Assembly (NCBI GenBank): GCA_965153455.1
Contig: OZ234493.1
Location: 17,846,213 to 17,910,212, forward strand
DNA length: 64,000 nucleotides
Direction: 5' to 3'
Source of the DNA: Sphagnum compactum
Lineage: Eukaryota
This document shows, in pieces, positions 1 to 64,000 of the stretch. The translations under genes were made by a program, and so were the position numbers. Position 1 is the stretch's first letter; every line of letters starts with the position of its first letter. The notes under the pieces are model-generated. The model made no database searches. It was not told the origin of the DNA and saw only the letters and a list, made by a program, of their open reading frames with translations.

Positions 1-1031
1 ATGACAAAAATGAAGCTAGGATTACCAAAACTTTTGTCATCATCCACATGCAAAATGCTTGCAATTCAAACTCAAAATACACACTTGCAAAATTGATGGA
101 ACTAGTTTTAGATTGTTCAATTTAACAATACTTGCACATAGTTATTGAAAAAGTAACATTTAAGGCATGAAAGTAATCAATAACCTCAAGTTCGATTGAA
201 GATACATTGTTTCACAATAGGAAGCATAGTTCTTGTAATTGTTTTGCAAACTACCCATGTCTATGTATATGGTACCTAACCTTGTAACTTTATAAGTTTT
301 TGCCTTTCACAACAAAAATTGATGGCATCATGATATTCCAAGGTTTTTTAAAACAAAATCATCTTTATAACAAACATGTTCTTCATTAGGGTTTTCAATT
401 TCTAATGGGAGATGCTTGCATTACGACATGCCATTTCCCAATTAGCACATCCTTTGCTTGATTTTTTTCCAATGTAATTTTTTTTTGCAAGGTAGATTGT
501 GTGACTTTCAAACTAACCTCGTGAAAGCCCACGTAAACATTTGTATCACTACAATTATATTGGCATGGTTTAGGTCCAAAACAAGATCGTTGCCAAGGAA
601 TTGCAATTACCAAAGGAACACATTCAACCACAAAGGTCAAAACTCAAGCAAGGATGGACAAATTGCCACTCTCATCCTTCACAAAGGCAATCAATTTGTC
701 CAACAAATTGTAAGATGAAATAAGCTCCTTGATTTATGTTGCCATTGCAACTCTAGTCATATTAATAGCTTCAAAGAGTCCCATTGTGACAAGGGAAGGT
801 ACCAATAGTGACTTGATGAAATTTATCATGTGTAAGAGCAAATGTCTCATGTCCAGATCTAGACATTCACAAATTGAAAAAAGTTACAGTATCACAAGAA
901 TCCAAAATTAAAATCACATATTTTCCCATGGTTTTAGCCATCAATAAAGGGATGGCATGTTTAACCCTTTTTTTCTAATTTAAAAACATGATTCAAATTT
1001 TTTAACCCATGCCCAAATGCCTCAACCATTG
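1..1031 (-). mobile_element. Degenerate hAT-like DNA transposase relic, catalytic region
   Basis: Minus-strand fragments read WLRHL..HAIPLLMAKTM, VPSLVTMGLFEAINMTRVAMAT*IKELISSYNLLDKLIAFVKDESGNLSILA, IPWQRSCFG..KPCQYNCSDTNVYVGFHEVSLKVTQSTLQK and RKLKTLMK. These resemble the D-x-G-x-N and CxxH regions of hAT transposases. Many stops and frameshifts. Confidence 0.6.
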
Positions 1032-2841
1032 AGGTAAAAACACAATCAATGGAGCCATGCAAGTGAGTGAACATTCCTTTAAACTACATTTTTGTATGTT
1101 TAAAATATCACAAGTGAAGTATAATAGTTTGGATTGTCCTAATTGTTTTTGAAATATTTTTCATTAATCGCAAATTTTACATGTTCAAAGCTTGGAAAAA
1201 ATAAAAAATGTTTTTGCATGTTCAAAGCACTCAAACCTCGAAAATGGACAATCCTTGTTTTTTTCAAATGTCCTTTTTCCTACCAAATGTGTGCAATTCC
1301 TTTTAAAATTAAAAAGTATTTTAAGATTGATGATTAGAAGAGCAAAAGGACTTGAATTGATGAATTATTTTTAATAACCCATTTGAGCACATTTGGTTCA
1401 AAAGTGTTTTTTGGACCTAAAAATCATGGATTTGAAAATGTGCTTTTAACAAAAGTTGTTCATGTTTATGTGATAAAGGGCATGAATGCATAATATACAT
1501 GATATAAAATTAATTTGTAATCAAAATGTATTTATATTTAAAATTTAATGTTAAAGGGGGTACCCAAAATACAAATTTTCAAGTTATAAACCAACACAAA
1601 AATGACACATGTCGAAGATGGCTTGTGCATGAACCTAGAGCTTGAGCTTAAAACTTTGAGCTTGTAGCTTAACGTTTAATGTGATTTTAACCCACCTACA
1701 TGGATGAATGTGTCCATAGCTCAATGATTTCACATGGATGAAAATCATTTTGCATGGATGAATTTTATTAATGAACTGGATTAAATAAATAAATATTTGA
1801 TTAAATTCATCCATGATTAGAAGATAAATAAATTAAAATTTATTTATATCCATCTTCATTTCTTGTCCAAGTATTAATATTTCAAACTTGAGTGTCATTT
1901 AATGATGATGCATAATGTGACTATAAGGGAAAATATGATGATGGGACCAAATTTTTTTAAAATTTTGTTTAAAAAATCATTTTCATCAATAATGTTAAGC
2001 AATTTTTTTAAAAATTTGTCATGGGATGAATGTTAAACCCCTTATTGTCATCTATGATAATAGGTTGTTGGAAGGAAACTAATTAAGGTGCTTGAAACTG
2101 AATTTTTGTTTATTTAAAAAAACTATTGTTATCAATGACAATAGGTAGTTTACATATATCTAAAACAATCAAAACCCATATTTGTCAACAACACTAGTTA
2201 GATTTGACAAAAGTTGTGCCACCTTTGAAGAAGAATGAAAAGAAATCCCCCATTGTTGTCCACAATGTTTATAAATAGGTTTGAAGGAAGTTGTGGCAAA
2301 AAAAAAACCCATTGTCATCAACGACATTGGGTCAATGTGCCTATAAAAATAAAATCAACAATGACCATTGGGTGGATGTTAACACAACAATAGTAATATA
2401 ATTAAGTCATATTGAAAAAAATGGCATTTTCAACCTAATCATCAAATACATTTATAATGGAATTTACATTATATTACTCAACAAATGTTATATCATATAG
2501 AAATAATATGAAGCTTTAGTTGATTAAAACTAGGGGGGAAAAAATTCATTGATAAGAACTTAACAATAAAATAAAACATTCATCCATAATGAAGATGAAT
2601 GCTTACGCTCATCCCCATTTGCTTCTAGGTGTACTTGTATAACGTTCATTTTGTAGTTAAATTTTTGGGTTTTACCTACGTGTACATGGAAAATGCATTT
2701 TACCATCCCAAGTTCCAGCTTTAGGCTCTAGGCGTAGGCTTTAGGCTCATACAATAACTTGCCTTGACACATGTCATGTGCAATCTTTGAAAAAGGACTT
2801 TTACCTTGGCACCCTTGGCTCTTTTAATCATGTTTTCACCC
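1032..2841. mobile_element. Non-autonomous TIR element (PIF/Harbinger-like) splitting the hAT relic
   Basis: The left end AGGTAAAAACACAATCAATGGAGCCA matches the reverse complement of the right end, GGGTGAAAACATGATTAAAAGAGCCA. Transposase-like coding sequence resumes on both sides. Confidence 0.5.
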
Positions 2842-3400
2842 ATAATTGACTATCCACAACAAAATTAAATAGGCATATAACCTTTAACAACAAACAACAA
2901 ATCCTCCATGAATGCCTTTTGCCCTGCATCCTCCTTGTTATAAGGAATATTACTCCCAAAATGTTCTATGATGGCCCCATATGCAACAGTACTCTTTTTA
3001 GACTAATCTCAAAGTTATTATTTTGTAAAAAGAAGTTAAATTGGCATTCTTCTACCTACCCCCAAGCACTTGGATGTTTTATCAAGATATGTTCTTCATA
3101 ATAGTTATCACATGTTGCTAGTTATATGTGATCACACCTTTCCTCTTCTTGGTGATATTGCCAAAAAAATTTGCTTGGGAAATAGAATGGCAAATTACAT
3201 AACCCATTTTTTGAGAAATAATAGGAGTCACTTTATTGCCATCATTGGCCACAAAAAAACTGCTAAGGGGAGAAAGAACCGGTGGTGATGGATGCAAGAC
3301 TTTTGATTCAAAGTCAATTGAAGCTTTAATACTTCCCATGCAACATTTAGTTATAGGTTTAAGTTGTTTGGGGTTGTAATATTTTTTCTAATAGATGGTG
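2842..3400 (-). mobile_element. N-terminal part of the same hAT-like transposase relic
   Basis: Minus strand reads AYGAIIEHFGSNIPYNKEDAGQKAFMEDLLFVVKGYMPI..VDSQ, which joins WLRHL at ~1028 once 1032-2841 is removed. Confidence 0.5.
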
Positions 3401-6400
3401 CACTAGCCATTGAAATTGAACCAATAATTGGCCCTGAATCATCCCCTAACCCCATTGCCAAATGACCCTACAACCTAAACCATGAAATCACAATGAACAT
3501 TTAAACAAGTTGGGTCTCAATGCTGAAAGGATTGAAAGAAGAGGTAGAATTGAAAAAGCTAGGTTAGGGGTTTAGAAAGTTCCTTATTGATTACATGCAT
3601 AAATATAACCTTAAACTATGGTTACAAGTGGAATAAGAATTTTGTAGCACTTTGAAATAAGGAACAATCACTTTAAGACTTAATATAAAAGTAACTACTG
3701 GACCTTAAGCATTTTCATTAGTTAAAAAGTTTAAACAAGTCTTGAACCTTAAACCATGAGCAAACAACAAACCATGAGCAACCATGAATTCAAGGTGGAA
3801 TGCAAATTGAAAAGGAATAAGTGAAAGCAGTCTCCCACTTTCTTGCAAAACTTGAATCGATTATTGAAAATATAAAATTGAGATCACACTGAAGCCAAAT
3901 CACATCTTCATGTAGCCAAATCGCATCCCCCACGTAACTCTTCAATCAATAACTTTTTGATTCAACTTATAGCAACATGCACGACCCTTGGCGGAACAAG
4001 TGGTGGACCGAATGGAATGAACTTAACTGGAGTGGTTCCACAACCCCCCCTACTAAAACCTAAGTTTGGTGTGGAAGTGGTTTGACAACCACCCCAAGTG
4101 GAAGTGGTTTCCCAACTTGAGCATTTGATTTCCAAAATGTTTTCCATCCTTTCGAGAATTCAATCAACATTTGCAATAACATTCAATGATTAAAGGTGGT
4201 AGCCATTAGCCATTTTCATTAACCTCAAAATGATCTTTTTTGACTCATTGCCAAATGATCATTGCTAAAAGTCAAATAAGATGAGTGAAGTGGACTTGTG
4301 TGAAATCAATAGTTTAGGTATTGAAGAAAAAACAAATACCTAAATAGATGACAAGGTTTGGATGAAAAAAATATGAAAGTTTAATGAATAACGAACCTAG
4401 GTTAAAGTTATTGGTCCCCATCTAGGGTATTCATTTTTCCAATGTAATACCTTACCAACAAGGTATTTTTGAATACCAAAAAATTTAATATTGAATTGGG
4501 TAGGATTTTGTCCAAATATTAAGAATATCCAGATACGGCAAGTAAGTCATATTTCATACTCGAAATCAAACCTAGGTTGATAACCATGTTGATTTTCAAT
4601 AATCGAACAACACTAATTATTATTAATGTTGTATATGTATCAATTTTAGTGGGTAAGAACTAACAGCTACTAGTTTAACCTCCAAGGACACTGATTGGAA
4701 CCTATGTCAAGGTTAGGAACCTACACATAGCCAAATTGTAGATAAGGGGAACTAGGTTTAAAACCTACCACCTAGTTATTGGGCACAAAGAAATTAAATT
4801 TAATAGGACAATTCCAAGTTTCAATTTTTAAAACCTGAACCAATGGGTCAATATAATCTAGGGTTCAATTGAACTGAATGAAGATTATCTTAAAATCCCA
4901 ATTTTTGTTATTTTTTTAATGTGTAGGAATTCAGGGTTTCAAGGGAACTTTTTTTTTATTTGTTGCTATCACACCTTTGTTTCAAAACATGTTTATTGCC
5001 TTCACAACTCTTTTTAAATTGCTCTTTGTAATTACTCTTGTTCTTTGTTGTTTGGTACCCTCCAAAAGGTTGTTTTTTGTATTGTTTTCAATGGCAAAGG
5101 TCATCATTTTGTGATTTCAATCATTGTTGTTTAAGTGTTGCTTGCATTTTTGTTTTCCATGTCATTTTGTCTTCGTTTTGTTCTTCTCCTTGCTCACCTT
5201 GCTTCTTTAATGGCAAAGGCCCATTGGGTGCAAATATAATAATAGGAACCACTTAGTTGAAGACCATAACTTGGTTTTTACAAAGCACTCGTGAAGCTTC
5301 CATGTAGCAAATTTTTTTCCAAAATTAAATGGATACATATTATATAATGTATTTGGGCATATGCATGGTGGGGGGGACCTTGTTTGCCATCATAAAGTCC
5401 ATTTTTTTATAATGGTGTACATTTCAATTGTTACATGTTTTTGTAAATGTTAGAAATCATCAATAGGGACTCATTTTCAGGTTATGAATTTGAATATGTA
5501 TGTCAATTGATTGTTGTGAAAAATGATTAAAATAACAAAAGGTATGAACTTTTGAAGTTGAGATTATAATATATCCACAAGCAAAATAAAGTTATTGGAG
5601 TTTGATTAAAATTAACGGTTGAATTTTAAACTTGTGGGGGATTTGGTTTGAATTAAAATATATAATGAAGAAAAAAATATTGAAAGGTTTTGAATAAAAT
5701 CATATGAAAATATTGACTTATGGCTTTTGTTTGTGGGTAGAAATAATTATTTTTCCAAAGTTCATAACATATTGAAAATATGGTGGTTTGTGTTGGCATT
5801 TCTCACACATGATGCCTTACTAGATGATCTCTATATGTTTTAATTTTCCAATGGAATAAATACTTTAATGCCTTAAGAATAATAACCCATATTTTTGTGT
5901 CCAGTTGTGATTCAATGTAAAAAATCTCCAAAATGGATATATTTGGGAGTATCTTCTTGGCCAATTTTGGTCCACTCTAAAGTACCAAAACCCATTTATC
6001 ATCCATTTGATGAAAATTCTTAATCCCAAAATGTTGTTCAATGTTAATATTTTTTGTAACATTAATTTGGCAAAATATATTTCAATGTGTAGTGAATTGA
6101 ACCTCATAGGAATACCTAAATTTGTGGTAATCCACATACTAGAAAAAACCTTCCCATGACATGAAGGGTGTGAATAACTAAGGATTACACATCTCCTACA
6201 TATGACACCAATTGTTAAACTTTTGGAAAAAATCATTTGTTTTGATGGCATGCTAACTACCTTTAAATATTGATAGGGCACCTTAGTGGTTCCATACATG
6301 TCCTCCATGTCCCACAACAATGGCATGGTGACCAAATACAAAGGTGAACTTGTCTTTAAATTTAAAGAATTCCCCCCATATGTAAATGATGGCAATGTGG

Positions 6401-7247
6401 GTGGTCAAAACTTCACCCCCCACTTAATAAACCCATTGGTTCCCCTCAAAATATCCCTTATATGAAATCTTGTGTCACCTCCATGGTGACCTTTAATTCT
6501 AAATCTAGTTAACCATATCCTAACCTTAAACTAGGATGTTAAACCTATGGGCTTAACTTAACCTTAATTTAAGGCACATGTATTCACAAAAAACATTTCA
6601 TAAGGTCAATGTAACATGAGCACATTGTCAACACAACAAATGTGGTTTATTAGCCATGAACTCGATTTCACCACCACAAATAAACAATGGTATAATTAAT
6701 GATCAAATTTGGAACATTCGCAAGAATGCCAAATTTGGTATCCCTACAGTTACACATTCACACTTGCTAGAATTTGGGCCTATGAGGTCAAGTGGATTAT
6801 AGTTTTGCCCAATCACACCCGCTTGCCCACACTAAATTTTTTAATTTTGCACCCACTAAATGGAACAACCATGTTGGTGTGAGGGTGAGGTTACAATAGC
6901 ATGAGTTGTACATCCGTGGCAGTTGTGGGATCAGGAATGTTAAAATGGAGATATGGGTGTTGAAGGGAAGGAAATTGTTGATATGAAGGGCGCATTAGGA
7001 CATTTTGGCACATCCCCACATTTTGTTTAACAATCATAATCAATGCCGTCAACCTTGGGTATTGGGGATGTTTCATCACCCCATCCCAAATTATAATTGA
7101 TTGCAAAAACATGGGAGAAACAAATTGGTCAAATGGTTATGAAAAGTGAGGTGTAAGAATACAAAATTTATTACAAAATCAAATTAAATGTTTTGCTTCT
7201 TAATTTAAAATTTAGGCCAATTGAAAGGACAAAAAATATGAATCATA

Positions 7248-7492
7248 TTGGAATATGATAATCCAATTTTCAAGCGACCTTACAAGTTTAGTGAGGTGGA
7301 AAGGCCCTTGGTTCAAGCCCTAAGAATAGAATTGATGGATGTAGGTTTATTGGAATTATCCAAAAGTGATTATAGTTCAATGATAATGATGCCAACCAAG
7401 GACTTTTGGGCAATTGGACTAAACATCACATGTGTGGGGATTATCGTCAAATGAACAAATAGACCCATTCGGACAAGTATACCATGCCCTTA
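7248..7492 (+). mobile_element. Ty3/gypsy reverse transcriptase relic, N-terminal part
   Basis: PIFKRPYKFSEVERPLVQA..ELMDVGLLELSKSDYSS, then after a frameshift GNWTKHHMCGDYRQMNK*THSDKYTMP (gypsy RT 'RMCVDYRxLNxxTxxDxYPMP' motif). Confidence 0.75.
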
Positions 7493-8078
7493 GGGTCAAA
7501 ACATGGTTGGGGTACACAAAAGGATTGTTTCATTTTATGTTCACTAAACCCCTGCACTTAAACATGTTGTTAAAATTTAATGACACATTCATATTGAAAG
7601 TTTGATTTTATTTATTGATAAATACATGCATAGAATGTCAAATTTAAACAAGTGAATTCATGTTAAGTCCTTGAAAAAAATCCAAGATTTTGTCTCATGA
7701 GAACAAAAAGTTCAAAGATTCATAAAGAATGTATAAACAACTTTTCTTGGCCCAAAATTTTTACCACAAACACCTTATGTGCTAATGTGTATAAAATGTA
7801 TGAATTTGATAAGAACCAAATGCCTTATTGTCCAAGTTTTGGGCCATTGATAGACCATGGCCCACATTGGATAAATTTTACTATTCTCATTTTCATAAGT
7901 GAAAACAATAAATACTTTAAAGGCTTATATAAAATTGAAACAAAATTATTTCATTTGACATGGAAAAAATGGTGAAATATAAGATAATTCATGGGAAAAG
8001 TGAAGAACAAGGTGAATTTTGAAATCCTTGGAGCGAGTCCTTAGGGTTCAAAATGGTACCCCAATCATGCTTGGACCC
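7493..8078. mobile_element. MITE-like TIR element inserted in the gypsy RT
   Basis: Left end GGGTCAAAACATGGTTGGGGTAC; right end reverse complement GGGTCCAAGCATGATTGGGGTAC. Preceded by TTA. No coding capacity. Confidence 0.6.
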
Positions 8079-8804
8079 CCTATGTTAATTAATGGTAATT
8101 GCCATCATAAGGAAAAATAATCAAATGTTTATTATGAAATGGCAATGTTACGTAATCGTAGTATTGTGAGTGAATTACCTTCAAGGTAAAATCATCATAG
8201 GTTCATTTTGGAATAGAATTATATTAAAATAATATTTTTTAATAACTAAATCTTTTAATCTAACTACCCAAGAAGGCTGCCTAGTAACTATTTAATTATT
8301 AATGGTAGGTCCATACTTATTATCCCTTATATACTTTGGGATGAAACCATTAAGATAGTTAATTTTTAGAAGATAAGGTAGTTTACCATTAACTAACATA
8401 TGTGAAGAAGTTTAAAATAGGGTGAAGAAATTTAGAAAGATTAAAAACACCATTGTGTGATGGGGAACCATAGTTATGGTTTTTTATAATCTCTTGGGTT
8501 CCTTCTTTTATTCCTTACCATTTTACCATTCTTTCATTTTATCACTTTATGGGTGTGATTTAAAAGTGGTGTGTGAAGTGAAAAAATAAGGTCATACTTG
8601 TGTGAAAAAAAAGAAAAAGATTTTGATTAAAAGTCAAATGACATATTTCTTTTGTAATTTGCCTTGATTTTTTAGATGCAAATAGAGTATTTAGTATTAG
8701 TTGATGTAGAACAAAATAACTCTAATTATTTAATTAGTTTTTTTCATTATTTTATTTAACAAATGTTTTTGAAATATTTTGGCTAAAAAATAGTTATAGC
8801 ATAA

Positions 8805-9459
8805 GGGTGAAAGTAGGAAAAAAGGAGCCAAGCAATGTGTGGATAGTCCTTAAAAATTGTTTTTTGAAAATTTGAAAACTCACCATGGCAACACTATATG
8901 TCAAAAAAATTGTTTTATTTTTTAAAAAAAATCTTATACTTTCAAAGTTGCAACTACAAAATTTTCATGAAAATTCACCATGTTTTAAAAATCCTTTTAT
9001 ATGTTTAAAGCACTCAAGACAAGCATGTGGATGAGTGGTTTTTTTTAATCAATTTTTTTTTCCTTTATTAAATGTTCACTAAATTGTTTCAATTTTCTTG
9101 TGAACTTTAATATATTCCACAAAAAGGGATCCATGTGTTCAAAACATTCAAAAAATAAAAATACATATACATTTTTAGATTTTAATACTCGAATGTCCTT
9201 TTACACTATTATAATTTTGAATTTGTAATCATGGTTCAAAGTAAAATTATAGATTTGATTATAATATAAGGCTTGATGCAAAAACATTTGAGTTTTTATC
9301 ATGTTATATGTCATATTTGGCTTCAAATTTGATATTCAGTTTAAAAAATTGTGTGAAAAATGCAGTATAAACCAATAGAAAACTACCATGTGGAAAATGC
9401 AATCTATGGAAAGGACTTTAACCTTGGCGTGACTAGCTCCTTTTTTCAAGCTTTCACCC
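8805..9459. mobile_element. MITE-like TIR element (GGGTGAAA termini)
   Basis: Left end GGGTGAAAGTAGGAAAAAAGGAGC; right end reverse complement GGGTGAAAGCTTGAAAAAAGGAGC. Preceded by TAA; right-hand TSD not conserved. Confidence 0.65.
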
Positions 9460-9940
9460 AGAAAGGTAATCAATTTGAAGGCAATATTTTTTATTTTAGT
9501 TAATTTTTTTATTCATTTCATTTATATTAAAACTTATTTACTAAAGAAGATTATTAGAAGGTAGTTGCAACAAGACGGTAGTTGTTGTATTAAAGTAGCT
9601 ATTGGAAGGTAATGGTTGTAAATATGAAGGTAATAACCATGGATGTGAAGGTAGTAAGTCTAGGATGAAGTTTTGTTTCATTAAGTTATTATAATGTATC
9701 CAAGGACTATAAGGTAGCTACCTTCTAACCCTTTCGTGATTATTCTGGTTTTCATAAAACAGTTTTAAAGTCCCTTTAACTTTCTAGGCTAAAGGGAAGA
9801 TTGCCTTCCAAAAGGCAAGGCAATTTCTTCCTAGATGTGTTTTCATTGTGTTTATTCAATTTCCACCTAGTAACCCTTTCCTCATGATAATAGTTAGGTT
9901 ATTGATTCCACTATTTTACACCATACTAAAAGATATGATA

Positions 9941-10400
9941 GGTTAAGGTTTTCAATACTTTGAACTTACAATTTGGCTACCATGAATTGCCATTAAGGGA
10001 GGTGACAAGGTCAAAAAGGTTTTTTGGGGGATAAGTTGTCATAGGAAGGATTATTTTTATTAATAATTTTTCCATTTGGTTTTAAGAATGCCCTTATATA
10101 ATTCCAAAAAATCATGGATTAGGCGTTGGCAAGCTTTGACTTTGTTAAATGTTACATTGATAACATCATCATTTTTAGCCTCATTTTAAGGGATCACATG
10201 CATCATGTGTAAGAGGTGTTTGAAAAAGTTAAAGGACATAACCTTAAGCCTCAACCAAGCAAGTGTCAATTCTTTTGAACTTAAGTGGATTAAATGGGTC
10301 ATATGATTTAACCAAAAGGATTAGAATTTCATAAGGCTAAAGATTGAAACCATGTCATAAGTTCCCCAACCAACAAATGTTATTTAATTATGAACTTTTA
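9941..10400 (+). mobile_element. Ty3/gypsy reverse transcriptase relic, core and C-terminal part
   Basis: VKVFNTLNLQFGYHELPLRE..DKVKKVFWG, PFGFKNA, CYIDNIIIF (decayed YIDD) and HNLKPQPSKCQF. Continues the fragment at 7248-7492. Confidence 0.75.
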
Positions 10401-10459
10401 ATTTTAAGTACTTTTGAAAAAAATCTTACCTTGTATATATAATTTTGATGTACATCCAA

Positions 10460-10845
10460 AAGCAAAAACCTTCAACATTCAAAAGTATGAGCAAGAACCT
10501 TCCACATTCAAAAGAAACAACAAAAACCTTCAACATTCAAAAACAATAACAAAACCTTCAACCTCTTTAAGAGCAAAGATAAGAACCTTCAATAACCTTT
10601 TTTTAAATAATAACAAGAACTTTCAACCTTCAAGAAAAAGAACAAAAGCCTTCGACCTCTTTAAAAACAAAAACAAGAACCTTCAACCTCCAAGAACCCA
10701 AAAAAAACCCTTCAACCTCTCTAAGAGTACAAACAAGAACCTTCAACCTTAGAAAGAAAATATAAAAGTATTTAATATCTTAAAGAGCAAAAACAAGAAC
10801 CTTCAACCTCCAAAATAAAAAACAAAAGCCTTCAATCTCCAAGTT
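10460..10845 (+). repeat. Degenerate A-rich minisatellite, ~30-33 bp unit
   Basis: About 12 recurrences of (AAG/AAA)AACCTTCAACCTC separated by A-rich linkers. Confidence 0.75.
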
Positions 10846-12281
10846 ATTTAAATACATAATATAACTTATAACAACCTTTTAGTTCTAGTTCTAAATTAAA
10901 CAAACAAAAAAAATCTTAGTTATAACACATGATATGAAAATTGCTTCACCAAAAGATTAGGAAATACAGAAAATGTTTGAATAAAAATATTTAAACAAAA
11001 AGTTCATCTTGAATTTTTAACAATAAGCATAAGCACGTGAAGGTCGTTGATGCTTTGGGGAAAATTTGTTGATATACTGCCATGTGTCATTCGTTTAAGG
11101 GTTTCCCACCCAAATTTCAAATTTTAAGTTGAAATACAATTGCAACTAGTTGCAAACAAGTTGAAATGTCATATAATGGGCGCTGGAAATGTATACACAT
11201 GGCATGATCATATGTGTTACTCAAAGCCATACATTTGTTACAAAGTAGTCATTGATTAATAAATTTTTTAAAATTTTAAAATTTCACATCTTTTAAATTG
11301 TGAGTGCTCTTTGAATGTGGGTAGTAGGTTATTATCATTTTTATTTTTTTGCAATCAGAATTATTTTAGTAAAATAGTCTTTATTTAGTCCTTGGTAAAA
11401 TTAATCATAATCTGACGCAACACCTATGCAAATTCAAATGTTTTTTACTAAAACCAAAACCCAAATTTTAATTTAATAAATTTTTAATTTTAATTCCTCA
11501 ACATTCATATTAATAATTTTGCACAACTTGAAGTGTTTGACATAACTTGAAAATGTCAAGAAAAAAACATCTCTAAAACAAAATCATAGTTCTCACCATT
11601 ATTCAACATGGTTTTTGGCTCCTTTAATCATACTTGCACCTGATAACACCATTAGACTTTGGGTTTCTTGTTTTGTTGTTGTTTGCAATCATGATGAAAA
11701 GGTGGCAACTTCAAGTAACTAATTGATGGAAGGGAGGGAAGCTATGGCATGAAGGCATATGGTTCTAGTTGCAAATTTGATTTTTCTTGTTGGGTTCCAC
11801 ATTAACCTAAAGGGTGGCATTTGGAAAGGATGAGATAGTGAAGGAAATGCAAAGTTTGTCACGCTAGTGTAAAGTGTTGTTGTCAAAGTTGAATAATTGA
11901 AGGAATGCAAAATGTGGATGTGATAGAGGGAATGTGGCAACTCAGATTGCATATGTGGAAAAACTTGCCAGTAAGATTCAATGGTCTTTAGGGATTCCTT
12001 GTGAATTTTATGGTCTTTGGGGATTCTTTTGGAATTTTGTGATTTTTGGAGAATTAGGATGACAAAGCATGGTGTTGTGACAAAGTATTTCTACCAATTG
12101 AGGGATTGTTTAATCCAAGATGGCTTACCATTTTATTTTTTAAGGTTAGGTGTTGTGCATTGGGTTTTAAGAGACATGTGATGAGTGAAGAACTTGGTAG
12201 ATGGAGAGGTTCCTGTCTAATACCATTCTAGTCTTCAAATATGTTATTTCCCTCAAATGTTGATTGTTGGCTTCATTCTAA

Positions 12282-12652
12282 GGCCCACTTTACACTAGGA
12301 GTCAGGCCTAATGTTCAACCCAAATCAAGCATTCCTGTTGGTGCAAAAGTTGAATTTGGCCCCAAGTTCTTTGCACTAGGAGTCAAGGGTGAAATAGAAA
12401 AAATAATTTCAATCTGCCCCAAGCTACTAATAAATGCTGAACTTTATGGCCTTGTATACAAGGCCAGAAGGCTGAAAAAAGGATACCCTCGAATTTGGGA
12501 ACCCAATTTGCAACCCTTGGGGTCAATGTTCCAGCATTTATTAATATTCTGACATCAATGTTCTAGCATTTATTAGTAACTTGGGGGCCAGACAACAAGC
12601 CAAAAATGCTCAAAGTTGGCCCAAGTCTTTTGGGCCTAGTGTAAAGCGAGCC
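12282..12652. mobile_element. Tourist-like (PIF/Harbinger) MITE, 371 bp
   Basis: TIRs GGCCCACTTTACACTAGG / CCTAGTGTAAAGCGAGCC, flanked by a perfect TAA target-site duplication (12279-12281 and 12653-12655). Confidence 0.85.
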
Positions 12653-13012
12653 TAATGCTCAAACATTGGCTCAAAGGTATTTCACATAATTTAAAGACAC
12701 ATACATGTTAATCCACAAATTCACAATGACTTGTCCATTGTTTTTAGCATTGTCTTTTCAAACAAATGTGTGATTGCTCACAAAAGTTAAATCACAAAAC
12801 AAATTGTTCACTTTCAACAACACATAGTTGAGATGAGATTCCTTTGATAGCGAAATTATTTTTAAAAAAAAACTGGGATGGAATGTTTTACAATTCTGAC
12901 ATTTTTCCAAAAACCAGAACCCGAGGTTCCTTGATCTCCAAATTTTCAAAAACCCAAAACTGGAGATTTCCTTGAGTTCTAAATTTTCAAAAACCCGGAA
13001 GGAGAGGTTATT

Positions 13013-13261
13013 AACAAGGGGTATGTCACAAGGTGACCTTGCCATTTACATTAAAAAGTATTTAAGGCAAAAGAAGAATGATGCAAATTCAAATATTTCA
13101 CCATGCAAAAATACAATCTTCAAAAAGGCACTCTAAAAACAAACCAAAATCCTTCAAGAGATCATAACTCTATAACTAATCTCAAGTTTCAACAGAAGCC
13201 AAAAAATCATCTTTCAAAAATCCTCATACAAAAATAGACCTACAAACTAGGGGCCAAAATC
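13013..13261 (+). repeat. Dispersed repeat, copy 1 (direct repeat of 23032-23291)
   Basis: Both copies share AACAAGGGGT(A/G)TGTCACA..CCTTGCCATTTACATTAAAAAGTAT..CAAATATTTCACCATGCAAAAATA..ATAACTCTATAACTAATCTCAAG..CTAGGGGCCAAAATC. Confidence 0.85.
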
Positions 13262-15119
13262 ATCACGTAAGCTCTATCATAAATTGTGATTCAATTTTTT
13301 TGGTGTGTGTTTTTGCACCAAATGTTTAAAAAAGGAGCCTTTTATTAGGTTTTCTTTTTGGCAAGGAGTCACTTTGATTGGCTCATCACACAAAATAAAA
13401 CATTAAAAAAATTTGAAACATTGGACATGGCCAAAATGGAATCTTAAGAATGGGGCTTTTGACGATGTCTAGGCATTTTATGCTCACAACTACAACTCCA
13501 AGTTGTGCCCACATACATGTGCCCCTCGCCCGCCCACCCCTCTCCCCCCCCTGGCGCACCACCCCACCCGGAACCCGTCTTAACTGATAATACATGTGTT
13601 GCCAACTAAGGAAGCAGAAGAATAAAAGAAACACACCACTGAACACCACACAAACATCTCTGACACCAACCAAAACCACCGGCATCATCATCAACAACAT
13701 CATCTCCGAGTGAGTCTGGGACACCACCACCACAACAACGCCATTGTTACGTTCCATAATGCAATAATAAGTTTTCATGTACAAACGAGCGGGCTTGGCG
13801 TAACATCATGATTGTGCAAACAAAAATTGGGTATTTAAAAAAAATTCCGCTGCAAACAAACATAGTCCAGTTGTTGTTTTTTTTTTTCCTTCAAATGGTT
13901 TTTTTTGTTCCGGAGGTCAGGGAATCATTCAACCTGTCTGTATGTCTGTCCACTCTCTCTCTCTTTCTCTTTGGTCTTGGGGTTGCGGTTGAGTGAGTCG
14001 AGGATAAAAGTTTATCAGAGGGGTCGGCCGGCCGGCCGGCGAGGGCAGTCAAAATAATTATTTCCGAACAACTTGGTGTGCGACATCCGCATGTGTATGG
14101 GCTGGCATGTAGTTGACTGCCTAAATCTAGTGTCAGGGTAAGTATTTTTAAAATGTCCACCACGAGTAAAATATCCCATCTGTGGTGGTGGACGAATGGA
14201 CGGACATACATACAGACCACCACCTTTATGCACCCAACAAGCTAACTAACCGAACACATTTCAATATGAGTATCTACAAGCAAATAGCCCTAGGTCAGCT
14301 CCAACATTGACACCGAACAAATAATTGTTTTTTCCCAAAAAAATCGATTGTTTAAATTTTCATGAAATTATTAAAAAAATTCATTTTCTTGATCTCTATG
14401 TATTGGTATCTTCAAAACAAGTAATGAAATTACTCAGACCATAGCCGGTGATAATTACGACAATTTTCAACACCTCAGGTTCATATTTTTGACAAAAGTT
14501 TGGTTTCAAAATTGAAAGGGTTATTTTATGTTGAAAGCGACCCTAGGATAAAGGTATCTATGTAGGAAATTGGCCACCAAATTTATTTTTAAAAAATAAA
14601 ATAAAATTTGGAGTTTCGAGGTGCAGCAGGAATTAGGTAGTTGGGGGGTACACAGGTAGGTGGGGTACGCCCTGGGTCACCCTATGACATAAAGGGTGAC
14701 CCAAAGCGAGGGTCACGCCCGAGAACCCTAAAAGCTTCCTATCCATCCCTAAAAGCTCCCTATTCATCCTCCGATCCCCTAACTAGTGAAGAGGAAGCTT
14801 TACTATACTACTTTACATATTCTTTGCATCGTCACCTATTGGGGTCACCTTTGAGTTCACAAGGAAGTGCTACATGTACCCCGTCCATGTACCATAGTAA
14901 ATGGTTCCCAATCTCCCCAGTTGTTAACCACCTTCGAAGATGTTGTTAGCAGTGTTGGCCGGCTATTATAATAACCAGTACGCTCACCAGTGTTAGGTTA
15001 TTACTAACCTGATTGAGAATTGGATGTTTTCTCAAACATTGGCCCAACATTGTTATGAACCCTAGTTTACCATCTATGGCACAACTACGTTCACACTCAA
15101 GGTCAATTTTTTGTTTTTT

Positions 15120-18100
15120 GGCGCCCTGATCTTAGATGTAGGTTGACTAATCGTCGCTGGTGTCAGCTGCGAAGCCAACGTTTAGCCGGTGCACTCGCAA
15201 GCAATCAGCTACTCCCCAAAGCTTCGCTGGAGCGCGACGAAAAGGCGCTGATTGATTTGGTAGATGGTCTGTCCTTGGGGTCGGTTGTGTTTGTCAAAAT
15301 GACGAATGGCGATCTTGCGGATCATGATGCGCGTCTCGGGGGCGGAGCCGTCGAACGTCTCCTAGGCCATGGCGATCAAGCACAGGCCATTGCGGGGACA
15401 CTTCTCGTCGTCGTCGGAGTGCTTCTTGGCGGTGGCGGCCTTGGCAGCGACCAGACTCTTTCCCGCCACACGATCGATGAAGGTGGGCTGCAGTGGGTGT
15501 GTAATCACAAAGTCCAGGCAGGTGTCCTGGCCGGCACAGAACATCGGGAGCAGGACGTCAGCCGGACGATCCTTGCGGCCAGCGATTAGGCCGGTCTTCT
15601 CGAGGCGGGACTTGAGACCCGCCTCATTGGCGATGATGTTCTGCACGTATGGCATGCGGTCGTAGCGGCGAATGGTGTGCGGCCCGTGCCTACAGGTCAC
15701 GGCGTGGTCGCCGTACGGGTCCATCACGTGCAGACGGCACTTCGGGCAGCAGACGACTGGGCATGTCTTCAAGCCCAATCGGAACTGGACGACACGCTGG
15801 AAGTGGCGCGGTGGCAGGGTGAGGTCGAGATAGGGCAACGGCAGGGCGGTGAAGTACCCCGACGCCTAGCCAGCACGCAAAGACTGGAGGCGCCCCTTGT
15901 TGCGCACGTTGCTATCGGCGAATAGGCGATCGTACTCGGCTTTGTTCATCAGGTGCATGATCTTGGACTGGATGCCGACGCCCAACGCCTTGGGGTTGAA
16001 CTGGAGGATCTTGTTCAGGGCAGCGAGGTTGCCCGGGTTGACACGTTGACGTAGGCACTCAAACTCAGTGCTCAGGTCGTTGGTCGGGTCCACGTCGACG
16101 TCGTTGTGGCCGAGCAGTTTGTTGACCAGGCCGACAGTGCCCAGGCGCGAGCTGACGTAGGCGGCATCGGGGTGGTCCTCGACAATGCCAATGGCCAACC
16201 CAGCCTTGCCGATCAGCAGGTGGGCCTGCTTCCATGCGAGCGGGTCGTCGATTTGGGCGGAGAGTATGGCCTCGATTGCCATCTGCCAGTTCTGGTCGGC
16301 GGTCTGCAGTTCGTTACGGATACAGTCGCTGCGCACGGTGCGGAGCAAGTGGTCGATCTTGGACGAGTTGGCGCTGCCGCATAGGATGATCATCTCAGTC
16401 TGCGAGTCGTTGATGTACGGGATGCGATCGAGGATCGACTGGATGTTGTCGATCTTGGCCTTGATGAAGTCCTGCACGTACAGGTCGGGGCCGATCGGGC
16501 AGCCGAGCGTCTTCTAGCCGTCGTTGAATGTCTTGAACTTAATCGACGTCGGGAACAGGCACCGCAGGTCGATCGCGTCGGCGTCGCTGGTGATCGACGA
16601 CTTGTACAACTGCAGGTGGAGGCCGTGCTCAGGTCCGTCGTCGACGAACATCTGGACGGCTCAACTCGTGTCATTGAGCGTGCCGACGATCTTGCCATCA
16701 TCGAGGTACCACGCGTTCAGCTGCAGGTCGGGGATGATGTTGTGCACCTTAAGGAGGAAGGCGTGCAGGGTCAGCGGGTCGCCGTGGTCGACGCCAGATG
16801 TCAGCGAGAACACGTGATCCTCGTAATACAGGCAGCCCGCCTGTGTGTAGACAGCGGCGACGAACCGCGCCATGCCCGGCAGCTTGTCGACGACTGAATC
16901 AATGGCGGTTTGGCGTAGGCAGTGCCCGTAGGCATTTTGCAGGTACAGGTCGACCTCGGCATGCGTCTCACGGTCGATGGTGTCACGCATCATGTTGGTG
17001 GCGTGCACGATCGCTTCGGCCTCGCCGGCGACACCGGCGCCGAGCTGGAATGGGTTCAGCAATTCGACGATTGCGACGCACTCCTTGTCCAGTAGGCACT
17101 TGCTGACGATGCGTCGGTCCAGCAGCATCAAGTTTAGCTGGCGGATGTCGTACTCGGTGCGGTCGGCACGTAGCGTCTCCTGGGATGCTTCCTTGATGAG
17201 TAGGATGGCCCGCTCGCCGCTAAAGTACGGGCCGCTGGCCTCCGGCCAGGCGCCCTGCGCCAGCACGTTGACGAAGCGGCTGTACGCCCGCTGAAAAGCG
17301 TTCGCCGCGTTGGCCAAACGAGTGACGACGCAATACTTATAGAACTCGACGCGGTTGCCGTCCATGCCCGGCGTGGTGCCCTTCGAGATGTTGTTGACAA
17401 TGTGCATGATCTGGCCCTTCTTGAAGTTATGGCCGGCTGATAGGTCGGCCAGCGGCTGCATTTCGGGCAGGTCGGCTTGTTGCAATTTGGATAGCAGCTT
17501 GCCGAGCGTGCGCTCGCTCGACTCCGCCATGCCGCACGACATCAGGGCACGCACAGCGCAGCCCACCCTGCCACATTGCACCAGCTTTTTTGCGCGCTTG
17601 GCATTTTGGATGATCAGTTCGTCGCCCTCGAGGCGGTACGACGGGGCAAAGATGCGAGCCGGGCGAACTTCGGCCATCGCCGACGCCCATTGGGTGGCTT
17701 GACCGCGAGGCTGCAGCCATTGGACGCAGCGGTTGACGATTTGCTTGGCGAACGACGTCGCGAGCTGGGTGCCACCGCAGATGGGCGTGCGCAGGATGGT
17801 CTTGGTGAACATGAAGTGCGATAGCCAGCGCTCCAGGTTGGTCGGCTGGTCGCAAAGCTCGTTAAGGATGGTCGTCCAGAGCTGAATGACGGCGTTGATC
17901 GCGTCCTTGGGTATGTAGTCGGACGTGGGTAGAGTAGCAGTCAGGATTTGTTCCATGCTGGGCAGGTTGAGGTTCTGCGCCAGCCCTTGCGCGCCCTCCG
18001 AGGAGTTATTGCCAAGACGATCGGCGTCGACTTGAATGGGATCGACATCATCTCGGCGCTCCTCGAGCAGACGCGTTAGGTTGGTGTTAGATTGCTGCAG

Positions 18101-18409
18101 GTTCTTGAAGATGCGACGGTGAACACGGCAACGCTCCACGTCGCCGATGCACGGGGTGTATAGCTTGGTGCAGTCGATGCACGCCTTGAGGCCCGAGAAG
18201 AGGAGGTAGTCGCTCATCAGGTCGACCAGGTAGACGTGGCTCCTAAGGGTGCTGCCGGTCGACACCCAACCCTTGATGTACGCGTTCGTCTCCCGGCACG
18301 CCAATGCCGGGCAGACGTGCTTGGTGGTGTTGTTGATGACCCTAGTGAAGACGAAGTGCTCGTCCGGGGGGGGCGGCGGCGGGGCCGCCATGGGGACGGG
18401 TCTATGCCT
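15120..18409 (-). mobile_element. CRE-clade-like non-LTR retrotransposon (zinc finger + RT + restriction-like endonuclease), near full length
   Basis: Sharp GC-rich island. RT motifs PGMDGNR, DIRQL, PFQLGAGVAGEAEAIVH, LQNAYG, GVDHGDPL, AWYLDDG and KTLGCPIG. C-terminal CPKC..D.YGDHAVTC zinc knuckle and R(Y/H)D..E..RPAD..D..K endonuclease motif. No APE domain and no LTRs. A-rich tail (T-run on +, 15107-15119). Confidence 0.9.
15182..18391 (-). pseudogene. Single CRE-type RT-RLE ORF (1070 codons) disabled by five in-frame stops
   Basis: ORFs 16661-18391, 15866-16477 and 15362-15838 share one frame. Reading through stops at 16661-63 (TGA) and 16514-16, 15866-68, 15362-64, 15209-11 (TAG) gives continuous protein ending ..QRLFVALQRSFGE*LIACECTG-TAA at 15182. 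Confidence 0.9.
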
Positions 18410-18574
18410 AAAAAAAAAATTTAAAAAAAAAAAAAAAAAAAACCTTATTTTGAGGAGAAATTCTAAACACTAACGACGACGTGCCGTGCAAGAAATTTTC
18501 GCTTTTTTTTTTTTGGGGAAAAGAAATTCCGATTTCAGACTAATAAAATAAAACCTATTACAGAAAATAATAAT

Positions 18575-18606
18575 AAATTAAATAAATAAATAAATAAATA
18601 AATAAA
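18575..18606 (+). repeat. (TAAA)n microsatellite
   Basis: Run of aataaataaataaa seen directly. Confidence 0.8.
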
Positions 18607-19560
18607 TGTTTGTTTTGGTCATTTTTGGTGAGAGGCACACCGTCATGTGTTTGAACACTTAGTCACGCGCCTTCTCCAAGTTCCTCTATGTGGCTAAATC
18701 TTAGCTTTGGTTTCTCAATGTGGCAAGCACTAATTATGACAATTTTGGCTACCTACTACTTGAAATCAGGCAATTTTTCTTAAATTTTTTTGAACTCTCG
18801 ACAATTAAAAATCTTAAAAATACTTCATTTTATCATTTTCAATTTTCAATTTTGATGTTTTGGCCCCAAAAAAAAAAGCCAGAAAAATAAGAAAGGCTGC
18901 TAAGGGCACATACTTTTAGTGTTCAGATGAAACCTGAATTGGAGTTGTTGTGTTAGATGCTATTTGAGTTTTCATCCCCCGATCAAACTCATCATCCATC
19001 CATCCATCCTTCATGGTCCACTGGTGGCTGTTGGTTGGTTCCCCCTGGGCATCCACTACACAGTTGCGCTGGGATCGGTTGTTGGGTGATTTAGAGGGAT
19101 TAAAGGGTATTTTTTTTGCTTGACATGTGACATAGTTTTTGTACCTGGGAGCAATTGTTGCACCGTCTTCTAATCCATTGTACTTGAACTTGCATTTTCT
19201 TGAATTTTTATTTTTATACTACATATATATATATTGAAGGCAAAAGGTGTAGCATGAAAGTTTGGCATGTGGTCCATATTCCTTTGACAACCCACCCACA
19301 TGCAATTTTATTTTATTTTTCCTTCTTTTCTTTCTTTTTTCAATATGTAAAATTGTATGTACACAATTCTACAAAAGAGACAAAAACTAATTATAAAAAT
19401 GGTGCAAGACTCGGCATGATGGGTGCGGGGGGTGGGGGGGGGTTGGGAGAATTCCATGTGATCCAAGTTTGAGTATTATTTTCATAACGGAGAGAGCATA
19501 AGTTGCCCAGAATTAGTCCACAAATTTTCTTTCTTATTGTCAACGGAAAGAAGTGGGATG

Positions 19561-19581
19561 CTCTCTCTCTCTCTCTCTCTC
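19561..19581 (+). repeat. (CT)n microsatellite
   Basis: ctctctctctctctctctctc. Confidence 0.9.
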
Positions 19582-20940
19582 AACCCAAAAATGGGAGGTG
19601 CCATGGCCTACCCAATTCTCATGTATAGTAGTCGTACTACTAGAATCTAGTTGTAGGTTGAGGTCAATTTGGCCATCCGTATTATTATTTGAGGAGGGAA
19701 GTTACAAGTTCCAAGCTTCTTTTATGTATGCCTTTGGTTAACTTGTTGCAATTGTTTGTGCAATTGTAGCTTCTTGTATTTCAAACTCATTGTCTCCAAA
19801 TGTAAGCAATTGCATCATGGAGTCTGACATTGGGTTTGATTGTTGAATTGGTACTTACTTGTCTGTTTGCACCTTTTGTAAAGCTCCTGCATACTAGAGA
19901 CACCCATTGGTTTGGGTAAAAAGCTGGTTCCCTATGGACTCAGATACTAACCTACGGACTATTGCAATTATTTTTGAGATGGTCAGGCTAAGTGCTGACT
20001 TTCTTTCTACTTGTAAAAGATACCCATACATTGTGACCCTCGTCAACAATGTTGTTGTTACACAAGTCCAAAGCACCCACCTCACCCCCCCCAAAAAAAA
20101 ATTAAAAAAATATTCAACACAAGTTTTTGCTAGATTTTATCATTGAAAACAACACTCCTTGTAAATTGTCATCATTTTTTAATAACAATTTCCAAGCACA
20201 ACACCATTTCAGTTAACAACCCCCCCTCCCACTGCATAAAAAAAACCAAGTGTTTGTGAAGAATTTGACCATTTTAAGTAATACTACAATTTTCTCTAAA
20301 AACTTTCATATGCATAATAATAAGTTTGGGGAAGGAAAAAAAAACTAATAAATCTCCAAAGAAATTGTTCAGAATTTTTTTGGCAGAAATTGCAAGACAC
20401 TCAATTCAACTTGCAATTTACTACCGTTACAATAAATAAATAAAAATTATTTGATTAGCCTACCTTGATATAACAACACTAAATTCTAAACCCTCAACAA
20501 CAACAACAACAAGTACTGCAGTATTCCATGTGATGTAAGCAGTATTTATTTTGTGCTTCTCGAAGTATGAACATTATGATAGTAGCGATTGCAGAAATAG
20601 GTTTGCAAAATGTGCGTTTGCGTTGACGCCGAGTGAGTGTTGTCGACAGAGAGACAGAGACATTGGGTGGCATTGAAAGAGAGAAATATAAATTACACCA
20701 GTTTCCGAGGAAATGATCAAAGTCACACACTTTCAACAACAACAACACTGGCAAAATTGGCAAAGATATATATATACTCTTGTCGGGTTGCCAGGCATTA
20801 CAGTTACTGCATTGCCATGACTGGTAATCAGTTTGCAGTTTGTCTCCCCATGCACCGTAAGTGCCGACTGTTTTTTGCCTGCAGATTGCAACCCCATTTG
20901 CCAGAGACTAGTATTTGAAAACTGTTTTTCTTGTTCGTTT

Positions 20941-20976
20941 GAGAGAGAGAGAGAGAGAGAAAGAGAAAGAAAGAGA
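20941..20976 (+). repeat. (GA)n microsatellite
   Basis: gagagagagagagagagaga followed by aagagaaaga. Confidence 0.9.
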
Positions 20977-23031
20977 TGCTCTCTCTCCTCTTCCGTTGTG
21001 TGTCTCCTAATGCACCAAATGTGCCGATTTATGCATATTTGGAGCATATTTGCTGAGGTTTGGAGCATGTTTGCCAGTGTCACTATTGTTGTGTTTGTAC
21101 ATTGTAAACTCGTACTCAATGTGACGTCATCCATTGATTATGTGATTTCTTTTTGCCCCCCCCCAATCCCCCCCCCCCTTCTTGCGCCTCTTGTCTCCCC
21201 TTGCGCTTAAACTCGCTCGGTCCCACATTCGTTTTCTCACGAGCACACTGCATTTTGCAGATTTTGACTTTGAACTTCACACCCGTCTTTTGATCTGAAA
21301 CTTATGTATTTGTTAATTCGTTTGATTCGTGGACAAAAGAGTGCGGAGTCTGGAAGCAGAGAATAAAAAGAGGAGGAGTTGGCTGAGACCAGGTCTGCGG
21401 GAGGAGGGGGGGGGGGAACAGGGAACGAGGAGGGGAACCAAGGTCACAACTTGTCCCCAAAGCTTTGGACCTATTTGGGACGTAGATATTAAATTCCGTG
21501 TTGGGCGGTTATCAGAAACCAGAACAGAGTCACAATTTACCCCTTGTGATCATGAGGTCCGTTCATTCCCGGTTCTCAGCAAAATCAGAGACCCGGCTTC
21601 TGGTATATATAACCACAGTTCTCACAGATGTTAGAAAAATCAAATAACCGGCTGTAAAACTGCCAGTCCATCGCTGGGTCACTCTGGCTCTTCTGATTCG
21701 TAACCATGGTTCTCAAAAACAACCCAGAAAACAGCTTTGGCATGCATCCATGGTTCTCAGAAATTTCCCAAAAAAATCAAATAATGGCGACCATGAAAGT
21801 ACCAGTTCATTAGCCGGTTCTCTCATAAAGACCGCCGGTTCTTTAAGGAGTTTTAAATGACCGGGACGGACCAGCAGTTCTATGAGTCTGATTTTTTTTC
21901 ACTTTTTTTTTTCAAAAAACCAAAACTAACCGCAATCGATTTCATGATTTCAAAATCATTGTAAAACCAGATCCGACGGTTCGTCACAAATTCAAATAAC
22001 CACGCCACACTGATATTACCTACAAAGAAAGGGGGTTGATCTACCTTCCAACAACAAGAACAAAATCTGTGGCACACACTGGTGTTAATGTTCATGATTT
22101 GCTGGTGCGGTTGTATGTATGTCCGTCCGCACACAAACATCATCATGCAGTGTAGTACCCTCTAGTTTATAGGCCGGGTAATTTCCATTACTATTTAATG
22201 ACAATGCATCCAAAGTTGAAACCGATGTTCCTCCGGTGATGGGCATCTTTTGATTGGCCTGTCACCATGAACAAAAAAAAAATTAATTTTTAAAAAAAAA
22301 GGCTTTTGGGTGAACAACTCCCAAAGTAGAATTTACTGTAGCCTTTTCATTTTAATTTTTTCGAGAATTGAAAAAGAGACCCCACCCACCCCAAAAAAAA
22401 AAAAAAAAACCACAAAAGAAGTGACAGACCCTCATGCTACACGAGGTTAAAAATTGTCCGACCAAGCCCCAACCCAAGCCCGTGGATCGACTTTGATGCC
22501 ATTGTGACAAAAGAGGCTTTTCATTTGGCCTTACCCCCCTTCCCCCCCCCTCCCCCTCCCCCCAATGCAATGGTACAATAGTAGAATTGTGGGCGAAGAA
22601 TATGAGATAAGAAGAGTGGGAACACATAGGGAACATTCTTTGCTAGTTAGTCAACACATCATCCATCCTACCTGACAAAACCAAAGTAATAATAACTCCT
22701 AATAAGCAGCACTTTGGCAACAAGAGACCATTGCTTTAAATTCTTCAAGACTTTGCTTCAATAGGGATTCCTATCATTCTCAAATTTTGTACATTTTGTT
22801 TCACCCCTCACTTTGTTGTTCTCTTATGAATATTGTTAGTTTGCAAGAAAGCACTCTTGCCTTTTTGCACACCCCAGTAGTTAGCAAAACCAGTGTTGTG
22901 TGTGTGTGTCATATGTTTTATGTCATATGTGTTCCTCCTATGAATCTCAAGGAGTGAAGAGGACCCTAGGGCTTAGGGTTTTCTACCTGTTTTTTTGAGG
23001 TCTTTTGTCATCACAGTTGTGGCAAAACTAA

Positions 23032-23291
23032 AACAAGGGGTGTGTCACACTGCGGCCTTGCCATTTACATTAAAAAGTATCTTCAGGCCAAAAAAAAGGC
23101 ATTATGGAAACTCAAATATTTCACCATGCAAAAATATAATCGTCAAAAAACCCTCTAAAAGATAAATCAAAATCCTTCAAGATATTATAACTCTATAACT
23201 AATCTCAAGATTCAACACAAGCCAAAATATCATCTTTCAAAAATCCTCTTTTAAAAATAGACCTATTATTATTACCTAGGGGGCCAAAATC
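23032..23291 (+). repeat. Dispersed repeat, copy 2 (direct repeat of 13013-13261)
   Basis: Colinear similarity to 13013-13261 over ~250 bp. Confidence 0.85.
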
Positions 23292-25799
23292 CCTTAAGCT
23301 ACTATACTCTATAATGAATCTAAACACAATATCCTTGCCTTGGTAGTAGGCAAGGCCAACAAAGATTGTGCTAGTGTTAACACCATACACACTTCATGGC
23401 TCACTTGGAGAATATCTTTTCCAAATTGATTATAGGTAGTTGGCACTAGTTTGAAGTAGTGAAGAGTGCAAATGTGGTTATGGCAATCCTTTCATAATCA
23501 TCCATGTTCCCAAATACATACAAATGCTTACATATGTACATTGACATGAAAATCATTAGAAGTCAACTTCTCCTAGAGCGTCCCCTCCTTAGGAACCCCC
23601 TTACTTTCACTTTGACAAATCACACCACAACCCATGACTATAGACCCCATCTTCTTCCCATAAGTATCCCTTTGCATGCACTTCATGTTTCATTGACCCA
23701 CCACATGGCCTCTTTTGTGCCCTCGTAGAATGAATCACCCCCTCTTTGGGGCCACATCATCTTTAACAAACCATGGTCCTACCCCCATCTATCTCCATTG
23801 GCTATCCTCTTGTTGCCTCAATCTCACATGTGCCTACCATCACATCCCATCATTACCAGCGCTGGTCCACATATTACAAACCCGAACCTACACACCCTTT
23901 GCCATCACTATGAGTGCCCTACCGCCTCTTGTGATAAAAAATTCACTCTATGGGTGACCATCTATAAGTGACTAACGCAACATCAACATTCATGACTCCT
24001 TTTCTAGGCTCTAATCCATCCACCCAACATAACTCTCTCCCCAACAAGTAGTACATCCTTCAAATCTTAGCTTGGGCCAAGCAAGTGAATATTTTTGCAT
24101 CACACCTATCCTTTCCCCCCCTTCTACTAGTACAATTTTAACTTTTAAAGCCTTTCAACACAGATGGAATGGTTTTTTGAAAAATTATGCGCCTAATCAA
24201 GGTGTGGAGCTTTCTTTCAACAAATCAAAGTTGGTTCAACGATCTACCCCACCTGGGTCCAAGCATGCTAATATATGCTAGAAAAAGAGTCCCAAATAAA
24301 ATTTTGTTCCAAAAACTTTCATATAAGCATAAAAAATAGATTCAAATGTTTTGAAGCTTCATTAGGGCCCTAATGAAGTGTTCATAACCAAAAAGTTTAA
24401 GGAAAATAATTATAGTGGGGCACAAAATAGATAAAATGAGCCAATGGCTTTACTTTAGAAAAGGATTGCATGTCTTTTTGCTCAAAAATAACATTTTCAT
24501 ACGAATGAATTTTTGAATGTTTTTTTTGCAAATTTTTATGAAAAATGCATATAGTTGTTTAGGTAGATGACTTTTTTTTTTTTAAATTTGAATAAATACG
24601 AATTTTTGAAAATCTGCCAATTCCTTGTAAATTTTATGTTTCATCTTTAAAAATCATAACAATTTCAAATCATAACCATAAATTGTTTTTTTAATTTTTT
24701 ATGTTTCCTTGTATAATAAATTGTTCTTAAAACATCATGTACATTATACCCCATTTATATGTGGTAAAGGACTTTTGAAGTTCTAAATTTCTAGATCAAT
24801 TTTGGAAAGTTCTTTGAAATTTTAAAGTTTTAGATTTCACATATTTTAGGGTATGAGTGTTTTGAATGTGGCTAATAGGTCTTCATTTTCTTAATTTTTT
24901 CCCCATCAATTTTGTTTTATTATAGGAGTCCTTTTGATAGTCCTTTGCAAAATTGATTTAATCTGATGTAATAGGTGTTCACTTTCAAAGGTCCTAAATC
25001 GTAACTTAAACTTAAAATTTTATCAAGTGGATTATTTTTTGAATTCCTTGACATTCATATGAATGAGAAAGGACCAACTTGCCATGATTGCCATGGATTT
25101 AAATGATAAAACATAAATATTTCTCCAATCTTGATTATTTTTAGGGCCCATTTGACATTTTTTTGGCTCATTTTATTGTGACTGCACCTGGAGACATTCC
25201 TGAAACTTTGTGTGAATATAATGAATAGGAACATCAAAATTCAAAATATTTTTTACATTGTTAAAATTTTAAATCTATAAAACCTAGTTAATGTATTCAA
25301 CAAGAATTACGAAAAACCTTTCTTTATGTGTTTCCTATATTTTTCCAAAGTTTGATGGGGTTTTGAAAAATGAAAATGTGACGTTCCTTGTGGTACCACC
25401 CAATCATACTTTCACCTTTAAAACCTTATTTTGCAAAAAATGAACATTTACTTTCTTATACTTGCATCTTTTTTTAAGCATTTAAATGCATATTAAAATA
25501 TGTAAATTTTCAAGATTACGCAATGAAGACAAAGAATTTCCTCTTATTGATCATTCAAATATAACATTCATAGGTTCTATATTTAAGACTTCATTTATAT
25601 TTACTTCATTTAAATATAAGTACATTGGGCTGGCATATTTTAACATGCTTGGCTCCACCTATTAGTAAATGGTTCATTTGGTATGGTTTTTGGGCACCTA
25701 TGCAATTGCTTGCATCCCAAGAAATTTGCAAGTGATTTCTTGTGATTATCCTAATTTCACTCTCACATTGCACAAGGACATATTCATCATATTGCATTG

Positions 25800-27560
25800 T
25801 GTTCGCTCATGGCATCCAATGGACCTTAATCAGTCTTCATCTTGAATGGTTGTTTTACAAATAAATGTTGCTAATGCATTCAACTTGGTGTCACAATCTA
25901 GTGTGATGTTTTAAGAATTATGTCAATGTTGTTGAAGGTGAAATTGTTCAATTCATTTTTTTATTCACACATTTTATGCATTAAAAACTCATTGATACCA
26001 TAATCACCATAATTTGCAAGTTGAGATCATTATCATTCCTTTGACCATGGGTATTCATCAAGGTGACCCTTTTAGTGCCTTCACATGCCCTAGCCTATTT
26101 TAAAGCTCTTGTTCTATCTATTGTGACATGTTTTGTTTCATGTTTATTTCTCACCATTAATGTTGATAGCATTTGCATTTTAAGTCCTCTTTTCTTGGTT
26201 TCCACAACGTTTGAATAATTAAACCACCCAATTTAACACACAATTAATATTATCTTTCATTGAGGATCGTTATTAAAATGGAAGCACAATAAACTGCACA
26301 ACTTTTACTTTGTTAAGGTTTGATGTAAATAGCAACAAAATTTACCATAAAATTGTTCACTTTACATTTCATCTTTTTACATGTGAATGATCAAAGACAA
26401 GATAGTTAATTATTATAAGCTCAATAAAAGGCATGAATGATTTTTATTATACTTTCACCCATTTTGATGTTACTTTTTATTGTTATATGCATGATACATG
26501 ACAAAAGAGGGAACACACATTTTATGTCCACTTTAGCATGCCTACACTCAATAAAATATCTCAAACATGTTGATTTGTTCCATATGTTGGGTAACATGTA
26601 GGTAACTTTTGGGATTTTAACTTAAGGTTTTAGGTAACACCCATCATACATACTTTGATGTATACCTCTAACTTCTAAATTCTCAAAAATTCTTGCATTT
26701 TTTTACATCTTTCAACCTAGTTCTTTTTCAAAGGCCTAGGCATCTCATTAGTCCAAGGTTATTTAACAATCTAGAAGGGATTTAGCTTGTCACCAAACTT
26801 CTCTCCCTATCTTTATAAAGGGCATTGGTCTCATTCCTATAATTGTTGTCACCACCCTAACAACATTTTAAAGGGGTTGGACAATGGTTGTTTCATCTTT
26901 GACCTCTTATTTTTTGCTTCACCACCTTCCTTTCTTGTTGGAGGCTTAAGGACACATCAACTTTACTACCCTTTCTTTCTAATAGCAAATAAAAGGGCAA
27001 TGGGAGTTGTTGCCACCACCTTAACAACACAAGTAAATTTTATGATCTCATGCCCCAAGTGGCTTGTGTTATTTTTCCTTTTTTGAACAACCCATTAAGA
27101 AACAAATAGAACATCTTTAGGACTTTAATATTTTTAAATGTTTACAAGATCACACCTTTTCCACAACATTCTTTCATATGGGATGTCTAATGTTCATCAA
27201 ACATGCATCATTTCATGTTTAAGCATAGCTCACATATGAGATACCCTACCAATGTTCCACGTATCATCAACAATCTTTTCCACCACCCTACAAACCCAAT
27301 CTAGAATGCAATGAAATCATTCTATAATGAATTTCCATTGTGTGTGCACTCAATCCACTGGATACTTATCTATTACAAAATGTTCATGGTAATGAACACA
27401 TAGGGGTGCATGATGTTGTTCAAGTTGATTTTCTGCATTGTTGGGGAGCAATTACCTGTAAATTTTGTTTTTCCTTGTGTTAGACTTATAGTGTTGATTT
27501 TGTCCTCTCTTAAAAGATGGTTTTCACACCTATGTAAAGAACATGTCACAAACCTAGCTT
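25800..27560 (+). mobile_element. Ancient, AT-rich CRE-like non-LTR retrotransposon relic (interrupted)
   Basis: AHGIQWTL..W/VVLQINVANAFNLVS (25806-25893), MGIHQGDPF (~26047-26073), then CVC..VHGNEHIGVHDVVQ (~27340-27423) and VDFVLS..KDGFHT (~27493-27530). This is the RT, zinc-knuckle and RLE motif order. Confidence 0.65.
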
Positions 27561-29732
27561 TGGACTTGCAACCAAAACCAAGCATAACAAGGGTAATGAG
27601 TTGGAAGGATGTCCTAAGACTCAAACACATTTTCACAAATGTGAAAAATGTAAGGTAGTGAGTTTGAACACTCCCAAGGGGATTCCCAATTTAGGAATTA
27701 AGAATTTAAAAATGTCTTGAAAATTCGGAACAAGGTTTGGGGATTGAACCTTGCCCAATGGGTCATCTTTAAATTGCTACAAACTTATTGAATATTATGT
27801 ATCCAAAATCGGATTACATTCTCAATTTGGAGATTTGAAACAAAAGTTATGGCCAATTGAATGGTTGGGAATCAAATTAGCAATTCAATTTCAAACATTA
27901 TATGTTTGAAGAATAGTTGACTTGAAAGCTTGATATGTTGTTGAATTTTAATTTTTAAAACTACCAAAAAAAATTTAATGTTTTTGAAACATAGTCCATA
28001 TGAGAATGTTATGAACTCAAAGGATAGTGAAATTCACAACTTGATAATTTCCAATTTTTCACAAATTTACACCAAATTTTCCATGTATTCCTTGTTGACA
28101 TTTACATCCATATTACAAGGAGGAATATATAGGAAGAAAGTTGTGATTCTTCCCAAGTCTAGGTAATGAGTCATGTGAGTGGCTAAGTTCGTGGTATTAG
28201 GACTCACATAATGTTTATCCATTGTTTAATTTTACATGTTTTTAAATGTGAAATAGAATTTATCTTGAAAATGTTTGATGTATATATACAAAAGTATTTC
28301 TAAAATATTATGGAAACATTTGGGTAAGTTTGAGGCGAATCTAATGGACATAAAATATCCAAAAACATTTTTAAAACAATGTAATTAATGTGTTTGCTAC
28401 TTAATGGAATTCTAAAGGATTTGAAATGATTTGAAAATGATATAATTTTGGGGATTCTTTTTATATTATCGTTACATAATAGTGTAATGCAATACTTTTA
28501 AAGGTCATAATAATTTGATGTCCATTTGTAAATCATGATTCTAAAAATGATATTTCTGAAAAAAAATAAAAATCCAATGTTGCCACGTCATTTTGATAGC
28601 TATCTGGTTTCAAGAAAATAAATAAAAAATTGGGTGTGAGTTGTTTTTTTGTGAATGTTTTCAAGTGTGCATTTCTCATGACTTAATCCATGTGCTAATT
28701 TGGCTCCCACTTGCACTCATTGTCCTCATTCTTGATTTATGCAAATTGACTTCACCTTGAATTCATTTTGATGAGTTCATCCTAATCCCATCCAAAAATT
28801 CTCACAACTTTTTTTTTAATGAGAGTTAAGGAGCATGCCATGGGTTTGCATTCCATTGAAATATTGAGAATTGGTAGGGTTTTTCTACCCCAAATATCAT
28901 TTAACAAACTCAGGGATGCATCACATATTCATCATTGTCAATCCCATCCATCCAAATGTGTTGACCCCAAGCCAATGTTACGTCAAGTAGTTTCATAGCT
29001 TTAAAAGCAATACAACAAAACATGGTTTTTAAATGACATATATTATTGCATGATTGTGTAGTCATACCAAATACCTTGTTTTTACCACTAACCATTTCTA
29101 TGGTTGTAATTGCAAATGCCATTAGTGACATTATCTTCCATGATTATAATAATACAAATTTTGTCATGGAAGACATATGTATCCTAATTACTTGGATGTC
29201 TACAAGATATGGTGGACTAATTTTGGAAAAAAATAAAATCCATTTAAATAATATTTTTCACAAGCCAAAAATGTAAAGTTGTGGATTTGTAAAGATAATT
29301 ATATAATAACTGACTTTTCCAAATAATCATGATTGAAAACCCATTAATGCATTACAAGATAATTGTTTCTGAATTTTTTTATAAAAGTTATACAACGTTC
29401 TTGTCATAAAGGACTTTGCCATTTTCCTTTATTTTTTTGTAATTTAAAAGTCCACAAATTGCGTGTGCCATGTTGAAATTTCTTAGATATTATTAACCAC
29501 ATCATGAAGTCCGGAAAGAAGATGTCACCATTTCATTACAAATTACAATTATGATCATACTCCATTTACAAGGTATATTAATTGTGACGCTACAAGTTGT
29601 AACTTGTATGTGTTAAAAAATCTCCCATTAATGTATAAAAGATTAGGTTTTAAATAATTCCAAGATTGAAGCACACTAAATCATATCAAAATCATGAATA
29701 TGAGTCACTTTCTTACTAACATATCAAATGAA

Positions 29733-29806
29733 GGGCTTATAGTTTGATTGGTTCAAATGCACCGCTCATAATGGTGATATTGTAGGTTCGAATCTTACTG
29801 AGACAT
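29733..29806 (+). pseudogene. trnI: tRNA-Ile(CAU) pseudogene of plant mitochondrial type (small NUMT)
   Basis: GGGCTTATAGTTTGATTGGTTCAAATGCACCGCTCATAATGGTGATATTGTAGGTTCGAATCTTACTGAGAC has a CAT anticodon loop and a GTTCGAATC T-loop, and resembles plant mitochondrial trnI(CAU) as I recall it. The 3' acceptor strand is mutated (TGAGACA versus expected TAAGCCC). Confidence 0.75.
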
Positions 29807-31589
29807 AAAATTTGATTTTTCAACCAAAAGGGTGGAGAAAAAATGACATTATGAAATTCATTTATGGACACATTAGCTTACAAATACCCACCTAGCTTAA
29901 TTAGCTAGCATAGTCACCTATACCTAGGTATTAGCCTACCCTACCTACTTGATACTTAAATAACTACTTACTATCCTAGTTTAGGTAGCTTAATTAGGCC
30001 TAGCCTAAGCAACCTAAGCTAAGATAGATAGCTTATCTAACTTATTCATGTAAAGCTTGTAAGTATGAGAATTTGAACCCCTCACCTCCATGTTAAAGGG
30101 CTAAATCATTAACCATTGTAACACATGTTCATGAAATAATATTATTTCATCATATAATTGTGAATTTTTTCAAAAACCTATATAAGTAGCCTAGCTACCT
30201 ACCTAGAAGTCAAAATTGAACAATATCAATGGGGCTAACTACCTCTTGACTTCCACTACTAGATACTTGTCCCCCAAATTACTACTTTAGACATCTTCTA
30301 TGCTATAGGTTGCTAAAGGATGAATTTTAGTTTAACTCTAGATCATGGAGATCTTAAACTTATTGTTTAACTTGAGACCATTTTCTTCTTTCCCAAATTT
30401 CTGTCCCCTTATTTCCTCGACCCCCTCCCCCTTCTTGGAATAAAGTCTTGCAATTTCATATCATGAAAGCAAACTTTTGATAAATGAGTTCTAGTTACGC
30501 ATATGGTTATATAGATATTCTATTTTCAAATTTGAAATATAATTATATAGAATAAAAATTAATTTGAAGTATTAGAAAAATAAAAATAATAACATGTGTA
30601 CAATAGACTTTGTTGAATTATTATGGTGGGAATACATGTCATTGTGTAGGGAGTAAGGAACATCTTTGGTTTACACTCTAAATAAGAAGAAAACAACGTG
30701 ATAGCAAGAGAAGAGATGTTAACTTGTGTTGGAGTAGATATATTGAAAAGCATGTTACTTTTAAGCATTATGACATTGTGGTGAACAACACTTAAATATC
30801 TCATGATTTTAACTAAAACTAAAAAATTCAAAAAAATATATTGTATAAAAATTTGATTTAAACATAATATTTAAATGAAGTTCAAAATGACTTAAATATA
30901 TGGCTATTAAAAAATTATGTAATAATAGGGTAGACGATGTTAGTGTTCTCTCACATAATGTTCCTAAACAATATCCTTTTTGATGCACCTAGTGTCAAAT
31001 CATAACATAGAGTGTTCTCCTTAGACTTTCAAAATGTAGATGAAATCCCATGAAAATGGTGAAAATCTCTTGAGCACATTCAATATTGAAATACAAATAT
31101 GTAGTGATGACACCCCCTAGTCTCTCGTCTCCACCCTTATTTTGGTTACTAAATTTGTTTGAAAAACATCCTTCTCTATTCCTTAATATCCTATATATAA
31201 GCTTTATAACCCTAGACCAACCAATGTGTTCTCAATGTGACTGTTTTAGTGGCTTATAAAATTATGCAATTCATAAATTGGAAACCAAAATTTCAATTGT
31301 CTTTCTTTGAGAGATCAGTATTTTAGGCCCAAATAAAGAAGACAAGCATAAAAGATCACCAACCTTCAACCACGTTATGGTAATGTATGAAACAAAACTT
31401 TGGGCAGCATCAAGAAAAAGAATTCATTGCCGCACATTCCACCATTTAGACCAACTTCCAAATCCAAATTGGTTTAAGGAAACATTCCAAATGTAACACA
31501 ACATTTACATGCAATCTTAAGGACATCTTGAGGAGGGGGAATCTCATTTTGGGTCGAAACTTGAAAACCATTGAAGAAGATTTTCTTAA

Positions 31590-32300
31590 ATAGTGATAGT
31601 TTGAGTTGAAAAACCAAAATCCAGTCTGTTCAGAACAACTTCAATGAAGCAAACTACTACAATGCAATCTTTGAAATTATTTACTTTGTGATGTGCAAGA
31701 GCTTCAATAACACACCACCCATGTAAGCACATAAATCTCTTGAACAATCTATTTGCAGTGATCTCAAATTCATGCATAGAATAATCTGATCTAGTTGCAA
31801 ATCCTCTTGAATTTTACAGCAACTTGAAAAGTAACGTCATTGTTCAACGAGCACAATTTTCTTGACACATTCTCCAAATGCGTATAGTATCCTCTCCTCC
31901 ATGCTCGGCCATAATTTTCAACAAGGCTTGTTTTTTCCATAAAGATATCACACTCACAACTGTTTTGAATGATTTGTTCATGAGCTTGCCTCCCCTCCTC
32001 AACTGCCACTACACCAACATACTCAACATGAAATTCAGGACCCTCCACAAAGTGACAAGACTTTTGCTCCGTTGCACCTTCTCCTTTTGCAAATTATGTT
32101 ACAATGAAGTTCCAATGTCATTTGCTCTCTTCCCACATTTTCATGTCACATAATCATGCCTGGATGGTTCAAGAGACCACATCACAAAAGGGCATCTTGT
32201 TGAACAACCTTCAAGCATCTTTCCATTCTCTTGCACTCGGCATACATGTCAACAAGACAACTCCCAATAGGGGAGAAAAAGTGGAACAACCCAATTTCGA
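31590..32300 (-). pseudogene. PLS-class PPR protein gene relic
   Basis: VGVVAVEEGRQAHEQIIQNSCECDIFMEKTSLVENYG and other decayed PPR repeats, with stops and frameshifts. Confidence 0.7.
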
Positions 32301-32319
32301 TGATCCAGTCATGTGGTCC

Positions 32320-33070
32320 CGGACAGACAATCATTCAAAGTGGTTGCAAGTCCAATGTCTTTGAGGGTGCAAGAATTATGGTCTCATTGACATCTATCCA
32401 AATGCAAGAGCAAGAAGGATACTTGAAGAGTGTTCAACAAAATGCAACTCCCGCAATATTGTCAATGATCTCTTGGCAAAACCATGATATATATCAGGAC
32501 ATGTGAAAGGCATCTGAACTACTATGTCAACACAAGTTCAATGGGAAGAAGGTGTGCTGCAGTCAGGCCTGTGGCATATCAAAATGTGTGGCTGGGTGGG
32601 ACGTCGGAGGTCTGGAATAGATGTGTGAAGAGTGTAGTAGCACTTGAAGAGGGCAGGCATGTTCATGAACAGATCATTCAAATGCAGTTGCACAACATGT
32701 AGAATCTTTGCAGGCAGCTAGGCTGTAGTAGCCTTGTTGACATGTATGGAGCTAAAATCTGGAAGAATATGATGCTCGAAGATGTGGGTGGTGGGTTGTT
32801 CAAGAAATTGCCTTCACTTGATGTGATCTCTCGGAATGCCATGCTTCTATGACAAAAAAATTTGTGATATGTTGGCAAGAGCTGAAGAAGAAGGCAGCAT
32901 TGGAGAAACTACTTCAACAGATGCAATTGGCATCTGTAGTGGTGCCAAACCTTATCACTTTCATTGGTTGTTTGTATGCATGTGTGCAAGTGTTGGAGGT
33001 ATTGTTGAAGGAGGCAGGCATGCTCATGAGCAGATCATTCAACTGCAGCAGTTGCAAGAAGTGTAACTGC
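32320..33070 (+). pseudogene. PLS-class PPR protein gene relic (opposite orientation)
   Basis: QTIIQSGCKSNVFEG, SVVALEEGRHVHEQIIQ, SSLVDMYGAK, LPSLDVISRNAML, ALEKLLQQMQLASVVVPNLITFIGCLYACA and EGGRHAHEQIIQ; disrupted. Confidence 0.75.
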
Positions 33071-33129
33071 ATTTTGGTGAAGAATGTCAAGAAGAAGGTG
33101 TCAGGACAGATGTCAGAGTTTTTCCCTGA

Positions 33130-33470
33130 TAACCGGTGGTTTTCAAAATTCAATATCTCCTGCACCTTAAGCCAAGAAATTTCCGAATCACGCTCCTTGA
33201 ATCCTACTTCTTTACTTAGAGTGTTCCAACAATACCAAGAACATGGCCACCCTATAAATTTATGTTTTGATTTAAATGAATTTTTAGTAGAAATACTGTT
33301 TAATATTCAATAACTTCTCTATTGTAAGTCAAAACATTCCAAAACCAACTTAGTGCACCCCTACTCATTGAAGGCTTTCCATTGATACCAAGGCTGTGGC
33401 AAGAGATGCCGTGGTCTGAGAGATCTCAAAGTGAAAAGCAAAACAAACACATTACCTTCCTTCATCAATA
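33130..33470 (-). repeat. Dispersed repeat, same family as 40495-40857 (inverted)
   Basis: The reverse complement shares AAGTTGGTTT..TACAAT(A/G)GAGAA(G/A)TTAT..ATTTAAATCA..TCTTGGTAT..GTTGGAA..AGTAGGATT..TAAGGTG..GAGATATTGAATTTTGA with 40495-40750. Confidence 0.7.
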
Positions 33471-34714
33471 AATATTAGGACAGGGTTCTTGCAACATTTA
33501 CCTGTGAACTTTGTTTCTTCAAATAGAACCAGCTATTCTTTTAAAAAAATCTGATAACTTTCATTACTCTGTACCTTCATGCTTGATCTTCTTGGCTACC
33601 TATGTGCCTCTTGATGGGATGCTGTGACAGTGAGTATGGCCTTCATTGCAGGTTAATATGGGGGATGAGGGAGAAACCAATCTCAAAACAAAATTCTTAA
33701 AGTGGGTCTCTCTGGAAATGCCTCATACTTATCTCAACATTCTCTTTGAAATTCACTTCTTTGAAATCATTAGTCATTCATGCTTATATCTTGTTCATTA
33801 TCCTCACTCATCACATTGTCATTCTTTTTGGAGGATGCATATTTATTTTTCCTTTACTTTGTTTGATTTATTATTATTTTTGCATTCTATATCCTGCTTG
33901 TTTAATGTGTTTTGAGTCTGCATGAAAATTTTCTTTGAAAATTCTATGAATGAATTTGATTTGGGTTGAAGTTTCCATATGGTAATTTTTTTTTCTTTCC
34001 ACTGGAATCAAAGCAACACAGAGCCATGGGTTCTTAAGCTTAGCTTTGTATTTGACCTATTACACTCCTTTATACTTGAAGCAAATCACCACTTCTACAT
34101 AAACCTTGCACCAATTTTTCAAGTGTAATTGTAGACCACTTTAGACCACCCTAAACCCCCAAAACTCCAAACATGCCATGCTTTTTCTCTGTGTCTCTCA
34201 ATTCCTCCTACCTAACACATTTTGCTTAATAGAATTACAAACAACCTTGATGAAGGAAAGTCAAACAACAATAGGGAAAACACGTTTCCTAAAGTACCCT
34301 ACTCCCCCCACCACCATCCCCCCAAACTCACGATTCAATCAAAGAAAAATGGCAAACTTGGTACAAGACATGATGAATGTGAACAAAAAATCTAGGGTGA
34401 AAGGCTTATTGTTGAAGGCTTGTCTCCCAAACAATTCAATAAGAACCTCATTTTCTCTTTTAATTGTGAAAAACTTGTGTATTCACAAATTCAACTTATT
34501 ATTATTTTTCAAATCATATTCAAAATCAAAGCAAGAGAATTATACTGATAATTATAATAATATTAGAAAAACATTTATGATTATTTCTAATATTGATGAT
34601 CAGGTATTTGATAGATAATAAATCAGTTGGGAAAAAACAAAAGTTGAACAATATTGTTGTTGTTTTAGTGCTCGATTGTTCTTCAACACAAAAACAGAGC
34701 TTTGCAAAATCGTG

Positions 34715-36335
34715 AAAAGCTCGAATATCAGAAAAGCTCACCTCGAATTGATGTCACAAATCTTAGTTAGAAAATTGCGAAAACAAAGTGCTGGCTGGAA
34801 ACTATATCCGAAAGCTCTCGATCGTATTGCTGTTTCGAATTTCGTTTAGAATGGCGAAAAAAATTGGTGGCCGGAGGTGGAGTTATATCACAAAGCTCGC
34901 TCGAATCGCTGTTGCATATCTTGTTAGAAACTGCAAAAACAAATTTGCTTGCTGAAGGAATTATTGTATCAGAAAGCTCTCGCCCCAATTGCTGTTGCAA
35001 GTGTTGTTAGAAACTGCAAAAACAAATTGGCGGCTGAAGGAATCATATCAGAAAGCTTGCTCCAATTCATGTCGCAATTTTTTTGGTAACAACTGCAAAA
35101 AACGAAGTGCTGGCTAGAGGAAGTATACCAGAAAACTCGCTCGAATTCATGTTGCAAGTTTTGTTAGAACCGCGAAAACAAAGTACTTATTGTATCAGGA
35201 TGCCCGCTCGAATTCATGTCGCAGTTTTTTTTAGAACTGCAACCAAAAACAAAAAATCGCTTGCTGGAGGAATACAATCAGAAAGCTCGCGCTCGAATTG
35301 CGATGTCGCAAATCTTGTTACAACTGCAAAAAAAACACAATGTGATGGCTGGAAATATCAGAAAGCTCTCGATCGAATTGCTGTCGCAACTTTCGATTAG
35401 AATTGCGGAAAACAAATATTGCTGGCTGGAGGAATGATATCAGGATTCAGAAAAGAAAACACCGCTCAAAATGATGTCGCAAATTTAGTTAGAAATCTCG
35501 AAAACAAACTGCGGGCTGGAAATATCAGAAAGCTCTTGATCGAATTGATGTTGCGAAAATTTCGTTTGGAATTGCGAAAACAAAACATTGCTGCCTGGAC
35601 TCTGGAGGAATAGCACTATCAGAAAGCTCGGTCGAATTGATGTCGCAAATCTACTTAGAAAATTGCGAAAGTAAAATTGCTGGCAGGTGGAGGAAGAATT
35701 ACCTCTGTGATCAGAAAGCTCGATCGTTGGAATGGCTTTCGCAAATGTCGTTTACAATTGCGAGAAACGAAATCGCTGCTGGCTGGAGTAATATTACCAT
35801 CAGAAAGCTCGCTCGAATTGAGGTCGCAAATAAGAACTTTGTCACAACAACAACAACAGGAATCATGTCAGAAAGCGTCGCTCGAATCGATACATCTCGC
35901 AAATAAGAACTTTGTTACATGTGCAAAAAACAGGAATCGTGTTAGAAAGCTCGCTCGAATTCCGCAATTTTAGCAAAGAACCCCGAAATCAAATCGCCGA
36001 TGGACCATCAGAAAGCTCGCTCGAATTGACGTGGCAATTTCTAGTTAGAACTGCAAAAAACAAATCTCTGGCTGGAAATCTGAGAAGCTCGAAATCGATG
36101 TCTCGGAGAAACATGAGAGGCTCTCGAATTGATGTCGTCGCAACATCTAGGTAGTCCCTAAGTGCGAAGAAAAAAAATTCTGACTGGAGGAAGAACATCA
36201 GAAAGCTCGCTAGAATCGATATCTCGGAAATCTAGTTTAGAAAGGAGAAAAACAAATGATCGCTGACTGGAGGAAGAATATCAGAAGAAACTCGAATTGA
36301 CGATGCCACAAATTCAGGTACAAGTGCGAAAACAA
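34715..36335 (+). repeat. Degenerate tandem array, ~80-bp unit, ~20 copies
   Basis: The core ATCAGAAAGCTCGCTCGAATTGATGTCGCAAATCTTGTTAGAAACTGCAAAAACAAA..GCTGGCTGGAGG recurs at about 34729, 34809, 34889, 34970, 35049, 35129, 35279, 35359, 35526, 35620, 35712, 35801, 35869, 35944, 36009, 36198 and 36282. Confidence 0.9.
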
Positions 36336-36726
36336 AGAAGAAGAACAAGAAGAAGAAGAAGCAGCAGGATTGATGTGAAGGTCGAGTTCTTACCAGGATT
36401 TTTGGCGATGTCACAATTGAATTGAGAAGCGCGGAGCAGCAAATTGCGTGATGAATACTCAGGAGAAAGGATGGAGAAATCGAGAGAGAGGCGGCGGGAT
36501 CGTCGGTCGTAGACTAGGCCGGGGTGAGGAGGGAGCTGGAGAATAACAAAAGAAGAAAGGAAAGCGCAGGGCTGTCTTATCTAGGCAACACGTGTCGAGA
36601 TAAGCAGCCTGGGGGTAGCAACAAACAAAAAGAAAGGGAGCGGAAGAGGGGGTGGGATTTGAGAGGAGGGAAGAAAGGAAACCAAACGGCAGCTATGGCG
36701 GAGGAGCTCGATACCACAAAACCAAG

Positions 36727-39619
36727 ATGACGCTCTTCTCGCTCCCTTTCTTCTGTTTCTGTGCTACTACTGCCACAACTCCGCTTCGCCATTCTTCTTC
36801 TTCTTCTTCCGTCGCTGCTGCTGCTGCCCCTGCTGTACCTTCTTCCTGCTGCTCTCACTTCCTTGACTTCCGCTCTCTCAATTTCTCCTCCATTTCTGGT
36901 AAGTTTCACTTCCTTCTCGGCCTGCCGGGCGTGAGTTGTTGTTGTTTACTGTGTTCTTCTCTGTTCTTTTCTTTTCTTTTTGTGTCTGTCTGGCCGATTT
37001 TGTTGCCACTCCGGAAATCCTTGTCAGACTAGTGTCGCATTCGTTGCATCGTGGTTTCTGTCTCTTGTTTCTTGCATCGACCGTGCAGTAGCTTTGGGCT
37101 TGGAATTTCTGCGTTTCTGTGTGTTCTCTGCTCTGAGCTTTGAATCCGGTGTTGATGAGAGATGCATGTACTACTTACTCAGGGATTTCGAGAAGATATG
37201 AGAACAGAATTCACCGCTGCCATCAGCAGTGGGATGATGATAATACTACGCCAAGAAGATTCACAAATGTCACAGTTGCAGCAGATCGCTCCTCCATAAA
37301 TGGCGCTCAATCTTCTGCCAGGCCCACTGGTACGAGGTATCCTTGCACAGCCTTTCTTCTTCTTCCTCTCCTTGATGCAACCCAATAATAGGGTAGTGCT
37401 ATGTGCTTGCTTGCTTGCTTGCTTGCTTCTGTGAAAGAAAGGGCAGGCAAAAAAATTCTCTCTTCTTTCTTCCTGTGTGTATGTGATATGCTTCTTGGGT
37501 CATCAACTGGATTGAATCCAATAAAGTTTTGAGGTTGTGGATGGTTGTTGCATGTGTATATAGTAGTGGACCCAATTTGGTCAAGAGATTTTCAGACAAG
37601 GATGAGAAGAAAACAATGGGAATCATGGGGAAAAACTAGAACTTGGGTGGTGCTTGAATTCTGTCTCACAAGTATAAGAAAAGGGGATGATGATGGATGG
37701 GTTAATGCAGGAAGGTAGTGGAGCATGTTGTGCTCTTCCAAATGAAGGAGGATTTTACTGATGAGCAAGAAAAAGACATGCTTGATCATCTCTTCACGCT
37801 GCAGTACCGCTTCCGAGGCATTCTTGCCATTTCTTTAGGTAGGTGCAGGTTTCTGAAAGCAACCCTTCAATTTTTCTTGAAATCAAAGTGCATGTCATTG
37901 TTCAACTAGAGACACTGTCTGTGCACATTATTGTGATTGTCAAGGTACTTGGAGCTTTTGCTGCATCCCTGAAATTCACCATTTTTATTCTTAAACCCTG
38001 GAACTGAAACAACAGAGGGCAATGAAAACACACAAGCCTTAAACCAGAAAAGAAAAGAAAACCTTGTTGCTGCCGATGATGGGTCCTGTGCATGACAAAA
38101 TTCTTTGCAGGTCGAGTGGTAGGAAGGACGCCAGAAGGTGTGACACATGCACTTTATGAGCGGTTTCCTTCCAAGGAAACTTTGGAGCAGTATATGCAGC
38201 ATCCTGCACGGTTGAAAGTTGCTGAAGAGCTCATCATTCCTTACTATAATGTATGTAATCAGAATTTTTCTTTCTCTCGATGGGCTGTTGTACAGATTTA
38301 ACCTAGCCATGTGTTTCACCTTTTGGGATTTTCAGTAGTGGCTTCAACTGTTTTGAACCCTACAAACATTTGTGCACTGGCCATAAGCCAAAGTTTGAGT
38401 TCTGGCTTGACCAGAGAAAATGGTACTAAGGGACATGCACATGTGGGGGGATCTACAGGGATTGATAATTGCAGACTTTGAAGCAGAAGTGGAAGATGCA
38501 ATTGAAACAATCTTCAGGCGTGGTGATGTAAGTCTTTATGAGCTTCTCAAGCACATCTTGTGATGCTGTTCACCACTATATCAGCTCCTCAACCTGCTTG
38601 GAAATTTTTTAAGCCACTGATGTTTATATGCTTTCAGCAATTTTGATGGAGTTTTGATGAAGTATCTCTTATACTGGGGAGAGGCAGAAAGTGGAAGAAG
38701 CCGAGAAGTGATGGAAGGTGGGATGGCAGGACTTTCAACAAGGAATCGAGCATGTGGTCTTTATTAGGGTGCGGGAAGGCACCAGCCAAGCAGGTGTCAG
38801 TAGAATGTTAGAAGCTTTTAACAACTTGCCGGATCAGCTTGAATCATCAATTCTTGTCCAACTTACTGCAGGTGAAGAGAAACTGCTTTCATTCATCTGG
38901 ATATAATTCTTGCCTAATCTGTGATCCATATCTGGCTTGATATGCAAAATGGCCTATACTGCACCTCTGCTTTTACTCTAATGATCACTGCCTGTACATG
39001 TGGAGCTCTGTTTAGATGCAACTGATCACTCTGACTATTTGGTACGGTACAGGGGCCAATTTTTCTGAGCGCAGTAATGGCTACACACATGCCATGGTAG
39101 CACGGCTACCATCAGGTTTGTTCAAGCTAAAACTATTGCAAATTTTGAAGTCTTTGGCAGATCAATATTCTGATGTTTGATAGGATCCCTTTTTCTAATT
39201 GGGCTCATTAAATTCTGAGGAAGGCTTGTTCAGTTTGTGCCGAAGCTTGTGCAGTACTTTTTATGCAAGAAAGGTCATGAAATTTGAGTCGAAGTTGTTT
39301 CTGAGATAATGGATCTTGTGGGTGCAGAAGAGGCACTGGACAGTTTCAGCAAGCATCCTGCATATGTTAGGGTAAGCTTCTCTGCATGTAGTACAAGATA
39401 ATTTAACCATGAGCAAAATGTTGATATCTCACATTTGAAACAGCCTGTGAATTGCTTTGTAATGATGGCAGTTGTTCATGTTGGTTTTAATGAGACTCAT
39501 GAAACAACTAGTGTTGTGATGAAAAACAGGTGTTTATTGAGAATGTGCTGCCAATTAGTTCAGGGATCCTATCAGCTGATTTTATGGTTGATCCTGTAAC
39601 AAAGTCAAATCCTTTGTAG
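36727..39619 (+). CDS. Stress-responsive A/B-barrel (Dabb) two-domain protein, ~333 aa, with putative plastid transit peptide
   Basis: Nine GT-AG exons: 36727-36898, 37183-37336, 37711-37838, 38111-38250, 38459-38527, 38730-38871, 39053-39115, 39328-39371, 39530-39619 (1002 nt, phases consistent). Motifs RKVVEHVVLFQMK..EQEKDMLDHLFTLQY, THALYERF..YMQHP, DFEAEVEDAIETIFRRGD, IEHVVF, GANFS..GYTHAMV and FSKHPAY. Ser/Ala-rich N-terminus. Confidence 0.9.
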
Positions 39620-40242
39620 AGAACAGGAGAAAATGATAACCAACTTGAGGATCTTTGTGGGAAGCATCTCCAGTAGTTTCAACAGTGACAGGTGTTTTGA
39701 TGAGAGAGAGTTAGCATTCTAGCCATTTGCTTCAATCACCCATTTTGAGCTTAGTGATTTATCCTAGCCAGATCTTCTCCTGATTAGTTAGTCTCATTCT
39801 TTGAAGAACCCTCCCATCCAGTGGAAAAGCGCAGCAACACAAAATGGAAGTATTCTTTGGATGGTCCTCTTCTCCAAACTCGGTGCAGGTGAGCAGCTAC
39901 CAACATCTCCTCTTTTGACATCTGTCTAAAAAGTAGGCTGATGATCATCGAAGTATCAAGACTCTCTGTCAAATTATAAAATTCCTTCAGTTTACTATGA
40001 ACTCCCAGATGCAGGGAGCTCCAGTGAGCTTGTTTGCTACTGATAATTCTATTCTAGAATGATCAACACTCGGAAATATGATGTGATGAAAACAAATTTC
40101 CCTGGGGTCCTTCATAGTGTTTTATTCCTGTTTCATAGTATTTCTTAGTTTTTTTTTACTATCAACAAATTGGACAAACCAAGAAGAAGAAGAATCATGC
40201 AAAGTTTGCAAACAGTAAACAACAGTAGGAGTGTTGCCCAAG

Positions 40243-40410
40243 AACGCTTCCTTCAAGGAGTCAAAAGGCCTTAGATGATGAACTAACGCTCCTTTCAAGG
40301 AGTCAAAAAAAGGCATTAGATGATGAACTAACGCTTCTTTCAAGGAGTCAAAAGGCCTTAGATGATGAACTAATGCTTCCTTGAAGGAGTCAAAAGGCCT
40401 TAGATGATGA
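40243..40410 (+). repeat. 42-bp minisatellite, 4 copies
   Basis: AACGCTTCCTTCAAGGAGTCAAAAGGCCTTAGATGATGAACT repeated four times; copy 2 has 3 extra A. Confidence 0.95.
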
Positions 40411-40494
40411 TTAGTTAGGAAATGTAGGTTGGCATATTGGTTTTGGTATATGTACAAAATCACATCGAGATCTTTCAAACCACAATGCCTCTTG

Positions 40495-40857
40495 TTGCGC
40501 TCTTGACACTATTAGAGAGCCCCCATCGAGTGAGGACATATCAAGTTGGTTTCATAACGTTTTGTCCTACAATGGAGAAATTATCAGATATTGAACATTT
40601 TTTTCACTGAAAATGAATTTAAATCAGTAATTAAAACTAAAGGAGCATTTAGGTGCACTCTTGGTATGTTGGAAAGCCCTCCATGAGTAGGATTTAATGA
40701 AGGTGGTTTAGAAATTTTTAGACCTAAGGTGTGAGAGATATTGAATTTTGAGTAGTTTTTGTCATTTGAAATTTAATTAAATTAAAAACCGATTTTGGAA
40801 TGAAAAGTAGTTGAATAACCAATGCGCACTTGAGCCTATGACACAAGCTACACTAGT
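40495..40857 (+). mobile_element. Non-autonomous repeat with a possible Helitron-like 3' end
   Basis: Second copy at 33130-33470. Ends GAGCCTATGACACAAGCTACA-CTAG-T (CTAG at 40853-40856 followed by T). The subterminal hairpin is weak, so the Helitron assignment is tentative. Confidence 0.45.
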
Positions 40858-42048
40858 TGAAGTGAAATATGAAATTGAAATTGTAATGTGAAATAATGTC
40901 CTTCCACAATCAAACTATTTGGGCAATAAGCTACATGTAGATTACATTATGCAAGTTGAAGTCTTATGAATATAAATTTATATCCAGCATGTAATTGGGA
41001 ATTTATATTTTTATTTGGACTCCATGTTGCTATGCGCTATCGGTGACAATTTTCCTTCTTACTATGTTTCCATCATGATGTCCTAATTTATCCTACTTCG
41101 GGCATGTTTATACCATTGCCTAACTTAATTCACATGTTTCCAAAGCTATAAAAACCTCGTAGAAATTGTGTAGTGTATGTGGAAGGCACTGTATCGAAAA
41201 AGCAGGGGCATAGTAAGTTTTTGTTACCCATTGATATGCATCAAATGACACAAGAAATCAGTTGCACACATAAACCAAATTACTCCACATCTGCATCCCA
41301 CCAATTGTGGATTTTTACAAACTGAAAGTAAAGTTAATCTTGATTCTATAAATCAAGATGGCAATGGATCTACAGGGGTCAGGACACTTCGACTTCACTC
41401 TCTTGAGCATCAGAAGTTCTCCCTAACACCCAAAGCAAAATAACACACTTTGCTGAAACATAAAACCCCAATGCAACACTTAAATAAGCACAACACCAAA
41501 TGCCTACTCTGAGATGCCCAAACATAAAACCGTGATGCAACAAAACCCCATCAATTTCAATTGACAAGTGATGAGACTTAAGATGGAAATGGCAGGTCTT
41601 TAGTATTCAGCAGATAAACCCCAAGAAGTTTTACAAATGCAGTCCGCTACCCCAGACTTATAATGCCCAAACATGATCCCAGATGTAGAAATCAAGACAT
41701 GCATTCGGAAGTCCCAATTTTCTAGGTACTCTCTTCCCTAATCACAAAACCCAAACCATCCCAAAATAGTCCACACACAAATTGATTTCTTTGCCAAGGT
41801 CGCTCACAAAATCCCTAATGTTCCTCATCATTCTCTTGATCATGGATCCATAATTGTGGTTCAAGTAACAAGCATAACCTCAGTATAGAAGAACCCTACA
41901 ATGCCCACAATATGGGCATTCATCCCTCAAAACACAAACTGATCACCTTCCTCAACATTGAAACATTCCAAAATAAAATACTTAGCTCTGCCTACAAACT
42001 CTCGATGTCCTTCCTCTTATTCCTTCATCGCACACTCGCCTTCATTGA

Positions 42049-42570
<522 letters not shown>

Positions 42571-45500
42571 TAAACACCACACAAAGCTCGAGCACCGCCC
42601 ATCATAAACAGCATCATGCTCATAACCTGCAACCAAACAAACAATTACAAAAACAGAAACACACAACACCCAACGCCCCCATCGACATCGACTATCGGAA
42701 GCTTATCGTATTAGCCTTCAGCTTTCGGCAGTTGATGTTACAACATCATCCATTTAGGTTTACATTCAGAGATTTTTCATCGCAGCACCTTATATAACAA
42801 GTAGTATTATTGCCTCCACCTTGCAACCAGTGTGAATGGTAGAAATATTCACCCTTTAATTCATTGCAAACTAATAACAATACAAATTAATTTACATTTT
42901 TTGAAACCAATTTAACATATGTCAATATTGGTCTTATCAATATATGTTAATGCAAATGGAACAACACAATTGAGAAAGCTCAAAATTTGTTTATTCATTT
43001 ATTTACTTGGGAAAAAAAAACTCAGCTTCTACATAAAGTAGAACATATTTTCAACTCAAGAAAAATTCAGTGACGAATTACATCATGAAAAAAAAAATTG
43101 GTAATCAATTGCATAATGCGGGTGGTAAAAAAATCTACTATGTTTTGGGACACAATCAGGGACATAAAGAACATCCGTGAGGACTAAGGGACTTTCCAAG
43201 GGCAACCCTTAACCCTAACGTTGTACTCCCATCACTAATGGGTAAGAGCTTCCTATTACAACCCCTTACTAATACCTACCAATCAAGTTCTTGCCAAACC
43301 AAGACTTTGAGCAAGTAAGGTGTCATCCCTAAACAAATGACCATATGAAGGCACATGAGTGTTGCCCATATAATGAAAATAAGATTATACCACATGTGTA
43401 TATATTTTATGATATCAATTTTGATGCCCATGAAAACCTCACATATGTGCCCAACTATGGTCAAAATTCAAAACATATTAGAAATTTTCAAGTGTATGTG
43501 GAGTTAACATTACATAACGGAATAGAGTTCTAATTATTTCCCTTTTTGCATTGATAAATATGAAAATTTGATTAATATAAAGCAAGTGATTATTTAAATG
43601 TTGTCAAATGGGCCAACCATTAGGGCCCAGACCAATTCAAACCAAGCCTTTTCTCTCGTTGGCCCTTTGGGAGATCATAAAGCACTTGAAGGTTTTTCAC
43701 TTTGCACCCACTTGGAAGGGTAAATCTCAATTTCATGTTATTAAAGGGTTATATCATCATACAAGGGTAGCTTCAACACATGCCTATCAAAATTTCCATT
43801 TCAAAAATTAATATATTCCTAAATATTTCAAAAAAATTTTATTTTTTTTCAAATTTTCTTTTTCTTTGAAAAAATATTTTTTGAAAATTTCAAAATGGCT
43901 TATGTTTAGGTTTAACCTAGGTGCCTAGGTTTAGACCTAACCTATGCTTAGGCACCATGTAGCCTAAACTACTGATGTGGATGTGCCACGTGTCATTTAA
44001 TTATTTGTTGACCCCACATTTTATGAATGTGCTAAGTGTCAACATTGTGAGTGTGCCACATGTTACCAAACCATTGGTCAAATGTTCAATTTACATAGTT
44101 GCAACATAGTCGAAATGTTCAACTTACATAGTTGTAACCTAGTTGAAATTGTAATTATATTTTTGGCTGATGTCATGCTTAGTTAGCAGATGAAGTTCAT
44201 CCATTAATTGAATGTATGCGGACAACATCCCTCGACTATATTGGTAGAGCAATTTCAATTAAATTGGCAAGTAATGGCATGTAATGGCTATTATTGTGGT
44301 GTTGACACGTGGCATACACTTTTGACTATAATTTCACTCTCAACTTGTACTTTTTGACATTATTGGTTAGTAGTTGCAAAAAATATTTCTTAATTGTAAA
44401 AAATTAATTGCAATTATATATGTAGTTTTCGACTTTGTTTATAGTTGAACAATAGTTGAAAACATAGTTGCAAAAGGGGGGGTTTTCTACTAATAAAACT
44501 ATTTAGCTGTGGATTGATGTTGCAAATTGGGACTAAGGAAAACAAAAGTTTTACTATTATAGTCATTTGATTTGTGTTGACAAAAGGACTCAATTCAGGA
44601 CTAATAGCTTTTATAGCATGCCAAATTCAAGGACAAGGAGTCTAAAAGGACATGAAAGGACTTGGAGAAGGACTATCAGCTTAGACCCAACTGCATTATA
44701 CAAAGGGTAAGCAAGGTTTTAGGATTATGGATTTTAACATAAAGACTCAACTTAGGATTGATAATCTTTAAAACACATGCTAAATTTAAGAATTGCAATA
44801 TTTTTTCAAATTTAACCATACTCTTTAAAGATGTAATATAATTGGGATTCCTTTGAGCTAGATTATAATTGAATGAATATTGTTGTGTGCAGTAATTACT
44901 CACAATAAACTATGTAATAAGTTCTATATATCCTATTGGTTGGTCATGATCTAGGTCTTAATCAACTAGTAAAATTGTGATCCATGGATTTATGGATGTG
45001 ACTACTATTTAATTACATTCAGGATTTGAAAGATGGTTCCAATCATTTACTTCCAATGTAAGTTGCCAATGATCTTATATAGAAGAAATTTGGGCTCGGG
45101 CACAAAGGGAAAAAATTAAACTAAAGCTTATTGTGTTTTTTGGAAAGATTCCTAAAATTCTTGAAAGGGATTTTAATGTGGAAGGTAATTGTCAAGAGAA
45201 GATTGTTGACTTGGTGATTTTGGACCAAATTATGTGAAATTGATTCACAACCTCATTTGTTTCATTTTTTTGAATGATTTATTGGGCTTTAATTTTATGA
45301 TTATTTATGTCTAGATAAATCTCCAGGTCAATACATGGATCCAAGACGACACCTCCAAATAGCCATCATATTTTGATGTCATATATGTAAATTATCCATA
45401 TGGTATATGTTACATTGTACATATACACTAACCCATGTAAATTGTGATACATGTATCCATATACGACACATGTGTATCCAGATGACATGTTTACGTATTA

Positions 45501-46116
45501 TCCATATATGATTAGCTTTTAGGGTTGGTTTTAGCCATGTGGTGACTACTCTATTCACACATCCAAATATATTTACATTAATATATATCTATTGTACAAG
45601 TATTGTACTTTGGTGGCAAGGCCCATGTGTTGTTATATCCAACTTCATATTTAAGGCACCCAAGTAGATTCTTTTAGGTTTCATTTAAGTGTAAATGCTA
45701 GGTACCAGCAAGAGACATAAGCACTGGCCCAAGAAACATGTGATGAAATTGTTGGGTTTGTAATGCAGGTGACATTATTATTCAATTATTAAGGTAATTA
45801 TACCCACCATTAATCTAATTAGGACTACATGCAATCATGCATGTCAATGGAGGACAACATTTACTGGCATGCATGTCTTTTCCTTCAGTTTGCCACCAAT
45901 TATGTATATGATTTAGGGTTATCAATCTCTTTCTTTTTGCATATGTTTGTTTACCATAGATTGTCTTTATATCTGGACTGCAAGTTGTTTGCACCAATTG
46001 CCTTTTCTTTCTTTGAAAACCTAGATTCTTGTTGGATTTCATTGCACATTTGAACTTTGAGCATAATTTGTGCAGTTAGCAAGTAGATTTACACTTTCAG
46101 TTGCAGATTAGGAAAC

Positions 46117-47300
46117 ATGGTGCAAGAGTTAGTTGAAGGCACTATTGAGTGGTTCAAGAAGAAAATTAAGCTTCATGCTGGAGGACTAGATATCAAGAAG
46201 GAGTTTATTGATGAGCAAGTTTCTGTTGCAAACTTGGAGTGCTTATGGGGACAAAAGAAATCAAGGAATAAGTTCAAGGTGAACAACTGCATTGACCCAA
46301 ATTTGGTAGCTAGAATCCAAGAGCTTTGGCCACTTGTTTATCAGAAAGAAAAAATCACAAATGGTTCAATTTTTCTTTCTTTTGCTAAGGGAGTTTTAGC
46401 AAAGAAGAACGAATTTAAGGTGAATTGGGTTTGTTATGCCTCCCAAGCACAAGGCATGGGAGGAAGAGGGCACAAAAAATTAACTATTGACAATGTTAAA
46501 ATATTGAAGAAATAGTCACCAATGGTAGAGGTCATGGCATCTACAAATGTAGCAGCAAAGTTGCCAAATGTTGTTATAGGTTCTGGTGTATTCACAACTC
46601 CAATGGCTTTTGAGGAAATAAATGTCAAGAAAGTATTTGCTGCTTAGGCCCAGAAAGTGGCAACTATCAAGGCAAAGCTCAATGACTTGAAAAATGAGAA
46701 AACTAAATTGTCGTCTTCAATCAAGTTATAGTTTAAGAAGGTTGAGTTGTGCAAGGAAGACTTGCAAAATATGTTGTATGGGGTAGGTGGTATGACAAAA
46801 ACATTCCAGGTAGTAAAGAATGCACTAACAGATGTGTGAGACAAAGCAAGCTCAAAAGTTAGGCAGATTGCAGGGTCTGAAGGAGCGCATGGAATGGACA
46901 GAATTATGGCTGATTGGGATGTCCAAGAGGCTTAGTATCATAAGGCAAAAACATGCCTTGAGTGACCACATGGATTTGTCATGAAGGCAAAGTTACTTGC
47001 TAATGAAGAAAAAGAAGTTGCAACAATGTTATCCAAGTTTTATCCTCTTGAGTCCCAAATTTTGTTGCTAACTAAGAGTCTAGAGGAGGCTAAAAATAAT
47101 CAATTACGCTTGAAGGAATTTTTGGTTGCACGAGAAGTGACCCAATCATCCTAAACCAACAAGGCACCCAACAACAAGGACATTAGAGTTTACTACTTTA
47201 ATAATAAGTCTTGACCCATGCCCAATTTGTAAAAGTTACTATGTTAACCATGAATTTGTGGTGGTCTGATACATGCACAAAGGTATCATGTGGTAAACAT
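46117..47300 (+). pseudogene. Disrupted ORF of unknown, probably transposon-associated protein (VNW motif, coiled-coil, Cys/His-rich C-terminus)
   Basis: The 132-aa ORF (..CIDPNLVARIQELWPLVYQK..FAKGVLAKK..VNWVCYA) continues in frame past stops into a heptad-like segment (KVATIKAKLNDLKNEKTKL). PCPICKSYYVNHEFVV follows at ~47216. Confidence 0.45.
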
Positions 47301-47869
47301 TTGGATCATTAGTGGTGCATCAATATGGGCTACAAGTTGTTGGGTGCAGAAGATCAACACCAATTTGATGAACAGATTGTGTCAAGAGGTACCTTTCCTA
47401 CATCCTACCTACGGGTGTTTTGGATACATTTCATTATGTGTTGGAATATTGTTTGTAACTTGATTAGATCATTGTGTTTGTGTTTAATGATGTAGAGGCA
47501 GATTCAACAAGTTTGGTTTCTATTTGGTGTTAGCATATATCCCTGACAACGCTGCCCATGAAAAGCCAATTTTACCAAGACAAAGGATGTCTAAGAAGAG
47601 GAATTTTTTTGTAGATTTTAGTTCATGAAACTGATGTGATAAGGTGACTTTTACATGATTTTAGGACCCATCTATGGAGTTTTTTTTTGAATGCACAGTA
47701 ATAGGAAGGTTGCCATTGGAGGAGAATAGTCTAACTCTAGCTCTCAGGGTTTTGTGTGTATACAAGAGCTACTACATCATCTAGTTTTGTATAATTTTGG
47801 GGGACAGTTCAGTACATTGTAAAAGACTCATTGTAACGCATGAATTCCTCATCATGTGTGCAAGAGGAT

Positions 47870-48690
47870 GATAACAAAATGTTTAACATAAATTCCATTT
47901 AATATGTGAACAACTTGAAGAGGAGCAAATCCTCAATTTTGAACACTTTTCTACTGTAACCTAAGATGAAGCTGTCACTGTGGTTGGATCATTAGTACAG
48001 GTACTTGAAAAAGGAAGGCATGTTCAAGAACAAATTAGTAGAAGCGACTGTGAGGCTAATGTTTTATGGCATTAGCATCATTGACACGTATGCCAAATCC
48101 AGGATGATCATAGATGATGTTTGTAGAGTGTTTGACAGGATGCATGCACACACAATGTAATTTTGGAGTACCATGATTAAGTGAATTATGAAATGTGGGT
48201 AAAGGTAGAAGGTATTGCAACTATATCAGGAAATTGAATGTTAAGGGCTGCACCCAAGTTCCTACCCCAATCATTTTTTTCTAGGTTTTGAAGACCTATG
48301 CCACTGTATTAGCTTAATACCCAAGTAGGCACACAAGCTTGAAGATGCATGTCCATGAACAGAACATTCTACATCATTCATGTGAGTCAAATGCATTTGT
48401 GGTCATTGGCATCTATCCAAATGTGGGAGCTCAACACCCTAAATGCTTGAATTTACAGTTTCAGTTTGTAATATTTCCTAATAATGCTCTTAAACTTTTT
48501 GGGTGATTTGGCCCCTTGTAGCAGGCTACTGAGTTGATCACGAAATGCCCTATGAAGCATATCCTTATGTGTGGATGGCCTTGCTGGGTGGTTGCAGACT
48601 TCATGGTAACATGGGGTTGGGAGAGGCCTGTGCAGGAGATGTTGTGTGTTATGTCATCTACACTATTGTTAGCAAGTGGGACCTCAGTAG
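47870..48690 (+). pseudogene. PLS-class PPR (E-domain) gene relic
   Basis: VLEKGRHVQEQISRSDCEANV, SIIDTYAK..CRVFDRM and MPYEAYPYVWMALLGGCRLHGNMGLGEACA (typical 'MP..P...VW.ALL.ACR.HGN' motif); multiply disrupted. Confidence 0.75.
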
Positions 48691-49559
48691 AATTGTTGAA
48701 GAGGCTTGGAATAGGTGTGAAAAAGTGACTATGTTGGTGCCTTATTACAACTTGTGGCAGCTTGTCTTATGCTCTAACTCTTCTATGCTTACATTTCACC
48801 ACTTTAGTGGCCTTCTAGACTTGAGGTTGAACCTAAAGCATCAAGAAACAATGAGAATTTAAACACTAGAGATGGGGTGGATCTACTTGATCCTTTTCAT
48901 TGCAGTGCAAATGCACCTGGTTGTGCATGGAGAATATAGGATTTTCATACCTTCCATGACCAAAATGTGAATAAATTTATGCATGTTTGACTAGTGATCA
49001 CAAAACTTAATTTGATGTAGCTGAACAGATCACAACCACTAACTGATCAACATAGCTTCCAAGATTCAGTTTGTTGTTAAACATGGTCCTTTGTCTGCCA
49101 ATGTGAAGAGCTTCAAATTAGCAGCACTTCAAATGTAAGCAATTTAGAAAATCTTCCCTATGCAAACCACAATTGCTTCTAATGGCAAACCCTAATAATT
49201 TCATCTCTCATAAGATGATCTAATTACTGGGGTCTACCATTACTACTAACCTACATATCTTCAAAATGGTGTGTGATGGTGGTAACAACCTTGCAATAAG
49301 GCAAGTTTGAACTAAAATGTTTGTTGTGGTGATAGCTATATAAGAATATTGGGCTTAAAAAGTTAAGGAGTAATACAAAGAACACAACATGAAAGCACCA
49401 AGCAATAAGTGCCACAAAATTGAGAGTGGCAAATGGTGCAAAAAATCATTTAGCTGAGAGAGAGTAGATCGACCCATCAGAAGTAGGACATAAACCATTT
49501 GTTAAGAGCTAATTGTTGGGAGGGAATAGACCCAAGACTTGGATTTTAGCAGGATGAAG

Positions 49560-50210
49560 AAGTTCTATTCAAGAAGTTTTGAAGGTCCATTAGAAGGTGG
49601 ATTGGTCACACACAGCATTGCCAGTTGCAACGTAGTCATAAGCTCCTCTTCTGATGGTGCATATGGACCCTTGAGTAGTTCCAGATCAAATACCTCCATT
49701 GTCCTTTACAATCCCTGCTACATAGTCTGGTAGATCTAGAGCACCTTCTGTTGCACTAACATCCGCTGGCATTTCCCTATAGACACCAAATGAGGAGATG
49801 AAAAGCTCAGTGAAAATTTTAGACATGGAAACACATGCCATATATTTTCATGATCAAGCTCTGCAAGATATGGCACAAGAGGAGGGTTCTTTCTTTCAAA
49901 TGGTTGTAACAACTATATTAGAAGTACATATGATGTACCTATTAGCAACTCCAACAACACAATGCCAAAACCCTAAACATCTAATTTGGTACTGGGCTTT
50001 TTGGATTTGTCAAGCTCTAAAGCTTGATAGCCCATAAAGCCAATAGTGGGCAATGAGGACATTAGAGATGGTACCATGTGTCATGAGGCATGCTAGTCCG
50101 TAGTCAGAGACTTGTGCACTAATAATCAGATATGCTAAAGGATTGAGCTTGCATTCACCCACATCCCCAATGCAATAATGTTTAGCCATAGTAAATTGCC
50201 TGACTTAAGA
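49560..50210 (-). pseudogene. Receptor-like kinase (LRR-III/IMK2-like) kinase-domain relic
   Basis: Minus-strand pieces SAQVSDYGLACLMTHGTISNVL, GYQALELDKSKKPSTKLDV, SSFGV, DVSATEGALDLPDYVAGIVK and TMEVFDLELLKGPYAPSEEELMTTLQLAMLCV cover subdomains VII-XI, with frameshifts and an ~180-bp interruption. Confidence 0.75.
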
Positions 50211-53200
50211 CCTAATAATATATCTACTAGTGATTATGCCCCCATACAAATAAATTATTTATTTCCTTATAGCTAGTCAATAAAGTTTCTTCATCCTTTG
50301 CTTATATAATTTTTATATGCACACCTGCCATATAACTGACCCAAAGGGCTTAATGGTCCCCAAGGAAGGCACCCAAATAAGGTAGAGGGCCCTAAGTTTC
50401 TAATGAAGGGAAAAGAAACTTTTCACATTCAGATTTTGATGAGATGATCTACTAGTTTTGCTTAAATTGTAGTGTATAGACTAGGGAACTACAAAAATGA
50501 AGACTATGTAAAAGGATTGAGTACCCACATAAGTCATGTCTATATAAGTACCAAAATTTTAGCATTGATCCACAAAAATGAATCCATTTATAAGCCTTGC
50601 CATGTACATTGGAATGTGTAAGACATTTGTTAAATTTGGTTTCTTTACCTAAATTCATGTTCATATTGATCAAGATCTAATGATAACAAATCCAAAAAAT
50701 CCAAAAACATATAACTTTATGAAAAACTATTGGAACAAGGAAAAGAAAAGAAAGGCCCTAGGTATTTTGAGATTATGTGCCTTGCAACGTTAGTGTGCTC
50801 CACAAGTCCAACAAGCTTTACACTCCATCAAATTCTCTTCACATGTACTTTAGTACCAATTGTTGGGTCTTCTCTAGCTTCTCATGCATTTACATACATT
50901 TGTAACAAGAAAATCCTACATATGGTACCTGATTGGATGACCTTGAAAGTGTTCCAACATTAGGATTTAGGATAAACCCTTCCTAGGAAAACGCTTATCA
51001 TCAAACAAAATAAACCATAAGTACATAGTTTTAGAATATCAATTGTATGACCACATATGAATCCAACTTTATTTTGATTGTTGGGTTAGTAGCATAACAA
51101 AAATAGCACAAAATGTTTTGTTATTGAATAATCCAACTGTATATAATACATACTAATCTTATTTAGGCCTAGTAATGTTCACTTTCAAATTACAAAAACT
51201 ATTCATTACAAATAGTTTCAATTGAAAACTACGTAAAAAAACAAAAATTGGGTGAGTACTACACAACCTAATTTACCCTAAATCCAACTTGGCACATCTA
51301 TCACATACAACTTGAAATATGTATATTTACTTTTTTGTCACCTCTTTAGCTCTAGTCTTTACACCAGCTTGTAGATTACATGTAGCTAGTTTACTTGTTG
51401 TTTTATTTCCAAGTCTTGTGATAGTTTTGCTTCCATTTCCACTAGATGAAGTCGGAGTTCCTTGAATGTCTACCAAGCTCAATTGGGGCCTCTTTTTTCT
51501 TGCTTTTAATATGACTATAGAACGTTCCAAAACTAGAGCTTCCTCCTTGTTTTTTATCACTTTCTCTTGAAACAAATTATCAACAAGCAATGAGGAAGGT
51601 GAACAAGGAGTATTAATTGCCACATCAAGCTTGGCATCACTAGTAGAGATGATTTGGGTCAATGATGAAAAATGGTGCAAAGTAAATGGCATTAGTTCTA
51701 TAGAAATTTTGGTAACAATGGGTTCAGGCTAAAATATTAGTGTTTAGTAAAGTAGCATCAGAGGTGGTTTGAACAAGGATCATAGACTTACAAACTTGAG
51801 GAGGGGGAGTAAATTGTTCAACCTCGATAAAATTAGTGGCTTGCATTGATACCAAGGGATGGGGACAAAATTCAAAAGGTGGATAAATGGAATCAAGCTT
51901 CATGCTAATGACATGGGGATCTGATTTTGGATGCCCACTATCTACATCTTCTTCATCTTCATTAGAGGTCACCTCTAGAACTGGTAACTTCCCATCATCC
52001 TCAATGACCTCTAAAGCTTTATCAGAAGATGATATTTTCAATCTTTTGGGTTTCAATGGAGATGTCACTTCAAAATCATGCATCCCTTTCTTTTTTGGAT
52101 TGACAAGAGTACCACCATCATCACAACCATCTGCTAACAACTATGTTATTAACAAAATCTAGGATCCCACTCCTTATTGGTGGTGTGTAAAAATTAACGT
52201 CTTAGAGAGTTCAATGAATGTAGTTGATGACCCAACTTTTGTGTTTTGCAATGCTGAATTCTTATGTAGGATGACTGCCAAAACCCAATCAAACATAGAT
52301 GTTATGAAAATATTTTTACTTAAATAGAAAAAAAAGGACACGGCCCTTTACAGACCTAAAGAATAAACAAGTTTGAAAACATGATTTGTACATTGCACAT
52401 AGATTACATGTAAGAATTGAAAGCATAGATGTGTGGTTTGAACATGGAAATACTATACCACACTGTCACCTTAAATGGGGCCAAACTACCAATAAAGACT
52501 CAATATAAATTTCATGAGTACATTATATATAACACAAAAATTAGGTAAGCTAAATGTATCAAGTTCAAAGATTAGGAATGACAAGTCCATCACAAATTAC
52601 ATCATAACACACCACCAAAAGGACAATCTCCCTAAATTCAAGGTTCAAATTTAAAACATTAAAAGACCTAATAGCATAGTAAGGACTATTTAGAAAAGTT
52701 AGGAGTCTAAACCTAATGCCCATGACATGTAAATCAAGAGTTGGAAAAATCAGTAGGGATACCCATGACATTAAAGAACTGGTGAAAAGGATTAGTACTA
52801 CATATAATTTTCAAGATTCAAAATTAAAAGTCAAAAATGATACCCATACAATCAAAGGAATACATACAACTTTCAAGACTCAAACTCAAATTATAGGAGA
52901 AGGGTAGAAATGATATACATACTATGAAAGGACTACACACAACCATTAGGGCTTAGACTTGGGAAGGAGGAATGATATTCATATTCATAAAGGATTAACA
53001 TAATCATAAGGGCTTAGACTTAGACAATAGGAGTAACACCCATAACATTAAGCAATTTCATGACCATAGTCCAATATGTCATATCATGACCGCCATAGTT
53101 TACATCTTTTTTTTTTAGCTTCTTGCAAGCTCTAGAGGAGTCTGAGACCATCTTGGCCAAACAAATAACCTTAAACCCTAAACTTGTAGCAAGACCGCCA

Positions 53201-56200
53201 ACAACCTTGTTAATGCAAATATAAGGAACCCATAACCAATAGTTTCCCAAAATAAAATAAAAAAATGCAAGAAAGGTAAGAGATTTTTTTACAGACAAAT
53301 TGATCCTTCAAAACCCTAAAACAAGGTGAATAATATCAAATGTAGGATTGAGCTCCACACAGTTAAAGCAAACCCACCTAGATTTGCTTAGATTTGTATG
53401 ATTCTATGTGTGTTGAGAAGAATTAGTGAGCCATAAGTATACAGACCTTCCACCAAAAAAAACTAGTGGGTCTCCTTTTTCAACCACAAAGAAAAAGACA
53501 GTGTCTTTGAAAGCAAAATTTTGTGTTAGCACCAGTGTGTGCAAAGGATATTGAATTATGGTATGACCATAATTGTATGCACAAATATGCTCTTCAAGAA
53601 CAATACTACCTAGAAATATGAATTTATCAGACAAATGAAAAAGAAAAGAATCAAGAGCAATTCCTTCTTCATATTGTGACCACGATAAACACCTTCTTGC
53701 TACTAGAAGCCCTAGTCGATGATATGAAAGGAACTAAGAAGTACGTCCTTCAAGAAATTCTTCAAGTCATTTAGGTTAGGTTGTAGCGGATACAGGAAGG
53801 ACTTGTAAGCGTTGGGCACACTAGGAAACGAAAGGCCTATTGCTTACAAAATGTTGAAACCTGCATCACTCCACGTCAAAATTTGACCTTCCCTAAATCC
53901 TCTCACATTGATCTTCTATGAAGTGCAAACACTGCTGCTTGTCTTTTCATCGCTAAGAAGGCTGCTTGCACCATAATCAACTAACTCAATGAACTTCTTT
54001 GGAGAATATGGTGGTGATGGGTATTGCTCTAGGTTTACATACAAGTCCTATCTGTGCTTCCAATAGCTCACACTCCATTCATCTAATTGTTGAAGCCGCT
54101 TTGACCTCTTTATAGTTTAATGAAACTCCTTTCTAATGCATTTTGAAAGTTCTTCTTCATACAACCTAGGTAGGTCACTCATGCAAGCACAAAGATCACA
54201 AAAGTTGTGGTGTGGAGAAGTTGGAACAATTGACCAAGATGACAATGATGGTAAGCTTAGGCTATGGTGTGGAGCAAAACCCCAACAAACGCAAAGTGGG
54301 AAGGTGATTAGGGTTTAGGGTAGTTGACTGTAGCGGACCTAGATGACAATGAAGACAAAGTGTGCGCAAACTTTGGTAAGTTCAAATTTGTGCGCGTGCC
54401 TAGTTCAATTTGCTAGGCTTGATCGATTCAAATCAATGGTCCATATCCATTCAATCAAGGAATTTTTTCAAAACAGGACTAAGGAAAGGAGACCCTCCTT
54501 TTTGTCCTAGCTGGTACACCTTAAAGAGTTTTCACCCCCAATGAAAAACTTGGATGAGCTTCAAGTTGATAGCCATTGTTGCCAATGGACTTTAATGCGA
54601 CTGGCCTCAAACAAAAGGATGGGAAACAAGCACCATGATGAAACACAACAACTAATTAGGCCACTACGTGATCAGAAACTTAAAACAAACTTGAAACGAT
54701 GTGATACAGTGAGGTAAGTTAAACGTCAAACCCAGCTCGTCATAATTCTGTCTCCCACTCCCTCGATTTGTCTAATGTTCCCCTTGCAATCTCTTGGTTT
54801 CTGCTGGTGGTAGTAGCTCATGCATACTCAACTGACCAAGAAGAGATGGACATTACGTTGTGGACTTGTGCGACCTAGAGAACTTGGACATGACGAACAT
54901 GGGGGCTTGGATGATAACTTTGCTGGTGGTGTTTTTCATTCCTGTACAGACATACTTTGCTGGCTAAGGTGGATGCATTTACCTAATTTAGATTTGCAAA
55001 GGGATTAAATTAAGGGAAGGGTGGGTTGTGGGGAGCCCTTCTTTTGTGTTCTAACTTAGGGCAGTGGGGTGTGGGTTCGGATTGATTTTCCTCTAGTAGA
55101 GTCTAAATATTAGGAGCTAACTACCTGGTGGGAAAATATGGGTAGGCTTTCACTGTTGTGATGTATGTGTTCCCTCCAAATAGAATATTCAATTCCAACC
55201 TAACAGTTCTAATATCTTACTTTGTATTTTTTGGGCTTAACAAAATACTAATTATTAACTAGCTAATTGAACCACAATGGTCTAGCTTCATTGATTCAGA
55301 CTTTAAACTAAATCTAAACAAACTAAAGTTTTCAGAGACCTGTGATCTATTTCATGTGTATTATTATGTGATAATTTTTAGTACTAAATTTATGGTTATT
55401 GCTACTAACCATATGGCCATGGAGTGCCTTCTGCAATTACACCTTTATTCATTAATGGACTAGATTTTTTGTTTATGACTTGAAGGAACTGTCCATGTTG
55501 TAAATATTACCAAAGTTGAAATATGCATACATCACAAAAGAGAATTTTAATAATTTTGGTATTGTTTGGGTGCCGTGACAGCAGTAATGAGAAATTGATG
55601 TTATAACGTGGTGAAATGGACAGCTCAATTGCTACATGTGCAAAACTTCTTCTGTATGTTGAACCTGGTCACTCTCCTTCTAGTCCCTCTTTTGACACAT
55701 AAACAACCGTGAAACACTTTGTAAGGAGATAAGTTTTAGGAAAGCTTCTCCAGTGACTATCACACAATACAAATCTGAACATTTGAGATCAGATGGTGAT
55801 TTGTTAATCTCCACATGCAAGGAAATATCTCAACTGAGCTTAGCCAACCAATGGTCATGGTGTCGCTTGCGATTCACGCATATTCAGGCCAATGTGCATT
55901 CGAAAGGAGAAAGGCTTCACAATCTCACTGCACAATTACAAATTTCCTTAGGTATACATTTTCCATGATAAAATCACATATATCTTCCAAAAGGAACTAA
56001 GGATAAGCATGTCCTTGAACATTTCACATAACACTTCTCTGATTACGATAAGTAGATTGGAATTTCATAATCTGCAAATGGACTTTGCTATGGCCTTTTG
56101 CTCAAATGAATCATGAAATTCTATTACTCATCCTACAAAGGTATTTTCCAAATTTGCCATGAATTTCTTTTTTTGTTTTCTCCAAGTTTGCCAGTGTCGA

Positions 56201-57830
56201 TTGACACCTGACCAAATGCTGGATTTTAAAGGGCAGATGTTCAAATAACCAATTTCTCGTCAGATTTGGCATGAGATGGACCAAACTTAGGTCTAGATTG
56301 GCCAAATGTGTTTGAAACAGTACAACCTTATCTGTGACTATGTTGAACCTCTGAACGATGTTCATTCGACAGCTAGTCAGGTGCCAAAAGAAATTGGCAT
56401 ATGAACTTGGAAAACACAAGAATAAAAATACCCCATTGGTGAAATTTATTAATTAATCAGAAATTTTCCTAGCAAATTCCAGGTGCATACTCCATACTTA
56501 TCCTACTAGTAGAACTGTCATGTGGATTGTGCAAGGACAGTATTATTGGTAGGTCTAGAAAATATAGAAATTGTCGGTCTTAGAAAAGGTCGGTAAGTCC
56601 TGTATGGGGGGCCTCCCCTAACTTGAGGGTCGTATCCCAAAGGGTGTAGGCCACTGTTAGCTGGGTATTTGGTTTTCTTAATAACTATCAGTTCAGGTTT
56701 TGGGGAAAAAACACAGAATCGAAAAACTGGTGGTTCCAGTTATTTCGAGAACCTCAAAGAACTAGGGTTTATGAAAGAACGAGCCATTTTGTAGGTGATT
56801 TTTTGATTTTTTTGAAATCTCTTGAAATCTGTGGCTATATACATCAAACTGACACTTTGGTTCTTTGACAACTGTGGTGATAAACCTTAAGAACCACTCA
56901 AGGATAACCCAGTGGGGGGGTTTGATGCAATTTTTGATTCTCGCCTAATACTGGTATATGCCTGAAATTGAAGGAGAGGCTGGTGGGAAATCGCCTTCAA
57001 GTGCGTAAAGTAACGGACAAGATTATTTACGTGCAAGGTGAATGCAGGTGGAAGGAGGTCTATTGGATATACATCTTCCATGTGGGGAGTTGCTTTCAAA
57101 TACAAAGGGGGAAACCTTGCTGTACTTTAAGTTACCTAGTGGGACGATGACCCTCTTGTCAGCACATAATTTGCCCAGATGTGATCTTGAATCACCATTG
57201 ATGAGAGCTCAGATATTTCTTAGTGACAATGAAATGAAACTTAAGCAACTAGTCCCCATCTGCTCTGCCATCTTCAGACTGTTATTGTGTGGTGGTGCTC
57301 ACCAAAAAAACTTTGCTAAAACTTATATCCTTACAAAGTGTTTCACGATTCTTTGCCGTGTACATGACAATAGGTACGTCTCAAAAGGACTAGTAGGAGA
57401 GTGACCAGGATAAGCATGGAAGAAGTTTGCCCAAACAGAACAATTCAAGCTGTCCATTCGACAATGAGGTGAGGGTTACTAATTTGTAGTTCCCTACTTC
57501 TAAATATACTCCTAAAGCTAAAAATAAACTACAGTATAAACAGAATATTACACCAGAAAATCAACGGCAACGAACCCTACTGCCCAAACCAGACTAAAAA
57601 AACAAAAGGCTCCCACAACCGCCTGCCCTGAAACTCCCATTCCAAATCCAAATTATACAAAAGTCATCCACCTTGGCCAGTAAGTAAATTTTGGTACATG
57701 AATGAAAAATTCCATGTGAAAATTTATCATCCAATACCCATGTTCATCATATCCAGCCTGCTATCTCCCTCTGCCCGCACCAGTCCGCGGCCTCCCGCGC
57801 CTACAAATTGCACACTCTTGCTAGCCCCAA

Positions 57831-58173
57831 TATTCGTCCAGTCTTTTTCTCGCTAGTGCTTGTGCTTGCGTTGGTCTGTGATTCCCATCTATCATAGATT
57901 TCCAATGAGTGTGTGAGGTGTTGTATAATTTCATCACCGTCGTCCTTTATCTCCAAGTCTCTCTGTATCTCTTTGTTTGAGGTCATTTGCAAAGTCCGTC
58001 TTTGTATTCGTCCAGTCTTCTCGCTAGTGCTTGTGCTTGTGTTGGTCTGTGATTCCCATCTACCATAGATTTCCAGTGAGTGTGTGAGGTGTTCTATAAT
58101 TTCATCACCGTCCTCCTTTATCTCCAAGATTCTCTGGATCTCTTTTTGTTCGAGGTCATTTGCAAAGTCCGTC
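57831..58173. repeat. Tandem duplication, ~174-bp unit, 2 copies
   Basis: TATTCGTCCAGTCTT..CTCGCTAGTGCTTGTGCTTG..GGTCATTTGCAAAGTCCGTC at 57831 and 58005, highly similar. Confidence 0.95.
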
Positions 58174-58765
58174 GATAACAATGGCCATCAATTTCAAGCT
58201 CATCCTGGGAATCATTGGTATAATCTCTCTCCGCTACCACCACGCCAGTTTCTCGATTCCCGCCTCCAACTATCCATTCTTAAAGATATTATAATAGAGG
58301 AGTCCCCTGTGCAGCAGTTGATGATAACTGTTCCAACCACGCCCGTTAGAGATTCGGAAGACGAAATCGGAACTTAACCCGAGCGGTGGATTAAATTAAG
58401 TTCCGATTCTACCTTCCAAATCCCAAACAATCATGGGTCCTCCAATATGGACATGCTGATCATTCAGCACGCGATATAAGAGTAGGGGACCGATAAAAAG
58501 TTTGACTAACTGTACGTTCGGAATAGTGGCAAAGTCCGTATAAGAGGCAGTTCTAATTGCAGTTATTGGAACCTAACTATTGACGTTGCAGAATGATGTT
58601 GTTGGACGTCTGGATTGAGTTCTGGTTATCATGGACGCATTTCCTGTATTTATACAGCGATCATTTTCTCTATCTTTGATTATATGAGCTAGGATTTTTG
58701 GTATGGGTTCCAAAGCAGTTTTTTTAATTGTGGGCATGTTTCGTTGTTGTTGTCATGTATGTTAG

Positions 58766-60599
58766 GTAACATCATTTCAATGTGCCTGTTCGCATCACCC
58801 ATGTGAGTGTGTACTCTGCCAGCTATCTTGACCCTCCGATCACATACGTGATAATTATAATAGCATAGCATTCCTGCCATCGCCTGAAAATTTCTCTACC
58901 TTTTCATGTCAGCTGTTAGATTTTTCATCTTATAAGATGAAAAATATTTTTTCTTTTGTTTAATGCATTGTGTTCCAACAATCTTGTCAAACGGAACTGA
59001 CATAGTTTATCTATATCTACAATGTATGAAGGAATTCATAAAGAGAACAATTTTACTGCATTTGCATAGATACTAGACAGATTGGCAACAACACGTGAAC
59101 TCAGCTGCATTCATATTCAATGTTGTATATTGTTTACTTACATCTTGTAAGCTTGCTTGTTGTTGTCCACAGGCCTACGTTTTGGGACATCATACAGAAG
59201 AGAGATGTCCAAAGATACTCTGCCATTCCATACGTGTGTACCTTACTGAACTGTATGCTATGGGTGGTATACGGACTACCAGACGTCTCATTGCAAGTCC
59301 TCGTTGTCACGATCAACCTCTCCGGATGTTTGATAGAGCTTATCTATATAAGTATATACTTGGTGTATGCACCCAAGAAAACTCAGGTACTTCACTCAAA
59401 CAAAGTCATGACCATGTTCAAGCTTCTTTTCAATCTTCTTTTTATCTGAGTAACTCATCGCAGTACAATCAAGCTACAGGAACTCACAGCGAATAGTCAT
59501 TGAAATAACTCTAATTACCAACTGCTTTGATCTGATGCAATTCTCATGTCCATCGTTGCAGACAAAAGCTTTAAAGCTCCTGGGAGCAATGATGGTTTCT
59601 TTCATTTTGGTTGTCGTCATCGTCCTCGAAGTTGTCCATGACAAACATCGACGCAAGCTCATCATCGGCATTTTTTGTGCTGTGTTTTCAGTTGGGATGT
59701 ATGCATCTCCGCTCACGGTCATGGTAGATCCTCATTACTACACCCCCTCACCCATCCCATTTCTTACAAGTTAATAGGCATCATAAGCACATGAGAGATT
59801 CACAATGGACTGTTCTGATCATGACAATTTGCAGCAAGCTATATATGAAAGAGATTTAAGAAGCCACATTCATGTAGTATAGCCTTAATTAGGTTGAACC
59901 AGATCTATATCAAGAGTTGTTCAATTGAGGAGACAATAGCCCAAATTCACTATCATTTGCAGCATTCATAATCAGCCATTCATAAACCCTACACCTGAGA
60001 TAGCTAAAGTTGGTATATTCTGCTTCAAGGATATGATTCTAATATTGAACCCATGTTTGATCATGTCGTGTCCAGGGCATGGTGATAAGGACGCACAGTG
60101 TTGAGTTCATGCCATTCCTCTTATCTTTGTTCAACTTCATGAATGGATTGGTCTGGTTTGGTTATGCCTTTGTTGGTCATATTGACGTCTTCATTATGGT
60201 AAATATACTGACAACCGATCACCCCTATCCAAATTCTTCCATACCTCATGCTTCAAACTTTGGAAGCTGCATGCTAAGAAAAGTAATGTGATTTGATTTT
60301 GTTCAACTGTGTACACAGAACCCTAACATCTGTTCTTTCCAGTTCACTTACATGGGGAATTTAGGAGAGCAACTTGTACATTCTGAACTCACAAGTCATT
60401 CTAACTTGCTTAGCTTGTGTCTCATTTTCAGATCCCAAATGGTCTTGGAACCTTGTCTGGCATCGCACAACTTCTTTTGTTCTTCATCTACAGGAATGCA
60501 CCTCCAGTAGTTGCCCAACAGCTGGAACTGAATGAAGCAGGCATTCCAACTGAAACCCAACCACCATCTATACACATAATTAGCACAGATTGTGATTAG
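58766..60599 (+). CDS. SWEET: SWEET (MtN3/saliva) bidirectional sugar transporter; first exon unresolved
   Basis: GT-AG exons 58766-58802 (GNIISMCLFASPM), 59173-59386 (PTFWDIIQKRDVQRYSAIPYVCTLLNCMLWVVYGLP..TIN..G), 59562-59723 (..GMYASPLTVM), 60076-60198 (VIRTHSVEFMPFLLSLFNFMNGLVWFGYA) and 60432-60599 (IPNGLGTLSGIAQLLLFFIYR..stop). The exon layout is typical of plant SWEET genes. Confidence 0.9.
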
Positions 60600-63500
60600 G
60601 ACAGTAGTTCTCAAAGTGATCATTCCATTTGTATGGGGTTTCCTAAGAAAGCTCCTAATTGGTCAATAAACTGACAAACCCTTATTCCCAGCCCTGGACA
60701 AACCTTCATGTACTTCAAAAGAGAAAGTTAATCAATTCTTCAGGTCGTGAGTCCTACATGATGAATTCTGTGTGATATTAAGTGACCAGCACATTGTCAA
60801 AACTACCTGTCACATGTAATATTGTAGATCTAACTCAGAAAAGGTTACAGCTTGTGAAGGAATTGTAGTACCTAAAATTTGTTTGAAGGGATATCAAGCA
60901 TATAGTTATAAATACCCAATCTTCATCAAGCATTCTGCAACATTGATTGTCACAACCATTTTGCAATTTTTCATCAGGCAAATGACACACACCATAAGAT
61001 TTAAGCAAGACATTTGAGGAAAGCACACCCATGGGGATGCCCGAGTTGAATACACAGCCATCCAATGGCTATGGCATACTACATTCCTATATCCAAAGAG
61101 GTAGTTCCTGTTGGTCATTTTCAGTTTTTGGATTGGGTTGGGTTCAGAACCAGACTCAACAAGTCTATACAGGTCAAGACAAGTGTTGTATTTAAGGTCT
61201 AGATCATTGGGTTAGTGCCTTTAAAGTTCCCCCATTACATATGACATTTGAACAATTTTGAATTATGTTGGCATGCATGTTTATACTTGAATAAAGTATG
61301 TTATATTGGATAGAGACATTATATCATATTTGATCATTTATAATTTTGTCCATTAAATATAGGGACTTCTTCATTCATGAATGATGTACATCATATTGAA
61401 TTCATGAGGATATGTACATGAGCAATTAACATTGTGTATGGAAATTATATCAACACAATAGCCAGTGCACAATGATAATTATAGATATATATTTCACCTT
61501 TGAACCATATCTTCACTTGCATCCTTGAGATGAACAAAATTTGCAATTATTTTCTAACAATTCTAATAATTGTGTTGAGATGGGAATACTCACACATTGT
61601 TCCTTTTGCCTCTAAAGCTTCAATAACGTTTGTAGCCCTCCACCCAGTTCTTCCAACATCACAAAAATTGTTCAATATGATAAAAGAATGAGGAAAATAT
61701 GGGGTGTTTGATGATGGGTGAATTAAAACATATTAAAATTTTGAGCTTAAAATTTTTGATCATTACATCTTTGTTCTTAGAATACAAAGAAGTTTTGTAA
61801 AGCCCTAGTTCAGGCACCCATCAAGTTGAAAATCATTCAAAACGGACTGAAAATCAGGAAAATATGAGGCTAGAACTAGATGGGGGTTTAGAGCTATTTA
61901 TTTCAAAAAACAATGAAGCAAACTATCATTTATCCTCTTCCTCGTCTTGTGTTTTTTGCACTACTTCTTTGCTTTTGACACTCAAAGAACATTTATAGGC
62001 CTACAATGACACAAAAATCGCTCAATTTGGTTAATAGATGAGAAGAATATTTGAAAATGTTCGATGATAGGGTCATGTTTGATGATAGATGAATTTACCC
62101 CTACACATTTGAGTTTTACTTTTGAATTTGCAATTCACCTTGGAAGGGGTCGAGTGGCCAAGATAAACTAGCACCCGCCATCATACTTGCAATACAAAAA
62201 AGACTATGGATGACCTTCCAAAAGCCATCCATTGTCCTTCCTTATAGACCTACCCTTTGATAGGGTCTTTGTCTATCATCCTTACTTTTTAGCTAGCCTA
62301 TTAGGTTGGCGATCTTTTTTTGAATTTCTGCATAAGTATGTTTTTTTATAATTATTTCATACTAGCCTCTTAGGTTTTTTTCTCTTTTTAAAGAAGATAA
62401 ATAACATATTTTACTTTTTCTTTCTTTTTAATCTATAAGTAATTTGATAGGAGCTAGGCCAAATTGGTGCATTGAATAATACATGAACTTGTATGAGATG
62501 AGAATAAACTAATGATAACAAAGCAATTTAAATATTGGATTTAGTGTCACAAAAGACTATGACTTCAAGATTTTTAAAACTTCAAATGAAGCAAAGTATT
62601 CAATTATTATAAACTTGGTCTTTTTTCAAACATATCATTTTGCATTCACAAATGACTCTCACAATTCAAAGGATGAAAATAAAGCTTTAATTTAGGAACA
62701 TTTTGATGGCTTTGAGTTTAGGACAATATAACATCACTAGATTCACATTGTTTTAGGACACCTTGCAAGGAATTGGTGATAGGTATGTTATCACTTTTGT
62801 GCTCACTAAATATTCCCTTAATTCTAGCAAAACTTACCCAAGTGGCACAAGTGTGTATCTATGTCATGCACTTGTGTCAAGTATACCTTTTCACATGGAA
62901 GGTTCCACCCTTAAAACAATCCTTTACCCATGTGATTTTTTTTTCATTTGTGTCTTTTTATTACATCAAGTATAAAATTGAACACAAGAGGTGCGTGCCA
63001 ATTGTGCCAATTCCTACCTCAATGACACAAATGTGCATCTATGTTAGGTAGACACATCAAGTATAACTATCCTCATTGAATGCCTCACCCATTATGGCAA
63101 TGGTTTAGCCAAATGACACAATTACACAACTATGTCAAGTATGTGTCTTTGGTATAACATTAAAGTCTAACAATATCATCTTTGATGGATTCTTATACAT
63201 GACATGGTATCCTACCATGTTTTGAATCATTCAAGTTGGTTTATGAGGTATACCTTACATGGTGCTTTGTTTTGTCTTGAAAAAAAACTTGTTGGATTTT
63301 GTTTATAAATGATGCAACGACATGACTTGTTCTTGGGGAACATGTTCATCACTAATTCTAAAATTATAATTTCACATTTTACATAATTCTAAAGTGGCTT
63401 TGTGTGACTTCATATTAATTTTGGGTGTAATTTGAAAGCAATTGTTTTTGAAGTAAATATTGAATCTTGGTTACAGCAAACATTGATTAACCTTTTTCTT

Positions 63501-64000
63501 ATTGGAAAAATGTCACAAAGAAGTGAAATTGAAACTTAAAAATTCAAAATTTAAGTGATTTTGGAGGCTTTCAATCATCAAAAGCAAAGAAAAAATAGTA
63601 AAATTTTCTAGATTTTTATATTTGAGTTTCAACAGGTAGTCAAAAATATGGAAGGATGTTTAAAGATTTGTATTTCATATTTCTATAACCATATTTGGCT
63701 AAATTTTTCTAGGGATGATAGCCAATTTTTTACATTTTTCTATGGATGATCACCATTTTGGCTATAAACAAAATTTTCTAGAAGACACTAGCATTGATAA
63801 AGGCCCAAATAAGGATTATAAGAGAGATGCTCTCAATGGATTGATTTATGGAAACTTGAAAGTTTATTTCCAAGCTTTAATAATATGAAACCTCCTTCAA
63901 TAAAATGAACCCTAAACCTTACATTATATGATCAAATCACAATGGCAAATCATTTCGTAGATATCAATGTATAGATGATGCACTTCATTAATAATCATAC

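Follow-up and report, generated by a model that had tools for sequence, protein, structure and literature searches.

A GC-rich island in the peat moss Sphagnum compactum is very probably a full-length, dead copy of an R2-like LINE

A stretch of 64,000 nucleotides of the peat moss Sphagnum compactum (contig OZ234493.1), referred to here as the window, contains an island whose composition departs sharply from that of its surroundings, raising the question of what the island is and how it came to reside in a moss genome. The first-pass annotation, made from the letters alone, had described a GC-rich, near-complete CRE-type retrotransposon of a young and possibly horizontally acquired family. The compositional part of that description was borne out, with positions 15118-18409 presenting 61% GC and a CpG observed/expected ratio of 1.14, as compared to 35.5% GC and a ratio of 0.33 in the surroundings. 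Every 400-nt segment between 15200 and 18399 has a GC fraction of 0.575-0.627, with values of 0.30-0.47 on either side. When the reading frame within the island was considered alone, a GC fraction of 0.609, a GC3 of 0.828 and a CpG ratio of 1.14 were obtained, against 0.355 GC and a ratio of 0.33 in the rest of the window. Likewise, the composition is far from that of the host, as claimed, given the GC3 of 0.20 in an Rpb2 exon at 42049-42570, the only host exon found in the window. The island very probably corresponds to a full-length, dead copy of a many-copy, interspersed family of RLE (R2-like) non-LTR retrotransposons of Sphagnum.

Family word depth is high only in bins 15111-18398. The 3' boundary falls at 15116-15118, as set by reads and by a second copy, L001 (a single locus recovered in a second metagenome scan), similarity to which stops at 15116. 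The 5' boundary lies at 18409 at most, as judged only from the change in composition and from a drop in family depth on passing from bin 18262-18398 to bin 18399-18535. Of the short UTRs claimed earlier, that at the 3' end thus stands, being fixed by L001 and reads, while the 18 nt assigned to the 5' end follow from composition and depth. The 3' junction is A-rich in both copies examined, namely, that in the window and L001. The tract found there in the window is mostly target DNA rather than a tail, since a contig from organism B follows the flank up to 15117 and only then diverges. As to the junction check that had been proposed, the 3' junction is bridged by an independent contig and the 5' junction is crossed by none. 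No target-site duplication was found around the element by eye or by repeat search, nor did the repeat search reveal long terminal or inverted repeats flanking it. An Rfam search of 14800-18700 at E up to 1 gave no match, and therefore no HDV-like ribozyme or rRNA. Predicted folding of the 3' UTR was not significant (z of -1.2 and -1.7). A hairpin common to the copies directly past the stop codon was seen when 3' UTR folding was considered and serves as a lead only. The features of the element are listed in Table 1.

Table 1. Features of the element and its junctions (positions are those of the window; residues are those of the read-through protein).
Feature	Positions	Strand	Basis
Whole element, very probably a full-length but dead member of a GC-rich family of RLE-type LINEs	15118..18409	-	GC/CpG island; end of L001 similarity; family word depth
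A-rich tract A6CA6 at 3' junction	15107..15119	-	Sequence; organism B flank contig
3' UTR, ~64 nt	15118..15181	-	L001 alignment; frame end
Single 1070-codon frame including stop, ATG 18391 to TAA 15184-15182, five in-frame stops	15182..18391	-	Translation; relatives align to residue 1056-1060
In-frame TAG, codon 1061; CAG, from C at 15211, in most other contigs	15209..15211	-	Contig comparison
In-frame TAG, codon 1010; Trp in 29/32 other copies; also in L001	15362..15364	-	Comparison of copies
Predicted PD-(D/E)xK restriction-like endonuclease: RYD 909-911, E931, RPAD D945, LDFVIT D960, Lys-rich 982-990	15365..15691	-	Profile to R2 979-1153
CCHC zinc knuckle, C882, C885, H896, C900	15692..15748	-	Aligns to R2 knuckle; invariant in 38/38 aligned proteins
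Predicted helical thumb/linker, residues ~641-880	15752..16471	-	Model secondary structure; whole-chain R2 match
In-frame TAG, codon 842; Trp in 47/52 other copies; also in L001	15866..15868	-	Comparison of copies
Reverse-transcriptase core, residues ~440-640; motif A D483; motif B lacking 7 residues	16472..17071	-	Profile and relatives
In-frame TAG, codon 626; Gln in 18/20 other copies	16514..16516	-	Comparison of copies
In-frame TGA, codon 577; Arg in 18/22 other copies	16661..16663	-	At 16663 all other contigs have G, giving CGA
YLDD, residues 562-565	16697-16708	-	Alignment
N-terminal extension kept in family, residues ~140-440	17072..17974	-	Aligns with R2 region just before RT core
N-terminal Cys/His-rich stretch, residues 25-92, putative DNA-binding finger	18116..18319	-	By eye; QTHHM of other copies deleted here
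Putative 5' leader, <=18 nt	18392..18409	-	Composition change and depth drop; junction without bridging contig
T10 AAA T20 tract, flank directly upstream of element	18410..18442	-	Reads and contigs break here

The single frame of 1070 codons that had been reported was confirmed on the minus strand, interrupted by five in-frame stops and no frameshifts. All five stops are changes of the C>T/G>A type. The TAGs at codons 842 and 1010 also occur in L001, such that a template broken beforehand may have given rise to some copies. Two in-frame deletions are private to the window copy, namely, one of 21 nt near 16772-16777 that removes seven residues from RT motif B and one of 15 nt near 18231-18233 in the N-terminal His motif. 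With five in-frame stops and two private deletions, one of which lies within the RT core, this copy is dead. The earlier description of the element as near-complete accordingly holds for its length and fails for its integrity.

The N-terminal Cys/His fingers described previously can be recognised by eye, with other copies bearing a C-x4-C...H-x3-HH motif. At the same time, the region gave no Pfam zinc-finger match and no recognisable Myb domain, is modelled there at a pLDDT of <50 and presented a weak zf-C2H2 match in one distant relative (P0054). The conserved core begins after some 140 residues of poor conservation, and the profile alignment to R2 begins at R2 residue 411. Further along, the YLDD motif, the CCHC knuckle and the PD-(D/E)xK-type nuclease all proved to be present (residues 562-565, C882-C900, and D945 and D960, respectively). 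C882, C885, H896, C900, D564, D565 and D945 are invariant in the family and are all retained in the window copy, as is D483; D960 is nearly invariant. The RYD of the window copy corresponds to RHD in other copies. Neither an APE (Exo_endo_phos) nor an RNase H domain was detected by Pfam in the read-through protein of the window copy (P0001) or in 15 relatives scanned.

Assignment of the element to a class draws on its relatives and on a structure model for which their alignment served as input, and not on the window copy alone. Considered by itself, P0001 matched no Pfam family at E up to 1, its RT escaping detection because motif B lacks seven residues, and a single-sequence search of the PDB gave only a chance match (E 0.76). 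RVT_1 was found in 15 of the 15 relatives scanned. When a profile comprising P0001 and 37 relatives was searched against solved structures, the best matches were solved R2 proteins (the only RLE proteins carrying a label in this comparison), headed by 9nl3_A (E 2.9e-34), with one stretch covering the RT (i-E 1.7e-22) and a second covering the CCHC/nuclease region (i-E 1.5e-8; R2 979-1153). L1 ORF2p matched the same profile in the RT only (~1e-19). With the AlphaFold2 model generated from the relatives' alignment (pLDDT 83, pTM 0.80), Foldseek ranks 1-7 were all R2 chains (query TM 0.48-0.53), followed by L1 ORF2p (0.31-0.39). Because the family profile matches R2 in both the RT and the CCHC/nuclease, and because the seven best folds are all R2, the element is, as judged by profile and model, an RLE-type, single-ORF non-LTR retrotransposon lacking APE, as the first-pass annotation had proposed.

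Comparison of the window copy with L001 revealed 157 transitions and 23 transversions. In run X1, the window copy carries A/T at 138 places where the family has G/C, with the reverse being true at 52. Decay of the copy has mostly taken the form of C>T/G>A transitions in CG, CHG and CHH contexts, a pattern to be expected were a silenced plant transposon subject to cytosine methylation. As 101 of 1006 residues differ from the family majority and 13% of bases differ from L001, the family can be called young, as had been suggested, only in a relative sense.

Public runs of two organisms present the family as highly repetitive, with pronounced 5' truncation. For the 3'-most bin, summed word depth, as compared to the flank, reached 6385 vs 46 in run X1, 294 vs 3.7 in X6 and 14934 vs 24.7 in X8, a run from the second organism, and fell to 268, 24.7 and 204, respectively, in the 5'-most bin, such that X1 and X8 present 3'-to-5' gradients of 24- to 73-fold in a measure that is contig-derived and distinct from copy number. 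The site-specific insertion habit of the CRE clade was not seen, as the flank of L001 is unrelated to that of the window copy and as the loose 3' ends of 32 X8 contigs at 15114-15121, among the loose ends listed, agree with one another only to 0.44-0.62. The expectation that intact copies exist elsewhere found no support; no uninterrupted copy was seen, with the longest other ORF among the best 120 of 347 related shorter protein clusters reaching 356 aa and longer proteins being at most 32% identical. A first metagenome scan with P0001 yielded 59 pattern matches, none of which was confirmed, and in the one RNA run examined, three reads fell on the stretch, all <95% alike.

Close matches to the element are 63-87% identical and are all fragments of the family, with all 13 named matches among the best 120 of 347 clusters coming from Sphagnum jensenii, S. 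balticum and S. troendelagicum, located on contigs 16-22 Mb in length. Beyond the genus, identity among 1.84 billion representatives does not exceed 32% (30% when proteins are >700 aa), and the range from 32% to 63% identity was empty in every source searched. Searches of genome contigs and of viral contigs revealed no relative, while a word-index search of proteins of 583-1857 aa returned nothing, or two matches when the alignment served as query. The nearest relatives are metagenome proteins. Look-ups of clusters for 30 proteins provided names only for Sphagnum fragments, for the transcript set of the amoebozoan Copromyxa protea and for one protein labelled as from a bacterial MAG. In the Atlas cluster nearest two of the relatives, P0005 and P0019, the commonest recorded phylum is Streptophyta (three members with a record); such clusters are annotated as 'hypothetical protein' and bear very few taxon records. 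In an unlabelled tree of 113 proteins, P0001 lies on an end branch of 1.6, vs a median of 0.78. The GARP/FYMINK make-up of the relatives covers the whole range and offers no hint of a donor.

How, then, did the island come to be where it is? Contamination or a chimeric assembly, rather than moss DNA, would fit the sharp jumps in composition at both ends and the lack of contigs crossing a 5' junction that lies within a homopolymer tract. However, a contig assembled in a separate study (X6 record 9, covering 14700-15156) spans the 3' junction with 0 differences, family fragments are annotated on the aforementioned large Sphagnum contigs, L001 ties another copy to an AT-rich, CpG-poor flank resembling that in the window, and flank depth is single-copy-like in three runs, leaving such an artefact exceedingly improbable. 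Indeed, because the family is repeated in runs of two organisms, because the named fragments are from Sphagnum and because an independent contig crosses the 3' junction, the element is not a contaminant. For a true resident, there is an even chance of vertical descent, whereby Sphagnum would have retained an ancient RLE LINE of the green lineage, with a last burst there and loss or oversight elsewhere. The occurrence of the family in three or more named species of Sphagnum and in the runs of two organisms, the weak Streptophyta label and the view that RLE LINEs are deep-branching in eukaryotes (PMC4640811) all point in this direction, although these named species may be closely related to one another. 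Against descent, and in favour of acquisition by the Sphagnum lineage from an alga, fungus or protist of high GC content, followed by a burst and then silencing, stand a codon usage extreme for the host and the gap in identity between family fragments and all other relatives. Transfer is also in line with the long end branch of P0001, the metagenomic, amoebozoan and MAG-labelled origins of the nearest proteins, and the land-plant LINEs named in the review cited below. Yet transposons often keep their own composition, the long branch partly reflects decay of P0001 itself (10% of residues), and the Streptophyta label weakly hints at green-lineage kin. Nor is there an incongruent tree to cite, as no donor or near relative was found outside Sphagnum, and since plant annotations usually mask transposon ORFs, absence from protein sets is weak evidence. 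Transfer is therefore considered possible but doubtful.

It is rather unlikely that the fullest version of events applies, in which this would be the first RLE (R2-like) LINE family to be recognised in land plants, acquired horizontally from a microbial eukaryote of high GC content inhabiting Sphagnum or its surface, expanded to hundreds of mostly truncated copies near the divergence of the sampled species and then inactivated by methylation-driven C>T change. As for the CRE clade (CRE1/2, SLACS, CZAR, Cnl1, MoTeR), to which the first-pass annotation had assigned the element, the combination of an RT with a CCHC/nuclease at the C-terminus of one ORF would be in agreement, and the order C-x2-C-x10-H-x3-C-x8-R(H/Y)D...E931...RPAD-x14-D follows the string given for SLACS/CRE in PMC12857005. 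That order is, however, common to all RLE LINEs and is aligned to R2 by the family profile, and the spacings differ (x10 rather than x7-8, x8 rather than x9-10, and RPAD rather than R/KPD). Moreover, CRE members are described as site-specific or telomeric (PMC4640811; PMC12857005), whereas the flanks of the element differ between copies, and neither spliced-leader, telomere nor rRNA sequence was seen at the junctions, Rfam being blank for 14800-18700. Placement specifically in the CRE clade is accordingly judged improbable.

An intact element of this R2-like family would encode one protein of ~1069 residues comprising the N-terminal Cys/His motif, the extension, the RT, a helical linker, the CCHC knuckle and the PD-(D/E)xK nuclease. 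By analogy with R2, the protein would bind its own RNA, nick A/T-rich target DNA and copy the RNA from the nick, that is, perform target-primed reverse transcription. Copying would often halt early, yielding mostly 5'-truncated copies, and the window copy afterwards decayed, mainly by C>T/G>A change at CG, CHG and CHH sites presumably subject to methylation.

By itself, the window copy is an ordinary dead transposon. A many-copy RLE LINE in a peat moss would widen the known host range of early-branching R2-like LINEs and would make a compact element with a single protein available from a plant. With codon usage opposite to that of the host (GC3 of 0.83 vs 0.20, one exon), it also presents a clear case in which to pose the question of vertical persistence versus transfer, and, through its transitions, a readable record of a moss genome wearing down a CpG-rich invader. 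A search confined to published papers, as distinct from Repbase and Dfam, revealed none reporting an RLE or R2-like LINE from any land plant, bryophytes included. In a 2022 review, L1 and RTE are the only land-plant LINEs named (PMC9033089), in line with the first-pass annotation, which had held that land-plant LINEs are mostly of these kinds, and it is this listing of two other kinds, together with a GC-rich make-up unlike that of the host, that makes the element notable.

Land-plant L1 and RTE elements resemble the element described here in being non-LTR retrotransposons that often lose their 5' end and have an A-rich 3' junction, but carry an N-terminal APE, whereas the element has none and instead bears a predicted C-terminal restriction-like nuclease. 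Dualen/RandI, from green algae and cryptophytes and hence of the green lineage, presents a CCHC finger and RLE after the RT (PMC5029228; PMC4640811) but also encodes APE and RNase H; as neither was detected in the element or the 15 relatives scanned, and as the ORF leaves no space for either ahead of the RT, this group was ruled out. The CRE clade, including FoTeR along with the members listed above, combines an RT and C-terminal CCHC-RHD-E-(R/K)PD-D/E in one protein of ~1100 aa, like the element (PMC12857005), yet targets spliced-leader genes or telomere repeats, whereas the family is dispersed in A/T-rich DNA.

The HERO clade is known from animals. It consists of RLE LINEs, many of which are not site-specific (PMC4640811), a habit that fits the heterogeneous flanks seen here. 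R2 elements, represented by R2Bm, R2Tg, the R2 of Platysternon and the target-primed reverse transcription complexes 8gh6, 9dou, 9nl2 and 9nl3, insert at a conserved site in 28S rDNA, whereas no rRNA match was found at 14800-18700, where the flank is single-copy and A/T-rich; membership in the R2 clade proper was rejected on these grounds (Rfam, E up to 1). The element further differs from R2 in flanks that vary by copy, in the lack of a recognisable Myb or Pfam zinc finger, in its very high GC3 and in its moss host, and identity in fold alignments is at most 14%. Nonetheless, the two are alike in overall plan, each having a single ORF in which an N-terminal extension preceding the RT, the RT itself, a helical linker, a CCHC motif and a C-terminal PD-(D/E)xK nuclease follow in the same order.

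The first-pass annotation had described a GC-rich island holding a single 1070-codon frame. Examination of base composition revealed this island to be real and sharply edged, with GC content being 0.575-0.627 in each 400-nt window from 15200 to 18399 and 0.30-0.47 in both flanks. The same codon count was obtained for the frame, which lies on the minus strand, contains no frameshifts and is interrupted by five in-frame stops. The GC content of the frame is 0.609 (0.60, 0.40 and 0.83 by codon position) and CpG observed/expected is 1.14, as compared to 0.355 and 0.33 for the rest of the window. Because the amino-acid make-up of the element is ordinary (GARP 0.26, FYMINK 0.24), its high GC content arises from codon usage. 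A handy yardstick of host codon usage is offered by the sole recognizable host exon in the window, that encoding Rpb2 domain 6 (GC 0.345, GC3 0.20), which gave the only Pfam match above the curated cutoff outside the element when 32 ORFs of at least 105 aa were scanned. A weak DUF3330 match to a 128-aa ORF (57804-58187, minus strand; E 6.6e-5, 23.3 bits versus a cutoff of 25) probably reflects chance. No further copy of the element was found elsewhere in the window by tblastn.

Features of the element frame and the host exon (window coordinates)
Feature	Position	Strand	Remark
Element frame	ATG 18391 to TAA 15184-15182	minus	1070 codons including stop
In-frame stops of element frame	TGA codon 577; TAG codons 626, 842, 1010, 1061	minus	
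Deletion, 'AGLLFSL' of RT motif B	21 nt, near 16772-16777	minus	absent relative to other copies
Deletion, 'QTHHM' of N-terminal His motif	15 nt, near 18231-18233	minus	absent relative to other copies
Host exon-like ORF, RNA polymerase Rpb2 domain 6	42049-42570	plus	Pfam E 9.5e-42

When the read-through translation of the frame, with X at stop positions (P0001), was considered, no Pfam match at E up to 1 was obtained, as accounted for by the motif B deletion, nor did the protein alone yield a meaningful match in the PDB. A family fragment in which the motif B segment is intact (P0048) gave a sub-threshold RVT_1 match (E 3.4e-4). HMMER, run in full against 1.84 billion representatives, returned 5209 relatives (threshold E 0.001). 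Those of full length share 24-32% identity, their alignments starting near residue 140 and reaching 1056-1060; as such, the frame truly runs beyond the codon-1010 stop. RVT_1 was present in all 15 relatives scanned, and an APE (the endonuclease of L1 and RTE LINEs) or RNase H domain in none of the 15.

A profile built from P0001 and 37 relatives (A1) best matched solved R2 retrotransposon proteins (top match 9nl3_A, E 2.9e-34), with one stretch covering the RT (i-E 1.7e-22) and a second, distinct one placing the CCHC/nuclease part on R2 residues 979-1153 (i-E 1.5e-8); the match to L1 ORF2p was weaker (about 1e-19) and confined to the RT. An AlphaFold2 model built from A1 (mean pLDDT 83, pTM 0.80; poor only at residues 1-140) was compared with the PDB using Foldseek. 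The best seven matches were all R2 chains (query TM 0.48-0.53 over about 900-1150 alignment columns), followed by L1 ORF2p (0.31-0.39), Prp8, telomerase and group II intron RTs. The family-invariant residues C882, C885, H896, C900, D564, D565 and D945 are all present in the window copy, as are D483 and D960, which are nearly invariant. Small spacing differences aside, the nuclease shows the motif order of the general restriction-like endonuclease (RLE) string quoted in the excerpted text of PMC12857005: C-x2-C-x10-H-x3-C-x8-R(H/Y)D...E...RPAD-x14-D. Given the R2-like profile and fold matches, the retained residues, this motif order and the lack of APE, the element is an RLE-type, APE-less, single-ORF LINE, a kind unusual for a plant and of foreign-looking composition, as had been claimed from the first.

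The window copy is dead. The first-pass annotation was too optimistic about youth and intactness, given the five stops, the two deletions and the 101 of 1006 positions (10%) at which this copy departs from the residue commonest among family fragments; for 137 family fragments, the median difference is 14.3% (range 7.3-32.4%). At codons 577, 626, 842 and 1010, other copies encode Arg (18 of 22), Gln (18 of 20), Trp (47 of 52) and Trp (29 of 32), respectively, and at position 15211 most contigs carry C, restoring CAG at codon 1061. It follows that each of the five stops arose by a C>T or G>A change. Nearly all residue changes in the window copy are of this type (A>V, A>T, D>N, R>H, R>C, G>S, P>L). 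Relative to contigs of one public DNA run (X1), the window carries A/T where others carry G/C at 80 + 58 places, and the reverse at 25 + 27.

Intact copies had been suggested to exist elsewhere. In a search of proteins below 583 aa, 347 clusters matched at E up to 1e-5; the best 120 range from 132 to 356 aa in length, with identities of 63-87%. As no related ORF exceeding 356 aa was seen among these 120, and searches of longer proteins returned nothing above 32% identity to P0001, no intact copy was seen. The longest open stretch found in the family is the 576-residue first segment of the window copy. All 13 named matches among the 120 lie on contigs of 16-22 Mb and belong to Sphagnum jensenii, S. 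balticum or S. troendelagicum.

A second copy, L001, lies at positions 1-1390 of a 2085-nt metagenome contig and shares 86.9% identity with window 16501-15116, similarity ending at 15116. The element part of that contig has a GC content of 0.57-0.60 and CpG observed/expected of about 1, versus 0.38 and 0.2-0.3 in its flank. Between the two copies, transitions (157) outnumber transversions (23); assuming C/G to be ancestral, window-side changes affect 25 of 266 CG, 18 of 181 CHG and 19 of 387 CHH sites. L001 carries at least six additional CAG>TAG stops, and shares with the window copy the TAG stops of codons 842 and 1010, though 13% of bases differ. At both codons, most other copies encode Trp, the change being TGG>TAG within CTGG, and a few further fragments terminate at these sites (five at residue 1009, two at 841). 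The shared TAGs thus reflect either a hot spot that mutated repeatedly or a common ancestor that was already broken. A short hairpin (CGYUGG...CCAGCG) is possible just after the stop codon in the window (15185-15215, minus strand) and L001 (about 1320-1350), a C>U change in the former giving a G-U pair and so preserving pairing; overall folding was no better than that of shuffles (z -1.2 and -1.7).

Contigs from three DNA runs (X1, X6 and X8, the last from a second organism, organism B) and raw reads of one RNA run were aligned to 14700-18800 at 85% likeness. The family is highly repeated and strongly 5'-truncated in two organisms. Summed word depth, which is not copy number and whose ratios are only a rough guide, was 46, 3.7 and 24.7 in the flank for X1, X6 and X8, respectively, 6385, 294 and 14934 in the 3'-most bin (15111-15247), and 268, 24.7 and 204 in the 5'-most bin (18262-18398). 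Loose ends of 32 X8 contigs at 15114-15121, among the rows listed, agree with each other at only 0.44-0.62, and hence represent many different flanks. Three RNA reads fell on the element region, all under 95% alike.

Confirmation of both junctions had been proposed by the first-pass annotation. The 3' junction is bridged by an X6 contig from a different study (record 9; 14700-15156, no mismatches); an X1 contig extending only 26 nt into the element was not counted. The 5' junction was crossed by no contig of the three DNA runs; the adjoining T10-AAA-T20 tract (18410-18442) breaks assemblies. Reads and contigs break both there and at a (TAAA)n-like repeat 150 nt beyond (18565-18619). In organism B, a 2345-nt contig (record 17) matches the flank to 15117 and continues with 410 nt unlike the element, and another contig of equal mean depth (24.7) covers 18784. 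Organism B thus possibly has an empty, pre-insertion site there, in which case the A6CA6 tract (15107-15119) would be mostly target DNA and not tail. The 2345-nt contig also shows a 38-nt 'goes back' duplication at 14950-14987. Two tandem 21-nt units starting CCCTAAA, 90% alike, lie at 14726-14767 (plus strand), 350 nt from the element 3' end; there is no telomere array.

As to origin, no protein outside the family exceeds 32% identity to P0001. In a tree of 113 proteins, P0001 has a terminal branch of 1.6 (median 0.78) and no close neighbour. Its nearest relatives outside the family are metagenome proteins, the only names recovered being Copromyxa protea transcripts and one bacterial-MAG-labelled protein. 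For the Atlas cluster nearest two relatives (P0005 and P0019), the commonest phylum is Streptophyta, on only three records. Horizontal arrival from an unsampled donor fits these observations, and a lone vertical survivor, its kin being masked in plant annotations, fits equally.

According to the excerpted text of PMC9033089, the LINEs of land plants fall into the L1 and RTE superfamilies. The literature searches turned up no description of an RLE LINE from bryophytes or from any other land plant; Repbase/Dfam may already hold such a family, and the supplement of PMC4438587, as excerpted, has CRE, NeSL, R4 and R2 columns for plants, including Selaginella, Physcomitrella and Chlamydomonas, which may bear on novelty. 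R2 proper, with its rDNA target, was excluded by an Rfam scan of 14800-18700, which gave no match. Dualen (APE plus RNase H) was excluded too, neither domain being found in P0001 or the relatives scanned. RLE clades comprise CRE, R2, R4, NeSL and HERO, the first four being mostly target-specific and HERO including many non-specific elements, in the excerpted account of PMC4640811. The family lacks the site specificity typical of CRE, the clade to which it had been assigned, and membership there is unproven. In its differing flanks, the family resembles the non-specific kind of RLE element.
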